A DNA stretch of 38,304 bases. Source: a virus. Numbering within the stretch: position 1 is the first letter of the stretch; each line of letters begins with the position of its first letter. Shown in pieces: positions 1 to 38,304 of the stretch. Where the stretch lies: the IMG/VR virus record IMGVR_UViG_3300042289_000484; one strand, written 5' to 3'. Both the position numbers and the translations under genes were made by a program. Under the pieces are notes generated by a model. That model did no database searches. It was not told the DNA's origin and worked only from the letters and a program-made list of their open reading frames with translations.

Positions 1-127
1 TTTTGCGTTAGAAAGCACGCATCAACAGGGGTTATCTTTGTGAATGTGCAAAATGGCTACGAACTGAATGAACTGCACAACGTGTACGCACCATCGCCGA
101 CCAATGGCCAGGTGCTTACCTATGTGT
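1..127. repeat. Terminal direct repeat, copy 1 (identical to 38178-38304); circular-closure overlap
   Basis: nt 1-127 (ttttgcgttagaaagcacgc...cttacctatgtgt) recur exactly at the 3' end of the window. Confidence 0.95.
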
Positions 128-1236
128 CCGGCAATTCACGATGGGAGGCGGCAACAGTAGCAGATCAGAGCGCGACCAATGAACTGCAAACGCTGTCGGT
201 GGCAACCAACACCGCAACCTTATCAAATAGTGGAGGTTCAGTAACCATCGCGGGTGGCGGTATTAACACAGTTGGAACAGCCGGTAGCACGATAACCGTC
301 ACAGGTACGGAGGTTGACGGCTCTGTAACCAACGAAATACAGACCATAGACCAGTTCTCACTTTCAGGGCAAACATTAAGCGCGTCTTTATCCTCGGACG
401 GTGTAGCGCCATCTACCGTGACGCTTCCGGTCGTGGGTATTACGGCGGGCACAAATGTGACGGTGAGTGAATCGGCGGGCGTGTACACGATTAATTCATC
501 CGGTGGCGGTGGTGGCTCTGGCATAACATCACTAAATGGATTAACTGCATCCACTCAAACATTTGCTACGGGCACGACCGGAACGGATTTTAATATATCA
601 TCCGCGACATCTACTCACACATTCAACCTGCCTACGGCCAGCGCAACAAACAGGGGCGCGCTGAGTAATGCGGATTGGACTACGTTTAATGGCAAACAGA
701 ATGCTTTGGTAGATATTGTAACTGGCAATGCAACTGGCGGTGGTGGAGGGGGAAGAATTGCCTTTTGGAATACTAATAACACGGTAACTGGTAGCAATCA
801 ATTTCTATATAATTCATCCAGTAGGAGGCTTGCCATTGGATATACTGCAACAGCGCCAAATGCTACAATACATTGTCAAACAAGTAGCGATTTGTCAACT
901 CTTTTTGTGGCTATATTCAGAAATACAACAAACGAAATAATGAATATAAGGGCTGACGGACGCACAGCATTTTTGGCTACCAACACAGCCACAGGCACAA
1001 CAGGCGCACAAACGATTAACAGGCCATCAGGAACGGTAAACTTTGCGGCTGGCGCAACTTCATTATTGGTCACAAATTCACTATGTACAACAGCATCCAT
1101 TGTTTTTGCGGTGGTAAGAACAAACGACACAACAGCATACATAAAGAACGTGGTTCCGGGCGCTGGCTCTTTCACGATTAATCTGGGCGCGGCTGCAACG
1201 GCTGAAACATCGGTCGGCTTTTTCATCATCAACTAA
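1..1236 (+). CDS. Tail fibre protein, C-terminal part of the wrap-around gene that starts at 37302
   Basis: Frame 1 is open from nt 1 and continues the 37302 ORF across the junction, so the GTG at 40 in the track is internal. Contains TNE(L/I)QT repeats and the fibre-type stretch LNGLTASTQTFATGTTGTDFNISSATSTHTFNLPTASATNRGALSNADWTTFNGKQ. Confidence 0.8.
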   Translation, partial: FCVRKHASTGVIFVNVQNGYELNELHNVYAPSPTNGQVLTYVSGNSRWEAATVADQSATNELQTLSVATNTATLSNSGGSVTIAGGGINTVGTAGSTITVTGTEVDGSVTNEIQTIDQFSLSGQTLSASLSSDGVAPSTVTLPVVGITAGTNVTVSESAGVYTINSSGGGGGSGITSLNGLTASTQTFATGTTGTDFNISSATSTHTFNLPTASATNRGALSNADWTTFNGKQNALVDIVTGNATGGGGGGRIAFWNTNNTVTGSNQFLYNSSSRRLAIGYTATAPNATIHCQTSSDLSTLFVAIFRNTTNEIMNIRADGRTAFLATNTATGTTGAQTINRPSGTVNFAAGATSLLVTNSLCTTASIVFAVVRTNDTTAYIKNVVPGAGSFTINLGAAATAETSVGFFIIN

Positions 1237-1247
1237 AAAAAATCACC

Positions 1248-1904
1248 ATGAAAAATATCATTGTAAAACTCATTCTCTTTTTCTTTTGCGCCACATCACT
1301 CAACGCGCAAACCATCGTGCAAGATTCATCCTGGCTCACTCAAACATCCGGCATATACTTTGCCAACCGCCTGCAAACGTACGACAATGGCAATAGCGTG
1401 CTGACCAGTACGAAAGTCGGTGACACAACAGCAGTCGTACAGGGCGCAATAAATGTGTACAGAAGTCAGGCATCCACAATGGCATCAGACGCTATTTTGT
1501 TATCCAGCAATGGCGCTAAAATTCGCGAAATCATCAGGCAGGACGGACTGCTTCAAACGCAGGTAGGTAAGTCGGCACTTAATCAGATTGCACTACAGGT
1601 GGATACGTCAACTGTGGAGGGCAAATACTTTACCGCTTCCGGCTGGACTATCAAGGACGGTGCAGCAGCAGCCCAAAATATTGTATTCTCATTCAATCCC
1701 ACTACGGGCGCATTCAGATATAAAATCGGCTCTGAAACGGTGCGTTTAGCGTATTGCCTGGGTAATGTCATCCGGTTAGCTAATTATGGAACTACAGGGC
1801 GCGCATTGGATTTTTACCGCGCACCAAATGGCCGCTGGGTGACGATAGATTTGCAGCAGCAGTTGATACCACCGCCTGCCATCATTCAAGCGCTTCGCAA
1901 CTGA
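1248..1904 (+). CDS. Hypothetical protein with Sec-type signal peptide
   Basis: 218-aa ORF. N-terminus MKNIIVKLILFFFCATSLNAQ has basic n-region, hydrophobic core and AQ end. Lies 11 nt after the fibre stop and 1 nt before the next ATG. No domain recognised. Confidence 0.6.
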   Translation: MKNIIVKLILFFFCATSLNAQTIVQDSSWLTQTSGIYFANRLQTYDNGNSVLTSTKVGDTTAVVQGAINVYRSQASTMASDAILLSSNGAKIREIIRQDGLLQTQVGKSALNQIALQVDTSTVEGKYFTASGWTIKDGAAAAQNIVFSFNPTTGAFRYKIGSETVRLAYCLGNVIRLANYGTTGRALDFYRAPNGRWVTIDLQQQLIPPPAIIQALRN

Positions 1905-1905
1905 T

Positions 1906-2637
1906 ATGGTCTATTCGCTTCACATCGGGATCAACAAGTACAGCGTAAGTGAGTACGGCGAAGGTGCGAACTTGACGCAATGCGTGCGCGATGCGTATGC
2001 GCTTGCTGAAATTGCGCGCACGAAATTTAACTCAAGCAATGCGCGTGTACTTGCGGACGAATTTTGCACACTCGCGAACATCAAGCACGAACTGACGAAA
2101 TACGCGCACCTGATGAACGCAAACGATGTACTGCTTTACACGCACAGCGGACACGGCACGTACCACGATTATCAGGGAACGCGCGCAACGGGTGTATGCG
2201 CGTATGATGGTGTCTTTTGGGATTTTCAGTTGTTTCCATTCTGGAAACAGTTCAGAGCAGGCACGCGCATTGTCAGGTTGATTGACACCTGCTACTCTGA
2301 ATCCAGCTTCAGGACTGCACAGCCACTCGGCAGGACACGTTTTATTCAGATGCCCAAAGCGCCTGTAATAAAGCCGACAACCAACAAGATGGCCGAAGTT
2401 CGGTGCAGCATCATATCTGTGAGCAGCAGCACGGTAAAGCAACCATCTTATGAGAATGACAAGGGCGGTGTGTTCACATTGGCGCTGGAGGAACTATTTA
2501 AGCAGCAAGCCATACCAACCTACAACGAACTGCACAAGTTCGCCACAGGGCAAATAAATGCGTGGAAATACCCACAGACACCGCGACTGGAGGCGCACAA
2601 TGCCGGACAATACAAGGCAAAGAAGTTTTTAACCTGA
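1906..2637 (+). CDS. Caspase-like cysteine protease (peptidase C14 family-like)
   Basis: 243 aa. HIGINKY near the N-terminus. LLYTHSGHG (His83, nt 2152-2154) and RLIDTCYSE (Cys129, nt 2290-2292) match caspase/metacaspase His-Cys dyad motifs. Confidence 0.7.
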   Translation: MVYSLHIGINKYSVSEYGEGANLTQCVRDAYALAEIARTKFNSSNARVLADEFCTLANIKHELTKYAHLMNANDVLLYTHSGHGTYHDYQGTRATGVCAYDGVFWDFQLFPFWKQFRAGTRIVRLIDTCYSESSFRTAQPLGRTRFIQMPKAPVIKPTTNKMAEVRCSIISVSSSTVKQPSYENDKGGVFTLALEELFKQQAIPTYNELHKFATGQINAWKYPQTPRLEAHNAGQYKAKKFLT

Positions 2638-2648
2638 AATAACGCCAA

Positions 2649-2915
2649 ATGCCACTACCCGAACTGCCAAACTCAAAGAATCTACCCTATTGGGTTATAT
2701 TTTGCCTGTGCGCTGCAATTGGGGTGCTGTATGGCAGGATAATGGAGATTGAACGCGACTGTGACACGGCGTTACAACAGGAGCGCGAATATTGGGAGCG
2801 AAGATTTACAGCAGAGCGAGAGAACAACGAAAAGATCAGAAATGAAATGCTGCAATTCGTAAGCGAACAGCGCGCAAAGTATGACGAATTATTAACCAAA
2901 GTTCGCACGCAATGA
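2649..2915 (+). CDS. i-spanin-like protein (N-terminal TM plus charged helical tail)
   Basis: 88 aa. TM segment YWVIFCLCAAIGVLYG followed by E/R/K-rich sequence. ATGA overlap with the next gene. Sits in a lysis context. Confidence 0.45.
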   Translation: MPLPELPNSKNLPYWVIFCLCAAIGVLYGRIMEIERDCDTALQQEREYWERRFTAERENNEKIRNEMLQFVSEQRAKYDELLTKVRTQ

Positions 2916-3232
2916 AATACATACTTCTTTCTACCTTGTTCGCTTTCGTTCTTTCGTTTTTCATCACGAATTGCGCGAAAGAAAATTACAGGCATCCGAC
3001 CGACCCACACGTAAACGATTACGCGAATGTTTACGCGAATGAACGCACGAACAGGCGCAATGACGAACAGGCGCAAATTTTCAGCACACCGGAGATACGC
3101 GCAATTGCGGAGCAGGCAGACAGCGCGAATGATGCCATGCGCGCACGTATTGCGCTTGAGCTTCGCAAAGCAAAAATGAACAAACAGGCAGGCGCGTGTA
3201 GTGCGACCTGCGACACATCATTAACACAGTAA
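2912..3232 (+). CDS. o-spanin-like small lipoprotein candidate
   Basis: 106 aa. MKYILLSTLFAFVLSFFITNC signal with Cys. Overlaps the preceding TM/coiled-coil gene. The lipobox is atypical (N at -1). Confidence 0.4.
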   Translation: MKYILLSTLFAFVLSFFITNCAKENYRHPTDPHVNDYANVYANERTNRRNDEQAQIFSTPEIRAIAEQADSANDAMRARIALELRKAKMNKQAGACSATCDTSLTQ

Positions 3233-3243
3233 ATCACGACATC

Positions 3244-3708
3244 ATGTCAAAAACTAAATTCGATCCAAAGTCACCCGGATTCATCGCATCCATCACCTAT
3301 GTCATCCTTGCTGCCTTCGCAGCCACAGGCATAGAGTTTCCAAAAGACCCGTCTGCAATCGCGGGCGATTTTGAAACCACGCTATCAAGTGGTGGCATCT
3401 TTGCCGTCACGGGCCTGCTGGTTTCAGCCATCGTGTTCCCGATATGGAACTTTACGAAGAAGGGCGGGAAGATCAACGCAAAACTGATACTCGGTAACAC
3501 TACGTTTTGGGTGTCACTTGTTACTGCTATACTCGGCTTTGCAGCGCTTTACGGATTCACCGTGCCGGATGGCACAGCCGAACAGATCGTATCTGCCTTA
3601 TACGCTAAAGATTGGGGCGTGCTACTTTCGGTGCTGGCTATTAACATCCTCAATCCGCTCATTCGCTTCCTGAAGGAGGTAAAAAATATTGAGCCTGCCG
3701 AAGGGTAG
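3244..3708 (+). CDS. Holin candidate (multi-pass membrane protein)
   Basis: 154 aa with about four hydrophobic segments and a charged C-terminus. Lies directly upstream of the endolysin. Confidence 0.5.
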   Translation: MSKTKFDPKSPGFIASITYVILAAFAATGIEFPKDPSAIAGDFETTLSSGGIFAVTGLLVSAIVFPIWNFTKKGGKINAKLILGNTTFWVSLVTAILGFAALYGFTVPDGTAEQIVSALYAKDWGVLLSVLAINILNPLIRFLKEVKNIEPAEG

Positions 3709-3752
3709 GCATTCAAGGCACTTGATGCGTGTTTTTGATGATGAACGACAGG

Positions 3753-3789
3753 CCCGCCTGTGACAGCATGGGCGGGAACTGTTTTCTAT
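3753..3789 (+). terminator. GC hairpin with a weak T-run after the holin candidate
   Basis: cccgcc (3753-3758) pairs with ggcggg (3771-3776), followed by aactgttttc. Confidence 0.35.
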
Positions 3790-3803
3790 CAATTGAAAAG
3801 GCG

Positions 3804-3811
3804 TATCTTTG
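3804..3811 (+). promoter_or_regulatory. Bacteroidota-type -7 box TAtcTTTG
   Basis: Exact TAnnTTTG about 30 nt upstream of ATG 3843. Confidence 0.5.
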
Positions 3812-3842
3812 TCCGACACAAAACGGAGCGAAACAAGAAACC

Positions 3843-4391
3843 ATGTTTGCAAAACATATCACGCCTGAATTTTACCGCGCACTTGCAAAGGCATTGAAGT
3901 CTGCCAGGTTCACGCCTGTGCAGGAACAGGCGCCTAAATTGATTGCAGAGAACTGCGACCGCTTCAGCATCACCGACAAAAGGATGTTTGCCTATATGCT
4001 TGCTACCTGTTGGCATGAATGCAGATTCAAGCCTATACGCGAATTTAGAGCGGCTGAAGGCCATCCGGTAAGGGCAATGCAAGACAGGTACTGGAATACG
4101 GGATACTTCGGGCGTGGATACGTTCAATTGACGTGGAAGAGGAATTACCAAATTTGGAGCGACATCACGGGCGCTGATTTGGTAAACTTTCCCGATAGGG
4201 CACTTGAACCAACCATCGCTGCCTTTGTTTTGGTAAAAGGCATGAATGAGGGGTTATTTACAGGTAAGCGCTTAAGTCAGTACATTAATACTGAAAGGTG
4301 CGATTACTTCAATGCCAGGCGAACAGTTAACGGCGTGTTTCATGCCGACATAATAGAAAAGGCAGCCAAAGTCATAGAGGCTGTTTTGTAA
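3843..4391 (+). CDS. Endolysin, glycoside hydrolase family 19-like
   Basis: WHECRFKPIRE (two Glu) and GRGYVQLTWKRNY resemble GH19 catalytic and GRG.IQLT..NY motifs. Start moved from 3729 to the ATG downstream of the promoter. Confidence 0.7.
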   Translation: MFAKHITPEFYRALAKALKSARFTPVQEQAPKLIAENCDRFSITDKRMFAYMLATCWHECRFKPIREFRAAEGHPVRAMQDRYWNTGYFGRGYVQLTWKRNYQIWSDITGADLVNFPDRALEPTIAAFVLVKGMNEGLFTGKRLSQYINTERCDYFNARRTVNGVFHADIIEKAAKVIEAVL

Positions 4392-4426
4392 ATGTAGGTG
4401 TTTCTTTTTTTGTGTAGGTTCCACTT

Positions 4427-4458
4427 GCCCGATCTGATTTCAGGTCGGGCATTTTTTG
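4427..4458 (+). terminator. Rho-independent terminator ending the late/lysis unit
   Basis: gcccgatctg / caggtcgggc form a 10-bp stem (one G-U) with a 4-nt loop, then attttttg. Confidence 0.75.
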
Positions 4459-4477
4459 TTAATGCCTGAAAAACGTA

Positions 4478-4508
4478 TTGACAAACATCAAAAAGGTTTA
4501 TATATTTG
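4478..4508 (+). promoter_or_regulatory. Promoter TTGACA-N17-TAtaTTTG (early unit)
   Basis: TTGACA at 4478-4483 and TAtaTTTG at 4501-4508. ATG 4535 lies 26 nt downstream. Confidence 0.6.
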
Positions 4509-4534
4509 CAACAAACTTACACAAACATCACGCT

Positions 4535-5302
4535 ATGAACATTAACCATTTATCATTCAGCCGCCTGAAGGCGCTGCAACACAGCCCGCGAAAGCTGTAC
4601 AATTACCTTTCCGAAAAAAAAGCAGAAACGCCATCCATGATTGAGGGCCGCCTGCTTGACTGCATCCTTTTCACGCCCGATCAATTTGACAGCGAGTATA
4701 TCACGCTGCCTGAATCGCTGGACAGGCGCACAAAGGAGGGCAAAGCGGAATATGCCCGCATTACAGGTATTGCAGCGGAGCAGGGCTTGTCCATTGTGAC
4801 ATCCTCACAGGTGACCGAAGCCTCACTACTCGCAGTCGCTGTGAAAGAATCCGCGACCGTTCAAAAGCATGGACTGCTTAACCGCGAACTGTTCAAGTTT
4901 CAGGACTTCACGGACTTTGAGTTCGGAGGCTTTCGCCATGTGGGATACCGCGATGCCATCGGGATTGACACCAAAGGCCGCCGCGTCATTTGGGATTTAA
5001 AACGCTTTGGCGCAAAGTCAGGCGTTCAGGTGGGCTTTGAGATCAGGACAGGCGGGTACGACCTTCAGGCAGCCATCTACTGCCACGAATTTGACAGCCA
5101 GGGCGAAGAGTGTATTTACCACCTGATTGCGGTGGATAATGACGGCATGGTAACGCCTTACACTATCACACCCGAAGCGCGGGAACGTGCTACCGGACAA
5201 TGGGAATATCTTTGCTCGGTGGCAAAGAAGATTGACGGAACGAATTTCAAACAAGGGCCGGAATTTTACGCTCCCGATGGGGAGTTCTACCTGTACACAT
5301 AG
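4535..5302 (+). CDS. PD-(D/E)XK family nuclease (Cas4/RecB-like exonuclease)
   Basis: N-terminal LSFSRLKALQHSPRKLY and the YRDAIGID...VIWDLKRFG (D...D-x-K) pattern. Start set at ATG 4535 because 4478-4534 holds the promoter. Confidence 0.55.
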   Translation: MNINHLSFSRLKALQHSPRKLYNYLSEKKAETPSMIEGRLLDCILFTPDQFDSEYITLPESLDRRTKEGKAEYARITGIAAEQGLSIVTSSQVTEASLLAVAVKESATVQKHGLLNRELFKFQDFTDFEFGGFRHVGYRDAIGIDTKGRRVIWDLKRFGAKSGVQVGFEIRTGGYDLQAAIYCHEFDSQGEECIYHLIAVDNDGMVTPYTITPEARERATGQWEYLCSVAKKIDGTNFKQGPEFYAPDGEFYLYT

Positions 5303-5357
5303 GCCAAAAGATACTTTTGCGTTTTTTTCCATCAAATCGGTTTTCATTCTGACAGTT

Positions 5358-5389
5358 AGTCCGGCGCTGCAAAGTGTCGGGCTTTTTTG
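5358..5389 (+). terminator. Terminator hairpin plus T6
   Basis: agtccggcgc / gtgtcgggct stem with G-U pairs, then tttttt (5383-5388). Confidence 0.5.
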
Positions 5390-5400
5390 TTTAAAATCAG

Positions 5401-5408
5401 TACCTTTG
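5401..5408 (+). promoter_or_regulatory. -7 box TAccTTTG in an intergenic region
   Basis: Exact TAnnTTTG between two terminators, with no ORF downstream. Confidence 0.4.
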
Positions 5409-5414
5409 GGGTAA

Positions 5415-5476
5415 GAAAGTAAGGAAAACAAGTTGAAAAGCCGCTGCCAGTCGTAATGATTGGCGGCATTTTTTTT
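5415..5476 (+). ncRNA. Candidate small RNA (about 60 nt), promoter-to-terminator
   Basis: Purine-rich stretch aagaaagtaaggaaaacaagttgaaaa, then a gccgc/gcggc hairpin and T8. No coding potential. Confidence 0.25.
5440..5476 (+). terminator. Rho-independent terminator (T8 tail)
   Basis: gccgc...gcggc stem followed by tttttttt (5469-5476). Confidence 0.6.
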
Positions 5477-5497
5477 ATTAACCTATAAATAAATTTG

Positions 5498-5527
5498 TTG
5501 AATATTAAATAAAGTGCATTATATTTG
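5498..5527 (+). promoter_or_regulatory. Promoter TTG-N19-TAtaTTTG
   Basis: TTG at 5498-5500 and TAtaTTTG at 5520-5527. ATG 5532 is only 4 nt downstream, suggesting a near-leaderless mRNA. Confidence 0.5.
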
Positions 5528-5531
5528 CAGC

Positions 5532-5906
5532 ATGAAACACACGAATAATAACATGGAACAAAACGACAATCCAACCATTTACGAAGCATTCAGGCAACTC
5601 GCAACCGCTGTAGGTGCTGACAATGCAATCCCGTTTATCAATCAGCTTCAGGATGAACCCTATGAGGATGAGCGCACTATCATGCGTATTCAGGTAGGGT
5701 TCAAGGCATGGAGCATGATTAAGCCGGAGCCGCCCGCACGCGGTTTGCGCCTTGACCCAAAGTTGTGGTGGGGCTTACTCGATGATGGTTGGTGGCGCGA
5801 ACTTTACCGCGACCCGAACAGCCACAAAGCGCAAACGGTAGCGCGCTGGATTATCAAAGGAATCAAAAGCGGACGCCATCAGCGCCCGTTATTCATAACA
5901 AAGTAA
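5532..5906 (+). CDS. Hypothetical early protein
   Basis: 124-aa ORF starting MKHTNNN after the promoter. No motif recognised. Confidence 0.6.
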   Translation: MKHTNNNMEQNDNPTIYEAFRQLATAVGADNAIPFINQLQDEPYEDERTIMRIQVGFKAWSMIKPEPPARGLRLDPKLWWGLLDDGWWRELYRDPNSHKAQTVARWIIKGIKSGRHQRPLFITK

Positions 5907-5917
5907 ATTTCAAGGAC

Positions 5918-6868
5918 ATGAATTTTCAACCATCAGAAACAGTATCAGTACCGGAGCAGCAGGGCCGCCCGTTCAGGCTGTTCATTGAGTACAAAGGCGG
6001 CAAAACACCATCCAATTTTGCAGCAGACGCCACCGCACATCAGGCAGGCGCCGGATTCAGCGCTTACGACAAAGAAGCGGAGCAGAGGCTGCAGTTCGAT
6101 TTGCCACTTGACCTGATTGTCATTGGCCAGGCATTTGGTGTAGCGGGCGTTACCAAAGTCGCAGATCGGTTTGAGGGTTATTACTCAAACATTGTGCGCG
6201 ACACAAGAACAGACATCATGCGCGTGTTCTGCAGGGGCATCAACAGGCCACAGCATCAGGGCGTGTACAAGGACATCAAACCTCAATTGCCTATGGGCGT
6301 AGGCTTTCAGCATTACTTCATCGTGTGGAACGTGGCGGCCAAAGAGATACAAGCGCTGCAACTGACAGTCGGGTTATCCAACCACATCAAGCGGGCCATT
6401 GCCGAGGCAGCATCTTTGGGCGGTCGCAAAGTCAGAGCCGACCGGGTGAACATTTTTGACCTGCTGACTATGGAGAACAGGTTTTACTACTTCCGGTTCC
6501 AAAATGAGTTTATCAAGGTGGACAAGGAAGGCAGCGATTGGTTGCAGGGTGAAGCCTATTTTTATCCGCGTGTCAAAGTGATGACTATCACAGACGCAAA
6601 GCAGGTGGAGTTCCTGAAGGCTGAAGGGGAGAAGTTTCAGAACTGGTTATCTTTGGACATCCTGAAGAACACCACAGCCGCCATGATGCCATCCACCGAC
6701 ACGCAGCAAGCGCCACAGGCACAACAACAGGCACAGCAACCATTGTACGAACAACAGTACAAACAGCCCGCACAGCAAAGCAATGCCAGGCAGGTTGATG
6801 TACCTGCACCATCATTCGATGATGGGTTCCCAACTTCAGAGCCGTTTAACGGCGATCTGCCATTCTAA
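5918..6868 (+). CDS. Putative ssDNA-binding/annealing protein with SSB-like C-terminal tail
   Basis: Roughly 260-aa globular part, then a Q/P-rich linker, ending in FNGDLPF (compare the SSB tip DDDIPF). Adjacent to the nuclease. Start set at ATG 5918 (MNFQPSE); the upstream part of the track ORF overlaps the previous gene. Confidence 0.35.
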   Translation: MNFQPSETVSVPEQQGRPFRLFIEYKGGKTPSNFAADATAHQAGAGFSAYDKEAEQRLQFDLPLDLIVIGQAFGVAGVTKVADRFEGYYSNIVRDTRTDIMRVFCRGINRPQHQGVYKDIKPQLPMGVGFQHYFIVWNVAAKEIQALQLTVGLSNHIKRAIAEAASLGGRKVRADRVNIFDLLTMENRFYYFRFQNEFIKVDKEGSDWLQGEAYFYPRVKVMTITDAKQVEFLKAEGEKFQNWLSLDILKNTTAAMMPSTDTQQAPQAQQQAQQPLYEQQYKQPAQQSNARQVDVPAPSFDDGFPTSEPFNGDLPF

Positions 6869-6892
6869 AACTTTTTCATGAGATCATTAAAC

Positions 6893-6922
6893 GGAAGCGC
6901 CTGCACAAGCGCGGGCGCTTCC
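6893..6922 (+). other. Perfect 9-bp GC-rich hairpin without a T-run
   Basis: ggaagcgcc (6893-6901) pairs with ggcgcttcc (6914-6922); 12-nt loop. Confidence 0.5.
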
Positions 6923-6934
6923 TCTTCCAAAAAC

Positions 6935-7225
6935 ATGGACACAGACACAGCAAAAATAAAGGAGCGAGCAAAGCAATTATCAGATGACCTGATATTGCAG
7001 ATTGAGGCTGCAAAAAAGAAAGGCAAAATATCAAACGTGCAGATTGCCAAAGCGCTGGACACTTCACCGCAAAACATCGGCGAAAAGCTGTCAACAGGCA
7101 AAAAGCGCGGAGCCTCTTATTTTGAACTTGCATCTATCATTTGTGCAATCGAAAGCATATCCGGTAAGAAGTTCATGCTTCCAAAGTTTTGCAGCGCTGA
7201 TTTTCCGCAAAGTAATGTCAGATGA
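6935..7225 (+). CDS. Helix-turn-helix DNA-binding protein
   Basis: ISNVQIAKALDTSPQNIGEKLS is HTH-like. ATG 6935 is preferred over 6878 because the hairpin lies in the extension. Confidence 0.5.
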   Translation: MDTDTAKIKERAKQLSDDLILQIEAAKKKGKISNVQIAKALDTSPQNIGEKLSTGKKRGASYFELASIICAIESISGKKFMLPKFCSADFPQSNVR

Positions 7226-7593
7226 TAAAATTAACATCTCTTTTCTCATGGAGGAAAGAAAAGCAAACAGCGAAGTCACAGTCAAACGATGTTGCCCGAT
7301 TCATTATCGCTGAAACAAAGGCGGGCCGCCCGTGCTGGATTCGCAAAATATCCGTACACGCTGATAAAATCGGGCATGATGGACTTTCTCAAATATCAAC
7401 AGCATCTGCCAGGGTGAACTATCTGCGTAAGCATGGCGCATTTATTACAGGGCAGCAGTACGTCATTCACGAACTGGAGCCGCGCAAATGCCCGTACAGC
7501 AATAGGCTGGTGGAACACTTTTGCATGGTGCTTGAAACGGAACACAAGCGCATACAGCAGGCAAAGGTTGACCGTGCCATCACAGGTGACTGA
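7222..7593 (+). CDS. Hypothetical protein
   Basis: 123-aa ORF with ATGA overlap to the previous gene. Confidence 0.55.
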   Translation: MIKLTSLFSWRKEKQTAKSQSNDVARFIIAETKAGRPCWIRKISVHADKIGHDGLSQISTASARVNYLRKHGAFITGQQYVIHELEPRKCPYSNRLVEHFCMVLETEHKRIQQAKVDRAITGD

Positions 7594-7613
7594 TTCGATT
7601 TATTTTGCATACG

Positions 7614-7635
7614 CCCGACCTAAAAGCAGGTCGGG
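7614..7635 (+). other. Perfect 8-bp hairpin cccgacct/aggtcggg
   Basis: Read by eye. 6-nt loop and no T-run. Confidence 0.5.
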
Positions 7636-7658
7636 AAGGACGAGGTTTGTTTAGATCA

Positions 7659-7690
7659 GCCCGATGATGGAAATTGTCGGGTATTTTTTA
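7659..7690 (+). terminator. Hairpin plus T-run
   Basis: cccgat / gtcggg stem followed by tatttttt. Confidence 0.5.
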
Positions 7691-7709
7691 ACATGAAACA
7701 ACGCAAAAA

Positions 7710-9092
7710 ATGAATTACCAGGAGTTTATTGAATCAAAAAAACATAAGTCTGAAAACTTTGGTATTGAGCCAAAGTGGATACCGGATGAAATGTTTGACT
7801 ATCAGAAGTATGTGGCTGAATACGCCATCAGAAAGGGCAGGTGCGCTGTCTTTCTTGATACCGGACTTGGTAAGACAATCATTGAGCTTACCACAGCGAT
7901 AAACTACATGATGCACACAAATAAGCCTGTGCTGATAATAACACCGCTGGCAGTGGCTTTTCAGTTTTTGACAGAGGCAGAAAAGTTTGGTATTACAGAT
8001 ATTGAATACAGCAAAGACGGTTCATTTACAAAAAAAATAGTAGTCTGCAATTACGAGCGACTTGACTATTTTAACTCTACCGACTTTGACTGTGTGATAC
8101 TTGACGAATCGTCTATCCTGAAAAACTTTGGAGGTGCCATAAAGCACAATATCACCACCTTCCTGAAAAAGGTGTCATACCGATTCCTGTTTACAGCAAC
8201 GCCATCGCCAAACGATTTTATTGAACTTGGTACATCATCTGAAGCGCTTGGTTATATGGGGTATATGGATATGCTTGGCAAATTCTTTGCCAACAACGAA
8301 AATAACATCAGGCCGCAGGACATAGGCACAAAGTTTTATCTGAAGCCACACGCAAAAGAGGCTTTTTTCAGGTGGGTAGGATCATGGTCAATATCAATGA
8401 GAAAGCCATCCGATTTAGGCTTCAGCGATGAGCGCCACATACTTCCAAAGTTGTTGCGCAACTACCATTCCGTAAAAAACGATGAAAATTGGATTATCAA
8501 CGGGCAGGTGCTGATGTTTTCAATTGTAGCGCAAAGAATGTCAGAGGTAAGAGAAGAGCAAAAAATGACTATCAAGAACAGAGTGGACAAGGCTATTGAA
8601 TTAGCCTCTGTTAACGATACTTCTGTTTACTGGGTGAATTTCAATGACGAGGGCGATTTGATTGAAGATATTGATGCTGATTCAATTCAGATACACGGCT
8701 CAATGTCGCTTGAAAAGAAAGAGGATATACTGTTTGACTTTGCCAAAGGCAATATCAAGCGACTTATCACAAAGCCAAAAATAACCGCATTCGGCTTAAA
8801 CTGGCAGCATTGCAATCACACCGTTTACTTTCCTACATTCAGCTTTGAGCAGTATTACCAGGCAATCAGAAGATTTTGGAGGTTCGGGCAAAAAAGAGAT
8901 GTGATTGTTGACATCGTGTATTCTGATGGACAAAAACGAGTGCTTGACGCGCTGAATCAGAAAACAGGTAAGGCAAACGAGCTATTCGGAATCCTGAATC
9001 AAAATCTGAATACATCATACGTTCACCAAAAGGCAGAGTTCAAAAAAGACATAACGCTGCCATCATTTTTAAACACGAGCCGAAATGATTAA
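7710..9092 (+). CDS. SNF2/DEAD-like superfamily 2 helicase
   Basis: LDTGLGKT (Walker A), VILDESS (DExx box) and QAIRRFWRFGQKRDV (SNF2 motif VI-like). Confidence 0.8.
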   Translation: MNYQEFIESKKHKSENFGIEPKWIPDEMFDYQKYVAEYAIRKGRCAVFLDTGLGKTIIELTTAINYMMHTNKPVLIITPLAVAFQFLTEAEKFGITDIEYSKDGSFTKKIVVCNYERLDYFNSTDFDCVILDESSILKNFGGAIKHNITTFLKKVSYRFLFTATPSPNDFIELGTSSEALGYMGYMDMLGKFFANNENNIRPQDIGTKFYLKPHAKEAFFRWVGSWSISMRKPSDLGFSDERHILPKLLRNYHSVKNDENWIINGQVLMFSIVAQRMSEVREEQKMTIKNRVDKAIELASVNDTSVYWVNFNDEGDLIEDIDADSIQIHGSMSLEKKEDILFDFAKGNIKRLITKPKITAFGLNWQHCNHTVYFPTFSFEQYYQAIRRFWRFGQKRDVIVDIVYSDGQKRVLDALNQKTGKANELFGILNQNLNTSYVHQKAEFKKDITLPSFLNTSRND

Positions 9093-10071
9093 TGAACAAC
9101 TAATCACCGACAATTATGCGATATACAACAGCGACTGTATGTATGTCCTTCCAACGCTGACTGACAAGTCAATTGATTTATCAGTCTATTCTCCACCGTT
9201 TGCCGGGCTGTACAATTACAGTTCGCATGAGAACGATTTTTCCAACTGTGAAAGCAAAGATCAATTTTTGCAGCAGTATGAGTTCTTGGTTGAGCAAATC
9301 AGCCGGGTAACAAAGCCGGGCAGAATATCAGCCGTTCATTGTCAGGACATTTGCGAGAATGTCACAAAGAACATCCTGTGGGATTTGCCGCACGAGATCA
9401 TCAAGATACACCTGAAACACGGCTTTACCTACCGGAACAGAATTACCATCTGGAAAGAGCCGTTAAAAGTTCGTATGCGCACGATGGTGGCGTCATTGAT
9501 GCACAAGTTGATAGTGGAGGACAGCACAAAGTGCTTTACCGCCATGCCCGACTATGTTCTGATTTTTGTAAAGAACGGAGAAAATCAGGTTCCAGTTCAG
9601 CATCCGGTAGGAATCACAGAATATGCCGGAGCAACACCGATGCTGCCTGAAATGGTTGAGATGTACGGCAATTATGAAGACTTGAAAAAGAAGTATGAAG
9701 GCCACGAAGACCCGAAGACAAACAAGCTGGCGCACATCCATTGGCAGCGATACGCCTCTTCTGTTTGGGATGACATCAGGAATGACAATGTGCTGCCATT
9801 CAGAGAGGCCCGCGAAGAGGATGATGAGAAGCACGTTCACCCGCTGCAACTTGACGTAATTGATCGGGTAGTTGAGCTTTACAGTAATCCGGGAGAAGTT
9901 GTGTTAACTCCGTTTATGGGAGTTGGTTCAGAAGTTTACAGTCCGGTTTCACATGGAAGAAAAGCCATCGGAATTGAACTGAAAGAATCCTACTACAAAC
10001 AGGCGACCATCAACGTGAAAGAGGCTGAAAAGCGGTTTATCGCAAAGAAAGCGCAACTTTCAATGTTCTGA
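9085..10071 (+). CDS. DNA methyltransferase (N6-adenine/N4-cytosine, beta-class motif order), orphan
   Basis: VYSPPF (motif IV) lies N-terminal and TPFMGVGSE (motif I FxGxG) C-terminal. 8-nt overlap with the helicase. No restriction enzyme nearby. Confidence 0.8.
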   Translation: MINEQLITDNYAIYNSDCMYVLPTLTDKSIDLSVYSPPFAGLYNYSSHENDFSNCESKDQFLQQYEFLVEQISRVTKPGRISAVHCQDICENVTKNILWDLPHEIIKIHLKHGFTYRNRITIWKEPLKVRMRTMVASLMHKLIVEDSTKCFTAMPDYVLIFVKNGENQVPVQHPVGITEYAGATPMLPEMVEMYGNYEDLKKKYEGHEDPKTNKLAHIHWQRYASSVWDDIRNDNVLPFREAREEDDEKHVHPLQLDVIDRVVELYSNPGEVVLTPFMGVGSEVYSPVSHGRKAIGIELKESYYKQATINVKEAEKRFIAKKAQLSMF

Positions 10072-10117
10072 ATAAAACGGGCCGTCATTAACCTGGCGGC
10101 CCACAAAAACACACACC

Positions 10118-10759
10118 ATGCCACAACAACCTAACAAAGTGGAACTCATAGGCCATTACGGAAGTGACGAGATAATCGCGCTAAGTGCCTGGACTTCCAC
10201 ATCACGCGACCTGACACCGGATAAACGCGACCGGATACCCGAACTGATACAAAAACTTTGGACATCGGGCCATAAGACGCCATTTGAGAAAGGCGTAGTT
10301 CATTTTCTTGTCACAACCGACATCGCAACGCACATACACCTGCTTAAACACCGGATTGCATCTATCAACGCTGAATCAGCGAGGTACAAGGAAATCAAGC
10401 ACGATCAATACTATGTACCGGATGACTTTGCAGGAGGTAAACAGCACGACTTTTGGACAGATGCACTGATTGAACACACGGAGCGCGGTAACCATCTATA
10501 TCATCAGTACCTGGCAGAGATGACACCCGTAATCGGACGCAAGCGCGCAAAGGAGGTAGCGCGTTATTTCAAGTCTTACAACAGTCAAATAACGGCTGAT
10601 GTCATGTTCAATATGTCCAGCTTTGCCAACTTCATCAAACTGCGAACAGCGCATGACGCACAGGTTGAGATTCAGCAGGTCGGCATACTGATGTGGGATG
10701 CCGTGCAAAGCATCGAGGGAAACCCGTTTCAACACACTTTAAAAGCGATTGCGCAATGA
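10118..10759 (+). CDS. thyX: Flavin-dependent thymidylate synthase ThyX
   Basis: KHRIASINAESARY fits the ThyX signature (R/K)HRxxSxxxxSxR. 213 aa is a typical length. Confidence 0.8.
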   Translation: MPQQPNKVELIGHYGSDEIIALSAWTSTSRDLTPDKRDRIPELIQKLWTSGHKTPFEKGVVHFLVTTDIATHIHLLKHRIASINAESARYKEIKHDQYYVPDDFAGGKQHDFWTDALIEHTERGNHLYHQYLAEMTPVIGRKRAKEVARYFKSYNSQITADVMFNMSSFANFIKLRTAHDAQVEIQQVGILMWDAVQSIEGNPFQHTLKAIAQ

Positions 10760-11013
10760 ACGAATCACAAAGAAAACAGGACTTGAGAAACGCAATAGTT
10801 GATCTTTACAACAATTTAGCGCGGGCGCGTGACATTTGCGATTCGATGCTGAAAGGGCTTGAAAATGAATCATTGACGCTTGAGTACGTAACAAAGATGC
10901 GTAAACGTCAAAGAATAATGGAACTGAACTACACAAATCAAGCCGTGCACGCAAGGATTAATCTGGCTGAATTAACGGACAGGATAATAGAAGAAATTAT
11001 TGAAACACTTTGA
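10756..11013 (+). CDS. Hypothetical small helical protein
   Basis: ATGA overlap with the thyX stop. 85 aa. Confidence 0.5.
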   Translation: MNESQRKQDLRNAIVDLYNNLARARDICDSMLKGLENESLTLEYVTKMRKRQRIMELNYTNQAVHARINLAELTDRIIEEIIETL

Positions 11014-11015
11014 CC

Positions 11016-11264
11016 ATGACCCAACTCACAACACACTCAAACGCAAACAGCATGAAAAACAATAGGGAGTATCGGCTTATTGTCCGGCTTACACACGATG
11101 AAGGCAAAGCAGTTGCAGAGGCTGCACAGGCAGCTAACCTATCTATGTCCGACCTTGTCAGGTCTTTACTATTTGAGCAGCCAAAGGTTAAGCATTCGGT
11201 AATGCTCAATGCCAAAAAAACTCAACGCTCTACATTGGCAGACAAGCCGAAGGTTACAATTTAA
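11016..11264 (+). CDS. Ribbon-helix-helix (MobC/CopG-like) DNA-binding protein
   Basis: YRLIVRLTHDEGKAVAEAAQAANLSMSDLVRSLL fits a beta-strand/helix/helix RHH pattern. Confidence 0.5.
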   Translation: MTQLTTHSNANSMKNNREYRLIVRLTHDEGKAVAEAAQAANLSMSDLVRSLLFEQPKVKHSVMLNAKKTQRSTLADKPKVTI

Positions 11265-11277
11265 AAGCAATCAGGCA

Positions 11278-11520
11278 ATGAAAAGACAAATGTTAAGGCA
11301 AAGCAAGCGATTGTCAAAAAATCGCAAAGATTACATTGATTTTATTACAGGTGTAGATGAAATTGCACTCACAGATGATGTCATTGACCATCTTGTAAAA
11401 AATGGCATAGACGGAGTTTATCCGACTAGGGAAAGGCTAATCTTCCTAAGGGAAAGCGGATTCACGCACTACAACACAAAAAGAAAGTCGTTTGTGACAC
11501 CTTCTGAGTACATTGATTAA
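11278..11520 (+). CDS. Hypothetical protein
   Basis: 80-aa ORF from ATG 11278; the track's earlier start overlaps the upstream gene. Confidence 0.45.
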   Translation: MKRQMLRQSKRLSKNRKDYIDFITGVDEIALTDDVIDHLVKNGIDGVYPTRERLIFLRESGFTHYNTKRKSFVTPSEYID

Positions 11521-11534
11521 AAAAGCGCTGAACC

Positions 11535-11759
11535 ATGAAAAAACTCACACCACAACAGTCGCTCGATGACCTGACTAATGAGTATATGACTATGGTCACA
11601 ATACTTGTCAGGTCAGGCGTGTACAATGACACAACCAAAGCGGCTACCAGAAGGTTCAAAGATGCAGCATTCCGGCATGGCAACCAAATGCGTGCGTTTG
11701 GGTATTTGGAAGCGAAAGCAGAGGAAATTGAACGAATCAAACATGAACGAGAAAGATGA
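11535..11759 (+). CDS. Hypothetical protein
   Basis: 74-aa ORF. Confidence 0.5.
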   Translation: MKKLTPQQSLDDLTNEYMTMVTILVRSGVYNDTTKAATRRFKDAAFRHGNQMRAFGYLEAKAEEIERIKHERER

Positions 11760-11887
11760 ACACTGATATACTTACATGGACTGTTTACATTGTTTATATC
11801 CTTGCGGTCATTCCACCGCTTGCATGGATATACAAAATGGCATTTGATTCTATTTTTTCAAAGAAAAAAGATGATGAAGATGAATAA
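11756..11887 (+). CDS. Small membrane peptide (43 aa), not in the ORF track
   Basis: ATGA overlap with the previous stop. MNTDILTWTVYIVYILAVIPPLAWIYKMAFDSIFSKKKDDEDE has one TM and a charged tail. Confidence 0.35.
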   Translation: MNTDILTWTVYIVYILAVIPPLAWIYKMAFDSIFSKKKDDEDE

Positions 11888-11895
11888 ACTTCCCG

Positions 11896-11903
11896 TATCT
11901 TTG
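11896..11903 (+). promoter_or_regulatory. -7 box TAtcTTTG
   Basis: Exact TAnnTTTG 9 nt after the small ORF's stop; about 160 nt of non-coding sequence follows. Confidence 0.45.
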
Positions 11904-11909
11904 TACTGC

Positions 11910-12050
11910 CTTCAGAGGCCGCCGAACTGGTAATCCGGCGTATCAAACGAAATTCAATAATTCAAAAACGCCTGTGACGGGCGGGTCTGCGCTTTTTTCG
12001 TTTCTGCGCAATGGCAAACCAAAGCCGCCCACCGTCACAGGCGTTTTTTT
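11910..12050 (+). ncRNA. Candidate structured non-coding transcript or origin element upstream of the initiator gene
   Basis: cgccg/cggcg hairpin (about 11918-11940). Imperfect 16-bp inverted repeat 11969-11984 / 12025-12043 around a 40-nt loop, flanked by A5 and T7. Confidence 0.25.
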
Positions 12051-12064
12051 ATTTGCAAAAAACC

Positions 12065-13018
12065 ATGTATCCACAATTTGAGCAAGACAACTATCCGAAC
12101 CTGTTTGCCGTCATTCCTGCAAAGGTCAGGTATGATAAAAACCTTTCATCTACTGCAAAATTGATCTTTGCAGAGGTAAGCGCGCTATCCAATAAAGAAG
12201 GTTATTGCTGGGCAAATAACGCCTACTTTGCCGACCTGTACGGATGCACAAAAGACACCATCTCAAGGGTAATCGCTGAACTTGAAAAGTTTGATTACAT
12301 AACTGTCATAATTGACAAGGCAGCAGGCAACAAGCGGCGTATTTATGCGCGTTTTGACCACTATTCAGCACCAAAACAGGTACCAACTATCAGGAAAAAC
12401 CCAAAAAACCTATCGGTTAAAAAACCGCAAGGTCACACGAAAAAAACCGATAATAATAATATAACTAATAATACAAGTATAATAAGAGAGAGAAGGCTCT
12501 CTGAAAAACCGAAATCCAACTTTTCAGATCAACCATACAACGACACGGTTAACCCGATGCTTTCAAGTCCAACGTGGGATCAGGTAATTTTTGCGGGCGC
12601 TAAATTGATGCCCGTTGAACCCTTACCTTCGGAGAATCCTTTTGATGAACGGGAACAGGCCGCCACATATTACGAAAAATCGCAATATGTTATCCAGCAG
12701 GGAGAGAAGTACACGACCGATTCAGATTTAGTTGCTGTGATGGCCAACTATTACCGGAGCAACCCACAGGAATACAAGGTCGGCATTCTGCAGGACGCTA
12801 AGGGCGCACGCTTCACACCTGAACAGATAAAAGACTTTACTGTCATGTGGGCGGCGCACGCCATCGCAAACAACAAGTACAACCGGACGGCACATCAGTT
12901 GCATCTTGACCTTAAGAAGTGGATATTGCGGGAATCGCAGTACAGCGCAAAGTCCATGAAGCAGGCAGGGAGTGCAGCTGCTCCGGTTATCAAGAAAAAA
13001 ACAGTAGATTTCATTTGA
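12065..13018 (+). CDS. Replication initiator-like protein with N-terminal winged-HTH
   Basis: NLSSTAKLIFAEVSALSNKEGYCWANNAYFADLYGCTKDTISRVIAELEKFDYI resembles the HTH of DnaD/phage replication initiators. Start moved to ATG 12065 because 12011-12064 overlaps the terminator-like hairpin. Confidence 0.55.
   Translation: MYPQFEQDNYPNLFAVIPAKVRYDKNLSSTAKLIFAEVSALSNKEGYCWANNAYFADLYGCTKDTISRVIAELEKFDYITVIIDKAAGNKRRIYARFDHYSAPKQVPTIRKNPKNLSVKKPQGHTKKTDNNNITNNTSIIRERRLSEKPKSNFSDQPYNDTVNPMLSSPTWDQVIFAGAKLMPVEPLPSENPFDEREQAATYYEKSQYVIQQGEKYTTDSDLVAVMANYYRSNPQEYKVGILQDAKGARFTPEQIKDFTVMWAAHAIANNKYNRTAHQLHLDLKKWILRESQYSAKSMKQAGSAAAPVIKKKTVDFI
12393..12512 (+). repeat. Five A-tract repeats (A5-7CC) plus an AT-rich stretch inside the initiator gene
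   Basis: aaaaacc, aaaaaacc, aaaaaacc, aaaaaaacc, aaaaacc with CC ending at 12401, 12410, 12426, 12448 and 12510. ataataataatataactaataatacaagtataataag lies between. Confidence 0.6.
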
Positions 13019-13039
13019 ACGACCTAAGACACAAACGAC

Positions 13040-13519
13040 ATGAAATACATAATCACAGGGCCGGCTGCATCAGGTAAAACCACCTTTGCAGCCACTTTAG
13101 AGGCCAAAGGTTTAAAGATTGCAAAAGCGATGACCACACGCCCGAAGCGCGGGCCACTTGACAGGGAGTACAATTTTGCAAGCGCCGAAGATGTTAAAAG
13201 TAGTTGCGAGATATACCACGTGTACAACAGTTGGTACTACGGATTCACAAAGACCCAACTGTTTGCATCTGATGTATTCATTGCGGGCGCTGAAATGGCG
13301 CTGAAACTTCAGGATTACTTTGGGGCTGACAAGTGCCTGGTTATCTTCCTGAATGCGCCTGAAAGCCTGCGAAGGATGCGCCTGAAGTTCAGGGATGACA
13401 AAGCCGATGGAGTTGACGAGCGCATAACACGCGATTACAAAGACTACGCGATGTTTTCGGATGCGGAGCGCTTTGATATTGAGATTTCCAACTTTACGCT
13501 GAATCAGCCCAAAGGATGA
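13040..13519 (+). CDS. Guanylate kinase-like / nucleoside monophosphate kinase
   Basis: GPAASGKTT P-loop and MTTRPKRGP..REYNF resemble the Gmk TTR.PR motif. Confidence 0.6.
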   Translation: MKYIITGPAASGKTTFAATLEAKGLKIAKAMTTRPKRGPLDREYNFASAEDVKSSCEIYHVYNSWYYGFTKTQLFASDVFIAGAEMALKLQDYFGADKCLVIFLNAPESLRRMRLKFRDDKADGVDERITRDYKDYAMFSDAERFDIEISNFTLNQPKG

Positions 13520-14976
13520 AAGAGCCTGTAATCATCGTAAAAGGCACGCCGCCATCATCGGAGGAACTTGAGCGCTCTGTATTGTCAGCGCTCCTGACAG
13601 ACCGTGACGCAGCAGCCAATATCATGGACATCCTCACGCCTGATGCGTTTTACAGCGATACGAACAGGGAGGTGTACAACTGCATTGCCATGCTGTACAG
13701 CAGAGGTAGCGCAATTGATATGCTGACTGTGACAAACGAGGTAAAGAAGTCCGGAAAAGTTGACCCGTTCTATGTGTCCGAACTTGCTATGATGCTGACA
13801 GGCACGGCCAATGCTGAATACTACGCTCGCATATTGACGCAAAAGCAAATCAGCCGTGCCATCATACGCACGGGTATTGAATCGGTCACAGATGCTTTGC
13901 AGGAGAAAACAGACCCGATTGAATTACTGGATAAGACAGAGCGCGAAATTTACGCCATCGGTCACGGGATAACCACAACCGATGCCGTGCAGGTCGGACA
14001 GGCAGTTCCTGAAATACTTAAGCGCATTGAGAAAGCCGCGCAATCCAAAGGCATCACGGGTATTGAAGGTGGCATCAGGCAATTTGACCGCCACACCGGA
14101 GGCTTTCAGCAGGGCGAACTGTATATCCTGGCAGGGCGCCCCGGCATGGGTAAAACGGCGCTTCTGCTTTCATGGGCTTTGAATATTGCAGCATCGGGCG
14201 TTCCGGTCGGCGTGTTCTCTTTGGAAATGACAAAGGACGAACTTGTCATGCGTCTACTGTCTATGCTTTCGGGCGTTCCATCGGCCAACATGAAAAAGGG
14301 CATGATGGCAGAGTCACAATGGCCCGAACTTATCAGGGCGTCAGAGCAACTATCTGCCATGCCGCTGTACATTGACGATGAGGGCGGGCAATCGGCAAGC
14401 GCCGTAAGATCGCGCGCACGCCGGATGGTGCAGCGTAACAAAGTGCAGGTTCTGTTTTTGGACTACCTGCAAAAGATGGCAGCGCCAAAGCAGTACGCAG
14501 GTAACAGGGAGGCAGAGGTAAATTACAATGTGCAGAGCCTGAAGAATATCGCAAAGGAACTCAAACTGCCATTTATCTGCCTGTCTCAGCTTTCGCGGGC
14601 CGTTGAAAGCAGAGCCGATAAAAAGCCGATACTGTCAGACCTTCGGGAATCGGGAGCAATCGAACAGGAGGCAGATATGGTGCTGTTCCTGTGGCGGCCT
14701 GAATACTATGGCATTACACAGGATGCAGAGGGCAACGATATGTCAGATGGCTATGTGGAGTTGGATGTAGCAAAGTTCCGGCACGGGCCAACTATGACCA
14801 TTCCGGTTAAGTTCATCAACGAACTTACCAAGTTCACAGACTACCGACATCCGAATGACTTTAAAGGTATCCAGCAAGCGCCTGTAAGCGATTTTAACTC
14901 ATGGGGCAACGCTATACACGATGCGCCTGTAATATCGCAGCACAGGCCAAATTTGGACGTTGAAATACCGTTTTAA
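13516..14976 (+). CDS. dnaB: Replicative DNA helicase DnaB with an extra C-terminal tail
   Basis: N-terminal ELERSVLSALL. GRPGMGKTA (Walker A), FLDYLQ (Walker B), LSQLSRAVE. 43-aa extension ends in LDVEIPF. Confidence 0.9.
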   Translation: MKEPVIIVKGTPPSSEELERSVLSALLTDRDAAANIMDILTPDAFYSDTNREVYNCIAMLYSRGSAIDMLTVTNEVKKSGKVDPFYVSELAMMLTGTANAEYYARILTQKQISRAIIRTGIESVTDALQEKTDPIELLDKTEREIYAIGHGITTTDAVQVGQAVPEILKRIEKAAQSKGITGIEGGIRQFDRHTGGFQQGELYILAGRPGMGKTALLLSWALNIAASGVPVGVFSLEMTKDELVMRLLSMLSGVPSANMKKGMMAESQWPELIRASEQLSAMPLYIDDEGGQSASAVRSRARRMVQRNKVQVLFLDYLQKMAAPKQYAGNREAEVNYNVQSLKNIAKELKLPFICLSQLSRAVESRADKKPILSDLRESGAIEQEADMVLFLWRPEYYGITQDAEGNDMSDGYVELDVAKFRHGPTMTIPVKFINELTKFTDYRHPNDFKGIQQAPVSDFNSWGNAIHDAPVISQHRPNLDVEIPF

Positions 14977-14992
14977 AAGTAAATCACAAAAC

Positions 14993-15220
14993 ATGAAACA
15001 CATCTTTCAAAAACTCACATCAAAACTCCCGCAATGGTTACGTGATGATTTGCAAAAACTTGCAATTGGCGGCGCGGTTGTTCTGCTTATCATCTTCATT
15101 GTGTGGATAGTCATGCTATTCAAACGCTATGCCGCTATCATTGCAACCACAGTTGCCGTTATCGGCTTTGCTTACATACTCGGTGAAATCATACTGGGTG
15201 TAAAAAATCGCAGGGCATGA
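14993..15220 (+). CDS. Small membrane protein
   Basis: 75 aa from ATG 14993, with two hydrophobic segments. Confidence 0.5.
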   Translation: MKHIFQKLTSKLPQWLRDDLQKLAIGGAVVLLIIFIVWIVMLFKRYAAIIATTVAVIGFAYILGEIILGVKNRRA

Positions 15221-15750
15221 AAGCGGTGACGCACGTAAACGATGAAGGCCGCATCACAAGCGCGGAGGCAATCACAGCCATCAGGCAGACGCTGAACGAA
15301 CAGCGAAACACGGAGGTGCTCATTACCATCATGCCTGCAATGGACATCCGGCGCACGTTTGATATTCTGCCTGAACAGGACTTGTTTGACCGTGTGAAAC
15401 ACCTGGATGCGCTTGCAAGTACGCACGTTGACCACACAGACATAAACGCTGTTCTTGACCTGCTGAATGAACTATCCGCATGGCTGCCTGAAGCGGGCAA
15501 ATGCCAGGCATCAGCAAAGTTTTATCTTCTTGTCGCTGTAGATGCTGTTATGTCTGCCATACCCGATGACATCAAGGTACTATCTATCAGCGAGCGTAAA
15601 AGATGGGTATCTGCACGAATAGCCGAATGGGAAGCAATGTTTGAACGATCAGAGAGGCTGTGCGCTGCCATCACGCACAGGTGCGATCACCTGCGAACAT
15701 TCGTCAGTTACGAAAAAGAACAGGCGAAAGCCGCCATTTCAGCAATTTAA
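15217..15750 (+). CDS. Hypothetical protein
   Basis: 177-aa ORF with ATGA overlap. Confidence 0.6.
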   Translation: MKAVTHVNDEGRITSAEAITAIRQTLNEQRNTEVLITIMPAMDIRRTFDILPEQDLFDRVKHLDALASTHVDHTDINAVLDLLNELSAWLPEAGKCQASAKFYLLVAVDAVMSAIPDDIKVLSISERKRWVSARIAEWEAMFERSERLCAAITHRCDHLRTFVSYEKEQAKAAISAI

Positions 15751-15752
15751 AG

Positions 15753-15760
15753 TAAATTTG
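15753..15760 (+). promoter_or_regulatory. -7 box TAaaTTTG
   Basis: Exact TAnnTTTG 18 nt upstream of ATG 15779. Confidence 0.4.
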
Positions 15761-15778
15761 TAACGCAAAAAAGGAAAC

Positions 15779-16024
15779 ATGAACCAACAAGTAGCAGCGC
15801 GTTTCAGGCTGATGTCAGAACATGAACGCGAAAAATTCACAGCAGAGTGCATTGAACAAGGTCTGACGGCTCACCAAACAGACCTGATGGAAAACCACAT
15901 CTGCGGGAGGCGTGCCGGGCAATTGGACGCAGAAACAAAACTGATAGGCCATTTTATGAAGTGGCCAAAGCAGGCAGACGCAGCACAATCTATTTTCACA
16001 AAATACACAACATCTACACGATGA
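15779..16024 (+). CDS. Hypothetical protein
   Basis: 81-aa ORF. Confidence 0.5.
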   Translation: MNQQVAARFRLMSEHEREKFTAECIEQGLTAHQTDLMENHICGRRAGQLDAETKLIGHFMKWPKQADAAQSIFTKYTTSTR

Positions 16025-16593
16025 AAAATCAGATCACACCCGCACAACTGCAAACGTGGGCTAAGGACATCCACGCCAACGCCATTGCCAAAGGCTTTTA
16101 TCCTGAAAATCCAAAGGACAGGAACGACAAAGAAATGCTGATGCTGATAATCTGCGAGTTATCAGAAGCGGTGGAAGCGCACAGGGAGGGCAGGTGGATG
16201 GATGGCAGGCAGGGAATCATTCCTGAAGAACTGGCAAAGTATCCGCAGGAATTTGAAGCCAATTTCAAAGCATGGGTAAAAGATACAGTTGAGGATGAAA
16301 TGGCTGATGCGCTGATACGGATACTTGATTATGCGCAACACAAAGGATTGGTATTTACCGAAGCGTATTCTTTTGATGCTATACCTGTAATCAATGAGTC
16401 ATTTGCGGCTAACTGTTTTGTTGCATTATGTGAAATAACTGATAATCCAAACATGGTCAAACACAGTATCGGATATATGATTCGCCGAATTATCGGCATC
16501 TGCGATGAATACAACATTGACATCTGCTTTCATGTGGAAGCAAAGATGAAATACAACGCAACACGCCCGATCAAACATGGCAAAGCCTACTAA
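16021..16593 (+). CDS. MazG-like nucleoside triphosphate pyrophosphohydrolase
   Basis: ELSEAVEAHRE and EDEMADALIRILD match the all-alpha NTP-PPase E..E / E..D motifs. Start at ATG 16021 (ATGA overlap). Confidence 0.6.
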   Translation: MKNQITPAQLQTWAKDIHANAIAKGFYPENPKDRNDKEMLMLIICELSEAVEAHREGRWMDGRQGIIPEELAKYPQEFEANFKAWVKDTVEDEMADALIRILDYAQHKGLVFTEAYSFDAIPVINESFAANCFVALCEITDNPNMVKHSIGYMIRRIIGICDEYNIDICFHVEAKMKYNATRPIKHGKAY

Positions 16594-17053
16594 AGCAATT
16601 AAGTACACCACCGCCACGCCCGCTGAACTAAAGGAACTTTGGCGAAAGCAGGAAGAGCGAAAGCAGAAGCGGCGCGCGCAATGGGAAGCGCGCGCCGCTG
16701 GACAACTGAAGCCGAAGCCGGAAAGCGCAAACCGGATAACCGCAAACATCATCCGGTTAATCAATATGCAGTCAGGGTGCTATGCCTTCAGGGTAAACAA
16801 TGTGGGCGTATGGGATGCAGCAAAGCAGATACATCGTAAAGGCAACACGGAGCGCGGAATATCAGATGTGATTGCGTGTATTCGCGGTAAGATGTTGTGT
16901 ATCGAAGTAAAGGCAGGAAAGGACAAAGAAAGCATCCATCAACAGCAGTTCGGAGCGAATGTACAACAGGCCAAAGGGCTGTATTTTGTAGCCAGGTCAA
17001 CAGATCAGTTTATCGAATACTTTGAGCAAATGTTAAAATCAGAAACTTTCTGA
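16577..17053 (+). CDS. VRR-NUC / PD-(D/E)XK nuclease
   Basis: GISDVIACIRGKMLCIEVKAGKD...QQQ fits the D...E-x-K...Q pattern of VRR-NUC. Confidence 0.65.
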   Translation: MAKPTKAIKYTTATPAELKELWRKQEERKQKRRAQWEARAAGQLKPKPESANRITANIIRLINMQSGCYAFRVNNVGVWDAAKQIHRKGNTERGISDVIACIRGKMLCIEVKAGKDKESIHQQQFGANVQQAKGLYFVARSTDQFIEYFEQMLKSETF

Positions 17054-17072
17054 AAAAAAGTAAATAAAAAAC

Positions 17073-17102
17073 TTGACAAATAAATAAAGGCGCGTATCTT
17101 TG
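17073..17102 (+). promoter_or_regulatory. Promoter TTGACA-N16-TAtcTTTG
   Basis: TTGACA at 17073-17078 and TAtcTTTG at 17095-17102 (TTG-N19-TA), in an A-rich intergenic region. Confidence 0.6.
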
Positions 17103-17156
17103 TAAGGTCAAACGACAACAGCACACACAAACATTCAATTTCAAAACTTCTAAGAC

Positions 17157-17405
17157 ATGAAAGTCAAGTCATTAATTTCCAAGTTGCAAAAAATGGCAAT
17201 AGATTTTGTAGTTATTGACCATAACGGACACAATCAAGAGGTAGAATTTAAGATCAACGGTAAATCATACTCAGCAAAATATGACACAAAGCATTACAAA
17301 GTTTATGCTTATAGTCAGGATGTTTGTTACAATGATTGCAATCAAGAAACGTCAAGAAACTTTTTCTACAATTTTAACCAGGTTATGTTAGACGCTGCAC
17401 GATAG
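17157..17405 (+). CDS. Hypothetical small protein in an AT-rich cassette
   Basis: 82-aa ORF. Hand count gives about one-third G+C in the first 120 nt, against roughly half in flanking genes. Confidence 0.55.
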   Translation: MKVKSLISKLQKMAIDFVVIDHNGHNQEVEFKINGKSYSAKYDTKHYKVYAYSQDVCYNDCNQETSRNFFYNFNQVMLDAAR

Positions 17406-17430
17406 GCATTCACTTTTCAATCGCAACACA

Positions 17431-18198
17431 ATGGGAACTTTAGCCACAACCGGAATCACATTCAAACAACTTCACCATCAGGCAGCCCCGAATATCGGGC
17501 TGCGTGCCTGGCAGGTCAAGGTCAAGAAAATCACAGGCGCTTACGATGGCAACGCCATTGCTACGCCCGATCAGATAAACGCGCTGCTGTCAGCAAGCGC
17601 AAAGAGGATTCATACGATTCATACAGCCTCTACTAAAGCAGCAAAGGTTAGCTATTCCCATCGGCAACAGCCGGAGCCACAAGCGGTTCCGGCTGAACCT
17701 TTGGAAGTCAAACAGCCTGAAGTAAATCCTGAAGCGCAACAGCCCGAACAATATCAATCTTATCAGCCATACGAACCGGAGCCGCTTAACTGGCAACTGT
17801 GGGCCGTACTGGTGTTCTCACTTGGTTGCAGCGTGCCGAATATGTACAGCGTGGCGCTGCAAATGAAAGACAGCGCATTCTTAGCAATGGCGATAACCGC
17901 CACGTTTACAATCAGCCCGATGTTACTGCTTACATCCGATAACCGAACAGCGCGCATTGCAGCGTTTATCCCGATTGTTATTGAAGTATTCGCCAATACA
18001 GCAGGTTATTATGGCAACCTTTTGTCTATCACAGTAGGCAGCGACATCATCACGCCTGGTAAGTTCCTGAATATGGTCATGCAGATGGCAGGAACGGGCG
18101 CACGCGGAACAGCCTTATTTTTGGCACTCATGATGGCAGCGGCAATCGCTGCAATGTCGGTAGTGTCAGTTCACTCTATTATAAAAAAGGACGCATGA
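17431..18198 (+). CDS. Membrane protein: soluble N-domain, P/Q/E-rich linker, about four C-terminal TM segments
   Basis: 255 aa. QQPEPQAVPAEPLEVKQPEVNPEAQQPEQYQSYQPYEPEP linker followed by hydrophobic segments. Confidence 0.6.
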   Translation: MGTLATTGITFKQLHHQAAPNIGLRAWQVKVKKITGAYDGNAIATPDQINALLSASAKRIHTIHTASTKAAKVSYSHRQQPEPQAVPAEPLEVKQPEVNPEAQQPEQYQSYQPYEPEPLNWQLWAVLVFSLGCSVPNMYSVALQMKDSAFLAMAITATFTISPMLLLTSDNRTARIAAFIPIVIEVFANTAGYYGNLLSITVGSDIITPGKFLNMVMQMAGTGARGTALFLALMMAAAIAAMSVVSVHSIIKKDA

Positions 18199-18989
18199 AA
18201 CAGCATTACGAAGATGCCCACTATGAAGAAATAGGCGGGCAGGTTCAAAGAACAGAGCCGCCACCATTCCTTACTAAAAGGTTTGTCATTGTGGGTGCAA
18301 TTACAGCACTCGCATACAACTACGCCACCAAAGAGCGCGAAAGCCGCGATGTACTTGCATTCACCGATGAACCGGAGCAATCAAATACGCAGTTCGGACT
18401 GATGGCAACAGCGCCTGAAGCAAAGGCAGCCGCCAAAGTGCCGGAGCAGACAAACGGCCACGACCTTTTCAAGTACGTGATGCTGGAAACAAAGCGAAGG
18501 GAGGCATTAGGCAGGCGCGGTAAAGAACTGGAATCATACATGGATGGTGATTCACCTGCCATCGGGTACGGAAACCGCATCAAATACCTTTCTGCCAAAT
18601 GGAAGCAGGTAGTTGAGGAGCAGAACTACAAAGTAACGGAAGCGCAGGCGCGGGCCATGATGTACGACACGTTTGATAGCCTCAAAGAGACCATCAGCGC
18701 CGACCTGCCACATCTTGACCGGCACGAACTTTGGGCGGTTCAAAGCCTTGCGTTCAATTGGGGTTATGGTAACGTCAAACGATCAGCCCTGTATCAGCAC
18801 CTGAAAGCCGGAAGCAAAACAGGTGACGCACGCCGTGCCTGGATGAAGTGCCACGCAGCCACAGAGAACCACCGGACAAGCCGCCGCTTCGAGTGGGCGC
18901 TTTATACCGGAGACTTCAAAGAGGCAAAGAAATACGCGGACAAGGCATACAACAGTATTGCCGGACGTGGTGACTTGAAACATTATTGA
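18195..18989 (+). CDS. Membrane-anchored lysozyme-like protein (GH24/T4-lysozyme-like C-domain)
   Basis: Weakly hydrophobic segment FVIVGAITALAYNYA. RREALG..ELESYMDGDSPAIGYGN and WAVQSLAFNWGYGNVKRSALYQHLKAG resemble the GH24 EG..Y.D..G..TIGYG and AL.SF.FN.G...S.L...LN.G motifs. Confidence 0.55.
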   Translation: MKQHYEDAHYEEIGGQVQRTEPPPFLTKRFVIVGAITALAYNYATKERESRDVLAFTDEPEQSNTQFGLMATAPEAKAAAKVPEQTNGHDLFKYVMLETKRREALGRRGKELESYMDGDSPAIGYGNRIKYLSAKWKQVVEEQNYKVTEAQARAMMYDTFDSLKETISADLPHLDRHELWAVQSLAFNWGYGNVKRSALYQHLKAGSKTGDARRAWMKCHAATENHRTSRRFEWALYTGDFKEAKKYADKAYNSIAGRGDLKHY

Positions 18990-18993
18990 CGCT

Positions 18994-19269
18994 ATGGACA
19001 ACCTTATTAAGCACACGTCTGGCAAAAGCAGTGGATGGTCTGACGATTTAGGGTGTGGCGATGGGGATGGCGTTTGGTTTGGCACTGGATATGGCGATGC
19101 TATCGGTCAAGGCAGTGCGTGTGGATACTGCGAAGGATGGAGCGACGACGAGGGTCAAGGATATGGCGCTGGCGCTTGTATTGACGACTGCATTGCTGAT
19201 GTTAGTGGTGATGCAGATGGTTTTGGCGAAGATGGCGGATTTGGAAACGGACACTTTTTTGATGTTTGA
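18994..19269 (+). CDS. Acidic Gly/Asp-rich low-complexity protein with 5 Cys (paralog 1)
   Basis: 91 aa, MDNLIKH... followed by GDG/GYG/GFG units. Frame supported by the shared N-terminus with 19606 and 19883. Confidence 0.5.
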   Translation: MDNLIKHTSGKSSGWSDDLGCGDGDGVWFGTGYGDAIGQGSACGYCEGWSDDEGQGYGAGACIDDCIADVSGDADGFGEDGGFGNGHFFDV

Positions 19270-19318
19270 CAATTAAGTCAATCTACACGAATAATTCACA
19301 ACTAAACACACAAATAAC

Positions 19319-19618
19319 ATGGCAAACATGATTAACAAAATTTGCATCATCCGCTCTTATGAAAGCGGTGTTCACTTCGGTGAAGTCCTTGAAACACGCG
19401 ACACGATTCACGGACTATCTGTAACACTCAAAGACAGCCGTCGCGTTCATTACTGGGAAGGCGCTGCTTCATTATCACAGATGGCACTTGATGGCATCAG
19501 GACCGGACGCATCGCAATGGTGCTACCTGAAATTCAGGTAGAGAACGTCTGCGAAATCATACCGATGTCAGATGCCGCAATTGACAACATGAAAAAGCAG
19601 CCGATATGGAAGGTTTGA
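19319..19618 (+). CDS. Conserved-looking small phage protein, function unknown
   Basis: 99-aa non-repetitive ORF. Its last 10 codons and stop overlap the start of 19606. Confidence 0.6.
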   Translation: MANMINKICIIRSYESGVHFGEVLETRDTIHGLSVTLKDSRRVHYWEGAASLSQMALDGIRTGRIAMVLPEIQVENVCEIIPMSDAAIDNMKKQPIWKV

Positions 19619-19620
19619 TT
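19587..19620 (+). repeat. Junction cassette copy 1 (acatgaaaaagcagccgatatggaaggtttgatt)
   Basis: Repeated at 19864-19897 with one mismatch. Confidence 0.9.
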
Positions 19621-19812
19621 AGAAGTAACAATAAGCTTGGTGATGGATATGGGGATGAAAAGTATCGCGGGAATGGAGAAGGTTATTCATTTGGAGAAGG
19701 ATTTAGAAGTGGCACTGGCTATGGTAGTGGTATCAATTGCTACAATGGCGAAGGTTATGGAATCGGAGCCGGAAACGGAGATGGATATAATGATGGCGAA
19801 GGTTCCGGCTAA
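19606..19812 (+). CDS. Acidic Gly/Tyr/Glu-rich low-complexity protein (paralog 2)
   Basis: 68 aa, MEGLIRS... followed by GDGYGDE, GEGYSFGEG and GYGSG units. Mixed codon usage. Confidence 0.5.
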   Translation: MEGLIRSNNKLGDGYGDEKYRGNGEGYSFGEGFRSGTGYGSGINCYNGEGYGIGAGNGDGYNDGEGSG

Positions 19813-19863
19813 CAAGATCAACACACAGCACAATTCACGCAATTAACACACACAACGCACAAA

Positions 19864-19897
19864 ACATGAAAAAGCAGCCGATATGGAGGGTTTGATT
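19864..19897 (+). repeat. Junction cassette copy 2, containing mini-ORF 19866-19895 (MKKQPIWRV)
   Basis: Same 34 nt as 19587-19620 except A>G at 19888. Confidence 0.9.
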
Positions 19898-20188
19898 GAC
19901 TATTTATACAGCTCCGGCTACGGCTCCGGCGACGGCTCCGGCTCCGGCGACGGCTCCGGCTACAGCTCCGGCGACGGCGACGGCGACGGCTACGGCTCCG
20001 GCTACGGCTACGGCTACGGCTCCGGCTACGGCTCCGGCTACGGCGACGGCTCCGGCTACAGCTCCGGCGACGGCGACGGCTACGGCTACGGCTCCGGCTA
20101 CGGCTACGGCTACGGCTCCGGCTACGGCTCCGGCTACAGCTACGGCTACGGCTACGGCTCCGGCTCCGGCTACGGCTCCGGCGACTAA
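19883..20188 (+). CDS. Gly/Tyr/Ser/Asp-only repeat protein (paralog 3)
   Basis: 101 aa, MEGLIDYLYSS followed only by G, Y, S and D. The stop codon comes immediately after the repeat tract. Confidence 0.5.
   Translation: MEGLIDYLYSSGYGSGDGSGSGDGSGYSSGDGDGDGYGSGYGYGYGSGYGSGYGDGSGYSSGDGDGYGYGSGYGYGYGSGYGSGYSYGYGYGSGSGYGSGD
19910..20185 (+). repeat. 276-nt hexanucleotide-type tandem repeat (GGC-NNC)n
   Basis: 92 consecutive codons, all ending in C (GGC, TAC, TCC, AGC, GAC). A higher-order unit of about 31-33 codons occurs twice. Confidence 0.95.
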
Positions 20189-20235
20189 AATCAACAAACA
20201 CAACTTGCACACAACGCACACACAATACACACAAC

Positions 20236-20736
20236 ATGAAACACATCATCATTCTCTTTGCATTCATCTTTTTTTCAGCCGCAATCAGCGCTCAAACCGT
20301 CATTGCGCGACCGACTGAAATGACCATCAACGCCGTACTGGACTGCGTACCTACAACCATCCCGACCGCGCAACAGGCAGAAGCAAGGGATAACCTGACA
20401 ACCAATTATTATCTTACCGTCTCTGCGTTAAGGCAGTTCGATGATGGTATGGATGAACAGGCGATTTATGAAGAGGCAGCCGCACAAACATACGCCGTGC
20501 TTCAAGAATGGTACCAGGCGGAGCAAACCGCCAAAGGCATGGCATCAGGTTACGGCTTTGATCTTAAGGTTGTCAATCCTATCAGATTCTTTGAACTCAA
20601 CATGACCGCTGAACAATACGCAGATCAGGTTGAATCAGCCATAGCGAAGGCAGGTAAAGTAAAAGGATACAGCATTGAGGAAATCAAACGCAGGGCGCTG
20701 TATTGGGGCGTTCAGTTAAACGTAAAGCAGCTATGA
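20236..20736 (+). CDS. Hypothetical protein with Sec-type signal peptide
   Basis: MKHIIILFAFIFFSAAISAQ signal, then an acidic helical body. Confidence 0.55.
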   Translation: MKHIIILFAFIFFSAAISAQTVIARPTEMTINAVLDCVPTTIPTAQQAEARDNLTTNYYLTVSALRQFDDGMDEQAIYEEAAAQTYAVLQEWYQAEQTAKGMASGYGFDLKVVNPIRFFELNMTAEQYADQVESAIAKAGKVKGYSIEEIKRRALYWGVQLNVKQL

Positions 20737-20794
20737 TTGTATTTGCAGTAGTAGTTGTTTTGTCAATCATTGTTTACGCTCATTCAATTGATAC

Positions 20795-20965
20795 ATGGCA
20801 AAGAAAGAACAAAAGAAGGTAGCAGGCGTTGAATACTTTGACGTAAAGAAGTATCAATGCTGGATGTTCCCTACCATCGAAGCAGAGGAGCGGAACAGGG
20901 CGGCCAATAAACAGCAAACAGAACGCCGTATTGAAACGCTCAAGAAGCAAGCAGTTAACAGTTGA
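20795..20965 (+). CDS. Small basic protein (56 aa), not in the ORF track
   Basis: MAKKEQKKVAGVEYFDVKKYQCWMFPTIEAEERNRAANKQQTERRIETLKKQAVNS, followed by a terminator hairpin. Confidence 0.35.
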   Translation: MAKKEQKKVAGVEYFDVKKYQCWMFPTIEAEERNRAANKQQTERRIETLKKQAVNS

Positions 20966-20973
20966 TGCAATAA

Positions 20974-21010
20974 GTCCGGCACACTTTCAGTAGTGTGTCG
21001 GGCGTTTGCA
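20974..21010 (+). terminator. Hairpin terminator closing the accessory unit
   Basis: gtccggcacac / gtgtgtcgggc form an 11-bp stem (two G-U) with an 8-nt loop, then gtttgcattt. Confidence 0.5.
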
Positions 21011-21025
21011 TTTAAAGCAATCACG

Positions 21026-21364
21026 ATGCCAACAGTAAACAAGAAGTCAAAAGCATATCCCTGGAAGCCAAAGGCAGCACCGATGTTTGAGTCTATAAAG
21101 AACAGGGCATGGTCACAGGCGCTGTACAACAGTCAGCGGTGGCGCAAGATGGCGAAGTATGAGATTATGCAGGAGCCATACTGCGTACTGTGCAAGCAGA
21201 AAGGGATAGTGACAACTGACAATCTACAGCGTGACCACATCAATGGATTTGCCACCGAAGATGAGTTCTGGAACGGAGCGCGGCAAACGCTGTGCAAGTG
21301 GCACAATATGCAGAAGGCCGCGCAAACGCGGGCGAGGAAGTCCAAAGAGGGGGGTGGGGCATAA
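21026..21364 (+). CDS. HNH endonuclease (packaging-associated)
   Basis: CVLCKQKG...RDHINGF...LCKWHN is an HNH/zinc pattern. Lies immediately upstream of TerS/TerL. Confidence 0.75.
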   Translation: MPTVNKKSKAYPWKPKAAPMFESIKNRAWSQALYNSQRWRKMAKYEIMQEPYCVLCKQKGIVTTDNLQRDHINGFATEDEFWNGARQTLCKWHNMQKAAQTRARKSKEGGGA

Positions 21365-21448
21365 TCCACAGCCCTATCAGCTCAACATCCTTGCCGCTAC
21401 CCGCGCACACGCAACGGCAAAACAGTAACTTTTTAAAAACGTAAAAAC

Positions 21449-21907
21449 ATGGGAAGACCACCAAAGCCTGAAAGCGCGCACAAAGCAGAAGGCACATACA
21501 GGGCCGACCGGCACGGGAGCAGGTTAAAGGCAACTGAAAGCACCGACCTGAAGCCGCCCGCGCATTTCAATAAAGCGCAAATTGCAAAGTGGAACGAAGT
21601 TGTAAACCACCTTCGCCAATTTGATATTTTGTCCGATCAGGACGCAGACAGCATTGCCACCTACGTTGAATCAGTCCTTATCCAGCGTGACGCATTTCTT
21701 CTGATGCAGCGGGAAGGGTTCCTGGATGGAGAAAAAACACATCCGGCTTTTCGCGTTTACCGCGACATGGAAGCAGTCATAAAACCACTTCGCGAGCAGT
21801 TCGGATTCACACCACGCGCACGGCAATCCATCCACGTGAAAAAGAAAGAGGTCAAAAAGGAAGACCCGATACTGGCAATACTCACAAAGCCAAAGAAAGC
21901 CGTGTAA
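21449..21907 (+). CDS. terS: Terminase small subunit (P27-family-like)
   Basis: MGRPPKPESAHKAEGTYRADRH N-terminus is typical of P27-type TerS. Position upstream of TerL. Confidence 0.7.
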   Translation: MGRPPKPESAHKAEGTYRADRHGSRLKATESTDLKPPAHFNKAQIAKWNEVVNHLRQFDILSDQDADSIATYVESVLIQRDAFLLMQREGFLDGEKTHPAFRVYRDMEAVIKPLREQFGFTPRARQSIHVKKKEVKKEDPILAILTKPKKAV

Positions 21908-23593
21908 ATGTTAGAGGGATACAACCGATACATCAAGACGGTGCAGGCCGGAATCGTGCCTGTTTGTGAATATGTTAAAAACGCAGTTGCCAGGCAGTTA
22001 AATGACCTGAAGCGACAAGGCACGCCCGACTTCCCGTACCACTTTGATAAACAGGAAGCGGAGCGCTGGATTTCCTTTATTTCCATACTTCGCCACACTT
22101 CCGGCGAATGGAAAGGACAGTTTTTCAATATTCAGGACTTTCAGGCGTTCCGGTGGGCGGTACTTTTTGGATGGCAGCGCAATGACGGTAAAGGACGCAG
22201 ATTCAGGCGTGCATTCGTGGAGGTGGCCCGAAAGCAGGGAAAGACGGAAGAGGCAGCCGCTATCATGCTCGGTGGCCTGCTGATAGATGGCGAACAGACA
22301 GCACAGATTTACAGCGCTGCAACAACCAGGCATCAGGCTAAGATCGTGTACAATGCCGCAAAGATGATGGGGCGGGAACTGAAGCAGGACAGCGAAACAA
22401 TACGCGACCTGTTAAAGGTTATGCAACACAGGGTAATATTTGAGCAAAATGACAGCTTCATGGAAGCCTTGAGCGCTGAAGCCGGAACACTTGACGGATT
22501 AAGTCCTCATATCGCTGTCATTGACGAGTTCCACGCGCACCCGACAAACGAAGTGCTGAAGGTTATTGAGACAGGCATGGGTGCGCGCACGCAGCCATTG
22601 ACATACATCATCACCACAGCCGGATTCAATTTTGAATCGCCCTGGTACCACATGAGGCAGAACTGCATTGACATCCTGCGGGGGCTGAAGCACGATGATA
22701 CATTTTTTGGAATTATTTACACGCTGGATGATGGTGATGACTGGAACGACAAAACATCGTGGGTAAAATCAAACCCACAGATCGGAACTACTCCCACATG
22801 GGAGTTCATGGAGTCAGAGTACACCAAAGCGGTAAACGAGGGCGGTAGATCGGAGGTAGAGTTCAAAACAAAAAACCTGAATCTACCTGTAGGCGTTTCT
22901 GAAGTGTGGATACCTGATGAACTTTGGCAGGCGTGCCGAGATGAGATAAACCACGCCGAACTGCAGGGCCGCGAATGTTACGCAGGCATTGACTTTGCGG
23001 CTGTGTCTGACTTTACAGCACTTGTTGTCCTCTTCCCGCCTGTTTCGGATGATGACCACTACATCATTATCCCGCACTTTTGGATTCCTGAAGAGGTGCT
23101 GAAGATCAGATCACGCGATTTGCCTGACATTGTGCGGTGGCAAAAGGACGGACTTGTAACGGTAACGCCCGGAAACGTGACGGATTACGACTACCTGACA
23201 GCCGAGGTGCACCGTTTGCGCAGTCTTTACGACATCCGGTCAATAGGCTACGACCCACACAACGCATGGCAGACAATATCTAAGCTGGAGGCAGACGGGC
23301 TGCCTATGGACAAATTCAGTCAGGGAATCATGAATATGTCCCCACCAAGCAAGGAATTTGAGCGAATTGTCCGCAATGCGCGTTTGAATCACGGAGGCAA
23401 TCCGGTGCTTCGCTGGATGCTACAGAATTGTGTTCCGTACTATGATTTTAACGAAAATCTGAAGATCAGGAAGATGAAGGAAACACGCGGGGCAAAGATT
23501 GACGGCATTGTAGCCGCTATCATTGCACTCGGTGAATACCTGAAGAATCCACAACCGGAAGTTTACAGCCAAACAGGACTTTTCTATGTATGA
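21908..23593 (+). CDS. terL: Terminase large subunit
   Basis: VARKQGKT (Walker A), AVIDEFH (Walker B), C-terminal nuclease-like region. 561 aa. Confidence 0.9.
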   Translation: MLEGYNRYIKTVQAGIVPVCEYVKNAVARQLNDLKRQGTPDFPYHFDKQEAERWISFISILRHTSGEWKGQFFNIQDFQAFRWAVLFGWQRNDGKGRRFRRAFVEVARKQGKTEEAAAIMLGGLLIDGEQTAQIYSAATTRHQAKIVYNAAKMMGRELKQDSETIRDLLKVMQHRVIFEQNDSFMEALSAEAGTLDGLSPHIAVIDEFHAHPTNEVLKVIETGMGARTQPLTYIITTAGFNFESPWYHMRQNCIDILRGLKHDDTFFGIIYTLDDGDDWNDKTSWVKSNPQIGTTPTWEFMESEYTKAVNEGGRSEVEFKTKNLNLPVGVSEVWIPDELWQACRDEINHAELQGRECYAGIDFAAVSDFTALVVLFPPVSDDDHYIIIPHFWIPEEVLKIRSRDLPDIVRWQKDGLVTVTPGNVTDYDYLTAEVHRLRSLYDIRSIGYDPHNAWQTISKLEADGLPMDKFSQGIMNMSPPSKEFERIVRNARLNHGGNPVLRWMLQNCVPYYDFNENLKIRKMKETRGAKIDGIVAAIIALGEYLKNPQPEVYSQTGLFYV

Positions 23594-23804
23594 CGAACTA
23601 AGAGACTTCAGGCGTGAAAACTTTGAGGAGTTTTTACAATTGTTTCATACCTTGCATGAAGTTTCAGCCACGTATCAGGAAACGTATGAGGTGGCTGAAC
23701 TGGAGTTTGCGAAAAAACACGGCATGAGAATCTTTAAAAACTTCATGCACTTCCACAACTACAAAGCCAGGTACAACAAACGAAAAGCTAAGCCCAAAAA
23801 ATAG
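23586..23804 (+). CDS. Hypothetical small protein
   Basis: 72-aa ORF overlapping the TerL stop. Confidence 0.5.
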   Translation: MYDELRDFRRENFEEFLQLFHTLHEVSATYQETYEVAELEFAKKHGMRIFKNFMHFHNYKARYNKRKAKPKK

Positions 23805-23831
23805 AGATCGTTTCATGTTATTTTGGTTCCG

Positions 23832-23865
23832 GCCCACTTGATTAATCAGGTGGGCTTTTTATTTT
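23832..23865 (+). terminator. Rho-independent terminator
   Basis: gcccacttg / caggtgggc form a 9-bp stem (one G-U) with loop attaat, then tttttatttt. Confidence 0.7.
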
Positions 23866-23900
23866 CATCATGTTTTTTATTTGCCGCCTTGCATATCCGA

Positions 23901-23908
23901 TACCTTTG
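23901..23908 (+). promoter_or_regulatory. -7 box TAccTTTG just upstream of the portal ATG
   Basis: Exact TAnnTTTG ending 7 nt before ATG 23916. Confidence 0.45.
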
Positions 23909-23915
23909 TATTGCA

Positions 23916-25208
23916 ATGGGTATTATCTCACAGATACGCGGCATATTTCAAAGCGAGCAACGCAACAGCCTATCGCATCCAGCAGAATGGATGTACACAT
24001 GGATGGGTGGCAAACCTACCCGTTCAGGCGTAAATGTAAACGGAGAAACAGCCCTGACACACGCGGGCGTATTCGCGTGCGCAAAGATTCTATCCGAATC
24101 GGTCGCATCGCTTCCTGTAGCACTTTACATAGATACGGGTGAAGTTGTTAACGAATTGTCAAACGATACGCGCACACGACTGATAGGCGCGGAGCCTTCA
24201 GAGCTGTACACGTCATTTGACTTTCGGTCAACCGCCATGCTTCACCTTGCGCTTCATGGCAACTTCTATGCAGACATTATCCGCGATGGCAACCGCCGCC
24301 CGGTCGAACTCCGCATCATAGAAAACCCTAACTGGGTAAAGCCTGAACTTGACCCTGAAGGCCGCCTTTGGTATCGCATATTTGACCAACGCAGTACCGC
24401 AGGCGGTTATGTAGAGCGTACTCTTCCGGTTCGCGCACGTGATATTATCCACGTCAAGGGCATCAGCAGTAACGGCATTGAGGGTAAATCCCCTATCACC
24501 CTATTCAGGGAGAATGTAGGACTTGGTATAGCCACCACGCAGACACAGGGCAGCCTGTGGAAGAATGGCACTTTGATTAATGGCTACCTGAAACATCCTG
24601 GCAGGCTTGCGCCTGATCAGGCACAAAATCTGCGTGACAGTTGGCAGAGCAGGTACACAGGCCGCGACAACGCAGGAAAAACACCTGTACTTGAGGCGGG
24701 TATGGAGTTCGTGCCATTGACGCTGAAGCCAGCCGATGCCATGTTCATTGAAACAGCAAAGTTATCGCTGCACGATGTTTGCCGGATATACCGCATACCG
24801 CCTCACATGGTCGGTGACCTTGAGCGATCAACCAACAACAACATCGAACACCAAAGCCTTGAGTTCGTGCGCGACACGTTGCGCCCCTGGCTTAAGAATT
24901 GGGAGCAGGAACTCAACAGGAAGTTACTGTTTGAATCTGAAAAAAACAGAATGTTCTTTCGCTTCAATGTTGATGCCCTGCTTCGCGGCGACACTAAATC
25001 GCGTTCTGAATACTTCGCGCGTGCGCTCGGTTCCGTTTCAACTCCGGGCTGGATGACACCTAACGAAGTGCGGAGGCTGGAGAACATGAATCCGGTTACA
25101 TCTGGCGACACGGTTTATAACCCTACTTTGAATAACGAACAGCCGGACGTAGTGCAGGCTGACAACATACAAGACAATGGACAACAGCAAGCAAGCGCTA
25201 CAGCCTGA
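23916..25208 (+). CDS. Portal protein (HK97-family-like)
   Basis: About 430 aa directly after TerL. Start moved to MGIISQIRGIF because the track's extension covers the terminator and promoter. Confidence 0.8.
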   Translation: MGIISQIRGIFQSEQRNSLSHPAEWMYTWMGGKPTRSGVNVNGETALTHAGVFACAKILSESVASLPVALYIDTGEVVNELSNDTRTRLIGAEPSELYTSFDFRSTAMLHLALHGNFYADIIRDGNRRPVELRIIENPNWVKPELDPEGRLWYRIFDQRSTAGGYVERTLPVRARDIIHVKGISSNGIEGKSPITLFRENVGLGIATTQTQGSLWKNGTLINGYLKHPGRLAPDQAQNLRDSWQSRYTGRDNAGKTPVLEAGMEFVPLTLKPADAMFIETAKLSLHDVCRIYRIPPHMVGDLERSTNNNIEHQSLEFVRDTLRPWLKNWEQELNRKLLFESEKNRMFFRFNVDALLRGDTKSRSEYFARALGSVSTPGWMTPNEVRRLENMNPVTSGDTVYNPTLNNEQPDVVQADNIQDNGQQQASATA

Positions 25209-26073
25209 AATACGCTCCTTTACTGAAGGCGTGGAAATCCGCATGACGGAGGACGGCAAGCCTTCTGTTTTTGGATATGCGCTGAAGTGGGGCAAATCCT
25301 ATGACATGGGATACTTCACCGAAGAGATACAGCGCTCTGCACTTTCGGAGGCTGATATGTCGGACGTGCGCATCCTGTTTAACCACGATCCCAATCTGAT
25401 TATCGGTCGCACGAAGTCAGGCACAGCCACAGTTGGCACGGATGAGACGGGAATGTGGTACAGGGCATCCATACCGGACAGCCCAACCGGACAGAATCTC
25501 ATTGAAGCGCTCAAGCGCGGTGACATAGATCAAAGTTCGTGGTCGTTCCAAATTGCACGCAATGAGGCGGGTATGTCGGTCGGCGATGAATGGAGAATGA
25601 AGGACGGCAAAGAGCATCGAGTAATTACCAAAGTAAAGCGCGTGTTCGATGCTTCGCCCGTTACCTATCCTGCCAATCCGGATACATCAGTCGCTATGCG
25701 CTCGCTAGAGATGGCAAAGCGCAACGGTGAAGGTTACGAAGAAATGCCGCCAAAGGCACAGGCTATTGAGGCAATCACAGGCACGATTGAATGCCTGAAT
25801 GAATCTGTATCTGAACTCAAGGGTTATGCCGACAAGATGACCATGATTGCATCAGTCAATCCTGATTTGTCAGCAGCCAATGATTTGGCAGCGCTTTTGA
25901 ATGCGCGTGCTGATGAAAATACAGCGCTTGTTGCAACGCTCGCAGCAGCTATACAGGCGCTAAGCACAACTGAAAGTCAAAGGTCGGTTAATCCCGATCT
26001 TACAGAAACTTACAATCTGCTATGCCGCGCACTCGACCGGAAGGCAGCAATCATTCAACGCAAACAAATTTAA
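25177..26073 (+). CDS. Prohead maturation protease (HK97-type, S78-like)
   Basis: VFGYALKWG, ILFNHD and SSWSFQI motifs, with a C-terminal helical scaffold-like part. Lies between portal and capsid. Confidence 0.8.
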   Translation: MDNSKQALQPEIRSFTEGVEIRMTEDGKPSVFGYALKWGKSYDMGYFTEEIQRSALSEADMSDVRILFNHDPNLIIGRTKSGTATVGTDETGMWYRASIPDSPTGQNLIEALKRGDIDQSSWSFQIARNEAGMSVGDEWRMKDGKEHRVITKVKRVFDASPVTYPANPDTSVAMRSLEMAKRNGEGYEEMPPKAQAIEAITGTIECLNESVSELKGYADKMTMIASVNPDLSAANDLAALLNARADENTALVATLAAAIQALSTTESQRSVNPDLTETYNLLCRALDRKAAIIQRKQI

Positions 26074-26076
26074 GCA

Positions 26077-27300
26077 ATGGTAACAGGTATTCAAAATCTG
26101 TACGATCAGCGTGCGCGGATCATTGAGCAAATGAAAGCGACCGCCACAAAGGCAGCCACAGAAGGGCGTGCTATGAGTGAGGAAGAACTCACTTCATGGC
26201 GCAAGATGGAGGCCGATGAATCGGCTTTGACATCATCCATTCAGGCAAACGAAGCACTTGAGGCTTTGGAGGCCCGTAATGTAAAGGCCAAATTCGAGAA
26301 TGCGCCAAAGGCGGCAGACAAGGGCAAACAGCGTGACTACGTCAGCGCCTATGAGCTGTTTGTGCGCAAAGGATGGCATGAAATGGATTCAGAAAGCCGC
26401 AGTATTCTTCGTGAAAAGCGCGGAACGTCAAACCAGGTCGTAGGCACCGATTCGCTCGGTGGATACCTTGTGCCGGACACATGGCAGCCTGAAATTGAGC
26501 GTGCAATGAAATCGTATTCCGGCATCCTTCAGGCTTGCAGAGTCCTTCAAACGTCAACAGGCGAAACAAGGTACTGGCCGACCGAAGATGATACAAGCAC
26601 GAAAGCCGTAAAGGTTGGCGAGGCATCATCGTTTACCGTTCAGGACTTGACGCTCGGACAGGCTCAACTTGACGCTTACAAGTACGGCTCTGTAATGAAA
26701 GTGTCGTATGAGCTGCTTCAGGACAATGCGTACAACATCGAACGCGAATTGCGCGATGCCTTTGCGCCTCGCTTTGGCCGTGCGCTCAATGAGCAATGTA
26801 CAATCGGTGACGGTTCCGGCGATCCGAATGGCGTAGTTACCGCTTCCACGCTCGGTAAGACAGCCGCGTCTGCAACCGCTTTCACGTACCTGGAACTCCT
26901 TGATCTGAAGCACAGCATTGACCCGGCGTACAGGGCAAATCCTGACCAGTTCGGGTTTATGTTCCATGACAACGTACTGCTCGCAATCAAGAAATTTGTG
27001 GACAGCCAAAACCGCCCATTGTGGATGCCTTCATACGTGGCAGGTGAGGCCGACCGGATTGACGGCACAAGATTTTGGGTGAATCAGGACATGGACAGCA
27101 GCATCAACGCCTCTTCCAAACTTATCCTGTGTGGTGACTTCAGTAAGTACATTGTGCGTATTGCTCAGGACATGATTATCGCACGCCGTGACGAACTGTA
27201 CTCTGAAAGCGGACTTGTCGGCTTCCAGGCATGGATGCGCTTCGATGGCGAGTGTATCAACACAGCAGCAATCAAGCACCTTATCACAGCTGCATCCTAA
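26077..27300 (+). CDS. Major capsid protein, HK97 fold family
   Basis: 407 aa with an N-terminal coiled-coil delta-like region and GGYLVP. Gene order is portal-protease-capsid. Confidence 0.85.
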   Translation: MVTGIQNLYDQRARIIEQMKATATKAATEGRAMSEEELTSWRKMEADESALTSSIQANEALEALEARNVKAKFENAPKAADKGKQRDYVSAYELFVRKGWHEMDSESRSILREKRGTSNQVVGTDSLGGYLVPDTWQPEIERAMKSYSGILQACRVLQTSTGETRYWPTEDDTSTKAVKVGEASSFTVQDLTLGQAQLDAYKYGSVMKVSYELLQDNAYNIERELRDAFAPRFGRALNEQCTIGDGSGDPNGVVTASTLGKTAASATAFTYLELLDLKHSIDPAYRANPDQFGFMFHDNVLLAIKKFVDSQNRPLWMPSYVAGEADRIDGTRFWVNQDMDSSINASSKLILCGDFSKYIVRIAQDMIIARRDELYSESGLVGFQAWMRFDGECINTAAIKHLITAAS

Positions 27301-27509
27301 TGAAGGTCAGGATACTTGAATCGCTTGTCGGCAACGATCCGGACACAAAGCAATCGTTCAGCTACGGTAAAGGGCAGGAAGTTGATATGCCTACCAACCG
27401 TGCGCTTTCCCTCATTCGCGGTGGCCTTGCCATCGAAATACAGGCAGAGCAGCCCAAAGTAGAACGTGCGGCCGGACTTCCACCGACAAACGAAAAGCGT
27501 AAGAAATAA
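27300..27509 (+). CDS. Hypothetical head-associated small protein
   Basis: TAATG overlap with the capsid stop. 69 aa from MKVRILE. Confidence 0.45.
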   Translation: MKVRILESLVGNDPDTKQSFSYGKGQEVDMPTNRALSLIRGGLAIEIQAEQPKVERAAGLPPTNEKRKK

Positions 27510-27512
27510 CAC

Positions 27513-27896
27513 ATGGCTACAACGGACGCGCAACTTCTATCTCTTCGACCGCCCTATGTGGCGTTAGAATGGTACAAAAGCCGCACAACTGCCTTCACGG
27601 TTACTGTGGAGGACACTAACGGCACGCCTGTGAATCTTACAGGTGCAACTGCTACCATGCAGATAAAGAGCGCGTCCGGTAGCGTGTTATTAACACTCAC
27701 AACCACAGCAAATGCAGGTATTGCGCTGACTAACCCGACAAGCGGGCAAATGACAATCAGCCCTGAAGCAGTAGGAACCGGAACGCTGCCAATTTCAAAC
27801 GTGCTGAATACCGACCTGAAGCTAACCCTGTCATCCGGCGTAGTGTATGTCCTATTTCGGGCAACCATCACGCTGATTGATAAAATCACAGCATAA
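27513..27896 (+). CDS. Hypothetical structural protein (beta-rich, Ig-like composition)
   Basis: 127 aa, T/S/V-rich with alternating pattern. Function not established. Confidence 0.5.
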   Translation: MATTDAQLLSLRPPYVALEWYKSRTTAFTVTVEDTNGTPVNLTGATATMQIKSASGSVLLTLTTTANAGIALTNPTSGQMTISPEAVGTGTLPISNVLNTDLKLTLSSGVVYVLFRATITLIDKITA

Positions 27897-27904
27897 TCTA
27901 AGCG

Positions 27905-28186
27905 ATGGCAGATATTCAGGTTACGCTCAATTCTTCTAACATCACGGTTCAGTTCCCTGTGTCGCAGGTCGGCGCTGGTGTGCCATCCGGAGGAACAGCA
28001 GGACAACTGATAGTAAAGGACACATCAACTGATTATGATACGAGTTGGACAACCATTAACGCTATCTTAGGCGCGTTACCTGAATACAATTCAAACGATG
28101 CCGCAATAGCCGCTGGTAAAACCGCTTATCGTGCAGGAGCAGCACACGACAGCGCAACCAAAGGAACAATAATCTACATCACATGA
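27905..28186 (+). CDS. Hypothetical structural protein
   Basis: 93-aa ORF. GGTAGQLIVKDTSTDYDTSW is a motif also common at fibre N-termini. Confidence 0.5.
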   Translation: MADIQVTLNSSNITVQFPVSQVGAGVPSGGTAGQLIVKDTSTDYDTSWTTINAILGALPEYNSNDAAIAAGKTAYRAGAAHDSATKGTIIYIT

Positions 28187-28806
28187 TAGCATCAGACTAC
28201 AATACCACGCACAGCCCGTACTACACAGGCTATACGGTTAATGCTGAAACTATCAGCGAAGAGTTGCCCGTAGCCATCGAAGATGCCAGGGCGCAACTTC
28301 GCATGGATGACCTGCGCCATGATGATGAGTATCTGATGCTGTTAATTCGGGCGCAATGCGATCTGATTGAAAGGTCGTATCAGGTCGCTCTTCTTAATAA
28401 GGTCGTATCTGAATGCCACAAACAATTCCCTTGTGACAGCCTTCGGCCTATGACTTTGGCCGGGCTTGTTCCGATTCAGTCAGTTTCTGCGATTGAGTAT
28501 TACAACAGTTCGGGAACGCTCACAACGTGGCCATCAAATCAGTACGATGTAAAGGTCACATCAGGTGGCGCAACCGTCATGCCCAAAGTAAATTACAGTT
28601 ACCCTTCAGATGTGCAAATCAGGCCGGACGCTGTGACGATCACGTACACAGCCGGATATGGCACAAGTTCAATCAATATACCCGACACCGTGCGACTTGG
28701 TATTCTTTCCCGCATTGGCAGAGCATACACCAATCGTGAGGACAGTAAGGAAACGGAGTTCAGTATGTCAGATGTTTTGCTTCAGCCGCTTAGGCGCTGG
28801 ATATAA
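28183..28806 (+). CDS. Head-tail connector (gp6-like)
   Basis: IEDARAQLRMDDLRHDDEYLMLLIRAQCDLIE matches the gp6-like connector N-terminal pattern. Confidence 0.65.
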   Translation: MIASDYNTTHSPYYTGYTVNAETISEELPVAIEDARAQLRMDDLRHDDEYLMLLIRAQCDLIERSYQVALLNKVVSECHKQFPCDSLRPMTLAGLVPIQSVSAIEYYNSSGTLTTWPSNQYDVKVTSGGATVMPKVNYSYPSDVQIRPDAVTITYTAGYGTSSINIPDTVRLGILSRIGRAYTNREDSKETEFSMSDVLLQPLRRWI

Positions 28807-28815
28807 TTTGAACCA

Positions 28816-29148
28816 ATGGCAAAGCAGACACAAATAGGCGAACGTAGGCACAGAATCATGTTTGAGCAGCCTACAACGTCAAGGGGCACATCCGGACAGG
28901 AGTTGTTAACCTGGACACGATATACTGAAGTGTGGGCAAAGGTGACGTATAAAATGGGTGGCAATGCGGATGAGATGATGGCAGACAGGCCCACCACGCA
29001 AACCGCTGTTACGTTTGATATTGCGTATCGTGATGGATTAAACGAGAAAATGAGGATCAACTTTGAAGGCGATCTTTTCGATATAATGTACATCCAAAAG
29101 CCTGACTTCAGGCAATCGCTGTTAATTACAGCACAAAGGCACGACTGA
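28816..29148 (+). CDS. Head closure / head-tail adaptor protein
   Basis: RHRIMFEQP...WAKV...MRINFEGDLFDIMYI pattern. 110 aa. Confidence 0.65.
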   Translation: MAKQTQIGERRHRIMFEQPTTSRGTSGQELLTWTRYTEVWAKVTYKMGGNADEMMADRPTTQTAVTFDIAYRDGLNEKMRINFEGDLFDIMYIQKPDFRQSLLITAQRHD

Positions 29149-29555
29149 TGAAAGTAGGTCAATACGTTTACGCCAAATTAAGCGCAACAGCAGCCGTCAC
29201 GGCGCTTGTTGGCACTCGTATTTATCCGGTGTTCATTCCTGAAGATGCCACATATCCTGCCATTGTGTTCACGGTGTCCAATGCACCGACTGACAATCAG
29301 AAAGACAGGAAAAGCGACCACGACACAGCGACCGTGACCTTTACATATTGGGCTGAAGCGAAGCAGGGGCTAAACGCATACGGAGCGCTGGATAATGTAG
29401 ATGTGGCAGTCAGGGATGCGCTTGACTTTGTTACAGGCACAGCCGGAGGCGTAACGGTAGAGGGTTGCAAATACATTTCATCTACTGATGGCATGGATGA
29501 AGATGTGCTGTTTGTTTCACGCACGTCTGTTTATCAGTTCATAACTGCTAACTAA
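29148..29555 (+). CDS. Tail completion/terminator-like protein (DUF3168-like)
   Basis: YAKLSATAAVTALVGTRIYPVFIPEDATYPAIVFTV N-terminal pattern. Confidence 0.5.
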   Translation: MKVGQYVYAKLSATAAVTALVGTRIYPVFIPEDATYPAIVFTVSNAPTDNQKDRKSDHDTATVTFTYWAEAKQGLNAYGALDNVDVAVRDALDFVTGTAGGVTVEGCKYISSTDGMDEDVLFVSRTSVYQFITAN

Positions 29556-29556
29556 C

Positions 29557-30129
29557 ATGAGTTATCAATTAGGGGTTGAAATAAACGATGTAATACGCGG
29601 GCTGCAATTACTGACAGCGCAAATGAAAAAGGACGTTAATAACGACCTTAAAGGCCCGGCTGACCTATTAGCCTCTGCCATCAAAGCAAGGACACCTGTA
29701 TCATCAAAGTCGCACAGCCGATACAGGAGAGTGGGCAAAAAAGGAACAAGAGCAAGAAAGGGCAGCGGAGTGATTGTCGCTACATACAGGCCTGGTAACT
29801 TGCAAAAGTCATTCAGGAGCCTTTCAAAATTGCGTAGAATCAGATTGGGTGTAATGGTAGGGCCATTGCTCGGGGGAAAGCGAATTGACGGTTATTATGC
29901 GCACTTTGTAAACAATGGCGTTACGATGACCAACGGAAAAACAAGAGCCGGAAAACGATTTGTAGAGGCCGCAATAGCAGCAGCAGGGCCAGTTGCACAA
30001 AACGCCATCCTGCAGATAATCGGTTCAAAGATTGATACCGTGAATCGTGAATCAAAGAATACATCAAGTGTTTCGCGTGGAACAGCGCCTTGGTACAAAC
30101 TTTACGCCCGCGCAAAGGGCAGGGAATAA
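29557..30129 (+). CDS. HK97 gp10-like neck protein
   Basis: LLASAIKARTPV...YYAHFVNNG pattern. Confidence 0.5.
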   Translation: MSYQLGVEINDVIRGLQLLTAQMKKDVNNDLKGPADLLASAIKARTPVSSKSHSRYRRVGKKGTRARKGSGVIVATYRPGNLQKSFRSLSKLRRIRLGVMVGPLLGGKRIDGYYAHFVNNGVTMTNGKTRAGKRFVEAAIAAAGPVAQNAILQIIGSKIDTVNRESKNTSSVSRGTAPWYKLYARAKGRE

Positions 30130-30141
30130 AAAGACAACACC

Positions 30142-30441
30142 ATGAAGATACAACTTTTAAAGGATTACGAAAATTGGGGAGCGGGTACGGTGCTGGATGT
30201 GACACCGAATGACGCACAGCCACTCCTGACTAATGGAACGGCAAAGCAAGTGCCTGATGACACACGGGCGCGTAAATATCCGCTCGGCGCACAGGTCGAA
30301 AATCTGTGTGTTCCACTCGCTGAAAATATGACAATCACAGCCACGCCGCAATTCATCGCGTCAATTGAGGCTGATTTGAATACAAACGACACAACGCCAA
30401 AGCAACAGGCGCGGCGCATCTTCAACAAAAACAACGACTAA
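30142..30441 (+). CDS. Hypothetical protein
   Basis: 99-aa ORF. Confidence 0.5.
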   Translation: MKIQLLKDYENWGAGTVLDVTPNDAQPLLTNGTAKQVPDDTRARKYPLGAQVENLCVPLAENMTITATPQFIASIEADLNTNDTTPKQQARRIFNKNND

Positions 30442-30444
30442 ATC

Positions 30445-30855
30445 ATGGCTACAGTATTAGCAAAAAACATGAAGCTCTACACAGGAGCAACGCCAGCTGC
30501 CATTACGTGTCAGGTGGACGCTTCTATCTCAACTTCCACGAATATGTTTGAAACCACCTGCAAAGACAGCAGCGCGGTTTCTGAATTTCTGCCAGGTGCA
30601 AAGTCATGGACAGCATCCGTAACCGGAAACGTGGACTTTGCAGCTACCAATGGCGTGGAGGAACTGTTTACAGCATGGACAAACCAAACATCGGTTGCGC
30701 TTGTGTTCCAAACAGGCACAACAGGCGATGCAAAGTACAGCGGAAGCGGCTATGTATCATCCCTGCAAATCCAGTCCTCCGGCAATGATGAAGCTGTCAC
30801 ATTCTCTGCGGAATTTCAGGGAACAGGCGCTTTGACGCAGGCTAATATCTCATAA
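30445..30855 (+). CDS. Major tail protein
   Basis: 136 aa immediately upstream of the chaperone pair and tape measure. TCKDSS...SWTASVTGN pattern. Confidence 0.65.
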   Translation: MATVLAKNMKLYTGATPAAITCQVDASISTSTNMFETTCKDSSAVSEFLPGAKSWTASVTGNVDFAATNGVEELFTAWTNQTSVALVFQTGTTGDAKYSGSGYVSSLQIQSSGNDEAVTFSAEFQGTGALTQANIS

Positions 30856-30880
30856 TCCATCACATCAATCATCATCAACA

Positions 30881-31225
30881 ATGTCGCAAATCAAGTTAAA
30901 CGGCAAAATGCACCCTGTCAAATTTGGCATGGGCGCCCTCATTCAATACGAACGCAAAACGGGGCGATCCGCAATAGAGGACTTTCAAACGATGTCCGGT
31001 GGAGCGCCCCGCTTGTCGGTGGTGGCAGACCTTATCTATGCGGGCATCACGTGCGGTTACAGGCAATTCAAGAAGTTGCCCGACTTCACGGAGGATGACC
31101 TTGCGGACTGGTTGGATAATGAATCCATCGCTGAAATGATGCAGATGTTTCAGGATTCATTCCCACAGACGGACGCGGGAAACGCGAACAGCCCGGCGAA
31201 GCCGACAAAGCAGAAACGGGCGTAA
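30881..31225 (+). CDS. Tail assembly chaperone (G-like, zero-frame product)
   Basis: 114 aa between the major tail and tape measure genes. Contains a slippery heptamer near its 3' end. Confidence 0.7.
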   Translation: MSQIKLNGKMHPVKFGMGALIQYERKTGRSAIEDFQTMSGGAPRLSVVADLIYAGITCGYRQFKKLPDFTEDDLADWLDNESIAEMMQMFQDSFPQTDAGNANSPAKPTKQKRA

Positions 31226-31614
31226 AAATCAATTGGCATGACCTGTTAAGGCAGGCTGCTAAAATAGGCATGGATGAGGAAGAGTTCTACCTGTCAACGC
31301 CTGCTTATTTCAAGTACCGACAAGAAGCGCATTTTGAGCAATTCAAGAACGGTTGGGAGCAGACGCGCTTTGTGGCCTACATCATGGCAAAGACGGTAGA
31401 TTCAAAGAAGCAGATAAAAAAACCTGCTGATTTGCTTCCGTTCAGTTGGGATGCCCCGATTAAGTCACACCTGAAAACACGCTCACAGATGAACGACAAA
31501 GAGCGTGAAGAGTTTGATAAGTTCGACCGAGATGCAGATGAAATCCTGAAAAAAACCAACCCTGAACTTTACGCCCGTTACATGGAGGCTAAACTAAAAA
31601 AAGATGGCATCTAA
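30881..31614 (+). CDS. Tail assembly chaperone GT-like fusion (30881-31183 joined to 31183-31614 by a -1 shift)
   Basis: The frame of 31270-31614 extends upstream stop-free to 31135 and overlaps the G ORF by 90 nt around the heptamer. Confidence 0.6.
31177..31183 (+). promoter_or_regulatory. -1 programmed frameshift site G_GGA_AAC
   Basis: X_XXY_YYZ in the zero frame of 30881-31225. The -1 frame is open from 31135 through 31614. Confidence 0.7.
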
Positions 31615-34216
31615 AGCAGTAGCACTAAACGTCAGGCTGGGCGTAATTTTCGATGAAAAAACTTTAGCAGCCACCGAAAAGGCGCTCCGGCGCTCCGGTG
31701 AGAAACTATCCCGCATAGGCTCTGATTTAACGCTGTCCTTGTCCGCTCCACTTGGTTTATTCGGTGGCGCTGCCATCAAGGCTGCCGGAGATTTGGAAAG
31801 CCTTACCCTTGCTCTACAGTCGCAGTTGGGAAGCGCGGAGAAAGCAGGGCAGGAGTTAGAGAAACTTCAGAAAATTGCAGAGAATCCAGGTTTAGGACTT
31901 GAACAGGCGATCGGCGCTTCCATCCGATTGCAGGGTGTAGGAATTGCAGCCAATGACGCACGGGAGATCATCAAGCAACTTGGTAACGCCATTGCATCCA
32001 CCGGAGGCACAGCACAGGAGTTTGACAATGTGACGCGGCAATTTACGCAGATGATTTCCAAAGGGCGTGTTCTTCAGGAGGACATCAGCGTTATATCTGA
32101 ATCCATGCCCAATATTGCCCAACTGATGCAAAAAGCCTTTGGCACGCAATCAGTTGAGGGCATTAGAGATATGGGTATCGGCGCAAAGGAATTTGTTGCC
32201 GGCATCACAGCAGCAGCCGCCGAACTTCCACGTGTCAAATCGGGCATCAAGAACAACATTGAGAACGCGATGGATGCGGTTAAAATCGCACTTGGTAAAG
32301 TGGGATTGGCCATTAACGATGCGTTTGATATTAAGGGCGGGCTTGAGAAGTTCGCAAAGTTCATCACGGACGCAGCAGCCGCGTTTAATAATTTGAGTGC
32401 TGGAGCAAAAACTGCCATTGCTTACATGGCCGGATTTTTGGTAGCAATAGGGCCAATTGCAAAGGTTATCGGCTCAATCCAGGTGGTGCAGTCTTTTTTG
32501 GTTGGAACATGGAAAGCGATGCTTCCATACCTGAAGGATACGGTTAAGTGGCTGCAACTTCAACGTGCAGCATTTACAGCACTTGCGCCTTCCACACAGG
32601 CATTTATTGCAATTGGACTTGCAGTAGCAGTTGCATCCATCGCAAACGAGTTCGGACTATTTAACCGCCAACTGACAGCAGCGGAGAAGTCCATGCAGAT
32701 GGTGAACGACCTGACAGCACAAGCGAAGGCAGAAACAGCCGGAGAGCGCGCACAGGTTGAATCACTTATCAAGATACTCGGAGATGAGAACGCGAAGCGA
32801 GAGGACAAGATAGAGGCGCTTAATGAACTGAAGTCAATCAATCCGGCATACTTCGGGCAATTGACAATTGAAAATGCTTCAGTAGAAAAACTGAAAGTAG
32901 CGTATGAGGGATACGCAGCAAGCATATTGAAAGCGGCATCAGCAAGAAGAGCGGAAACGGAGCTTGTGGACCTTGATGCAAAAAGAGAGCAACAGTTAAA
33001 AGCGGTTGAGGCGGCCCAAAGATCACTTGACAGAGCAAAACAAACCGAATCCCTCGGCGGGCTTGCTGTTTCGGCTCAATTATCAACAACGGAGGAAGGT
33101 AAACTGAAGATACTCAAGGAGCAACTTGATGTTACAAATCAGCAAATAACCGACCTAAAAAAGATAGTTGACGGCAATGTAGCGGTTGAGATTTCAGAGA
33201 AGGCCAAAACAGCAGCGGAGATAGCAGCAGCAGAAGCGGCAAAAGCCGCAAATGAAAAGCGAAAGCAGGCATCAGAAGCGGCCATTGCAGCGGCAAATCG
33301 ACTGAAAGATGTTTACAAAGAAGTCCAGGCAGATATTCAGGCTGAAAAAGACTATCAGAATGCACTTGGTGCAGAGGATATTATACAGCAGGCAGAGACA
33401 ATTGAGAAAGGACTGAAGCGCCTGATTGATGCAGGATTCAGCCCCACATCAGCGGAGGTTGAAAACCTTAAGGAGCAACTGAAAGGGCTGTATAGCGAAT
33501 TTGGCACAATACCGACCATCCCGACACTACCAACGCCAACGGGCGTACAAAGCGAAGGCGCGGGAATATTGCCTGTTATATCGCAGGTTGACACAAAGCC
33601 GCTGGATGACTACTACACACGCATTTCAGAGATTACGCAAGGGCTGACAGAAGGCACGCTGAAGTTCGGAGAGGCATTTACAACCACCGCTGAATTGATT
33701 TCAGAGCAGGGAACGATGATTGAAAATACCGTGCTTGGTATTGCTAATGCGATGGCTCAAAGCGCATCCGAAGGCGCAACATCCATGCGCGAACTCGCAC
33801 AGGCTGCAATATCAGCCGGACTAAAAATAATACGCTCATACATTCAGCAGGGCGTTGCAAGTGCCGTATCAAAGGCGCTGACATCTGTACCGTTCCCGTT
33901 TAATATTGCAGCCGGAGCAGCAGCCGGATCGGTTGCGAGTGTGCTATTTACAAACCTGATTTCAAAGATCGGCGTTAATGGATTTGCGCGTGGTACTGCC
34001 TTTGCGCCCGGTGGTATGGCACTTGTTGGCGAGAAAGGCCCGGAACTTGTCAATATTCCGCGTGGTTCGCAGGTCATATCCAATATGCGCACTAACCGAC
34101 TACTTGAGGGCATGGGGCAATCGGGCGGCGTTATGCAGGGCGAGTTCACAGTCAGGGGTACAGATTTGGTATTGGTACTTGACAGGGCCAAAGCAAGACA
34201 ATCAAGAGTGTTTTAA
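31604..34216 (+). CDS. Tape measure protein
   Basis: 870 aa, Ala-rich and helical with hydrophobic segments. Canonical position after the chaperones. Confidence 0.9.
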   Translation: MASKAVALNVRLGVIFDEKTLAATEKALRRSGEKLSRIGSDLTLSLSAPLGLFGGAAIKAAGDLESLTLALQSQLGSAEKAGQELEKLQKIAENPGLGLEQAIGASIRLQGVGIAANDAREIIKQLGNAIASTGGTAQEFDNVTRQFTQMISKGRVLQEDISVISESMPNIAQLMQKAFGTQSVEGIRDMGIGAKEFVAGITAAAAELPRVKSGIKNNIENAMDAVKIALGKVGLAINDAFDIKGGLEKFAKFITDAAAAFNNLSAGAKTAIAYMAGFLVAIGPIAKVIGSIQVVQSFLVGTWKAMLPYLKDTVKWLQLQRAAFTALAPSTQAFIAIGLAVAVASIANEFGLFNRQLTAAEKSMQMVNDLTAQAKAETAGERAQVESLIKILGDENAKREDKIEALNELKSINPAYFGQLTIENASVEKLKVAYEGYAASILKAASARRAETELVDLDAKREQQLKAVEAAQRSLDRAKQTESLGGLAVSAQLSTTEEGKLKILKEQLDVTNQQITDLKKIVDGNVAVEISEKAKTAAEIAAAEAAKAANEKRKQASEAAIAAANRLKDVYKEVQADIQAEKDYQNALGAEDIIQQAETIEKGLKRLIDAGFSPTSAEVENLKEQLKGLYSEFGTIPTIPTLPTPTGVQSEGAGILPVISQVDTKPLDDYYTRISEITQGLTEGTLKFGEAFTTTAELISEQGTMIENTVLGIANAMAQSASEGATSMRELAQAAISAGLKIIRSYIQQGVASAVSKALTSVPFPFNIAAGAAAGSVASVLFTNLISKIGVNGFARGTAFAPGGMALVGEKGPELVNIPRGSQVISNMRTNRLLEGMGQSGGVMQGEFTVRGTDLVLVLDRAKARQSRVF

Positions 34217-34231
34217 TCAAAATCAAAAGAC

Positions 34232-37200
34232 ATGGCATTAAGGGTTTACGGCATCGGCAAATCACCATCAGGCGTTCAGTACAACGCCGCGATATACGAC
34301 ATATCATATTCAGGTAGTGAATCTTCCTTTGACATTGCCAAAGGTGGCATCAAAATAGAATGGAGAGGCGACAATGACAATGACGTACACAGCCCTATAT
34401 TAGGCTCCATTGCGTCAATTGATATGCTTATCCCGGTCACAAATACCACGCTGAATACCTTTGTGGATGACGTGCGAACATCCAAAGAGGGCAGGTTCCT
34501 GCTTGAAATTGAAATACAATCAGGCGCTAAGGTTTGGAGAGGCATTATAACTCCGGATGCCCTAAGTACAGAAACAGATGAAAGTCCGGTTTACAGGTGT
34601 TCGATAACCGCTGTTTGCGGGCTTGCTATGCTTAAAAAAGTACCATACCTGAATGCGGGAGCGCTGTATTATGGCACGGACAGACTGACAAAACACCTGG
34701 TAAATGCGCTTGGTAAATTGGCGCACGTTTCAACATTTTGGGGTACAGATGATGCGTTTTTGGAAACTTCGCTGGACTGGTGGGCAACAGGAATGACCGC
34801 CAACGATGCCAACGATCCGCTGTATCTTGGGTATATAGACCATGCGGCATTTTACAACTTTGATAAAAACGGCTCTATTGACGATGATGTATTGTCGTGC
34901 TATGACGTGCTGAAGTACATCTGCCTTTCATTCGGCGCACGAATTAGAATGCGCGATGCTGTTTATGTGGTGGAGCAGATTGACTACAGAGCGAACACGG
35001 CGTACAACTGGAGGACTTACAAAAAATCAGGAGCGCAAAAGACATACGGCGCTTATTCCGGCGTGCTGAATGTCAATCAGACTAAAGCCAACGCATCAAA
35101 GTTGACGTATGTTACATACGACTATCAAACACAAACATCAAAGGCAAAGGCTGTATATGAAGTAAGGTTAAGGCGCAATTTTTGGCAAAACATCATTCTT
35201 CAGGAAGGGCAAACTTACAATTTCAATCAAACCATCAGCAGCCAATCAGGCGCGGTAACAGCCCGCATACGTGGCACGTTTTTTATCACAATTGAAAACA
35301 CAGGGTATTCGGGTAGCGCAAATGATATTATCATGCCTGAAATCAGTATGACAATCAAGGTTGGCAGCAACTACCTGAAACGTGACATCACATACTCCAA
35401 TTTCAGCATTTACTATTCAGATGCCGAATGGAGTCCGACAAGTACGAACAGGTTTAAGTTGGTTGCACCGGGGCAAACATTTGCCGGACTTGGTGAATCA
35501 ATCACATTTATACAGTCATTCGATTTTATCACTCCGGCGCTGCCTGGTGACGGACTGAACAATCAGGTATCAGCCTCAATATCCGACATAAGGAAAAATG
35601 ACGGCGTATCGGTTCCATTGAGCGAATTTGGCATATCGTGGGATGCCGGAGGGCTTTACATGGAGGTGTTTGACGCAGGCACGCCGAATGTGCAGGAGGA
35701 TGAGGTACTGTATGAATCTGACAATCCGGACGAGGGAACTGATATTTGGGAAACAAGACTACGTGTAGGCTCCGGTAGCCTTAACTACCTGGGCGCTGTA
35801 CTCAATTCAAACGCAACGGTGTCTTATTCGGATTGGGGGCAGGGTTCAGGAACAAGAAATAAGGCGCTCGGTGCTTTGCTGACAAAGCGGGTGCAGGATG
35901 GCAGGTTGCGTGTTAAAAAGCGCCTTAACGGTCAATTGTACGGAGATCAATGCAACAGCGTTAGAAAGCTGTTAAGCACTTCAGATGGCATTGATTGGCT
36001 GGATATGCGCGTGGTATGGTCACCGACAGAGAACATCATAGATGGTACGTGGCTGGAAATGGACTACGGCACGACATCAGACGTAAAAACACCCGTCAAA
36101 GTCAAAATTCTGTCCGGTGGCACGAATAATCCGACCGTAATCAATCCCACATCAACAAGCCCCACTACAGGCGGCAATTCGCCATTTATGGCAAATCCAC
36201 CGGGGGCTATACTGAATCCGCTGTCATTCAACAGTCTGAATACAGCCATAACCAAAGGCGCTACCGTCACATCTATTTCGGTGGGTACAGCGCTTGCGGG
36301 CAACGAGTTTGCGACCGGAGACAAAGTCAAAATTGTCAATCCGGTCACAGGTCAATTTCAGACGTTTACGGTGGCATCAGCGCCATCGGCCGGAGCGACT
36401 GCAATATCAGTCAACAGCGCAACTGCCGCTTTTGACATACCACAGAATGCGGGCCTGTTTGTGCAATTGACACCACAGGCAGGAGGCGGCGGTGTCGCTA
36501 ATGGTGACAAGGGGGATATTACGGTAAGTTCATCGGGTACTGTTTGGACGATTGATAACAATGTAGTGAGCAATGCGAAGTTTAGGCAAAGTTCTGCACT
36601 ATCAGTTGTTGGCAGATCGGCAAACAGCACCGGAAACGTGGCTGACATTACAGCGGGTACAGATGGTCATGTTTTGCGGAGATCAGGCACTACGGTAGGA
36701 TTTGGGCAGACTGCCACAGATGGTATTGCAAATAATGCCGTTACTTACGCAAAAATACAGGCAATTGATAGCAGGTCATTTGTTGGTAATAAACTATTTT
36801 CATCTGCTACTCCAGTATCGCTTTCCATTGCCGATGTAAAGGGAATGCTTCACAATGGAGTTGATAAGCGAATTGCGTTATTTGATAATTCAAATACTAT
36901 AATATACAATAACGATATTAGATACAATACAGATGGAAGGCTTACTACAAAGTTTTATTCAGGAATAGCCGTTACGCTAACTGTTGCATTTGGTTCTGGA
37001 TGCGGAACATCCCCAACAAATGATTCAATACAAGGTAGTGGTAATTTTTTTACATTTGCTTTTACATCAGGAACTTCTATTCCATCCGGAAACACCGAAT
37101 TATTTACTATTACTGTTCCATTTAATGTTTCTTGTGTTGTATTCAGCCCTTCAAATTCTCAAGACATTAGTAGTATTTACACAATATCAGGTGGCGGGAC

Positions 37201-37282
37201 AACAATTGAGGTAAGAACAAGATCGGCCATATTGGCATCAACAAGTTATTCCATAAGTTTTTTAGCATTTGGGTTTTATTAA
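34232..37282 (+). CDS. Large distal-tail/fibre protein
   Basis: 1016 aa directly after the tape measure. C-terminal part has fibre-type GDKGDITVSSSGTVWTIDNN and an AT-rich tip. Confidence 0.7.
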   Translation: MALRVYGIGKSPSGVQYNAAIYDISYSGSESSFDIAKGGIKIEWRGDNDNDVHSPILGSIASIDMLIPVTNTTLNTFVDDVRTSKEGRFLLEIEIQSGAKVWRGIITPDALSTETDESPVYRCSITAVCGLAMLKKVPYLNAGALYYGTDRLTKHLVNALGKLAHVSTFWGTDDAFLETSLDWWATGMTANDANDPLYLGYIDHAAFYNFDKNGSIDDDVLSCYDVLKYICLSFGARIRMRDAVYVVEQIDYRANTAYNWRTYKKSGAQKTYGAYSGVLNVNQTKANASKLTYVTYDYQTQTSKAKAVYEVRLRRNFWQNIILQEGQTYNFNQTISSQSGAVTARIRGTFFITIENTGYSGSANDIIMPEISMTIKVGSNYLKRDITYSNFSIYYSDAEWSPTSTNRFKLVAPGQTFAGLGESITFIQSFDFITPALPGDGLNNQVSASISDIRKNDGVSVPLSEFGISWDAGGLYMEVFDAGTPNVQEDEVLYESDNPDEGTDIWETRLRVGSGSLNYLGAVLNSNATVSYSDWGQGSGTRNKALGALLTKRVQDGRLRVKKRLNGQLYGDQCNSVRKLLSTSDGIDWLDMRVVWSPTENIIDGTWLEMDYGTTSDVKTPVKVKILSGGTNNPTVINPTSTSPTTGGNSPFMANPPGAILNPLSFNSLNTAITKGATVTSISVGTALAGNEFATGDKVKIVNPVTGQFQTFTVASAPSAGATAISVNSATAAFDIPQNAGLFVQLTPQAGGGGVANGDKGDITVSSSGTVWTIDNNVVSNAKFRQSSALSVVGRSANSTGNVADITAGTDGHVLRRSGTTVGFGQTATDGIANNAVTYAKIQAIDSRSFVGNKLFSSATPVSLSIADVKGMLHNGVDKRIALFDNSNTIIYNNDIRYNTDGRLTTKFYSGIAVTLTVAFGSGCGTSPTNDSIQGSGNFFTFAFTSGTSIPSGNTELFTITVPFNVSCVVFSPSNSQDISSIYTISGGGTTIEVRTRSAILASTSYSISFLAFGFY

Positions 37283-37301
37283 CCAAAACAACACATCAAC
37301 C

Positions 37302-38304
37302 ATGAAATATAAACACATCATCTTATTTGCCGCACTTGCGCTGATTACAACAGCATCAAGCGCCCAAATACAATTTACAGCCGGAATCAATTACGAATCC
37401 GGCGTGCCATCAGGCGCACCATCATCCACAGGTTCACGCCTTCGGGTTGACCTTGCATCGGGGCGCATCTACCAATGGAGCGCGGCAAACACCACATGGC
37501 GCACGCTCGGTCAAGGCATTGATATTGTAGCCGGATGCGCTGCACCTGCCTACACGCCCGGATACGCTCAATCTGTGTTTGCGGTAAATGGCTGCTCCAC
37601 GCCCGAACTGTACTATTACAACGGCACGCAATGGAAGCAGGTTGCAGGCGGTGGTGGCGGTGGTGCTACATACTACGCAGGTACGGGTATTGACATTGAC
37701 GCAAACGACACTATCAGCATTGATACAGTACCACGTCTGATATTCTATTCAAATCAAACCTATTCAGGTGGTGTGGGTGCAATGCGGTGGAATAGTGACG
37801 ATGGCACACTTGACTTAGGTTTGAAGGGCGGTAATGTGACGCTTCAATTAGGGCAGGAACTTGTGCAGCCTGTAAAGCACGCTACAAACGGCGGGCTTGA
37901 TAATGGTAAGGTCGTGTACATTACAGGCTCTTCAGGTGACAATAAAACGGTTTTATACGCCCGCGCAAACAATGAAGCGACAAGCTCCAAAACGCTCGGC
38001 GTAATGACTGAAACTGTTACAGGTGGAAACAAAGGGTTTTGTACGACCTTCGGACTTGTGCGTAACATCAACACGTCAAACCTGACAGAAGGCGGCGCTG
38101 TATGGCTAAGCAAGGATACAGCGGGAGCAATGACAGCTGTAAGGCCGGAGGCTCCGAATCACGGCGTGTTCATCGGCTTTTGCGTTAGAAAGCACGCATC
38201 AACAGGGGTTATCTTTGTGAATGTGCAAAATGGCTACGAACTGAATGAACTGCACAACGTGTACGCACCATCGCCGACCAATGGCCAGGTGCTTACCTAT
38301 GTGT
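37302..38304 (+). CDS. Tail fibre protein, N-terminal part (continues at nt 1 of the circle; about 703 aa in total)
   Basis: ATG 37302 with no stop to the window end. Same frame as nt 1-1236 through the 127-nt repeat. N-terminus MKYKHIILFAALALITTASSAQ. Confidence 0.8.
   Translation, partial: MKYKHIILFAALALITTASSAQIQFTAGINYESGVPSGAPSSTGSRLRVDLASGRIYQWSAANTTWRTLGQGIDIVAGCAAPAYTPGYAQSVFAVNGCSTPELYYYNGTQWKQVAGGGGGGATYYAGTGIDIDANDTISIDTVPRLIFYSNQTYSGGVGAMRWNSDDGTLDLGLKGGNVTLQLGQELVQPVKHATNGGLDNGKVVYITGSSGDNKTVLYARANNEATSSKTLGVMTETVTGGNKGFCTTFGLVRNINTSNLTEGGAVWLSKDTAGAMTAVRPEAPNHGVFIGFCVRKHASTGVIFVNVQNGYELNELHNVYAPSPTNGQVLTYV
38178..38304. repeat. Terminal direct repeat, copy 2
   Basis: Identical to nt 1-127. 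Confidence 0.95.

Follow-up and report, generated by a model that had tools for sequence, protein, structure and literature searches.

A predicted metacaspase-type C14 protease encoded between the fibre genes and the lysis cassette of a siphovirus-type phage genome

Bacterial caspase-family proteases are currently studied as host-side effectors of cell death and defence. Their counterparts on the phage side are almost unstudied and fit well into current work on bacterial immunity. The orthocaspase MaOC1 of Microcystis is a calcium-independent, self-processing enzyme. Orthocaspases such as this one, the prokaryote-type homologues of caspases, cleave behind basic residues, and the two aspartates of the substrate pocket are said to accommodate such residues (PMC6426788). 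In the type I metacaspase TbMCA2 the S1 pocket is made up of Cys92, Asp95, Ser156 and Asp211, and the calcium ligands are Asp173, Asp189, Asp190 and Asp220 (PMC4357240, McLuskey and Mottram review). As to phages, eight metacaspase operons of Clostridium botulinum have been called phage-related (PMC3501461), and five viral contigs from freshwater sponges have been annotated with 'metacaspase-1' (bioRxiv 10.64898/2026.01.21.700432); both are annotations only, made without analysis of structure, context or function. Our search of the literature for characterised phage caspases or orthocaspases found no functional study. Here we describe a gene of an uncultivated virus for which an initial annotation, made from the sequence alone, had proposed a caspase-like product, and we compare the predicted protein and its genomic surroundings with these systems.

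The window, i.e. the whole stretch of 38,304 nucleotides analysed here (IMG/VR record IMGVR_UViG_3300042289_000484), is a complete siphovirus-type genome of 38 kb whose first and last 127 bases are identical (bases 1-127 and 38178-38304). Nearly all of its genes are located on one strand. The structural genes encode the small and large terminase subunits, a portal protein, a prohead protease and an HK97-type capsid protein, and further virion genes encode head-tail adaptors, a tail tube and tape-measure proteins; the replication module consists of helicases, a DnaB-like helicase, a replication initiator, a methyltransferase, a thymidylate synthase and an exonuclease. Neither an integrase nor a repressor was detected across the window, and the idea of a prophage defence gene was rejected on this ground. 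Megablast of the whole genome returned no match. The nearest isolated phages share at most 40% identity in the terminase and at most 38% in the capsid protein and, being spread over many host phyla, they are uninformative on the host.

Three independent sequence signals indicate that the host probably belongs to the Bacteroidota. Both exported proteins beside the protease carry signal peptides that end in Ala directly followed by Gln at position +1 of the mature protein, and this Gln is invariant among relatives, in which the rest of the peptide varies. Such an ending corresponds to the Q-rule of the Bacteroidetes (PMC5837995, PMC10653852), which was previously recorded for Porphyromonas phages (PMC10367356). 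A Shine-Dalgarno-like motif stands ahead of 1 of the 38 genes, against a background of 10%, and the leaders are A-rich. Finally, TAnnTTTG motifs, which we take to be the promoter type of the Bacteroidota, occur together with an upstream TTG in intergenic regions ahead of early genes; the promoter signal is weak, since the pattern with a fixed spacer was found only 3 times, where about 0.64 matches would be expected.

An ORF check recovered the protease reading frame exactly as it had first been called, with a product of 243 aa and a start 1 nt past the stop of the 218-aa ORF at 1904; 11 nt separate its end from the next gene, which starts at 2649. Homologues in metagenomes match with E values down to 2.9e-162. 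Compared with three IMG/VR copies of about 98% identity, the gene has a dN of about 0.014 and a dS of about 0.31-0.36 (dN/dS 0.04-0.05), so ORF 1906-2637 can be regarded as a real gene. A second group of copies (L001, L012, L049 and L009), compared among themselves, gave dN/dS values of 0.045-0.19. The protease gene is thus under strong purifying selection, and its GC content is ordinary. These selection data speak against a captured host gene that no longer has a role and persists as a decaying or non-catalytic remnant; the same holds for the catalytic and pocket residues, all of which are unchanged even in copies of about 25% identity. A truncated, chimeric copy of 157 aa in one relative (L010) and the absence of the gene from another (L047) do indicate that it can be lost; even so, we consider a remnant extremely improbable. 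Hydropathy analysis found no hydrophobic segment, signal peptide or transmembrane segment in the protease, which is therefore expected to be cytoplasmic.

Searched on its own, the window protein matched no Pfam family at E <= 1, Peptidase_C14 (PF00656) and CHAT (PF12770) included, and no PHROGs or NCBIfam model. Peptidase_C14 does match 13 of the 20 family members that were collected (best E value 4.1e-30), and the PADLOC caspase model (PDLC02987) scores 2.8e-9 on residues 3-107 of the window protein, a match that covers the p20 part and spans less than a quarter of the 453 model positions. C14 profile matches were thereby seen for the relatives in Pfam and for the window protein with the PADLOC model, but not for the window protein alone in Pfam, and none was seen for CHAT. 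Among the PDB sequences, phmmer retrieved the Geobacter caspase-like protein 3bij with an E value of 5.8e-10 and with the SGHG and D-x-C motifs aligned. The 20 family sequences were aligned, and this alignment (A1) served as the basis of both a family profile and an AlphaFold2 model. The profile matched 3bij at 2.1e-38 and the metacaspases TbMCA2, Yca1, AtMC4 and AtMC9 at 1e-21 to 1e-26, whereby the alignment with TbMCA2 extends to residue 235, through the p10-like region. The AlphaFold2 model (pLDDT 85, pTM 0.85) was compared with the PDB using Foldseek, which ranked 3bij first (TM 0.78, E value 3e-15), followed by metacaspases (about 1e-11) and then by MALT1 and caspases, these last three all with a probability of 1.00. 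The predicted fold is thus caspase-hemoglobinase-like. The result named at the outset as refuting a caspase-like product, i.e. no significant C14/CHAT profile match combined with a fold without this core or a non-adjacent dyad, was therefore not obtained. The initial proposal of a phage-encoded C14 caspase-like protease is borne out by the 3bij match, the PADLOC model, the family profile and the predicted fold, and the protein is predicted to be a clan-CD, family C14 protease of the metacaspase type, with p20-like and p10-like parts in one short chain.

The catalytic dyad was found at His83 and Cys129, where it had been placed from the motifs, and both residues are invariant in the 20 family members. 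In the profile alignment His83 corresponds to TbMCA2 His158 and Cys129 to TbMCA2 Cys213, the latter being an Ala in the mutant chain used for alignment, the numbering of which is offset by 20 from the published one; the predicted adjacency of the two residues in space rests on this homology. The equivalents of the S1-pocket residues are C26, D29, S81 and D127, all four of them invariant in A1. As the pocket aspartates are kept, cleavage is probably directed at Arg/Lys, in the manner of metacaspases, rather than at Asp, in the manner of caspases. Judged by its intact predicted active site, the enzyme would be catalytically competent. At the calcium site the equivalents are A94, D106, F107 and R136, i.e. 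three of the four aspartates are replaced and one is kept, and we infer an activity without calcium dependence; in A1 the first three of these positions are still Asp in P0018-P0020, which are distant cellular relatives. The first core strand comprises residues 2-8 of the AlphaFold2 model, with no N-terminal prodomain of type I, and the linker between the p20-like and p10-like parts, with only about 30 residues, is not the long linker of type II. Arg136 and Arg145 within this linker are near-invariant in A1, and the segment around them may be a candidate site of self-processing.

The genes around the protease follow the order 1016-aa tail protein, fib2, sp218, protease, p88, p106, holin-like protein and endolysin (Table 1). 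The upstream gene that had been annotated as a fibre gene is fibre-like, but the frame called for it (40..1236) is only the C-terminal part of the 703-aa fib2, which begins at 37302. The true start of the endolysin may be an internal ATG near position 3843.

Table 1. Features of the late operon around the protease gene, in window coordinates.
Feature	Position	Strand	Remarks
fib2, N-terminal part (703-aa fibre-like protein)	37302..38304	+	Signal peptide; ORF runs on across the terminal repeat
fib2, C-terminal part	1..1236	+	Weak match to phrog_677, tail-fibre connector
sp218, 218-aa exported protein of the fibre module	1248..1904	+	Q-rule Sec signal peptide; translationally coupled to the protease gene
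Predicted C14 metacaspase-like protease gene	1906..2637	+	ATG start, 243 aa
Predicted catalytic His83, codon CAC (THSGHGT, SGHG motif)	2152..2154	+	Invariant in A1; aligned to the His of TbMCA2 and 3bij
Predicted catalytic Cys129, codon TGC (DTCYSES, D-T-C motif)	2290..2292	+	Invariant in A1; aligned to TbMCA2 Cys213
Basic linker between p20-like and p10-like parts, about residues 134-166	2305..2403	+	pLDDT 55-73, poorly ordered
p88, 88 aa, i-spanin-like	2649..2915	+	One N-terminal transmembrane helix, coiled-coil-like tail
p106, 106 aa, o-spanin-like, lipoprotein-like	2912..3232	+	Signal sequence ends at Cys21; 4-nt overlap with p88
Holin-like protein, 154 aa	3244..3708	+	About four hydrophobic segments; weak Phage_holin_1 match
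Endolysin, GH19-like	3729..4391	+	phrog_181, 4.9e-22; Glyco_hydro_19, 6.7e-5
Strong terminator-like hairpin with T run, end of late operon	4426..4451	+

The description of sp218 as a signal-peptide protein directly upstream of the protease agrees with our data, its Sec signal peptide being conserved in relatives. It matched no Pfam, PHROG, NCBIfam or PADLOC model; its AlphaFold2 model is poor (pLDDT 65), and a fold search with it gave nothing below an E value of 0.04. A role of sp218 as a gasdermin-like substrate or pore-former was considered and dropped as unsupported, in view of the absence of a family match and the conserved Sec signal peptide. No gasdermin or other partner gene was detected beside the protease with Pfam and PADLOC, a result to be read with the sp218 model being too poor for remote folds.

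Between 1236 and 3708 the scoring gave no strong terminator-like site, and a strong one stands at 4426; the protease gene is therefore placed in the late transcription unit and is not a self-contained insert. The early region opens with a promoter-like site at 4478-4508. An independent moron with its own promoter and terminator was rejected, given that no strong terminator was scored and the GC content is unremarkable, and a TAnnTTTG motif at 1846 was discarded as a promoter of the protease gene, having no upstream TTG and lying inside conserved coding sequence. The view of a late gene packed between the fibre genes and the lysis cassette is thus upheld by the short gaps on either side and the lack of a strong internal terminator.

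In one transcription unit with the spanin-like, holin-like and endolysin genes and immediately ahead of them, the protease gene is positioned as might be expected of a lysis helper. Such an enzyme would be kept in soluble form in the cytoplasm, would reach the envelope through the holin lesions, like a canonical endolysin, and would cleave envelope proteins there, thereby completing lysis and freeing the virions. This is the main rival of a host-directed role, and we consider it unlikely. Candidate targets for it are outer-membrane-to-wall tethers or surface proteins. We know of no clan-CD protease that is a component of a lysis cassette.

IMG/VR copies of the same phage species (L004-L008, L011 and L013) show the same gene order. 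In the second group of about 38 kb (L001, L049, L012 and L009), the protease is 47-50% identical, and its gene again comes after a fibre gene and an sp218 homologue, from which it is either separated by a 1-nt gap or which it overlaps by 4 nt; the downstream region is unrelated and consists of a 72-aa ORF and then a reverse-strand 616-aa gene, and L001 has an integrase. That no lysis-cassette gene follows the protease in L001, L049 and L012 counts against a lysis helper. A further relative (L050) has a protease of 42% identity with an sp218-like gene (33%) upstream; the two are separated by the gene for a multi-pass membrane protein of 88 aa, and this immediate upstream neighbour of the protease gene again favours a role in lysis.

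The persistence of the sp218-protease pair at these levels of protease identity, together with the location of sp218 relatives among tail-fibre genes, would suit a maturation protease of the fibre module, which would process fib2 or sp218, e.g. by trimming a segment from the N- or C-terminus in the course of assembly or ahead of it. Against it, fib2 and sp218 have conserved Sec signal peptides and the protease has none, so that different compartments are expected for them. The two genes also occur apart from each other: sp218 is found without the protease in L044 and L045, where it lies between tail-fibre genes, and in L047, and the protease is found without sp218 in L048, L016, L052 and L053. 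We hold a fibre-maturation role to be decidedly unlikely. Synteny with the 1248-type gene, the search for which had been suggested, thus occurs at 47-50% identity but is not obligatory.

L047 (35.9 kb) resembles the window phage in the tail protein (51% identity), p88 (62%), the holin (74%) and the endolysin (55%). In this genome sp218 is followed directly by homologues of p88, p106, the holin and the endolysin (55-74%), and the protease gene is absent. The same lysis cassette is hence kept without the protease, which is not a constant member of it, and this speaks against a lysis helper. Being conserved where present and dispensable for the fibre and lysis functions in L047, the protease gene is therefore considered an accessory gene. 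By inspection of the sequences, p88, the 72-aa ORF of L001 and a 60-aa ORF of L048 show no mutual similarity.

A HMMER scan of 1.84 billion cluster representatives gave 1,891 matches at E <= 0.001, with 284 at E <= 1e-10 and 15 at E <= 1e-30, and many of the matches are stand-alone proteins of about 245 aa with 30-45% identity. The relatives that could be placed lie on phage-like contigs, in varied positions. In L016, a phage unrelated to that of the window, the caspase-like gene overlaps the stop of a GH25 endolysin gene, which itself comes after a small membrane protein and a tail fibre, and in L019 and L021 the gene is located among genes for lipoproteins and small transmembrane proteins; these placements favour a lysis helper. 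The relative in L020 has an N-terminal membrane helix of its own, and that in L014 precedes a portal gene. Outside a lysis cassette, and therefore against a lysis helper, are the copies of L052, between an amidase endolysin region and the terminase, and of L053. In the latter, as in L054, the gene lies in the early part of the 64-kb phage genome, immediately behind the gene for a 225-aa protein with an EAD11 effector-associated domain.

Among representative bacterial genomes, the relatives came from many phyla and did not go beyond 24-32% identity, and no close prophage copies were found in reference genomes. The window protein had no match in INPHARED, and the matches of two more canonical queries were limited to a single uncultured phage of 485 kb and a mis-filed Salmonella contig. 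A fold search of BFVD gave 24 matches at E <= 0.001, all from giant viruses or an ascovirus, with no bacteriophage protein among them. C14 genes are thus very rare in sequenced phages, and the absence of a PHROGs family and the INPHARED and BFVD results support the remark that such a gene is unusual in a phage.

The match to the PADLOC caspase model, the integrase of L001-type relatives, the pairing of one phage relative with an EAD11 protein and the sporadic distribution would also fit a suicide or exclusion toxin borne by the phage, i.e. a defence effector that kills the cell or blocks a competing phage, in the manner of the caspase-like defence effectors of hosts. We regard this as very unlikely. 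In the window the gene sits inside the late operon and lacks both a strong terminator-like site and a convincing promoter of its own, and the protease would therefore be silent in a lysogen; the genome has no detected integrase or repressor, and the protein has no sensor or partner domain, with gasdermin and CHAT not detected.

The best explanation, which we put forward tentatively and at a little below an even chance, is a cytoplasmic, late, probably Arg/Lys-directed accessory protease that cleaves host proteins, as a counter-defence factor or as an aid to release. The initial annotation had appropriately marked its proposed roles as speculative, and their range is narrowed by the dispensability of the gene in L047, by the lack of a CHAT match at E <= 1 and by the predicted metacaspase-like specificity. 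The protease would be made late, together with the virion and lysis proteins, and would act in the cytoplasm, possibly also in the envelope after the holin has opened the membrane. It would cleave after Arg/Lys without need of calcium, possibly after self-processing in the linker, and would be a non-essential factor directed at host proteins. Its most likely purpose would be to switch off a response that late phage proteins trigger in the host; alternatively, it could help in the breakdown of the cell and the release of virions. Counter-defence is favoured because of the sporadic presence of the gene, its varied positions among accessory genes and the pairing of one relative with an adaptor domain of conflict systems. 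Many abortive-infection sensors respond to late structural proteins, and this would fit the late expression of a counter-defence protease. Against the host-directed role stand the late expression, which is unusual timing for a counter-defence factor, and the fact that the analysis identified no defence target. The coupling of sp218 and protease down to 33% (sp218) and 42% (protease) identity could instead mean a role in the fibre module, and the ends of late operons may simply be a place where accessory genes commonly insert, which would account for the adjacency to the lysis genes.

A more specific form of this host-directed role is a phage weapon against host immunity that would cleave an immune effector or adaptor, with some relatives recruited to it via decoy adaptor domains (EAD11). 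We think it doubtful. In a bolder variant the protease would deliberately activate a host pore-former to drive lysis. If either of these is true, no other caspase-family enzyme would have been shown before to work for the virus in the conflict between bacteria and phages. More generally for the favoured host-directed protease, a host immune protein as the target would make it a new class of anti-defence factor, and an envelope protein as the target would reveal a new accessory lysis function for phages of Bacteroidota. A conserved phage copy with an intact predicted active site, placed in the virion and lysis operon, suggests that phages use this enzyme class for their own ends. The clade is small and tractable, with a protein of 243 aa and no partner domains, and L047 and L010 offer natural contrasts with and without the protease.

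Taken as a whole, the protein appears to be a divergent, phage-borne member of C14 of the metacaspase type, without a prodomain and without most of the calcium site. Its significant viral fold matches are limited to metacaspases and caspases of giant viruses and an ascovirus, which have eukaryotic hosts and are mostly longer proteins. The resemblance to the caspase-like proteases of bacterial defence operons, e.g. gasdermin-activating ones, lies in the match of the p20 part to the PADLOC model; unlike these, the phage protease is encoded by a late-operon gene, with no gasdermin detected and no sensor domain. The best match in both sequence and fold is GSU0716 of Geobacter sulfurreducens (3bij), which also consists of one short chain, has the SGHG and D-x-C motifs and carries no additional domain. 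The two share only about 22% identity, GSU0716 is cellular and uncharacterised, and the catalytic Cys is followed by Y/F in the window protein (DTCYSES) versus His in GSU0716 (DSCHSG). With the type I metacaspases TbMCA2 and Yca1 (C14B) the phage protease has in common the predicted fold, the dyad and the four S1-pocket residues, but it is about 100 residues shorter, has no prodomain and has three of the calcium aspartates replaced (A94, F107 and R136). Orthocaspases are by definition without a p10 part, and the phage protease, which aligns across the p10-like region of TbMCA2, differs from them in this respect; its substituted calcium site points in the same direction as the calcium independence of MaOC1.

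The ends of the window form a 127-bp direct repeat, so the window is a complete genome of approximately 38.2 kb. The fibre ORF listed as 40-1236 is in fact the C-terminal portion of fib2, a 703-aa fibre-like protein whose ORF spans the window ends (see table). Both fib2 and sp218, the 218-aa product encoded directly upstream of the caspase-like protease gene, carry a Sec signal peptide, and the glutamine at +1 of each follows the Bacteroidetes Q-rule. Among the fib2 and sp218 homologues on related contigs (L001, L004 and L007-L013) the signal sequence differs and the signal-peptide features are retained. Export of a tail-fibre-like protein and its neighbour sits uneasily with the assembly of virions in the cytoplasm; the two may be surface or periplasmic proteins that are not part of the virion, or fibres added to it after lysis.

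Features located in the window, with coordinates
Feature	Position	Remark
127-bp direct repeat	1-127 and 38178-38304	both window ends
703-aa ORF (fib2)	37302-38304, running on into 1-1236	crosses window ends
Sec signal peptide, fib2	37302-37370	Gln at +1
Sec signal peptide, sp218	1248-1310	Gln at +1
GC-rich hairpin	3753-3776	between holin-like gene and conserved endolysin part
TAnnTTTG motif	3804-3811	between holin-like gene and conserved endolysin part
TTG-N19-TAnnTTTG promoter-like sites	4478-4508, 5498-5527, 17073-17102	intergenic

The fib2 homologues of contigs L004, L007, L008, L011 and L013 were compared with those of the window, L001, L009 and L012. Among phages whose protease genes are approximately 98% identical, fib2 ranges from 694 to 929 aa and has two alternative C-termini (...AWVDLH or ...VGFFIIN); sp218 remains 87-94% identical. 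The pattern looks like the exchange of host-range cassettes. The promoter-like sites of the TTG-N19-TAnnTTTG type, the near absence of Shine-Dalgarno motifs (present at 1 of the 38 gene starts in the window) and the A-rich leaders are consistent with a Bacteroidota host.

Within the lysis cassette, the endolysin probably does not start with the GTG at 3729; a more likely start is an internal ATG around 3843. The gene may be transcribed from its own promoter. A second muralytic-domain protein of 264 aa is encoded at 18195-18989, distant from the cassette; its residues 109-220 match Phage_lysozyme (PF00959; E 2.6e-11).

A relative of the window phage, L047 (JGI 3300045125, 35.9-kb contig, ~6175-9300), has no protease gene between the sp218 and spanin-like genes, and a ThyX-like (Thy1) gene lies between its holin and endolysin homologues; since its ORFs appear fragmented, the assembly may contain frameshift errors. 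On L010 a chimeric ORF of 157 aa (1064-1537) is 73% identical to the protease over its first ~144 residues and similar to the sp218 C-terminus in its tail (41% over 56 aa). Its immediate downstream neighbours are genes for head-tail adaptor and tail proteins, an arrangement unlike that of the window.

A word search gave P0018, from a Campylobacteraceae MAG, as the closest cellular relative (25% identity); on L002/L003 (2173-5077) its gene immediately precedes one for a 704-aa protein of the papain family (Peptidase_C1). Among deposited phage records, a small C14 homologue turned up in just one, the unannotated INPHARED entry LR745208.1, a 485-kb uncultured phage (345844-346599; 33% identity to P0018 and to L015, another C14 query). 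On L016 (4297-6846), an unrelated 40.5-kb viral contig, the gene of a 117-aa membrane protein is followed by a GH25 endolysin gene, on whose stop codon a caspase-like gene begins (26% identity). A 64-kb phage contig (L053/L054, 6314-7732) carries a stand-alone caspase-like gene (34% identity) directly after that of a 225-aa protein with the effector-associated domain EAD11 (PF19964), a type of adaptor domain otherwise associated with bacterial conflict systems.

Follow-up and report, generated by a model that had tools for sequence, protein, structure and literature searches.

Acidic (Gly-X)n proteins predicted from phage genomes as a largely unannotated family coupled to DUF6948 through an overlapping start codon

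Introduction

The genome of Iodobacter phage phiPLPE contains a GC-rich repeat, (KMGCCG)35. Comeau et al. (2012, PMC3391216, Table 3) treated it purely as a DNA repeat and suggested, tentatively, that it might be an attachment site. The array directly follows gp84, which encodes a DUF6948 protein, and the gp84 strand reads NGDGSGYGDGYGYGDGSGDGYG... from an ATG overlapping the end of gp84. The same element is present in the DNA analyzed here, the 38,304 nucleotides of IMG/VR virus record IMGVR_UViG_3300042289_000484 (hereafter, the window), in which the repeat unit of one ORF, ORF3, is of the phiPLPE type. Whereas no ORF has been annotated at the phiPLPE array, we read it as the protein-coding partner of gp84.

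Proteins combining a small β-barrel and a low-complexity repeat have been described in bacteria. Hfq of Acinetobacter baumannii contains an Sm core, a long C-terminal domain made of GGFGGQ repeats, and an acidic tip; the repeats are required for function and their number matters (PMC11617691). The DUF6948 module likewise associates a small β-barrel with a disordered Gly/aromatic repeat containing acidic residues. The single-chain architecture of A. baumannii Hfq is found at one DUF6948 locus (L021), whereas the tails of the window are encoded by separate ORFs. DUF6948 also differs from Hfq by the lack of a detectable sequence relationship to Hfq/Sm proteins, RNA binding being only hypothetical here, and the phage repeat is built of Gly-X dipeptides, in which Asp is distributed along the whole length and a distinct acidic tip is lacking. 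Bacterial SSB consists of an OB fold followed by a disordered linker rich in Gly, with DDDIPF as its acidic tip. It shares with the DUF6948 module a β-barrel and a Gly-rich linker of highly variable length, but the best fold matches of DUF6948 are Sm proteins rather than OB folds, and the Gly-rich ORFs adjoining DUF6948 (Gly-ORFs) are devoid of a tip motif.

Other resemblances concern the repeat. FUS-type low-complexity domains are, like ORF3, dense in Tyr flanked by Gly or Ser and predicted to be disordered; in contrast, the phage proteins are rich in Asp, nearly devoid of Gln and Asn, 30 to 120 residues in length, and genetically tied to a folded partner. Like the phage proteins, the silk fibroin heavy chain alternates Gly and X strictly, and Ser and Tyr occur at X. 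In silk fibroin, Ala or Ser usually occupies X and the packed chains form β-sheet crystallites, whereas Ala and Asp account for 3% and 25% of X in the phage family, which should prevent such packing. The Ser-Asp repeats of staphylococcal Clf/Sdr proteins form the stalks of cell-wall-anchored adhesins and lack aromatic residues. They resemble the long form of the phage family in being acidic dipeptide repeats of variable length used as a flexible spacer, but the dipeptide is different and the staphylococcal repeats are not small stand-alone ORFs.

Results

Organization of the locus

A preliminary description of the window had reported three acidic Gly/Tyr/Asp-rich ORFs sharing an M-(D/E)-x-L-I N-terminus. 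The three ORFs (ORF1 to ORF3) were present on the plus strand, with the composition described, in the following context.

18195..18989, plus strand: lysozyme gene (Pfam PF00959, E = 2.6e-11), upstream context
18994..19269, plus strand: ORF1, 91 aa, acidic and rich in Gly, Asp, aromatic residues, and Cys; non-repetitive DNA; hypervariable cassette slot 5' of DUF6948
19270..19318, plus strand: leader before DUF6948, A/C-rich, without a Shine-Dalgarno sequence
19319..19618, plus strand: DUF6948 gene, 99 aa (Pfam PF22253, E = 3.6e-20), the conserved anchor of the module
19586..19620, plus strand: junction copy 1, final 11 codons of DUF6948; ORF2 starts within them
19606..19812, plus strand: ORF2, 68 aa, Gly-X protein of mixed codon usage; compared with L001 and L002, an inserted cassette
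19863..19897, plus strand: junction copy 2, remnant of a DUF6948 3' end (MKKQPIWRV-stop) supplying the start of ORF3
19883..20188, plus strand: ORF3, 101-aa (Gly-Tyr/Ser/Asp)n protein
19907..20182, plus strand: hexanucleotide array (GGC-KMC)46 encoding the repeat of ORF3 (TRF score of 349)
20236..20736, plus strand: downstream gene, 166-aa protein with an N-terminal signal-peptide-like segment, context

The lysozyme gene was found beside the module only in the clade of the window (loci L001, L002, L091, and L100) and was missing at the other DUF6948 loci; it is upstream context rather than a conserved partner of the DUF6948/Gly-ORF module. The downstream gene was retained in L001, L002, and L091, and absent from the wider locus set; its product matched no family in Pfam, PHROGs, PADLOC, or NCBIfam. 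The leader at 19270..19318 corresponds, in L001-type relatives, to a translated linker (FTTKHTNN) within a fusion protein. Scanning positions 17000 to 21500 for Rfam families, tRNAs, promoters, and terminators returned nothing meaningful, and no match was obtained by blastn comparison of the region to GenBank phages. A σ70-like match at 19266-19295 was of doubtful significance.

Composition of the three Gly-rich ORFs

ORF1 contains 24 Gly, 15 Asp, and 5 Cys for a net charge of -16. ORF2 (23 Gly, 7 Tyr; net charge of -5) is the least typical of the three, with five Lys or Arg residues. ORF3 contains 43 Gly, 22 Tyr, 21 Ser, and 10 Asp, without any Lys, Arg, or His (net charge of -11), and is exclusively made of G, Y, S, and D past residue 8. 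Against averages of 6.8% Gly, 3.8% Tyr, and 5.4% Asp for the long ORFs of the window, the composition of the three ORFs is far outside chance. All three display Gly-X alternation (12, 16, and 38 GxG versus 1, 0, and 0 GG in ORF1, ORF2, and ORF3, respectively) and a net acidic charge, Asp and Glu accounting for 11 to 20% of the residues; ORF3 lacks Gln and Asn. Triplets of the [G/S]Y[G/S] type occur 20 times in the 101 residues of ORF3, twice in ORF1, and four times in ORF2. The C-terminal ends are HFFDV (ORF1), EGSG (ORF2), and GSGD (ORF3). The longest hydrophobic run is 2 to 3 residues, without a signal peptide or hydrophobic segment, and the RTX nonapeptide motif GGxGxD is absent from all three ORFs.

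Codon counts bore out the reported contrast between ORF2 and ORF3. ORF2 uses all four Gly codons (GGT 7, GGA 9, GGC 5, GGG 2) and TAT (6) rather than TAC (1), whereas ORF3 uses GGC for 42 of 43 Gly, TAC for 21 of 22 Tyr, GAC for all 10 Asp, and TCC (17) or AGC (4) for Ser. The DNA of ORF3 is a tandem hexanucleotide array (TRF, 19907-20182, 46 copies, 82% matches). Since all six frames are open across this array, the open frame is no evidence of coding there. The pattern suggests that arrays grow and homogenize by hexanucleotide slippage (GGC-KMC).

A single protein nearly identical to ORF1 was found among 5.8 billion sequences, and a back-translated scan of IMG/VR for ORF1 gave no match. The exact ORF2 protein was found on 11 metagenomic contigs. 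The preliminary description knew of no characterized function for such proteins, and searches of Pfam, PHROGs, NCBIfam, PADLOC, and PDB led to the same conclusion, no characterized function or family matching any of the three. Matches to TrAA12, KRTAP, GS linkers, and His-tagged 'Lysis protein' chains, obtained when the three ORFs, DUF6948, and the long form were used to search Pfam, PHROGs, NCBIfam, PADLOC, and PDB sequences, were rejected as low-complexity or engineered-linker matches only. PADLOC also returned no match for DUF6948 or for the long form described below. Literature searches for DUF6948, repeat peptide strings, phage 'fibroin heavy chain', and glycine-rich anti-defence proteins retrieved nothing.

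An acidic (Gly-X)n ORF adjoins DUF6948 at most loci

Synteny with genes of the 19319 type had been put forward as a check. An acidic (Gly-X)n ORF, in which X is Ser, Tyr, or Asp, adjoined DUF6948 on the plus strand at 83 (ca. 95%) of the 87 DUF6948 loci sampled, which represent 69 clusters at 90% identity and 28 at 70%. Short forms were the majority (ca. 65 of 83 loci), with DUF6948 partners that were only 30 to 95% identical, and in most phages the Gly-X tail is a polypeptide separate from DUF6948. The pooled composition was 48% Gly, 16% Ser, 13% Tyr, 12% Asp, and 0.6% Lys plus Arg, corresponding to 12.6% acidic, 0.6% basic, and 15% aromatic residues, the latter spaced by Gly or Ser, with almost no Gln or Asn. 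Gly codons were GGY in 94% of the cases, and GGC was used even at loci with 31-35% GC. Most arrays contained a single Gly codon (median codon entropy of 0), and the GC content of the arrays was 0.64 versus 0.47 for the loci. The length of the repeat varied from ca. 5 to 100 residues. The 59 distinct short forms had no common C-terminal tip motif, all ending within the repeat.

A long form was found at ca. 17 loci and in more than 555 database proteins. Its repeat, which was modeled by AF2 with a pLDDT below 50, links in frame a conserved N-terminal helix to a conserved C-domain of ca. 150 residues. This C-domain was not found anywhere in the window; Foldseek identified no PDB match for it, and in BFVD only uncharacterized or composition-named viral proteins. 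In Riemerella phage CRP6, the related C-domain gene has as a neighbour a distinct SSB-like gene whose product terminates in DDDLPF. No neighbour was conserved across loci beyond DUF6948, the Gly-ORF, and the C-domain. In other phages, the module was often located among early, recombination, or replication genes (RecT, Erf, DnaB), a context that is only suggestive since neighbouring genes are not conserved.

The module is present in cultured phages of Ralstonia (NK-7), Iodobacter (phiPLPE), Chlorobiaceae (CV-1-33), and Vibrio. The NK-7 protein (XCO36015) appears in GenBank as a 'fibroin heavy chain-like protein', a name that reflects composition only. Gene callers often skip the Gly-ORFs, select the wrong frame or strand, or name the products silk, lamprin, or colicin. 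Assemblies break or contain runs of N at the arrays (L003 and L090).

The three ORFs of the window are thus best assigned to a large and essentially unannotated phage family of acidic (Gly-X)n proteins. With respect to position, ORF2 is a direct match, as it immediately follows DUF6948 on the same strand with its ATG in a Trp codon. ORF3 is related to this position by a junction copy and because its orthologues in L001 and L002 overlap DUF6948. ORF1 is located 5' of DUF6948 and retains only a diverged copy of the head. The three ORFs had been presented as paralogues: their common origin was upheld, but they are not free-standing or peculiar to this phage, being rather the variable half of a conserved pair formed with the DUF6948 gene (19319-19618).

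The shared N-terminal head originates from the DUF6948 junction

ORF2 begins inside the DUF6948 gene (19319-19618), the two having 13 nt in common at the 3' end of the latter (ATGGAAGGTTTGA). The ATG of ORF2 (19606) is embedded in the codon for Trp97 of DUF6948, and the TGA stop codon of DUF6948 lies within the Leu-Ile codons of ORF2. The C-terminus of DUF6948 is W-K/R-x-stop, with an invariant Trp, and the ME[SG][LV] heads of the family follow from this sequence. The -13 overlap was recorded at 49 of the 73 scored loci, an underestimate of its true share since 11 loci scored as +11 were not all checked and at least L014 among them also has an in-frame ATG at -13. As judged from this arrangement, the founding Gly-ORF is translationally coupled to DUF6948: its ATG sits in the penultimate, invariant Trp codon and precedes the stop by 13 nt.

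The 35-nt junction (19586-19620) recurs at 19863-19897 with 34 of 35 identical positions, indicating that the head of ORF3 is a copy of the DUF6948/ORF2 junction. The head of ORF1 (ATGGACAACCTTATT) is a diverged copy of the L001 junction head, which follows the lysozyme gene in L001 and retains the junction sequence (ATGGAAGATTTGATT); the Leu-Ile pair was seemingly kept in ORF1 through synonymous change. Tandem duplications of the junction and Gly-ORF were also found in L091, L020, L028, L033, and L039. The M-E/D-x-L-I head is largely an overlapped read-out of the W-K-V-stop sequence of DUF6948, spread by junction duplication (ORF3) or cassette exchange (ORF1). Rather than being primarily a conserved functional N-terminus, it is dictated by the overlap with the conserved W-K-V-stop and by duplication of the junction.

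Gly-ORFs are exchanged as cassettes between closely related phages

Gly-ORFs were swapped as cassettes among phages that are 88-97% identical. In phages with flanks 88-93% identical to those of the window, the body of ORF1 (18999-19289) had no DNA similarity and was replaced by other Gly-rich ORFs, one of which was fused in frame to DUF6948. L099 was 97% identical to the window up to position 19616 and then contained a different ORF of 78 aa after the junction. In L001 and L002, the orthologues of ORF3 (55 and 85 aa, respectively) overlap DUF6948 directly.

Evidence for translation of the Gly frame

The conservation of composition despite different codons had been taken to indicate that the Gly frame is translated, and several observations supported this claim. 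Relative to DUF6948, the Gly frame lay at +2 in 81 of the 90 cases, even though two or three plus-strand frames were open across most arrays, and heads of variable length always held the frame. In-frame fusions of DUF6948 were of two types, with the repeat at the C-terminus in L021 and a Gly-rich segment at the N-terminus in L001, P0003, and P0005. A non-repetitive subgroup (the L019 group) displayed dN/dS ratios of 0.05-0.19 at dS of 0.33-1.04, as expected for purifying selection. For ORF1, the comparison with L099 revealed three nucleotide differences, which are too few to inform on selection. A stop codon was present immediately before the ATG in L019, L020, L028, L033, and L039, which argues for independent initiation. 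In L003, the frame was broken inside the array, near the end of the contig. Phase conservation, in-frame fusions, and purifying selection in relatives all point to the three ORFs being genuine protein-coding genes. Single-codon arrays also fit a young slippage-driven DNA element, and slippage by hexamers preserves the frame automatically.

DUF6948 is predicted to form a small β-barrel

The DUF6948 family comprises 2350 clusters at 50% identity, mostly from phage-like contigs. Scanning 185,579 species genomes yielded no confirmed locus, and the module therefore seems to be rare as a prophage. The AF2 model of DUF6948 (pLDDT of 89.4) is a small β-barrel. In a Foldseek search against PDB, the top 50 matches were nearly all Sm/LSm chains (E values of 3e-3 to 3e-2, TM scores of 0.43-0.57), the best of them having an E value of 3e-3 and TM scores of 0.45-0.57. 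The Sm fold is a five-stranded β-sheet with a strong bend; the N-terminal helix of Sm proteins is missing from the model. Alignment of the DUF6948 family to an archaeal Sm protein and to E. coli Hfq by hhalign gave probabilities below 1%, and a profile search of PDB sequences retrieved nothing relevant. The predicted barrel thus has a weak Sm/LSm-like fold similarity. Invariant residues include R41, R42, Y45, W46, and W97.

Discussion

We consider it highly probable that the three ORFs are coding members of an unannotated family, that they are coupled to DUF6948 with a head derived from the overlap, and that they evolve by slippage and cassette swapping. How the products act is a more tentative matter. 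Gly-ORF products would be intrinsically disordered polyanionic chains with aromatic residues and without a fold of their own, acting together with the DUF6948 β-barrel protein. Coupled translation would set a fixed ratio of the two products, and the Gly-ORF product would probably be docked on DUF6948 through its short hydrophobic head (4-10 residues). The tails may serve as flexible extensions or linkers, gating or extending what is bound by the barrel, in a manner that resembles the acidic, Gly-rich C-terminal tail of Hfq or the disordered SSB linker. Hypervariability, multiple copies per genome, and the frequent position among early or recombination genes suggest an accessory role in host interaction (takeover or counter-defence) rather than a structural or lysis role. 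We regard this mechanism, taken as a whole, as possible but well short of an even chance; combining it with the facts established for the family gives, as a compromise, an explanation that we would hold at evens.

Several alternatives were considered for the nature of the open frames. The arrays might primarily be DNA elements (sites of attachment or recombination, signals for packaging or replication, or contingency tracts prone to slippage) with incidental open frames, as suggested by the 46 hexanucleotide copies and six open frames of ORF3, the single Gly codon and high GC content of most arrays, the interruption of assemblies at these positions, and the listing of the phiPLPE array as a GC-rich repeat with speculation on an attachment site (Comeau et al., 2012, PMC3391216). 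This is very improbable in view of the fixed phase of the Gly frame, which is kept behind heads of variable length, the retention of Gly-X in codon-diverse, non-repetitive members (ORF1, ORF2, and the L019 group) together with low dN/dS ratios, the use of the repeat as the in-frame linker of a two-part protein at 17 loci and in more than 555 proteins, and the scarcity at X of Ala (GCC), which is equally reachable in the KMC unit. The existence of that two-part protein raised another possibility, namely that short forms are decaying leftovers (N-terminal helix and linker) of a long-form gene that lost its C-domain, remaining open only because simple repeats lack stop codons. The absence of the C-domain from the window, the extreme sequence variability, and the single database relative of ORF1 would fit, but short forms predominate, keep their ATG and phase, have been duplicated rather than lost (window, L091, and L039), and are under purifying selection when non-repetitive, making decay improbable. 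Finally, ribosomes might enter ORF2 through a -1 frameshift close to the 3' end of DUF6948 (G-AAA-AAG, 19591-19597), generating a barrel-tail fusion of the type encoded in one frame by L021. The Gly frame is the -1 frame of DUF6948 and is open from 19585, GAAAAAG lies 9 nt before the ATG in the window, and the motif is kept in junction copy 2. However, the heptamer is missing in L002 and L003, a stop codon in the -1 frame directly precedes the ATG at five loci, and the conserved feature is the ATG rather than the slippery site. Programmed -1 frameshifting was rejected as a general mechanism on the basis of the non-conserved slippery site and of these five stops, and its use at ORF2 is highly improbable.

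Assuming that the ORFs are translated, as we favor, other functions can be envisaged. The preliminary description proposed condensate formation by FUS-like domains, and stand-alone sticker-spacer scaffolds could form condensates or a matrix in the infected cell. The density of [G/S]Y[G/S] triplets in ORF3, the Gly/Ser-spaced aromatic residues of the family, and the predicted disorder of the repeat are in favor of this idea, which is weakened by the charge of the proteins, as an uncharged polar composition was not found. FUS condensation is suppressed by negative charge resulting from phosphorylation or phosphomimetic substitution, and the family, acidic, poor in basic residues, and nearly devoid of Gln and Asn, resembles this charged, non-condensing state more than the native low-complexity domain. 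The strict coupling of the ORFs to DUF6948, to which they are occasionally fused, also speaks against scaffolds, as do the mere linker role of the repeat in the long form and the wide variation of repeat length within one family, and we consider this reading quite unlikely. Free acidic decoys or nucleic-acid mimics, titrating a host DNA/RNA-binding or defence protein independently of DUF6948 and shaped by an arms race, would account for the strong negative charge associated with aromatic side chains, for cassette replacement between close relatives with several paralogues per genome, and for the frequent location among early or recombination genes. However, known mimics such as Ocr and ArdA are folded, PADLOC detected no similarity to a known anti-defence or defence family, and this reading offers no explanation for the near-universal physical coupling to DUF6948; we regard it as unlikely. 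A role as lysis-cassette accessories or as secreted Gly-rich peptides is barely plausible. The ORFs are flanked by a lysozyme gene on one side and a signal-peptide protein gene on the other, and their Gly/Ser/Cys-rich composition recalls precursors of the microcin B17 type. In contrast, the products lack a signal peptide and hydrophobic segments, no RiPP or microcin modification and export genes were detected in the window (Pfam and PHROGs), and the module is not located beside lysis genes outside the clade of the window. The lysis role was rejected because this link is not conserved.

Joint action of disordered tails with the DUF6948 barrel therefore remains our preferred reading, and it can be extended, with considerably less confidence, to a two-component device. 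In such a phage-wide device, a ring-forming Sm-like barrel might be equipped in trans with tails that are interchangeable, hypervariable, polyanionic, and aromatic ('nucleic-acid-like') or, by way of these tails, with an effector C-domain. A host RNA/DNA-binding or immune protein would be captured or blinded by the tails, and cassette exchange at the conserved junction would allow their rapid re-tooling. If true, this device would provide a diversification mechanism built on a start codon hidden in a Trp codon. We found no characterized precedent for the coupling by overlap of a dipeptide-repeat protein and a barrel. If our reading is right, thousands of phage genomes carry an unrecognized gene class, the repeat published as non-coding in phiPLPE is a gene, and phages widely use stand-alone disordered dipeptide-repeat proteins tied by overlapping translation to a small barrel. 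The presence of the module in cultured phages makes its function directly testable.

Gly-rich ORFs of the window

The window, a phage genome, has every gene on the + strand. It contains replication genes (DnaB, helicase, methylase), a lysozyme gene (18195-18989), and HNH, TerS and TerL genes from position 20993; the segment 18195-20736 is 100% identical to part of a 39-kb JGI metagenome contig. The coordinates of three acidic Gly-rich ORFs singled out in the preliminary description matched the window sequence, and their composition and codon usage, which we recomputed, agreed with the values reported there.

Gly-rich ORFs and DUF6948 gene of the window.
ORF1: 18994-19269, + strand, 91 aa; 26% Gly, 15 Asp, 5 Cys; net charge -16
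DUF6948 gene: 19319-19618, + strand; product matches PF22253 (E 3.6e-20)
ORF2: 19606-19812, + strand, 68 aa; 34% Gly, mixed Gly codons; net charge -5
ORF3: 19883-20188, + strand, 101 aa; 43 Gly, 22 Tyr, 21 Ser, 10 Asp; GGC for 42 of 43 Gly; net charge -11

The DNA of ORF3 is a hexanucleotide array of 46 copies, across which six of six frames are open. The openness of ORF3 is therefore uninformative on coding.

The intergenic leaders of the region (19270-19318, 19813-19866, and 20189-20235) are A/C-rich (CACACAAC-type), lack Shine-Dalgarno motifs, and contain TRF matches at 19845-19866 and 20208-20233. A Shine-Dalgarno-like 4-mer precedes 3 of 45 window genes versus a background of 12%, a scarcity compatible with, although not proof of, a host with Shine-Dalgarno-independent initiation, such as a member of the Bacteroidota. 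The top sigma-70-like match of the region (19266-19295; TTGACA, 18-nt spacer, AATAAT, 11/12) lies at the end of ORF1, upstream of the DUF6948 gene; such matches were no commoner than in shuffled sequence, and this promoter type may not be that of the host. Upstream, the 255-aa product of 17431-18198 has several hydrophobic C-terminal segments, and its gene shares 4 nt (ATGA) with the beginning of the lysozyme gene. A hydrophobic stretch, FVIVGAITALAYNYA, lies near the N-terminus of the lysozyme. The two genes may form a holin/endolysin pair, with an endolysin of the signal-anchor-release type.

The DUF6948 junction and its turnover

The ATG of ORF2 is located 13 nt inside the 3' end of the DUF6948 gene (ATA-TGG-AAG-GTT-TGA), the start codon lying within the Trp97 codon. 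In an alignment of 34 DUF6948 homologues, Trp97 was invariant and the C-terminus was kept as QPVWKV-stop. Read one base later, W-K-V-stop becomes M-E-[S/G]-[L/V/I/M]. Thus, the N-terminus shared by the three ORFs, pointed out in the preliminary description, is dictated by the overlap. The 35-nt junction 19586-19620 is repeated at 19863-19897 with one mismatch, indicating that the head of ORF3 is a copied junction, including a vestigial MKKQPIWRV-stop. In the related locus L001, the Gly-ORF following the lysozyme gene opens with ATGGAAGATTTGATT, which is again the junction sequence, and the head of ORF1, ATGGACAACCTTATT, is a diverged form of this L001 head. Since the Leu codon of the ORF1 head has changed from TTG to CTT by two synonymous steps, there is a hint that its Leu-Ile has also been retained at the protein level.

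The flanks and DUF6948 gene of the window are 83-93% identical in DNA to those of L001 and of a second relative, L002. Neither locus has a counterpart of the ORF1 body, ORF2 and the second junction are an insertion relative to both, and ORF3 equates to their lone overlapping ORF (55 aa in L001, 85 aa in L002). Locus L099 is 97% identical to the window up to 19616 and then continues with an unrelated 78-aa ORF. Tandem duplication of the junction and Gly-ORF was also found in other clades (L091, L020, L028, L033, and L039). These swaps and duplications indicate that the junction acts as a fixed handle for the exchange of variable cassettes.

Conservation of the DUF6948/Gly-ORF pair

DUF6948 loci were gathered from IMG/VR, exact-protein look-ups, and GenBank phages. 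A Gly-rich segment on the + strand (30 residues with a Gly content of 40% or more), at or just beyond the DUF6948 end, was present in 83 of 87 loci, which fall into 69 DUF6948 clusters when grouped at 90% identity and into 28 when grouped at 70%. The synteny with genes of the 19319 type proposed as a check in the preliminary description is thus borne out, both by the overlap of ORF2 with DUF6948 and by recurrence of the pair. The Gly-ORF started at -13 in 49 of the 73 scored cases; this share is an underestimate, since checking did not extend to all 11 cases scored +11, and an in-frame ATG at -13 is present in L014 at least. In 81 of 90 cases, the Gly frame was offset by +2 from that of DUF6948, a fixed phase that is not a stop-codon effect because most arrays have two to three open + frames. 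Pooled arrays (95 distinct, 5972 residues) comprised 48% Gly, 16% Ser, 13% Tyr, 12% Asp, and 0.6% Lys plus Arg, the X of G-X-G being Ser (30%), Tyr (27%), Asp (25%), or Ala (3%).

The pair is present in cultured phages, Vibrio phage IKEMa6-1 being one carrier. In Ralstonia NK-7 (XCO36016/XCO36015), the Gly-ORF is named "fibroin heavy chain-like protein". In Chlorobiaceae phage CV-1-33 (MT192033), gene25 (2783-3028) was called in the wrong frame (MAMAMALAM); the correct Gly frame opens with MDGINYGYGDGDG and overlaps gene26, which encodes DUF6948. In Iodobacter phage phiPLPE (EU876853), a 270-nt unannotated gap (1190-1460) following gp84 encodes NGDGSGYGDGYG...; this array was described as a "(KMGCCG)35 GC-rich repeat" and speculated to be an attachment site (Comeau et al., 2012; PMC3391216). 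Metagenome gene callers frequently choose another frame or strand for the Gly-ORF, which explains why a single relative of ORF1 was found among 5.8 billion proteins. Arrays also upset assembly, with a one-base frame break within the repeat near the contig end in L003 (4370-4400) and a run of N in L090 (2800-2910). Repeat lengths from metagenomic contigs should be read with caution.

The DUF6948 family comprises 2350 clusters at 50% identity. A scan of 185,579 bacterial and archaeal genomes, each representing a species, for its signature HYWEGA[AC]S yielded no confirmed locus, in contrast to the abundance of DUF6948 in viral contigs and metagenomes. The phages that carry it may be predominantly virulent or seldom integrated. 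DUF6948 also occurs in tandem, either in two separate genes that are each paired with a Gly-ORF or long form (L007, 2561-2941 and 3501-3797; L060, 3303-3584 and 4001-4282), or as two domains in one protein of 216-221 aa (P0209, P0252, P0340).

Translation of the Gly frame

The preliminary description had argued that the Gly frame is the translated one. The relatives uphold this claim, and the frame can be regarded as translated on four lines of sequence evidence: long forms, DUF6948 fusions, purifying selection, and codon choice. At 17 loci, the repeat forms, in frame, the central part of a longer product of 170-260 aa (long form), which comprises an N-terminal helix (ME-x-[VL]-K-x-x-FL), (Gly-X)5-100, and a conserved C-domain of about 150 aa. 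The repeat is joined in frame to DUF6948 as a C-terminal extension in L021, and a Gly-rich segment is joined to its N-terminus in L001 and in database proteins P0003 and P0005. In a non-repetitive Gly-rich subgroup (head MEDL..., six loci), dN/dS was 0.05-0.19 at dS 0.33-1.04. Gly codons were GGY in 94% of cases, and GGC was chosen even at loci of 31-35% GC, a preference that would be in keeping with translational selection. As a caveat, most arrays use a single Gly codon, indicating that they are young or slippage-homogenised, and hexamer slippage keeps phase unaided. The frame break of L003, near a contig end, also counts against translation. Ribosomal frameshifting, a rival by which the repeat would be made as a fusion to DUF6948, is improbable as a general route, since the GAAAAAG of the window is not conserved among relatives and a stop codon immediately precedes the ATG in five loci.

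Partner domains and neighboring genes

DUF6948 was modeled as a small barrel with long bent strands (pLDDT 89). Its top PDB matches were Sm/LSm proteins, at a weak level (E 3e-3, TM 0.45-0.57), and profile comparison with Sm and Hfq revealed no similarity. The C-domain of the long forms was modeled with a pLDDT of 88 (AF2), the repeat region being disordered; it had no fold match in the PDB, its only matches being unnamed or composition-named viral proteins. It is common to more than 555 database proteins forming a family without a Pfam entry. In Riemerella phages, this C-domain is preceded by leucine-rich rather than Gly-X repeats.

Long forms include L006 (2842-3504), L035, L048, L061, L081 and others, and proteins P0083-P0202; automatic names such as "colicin E3" and "Lamprin" derive from composition alone. 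Near-invariant motifs of the C-domain are C-Y-[IV]-x-K...F-A-H-G-x-T and W-H-x-x-L-T-G-S-C-x-x-G-R. In Riemerella phage vB_RanS_CRP6 (OQ789245), the product of 2294-2902, annotated "ribonuclease inhibitor", combines BspA-type leucine-rich repeats with this domain, and an SSB-like protein ending in DDDLPF is encoded two genes upstream (1851-2147). Upstream of DUF6948 in L034, the product of 3-539 has a Cys-rich segment after about 25 pentapeptide-like repeats (FHGGD/FRGGN/FYGGD), and is a further repeat-plus-domain protein of the DUF6948 neighborhood.

No neighboring gene was conserved across DUF6948 loci; RecT, Erf, SSB, or DnaB genes were often near the module.

Interpretation

Together, these comparisons show that DUF6948 and an acidic (Gly-X)n protein, putatively coupled in translation, form a conserved two-gene module. 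The (Gly-X)n protein appears sometimes as a fusion to DUF6948 and sometimes as a linker to a predicted effector-like domain, and the window holds three short copies of it. We are highly confident of this structural and genetic description; the mechanism proposed below is tentative.

No characterised homologue or system was found for the Gly-ORFs, DUF6948, or the C-domain in Pfam, PHROGs, NCBIfam, PADLOC, the PDB, and the literature searched, and the one earlier mention that was found regards the array as DNA without a coding role (PMC3391216). The pair was therefore rated as a new kind of phage module, whose function we infer. On that earlier treatment, the arrays would be a pure DNA element, the rival to a translated Gly frame. 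Among readings that accept a protein, the short Gly-ORFs might be decayed remnants, the C-domain of the long forms being absent from the window. They might have a lysis or secreted-peptide role; lysis genes are near the module only in the clade of the window. They might also be free decoys, and no family in defence catalogues, defence or anti-defence, matched the module proteins. Stand-alone condensate scaffolds are a further alternative to the reading proposed here, a chain acting with DUF6948.

According to the proposed mechanism, the repeats would be disordered polyanionic chains with aromatic rings at regular spacing, working as tails or linkers alongside the DUF6948 barrel. Such a pairing finds its closest working analogy in Hfq of Acinetobacter, which has a Gly-rich, acidic C-terminal domain with repeats that are needed for function (PMC11617691). 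Unlike this domain, the Gly-ORF repeats have no discrete acidic tip, and membership of DUF6948 in the Sm family is not established. The module would have an accessory role in host interaction, as its hypervariability and changes in copy number suggest.
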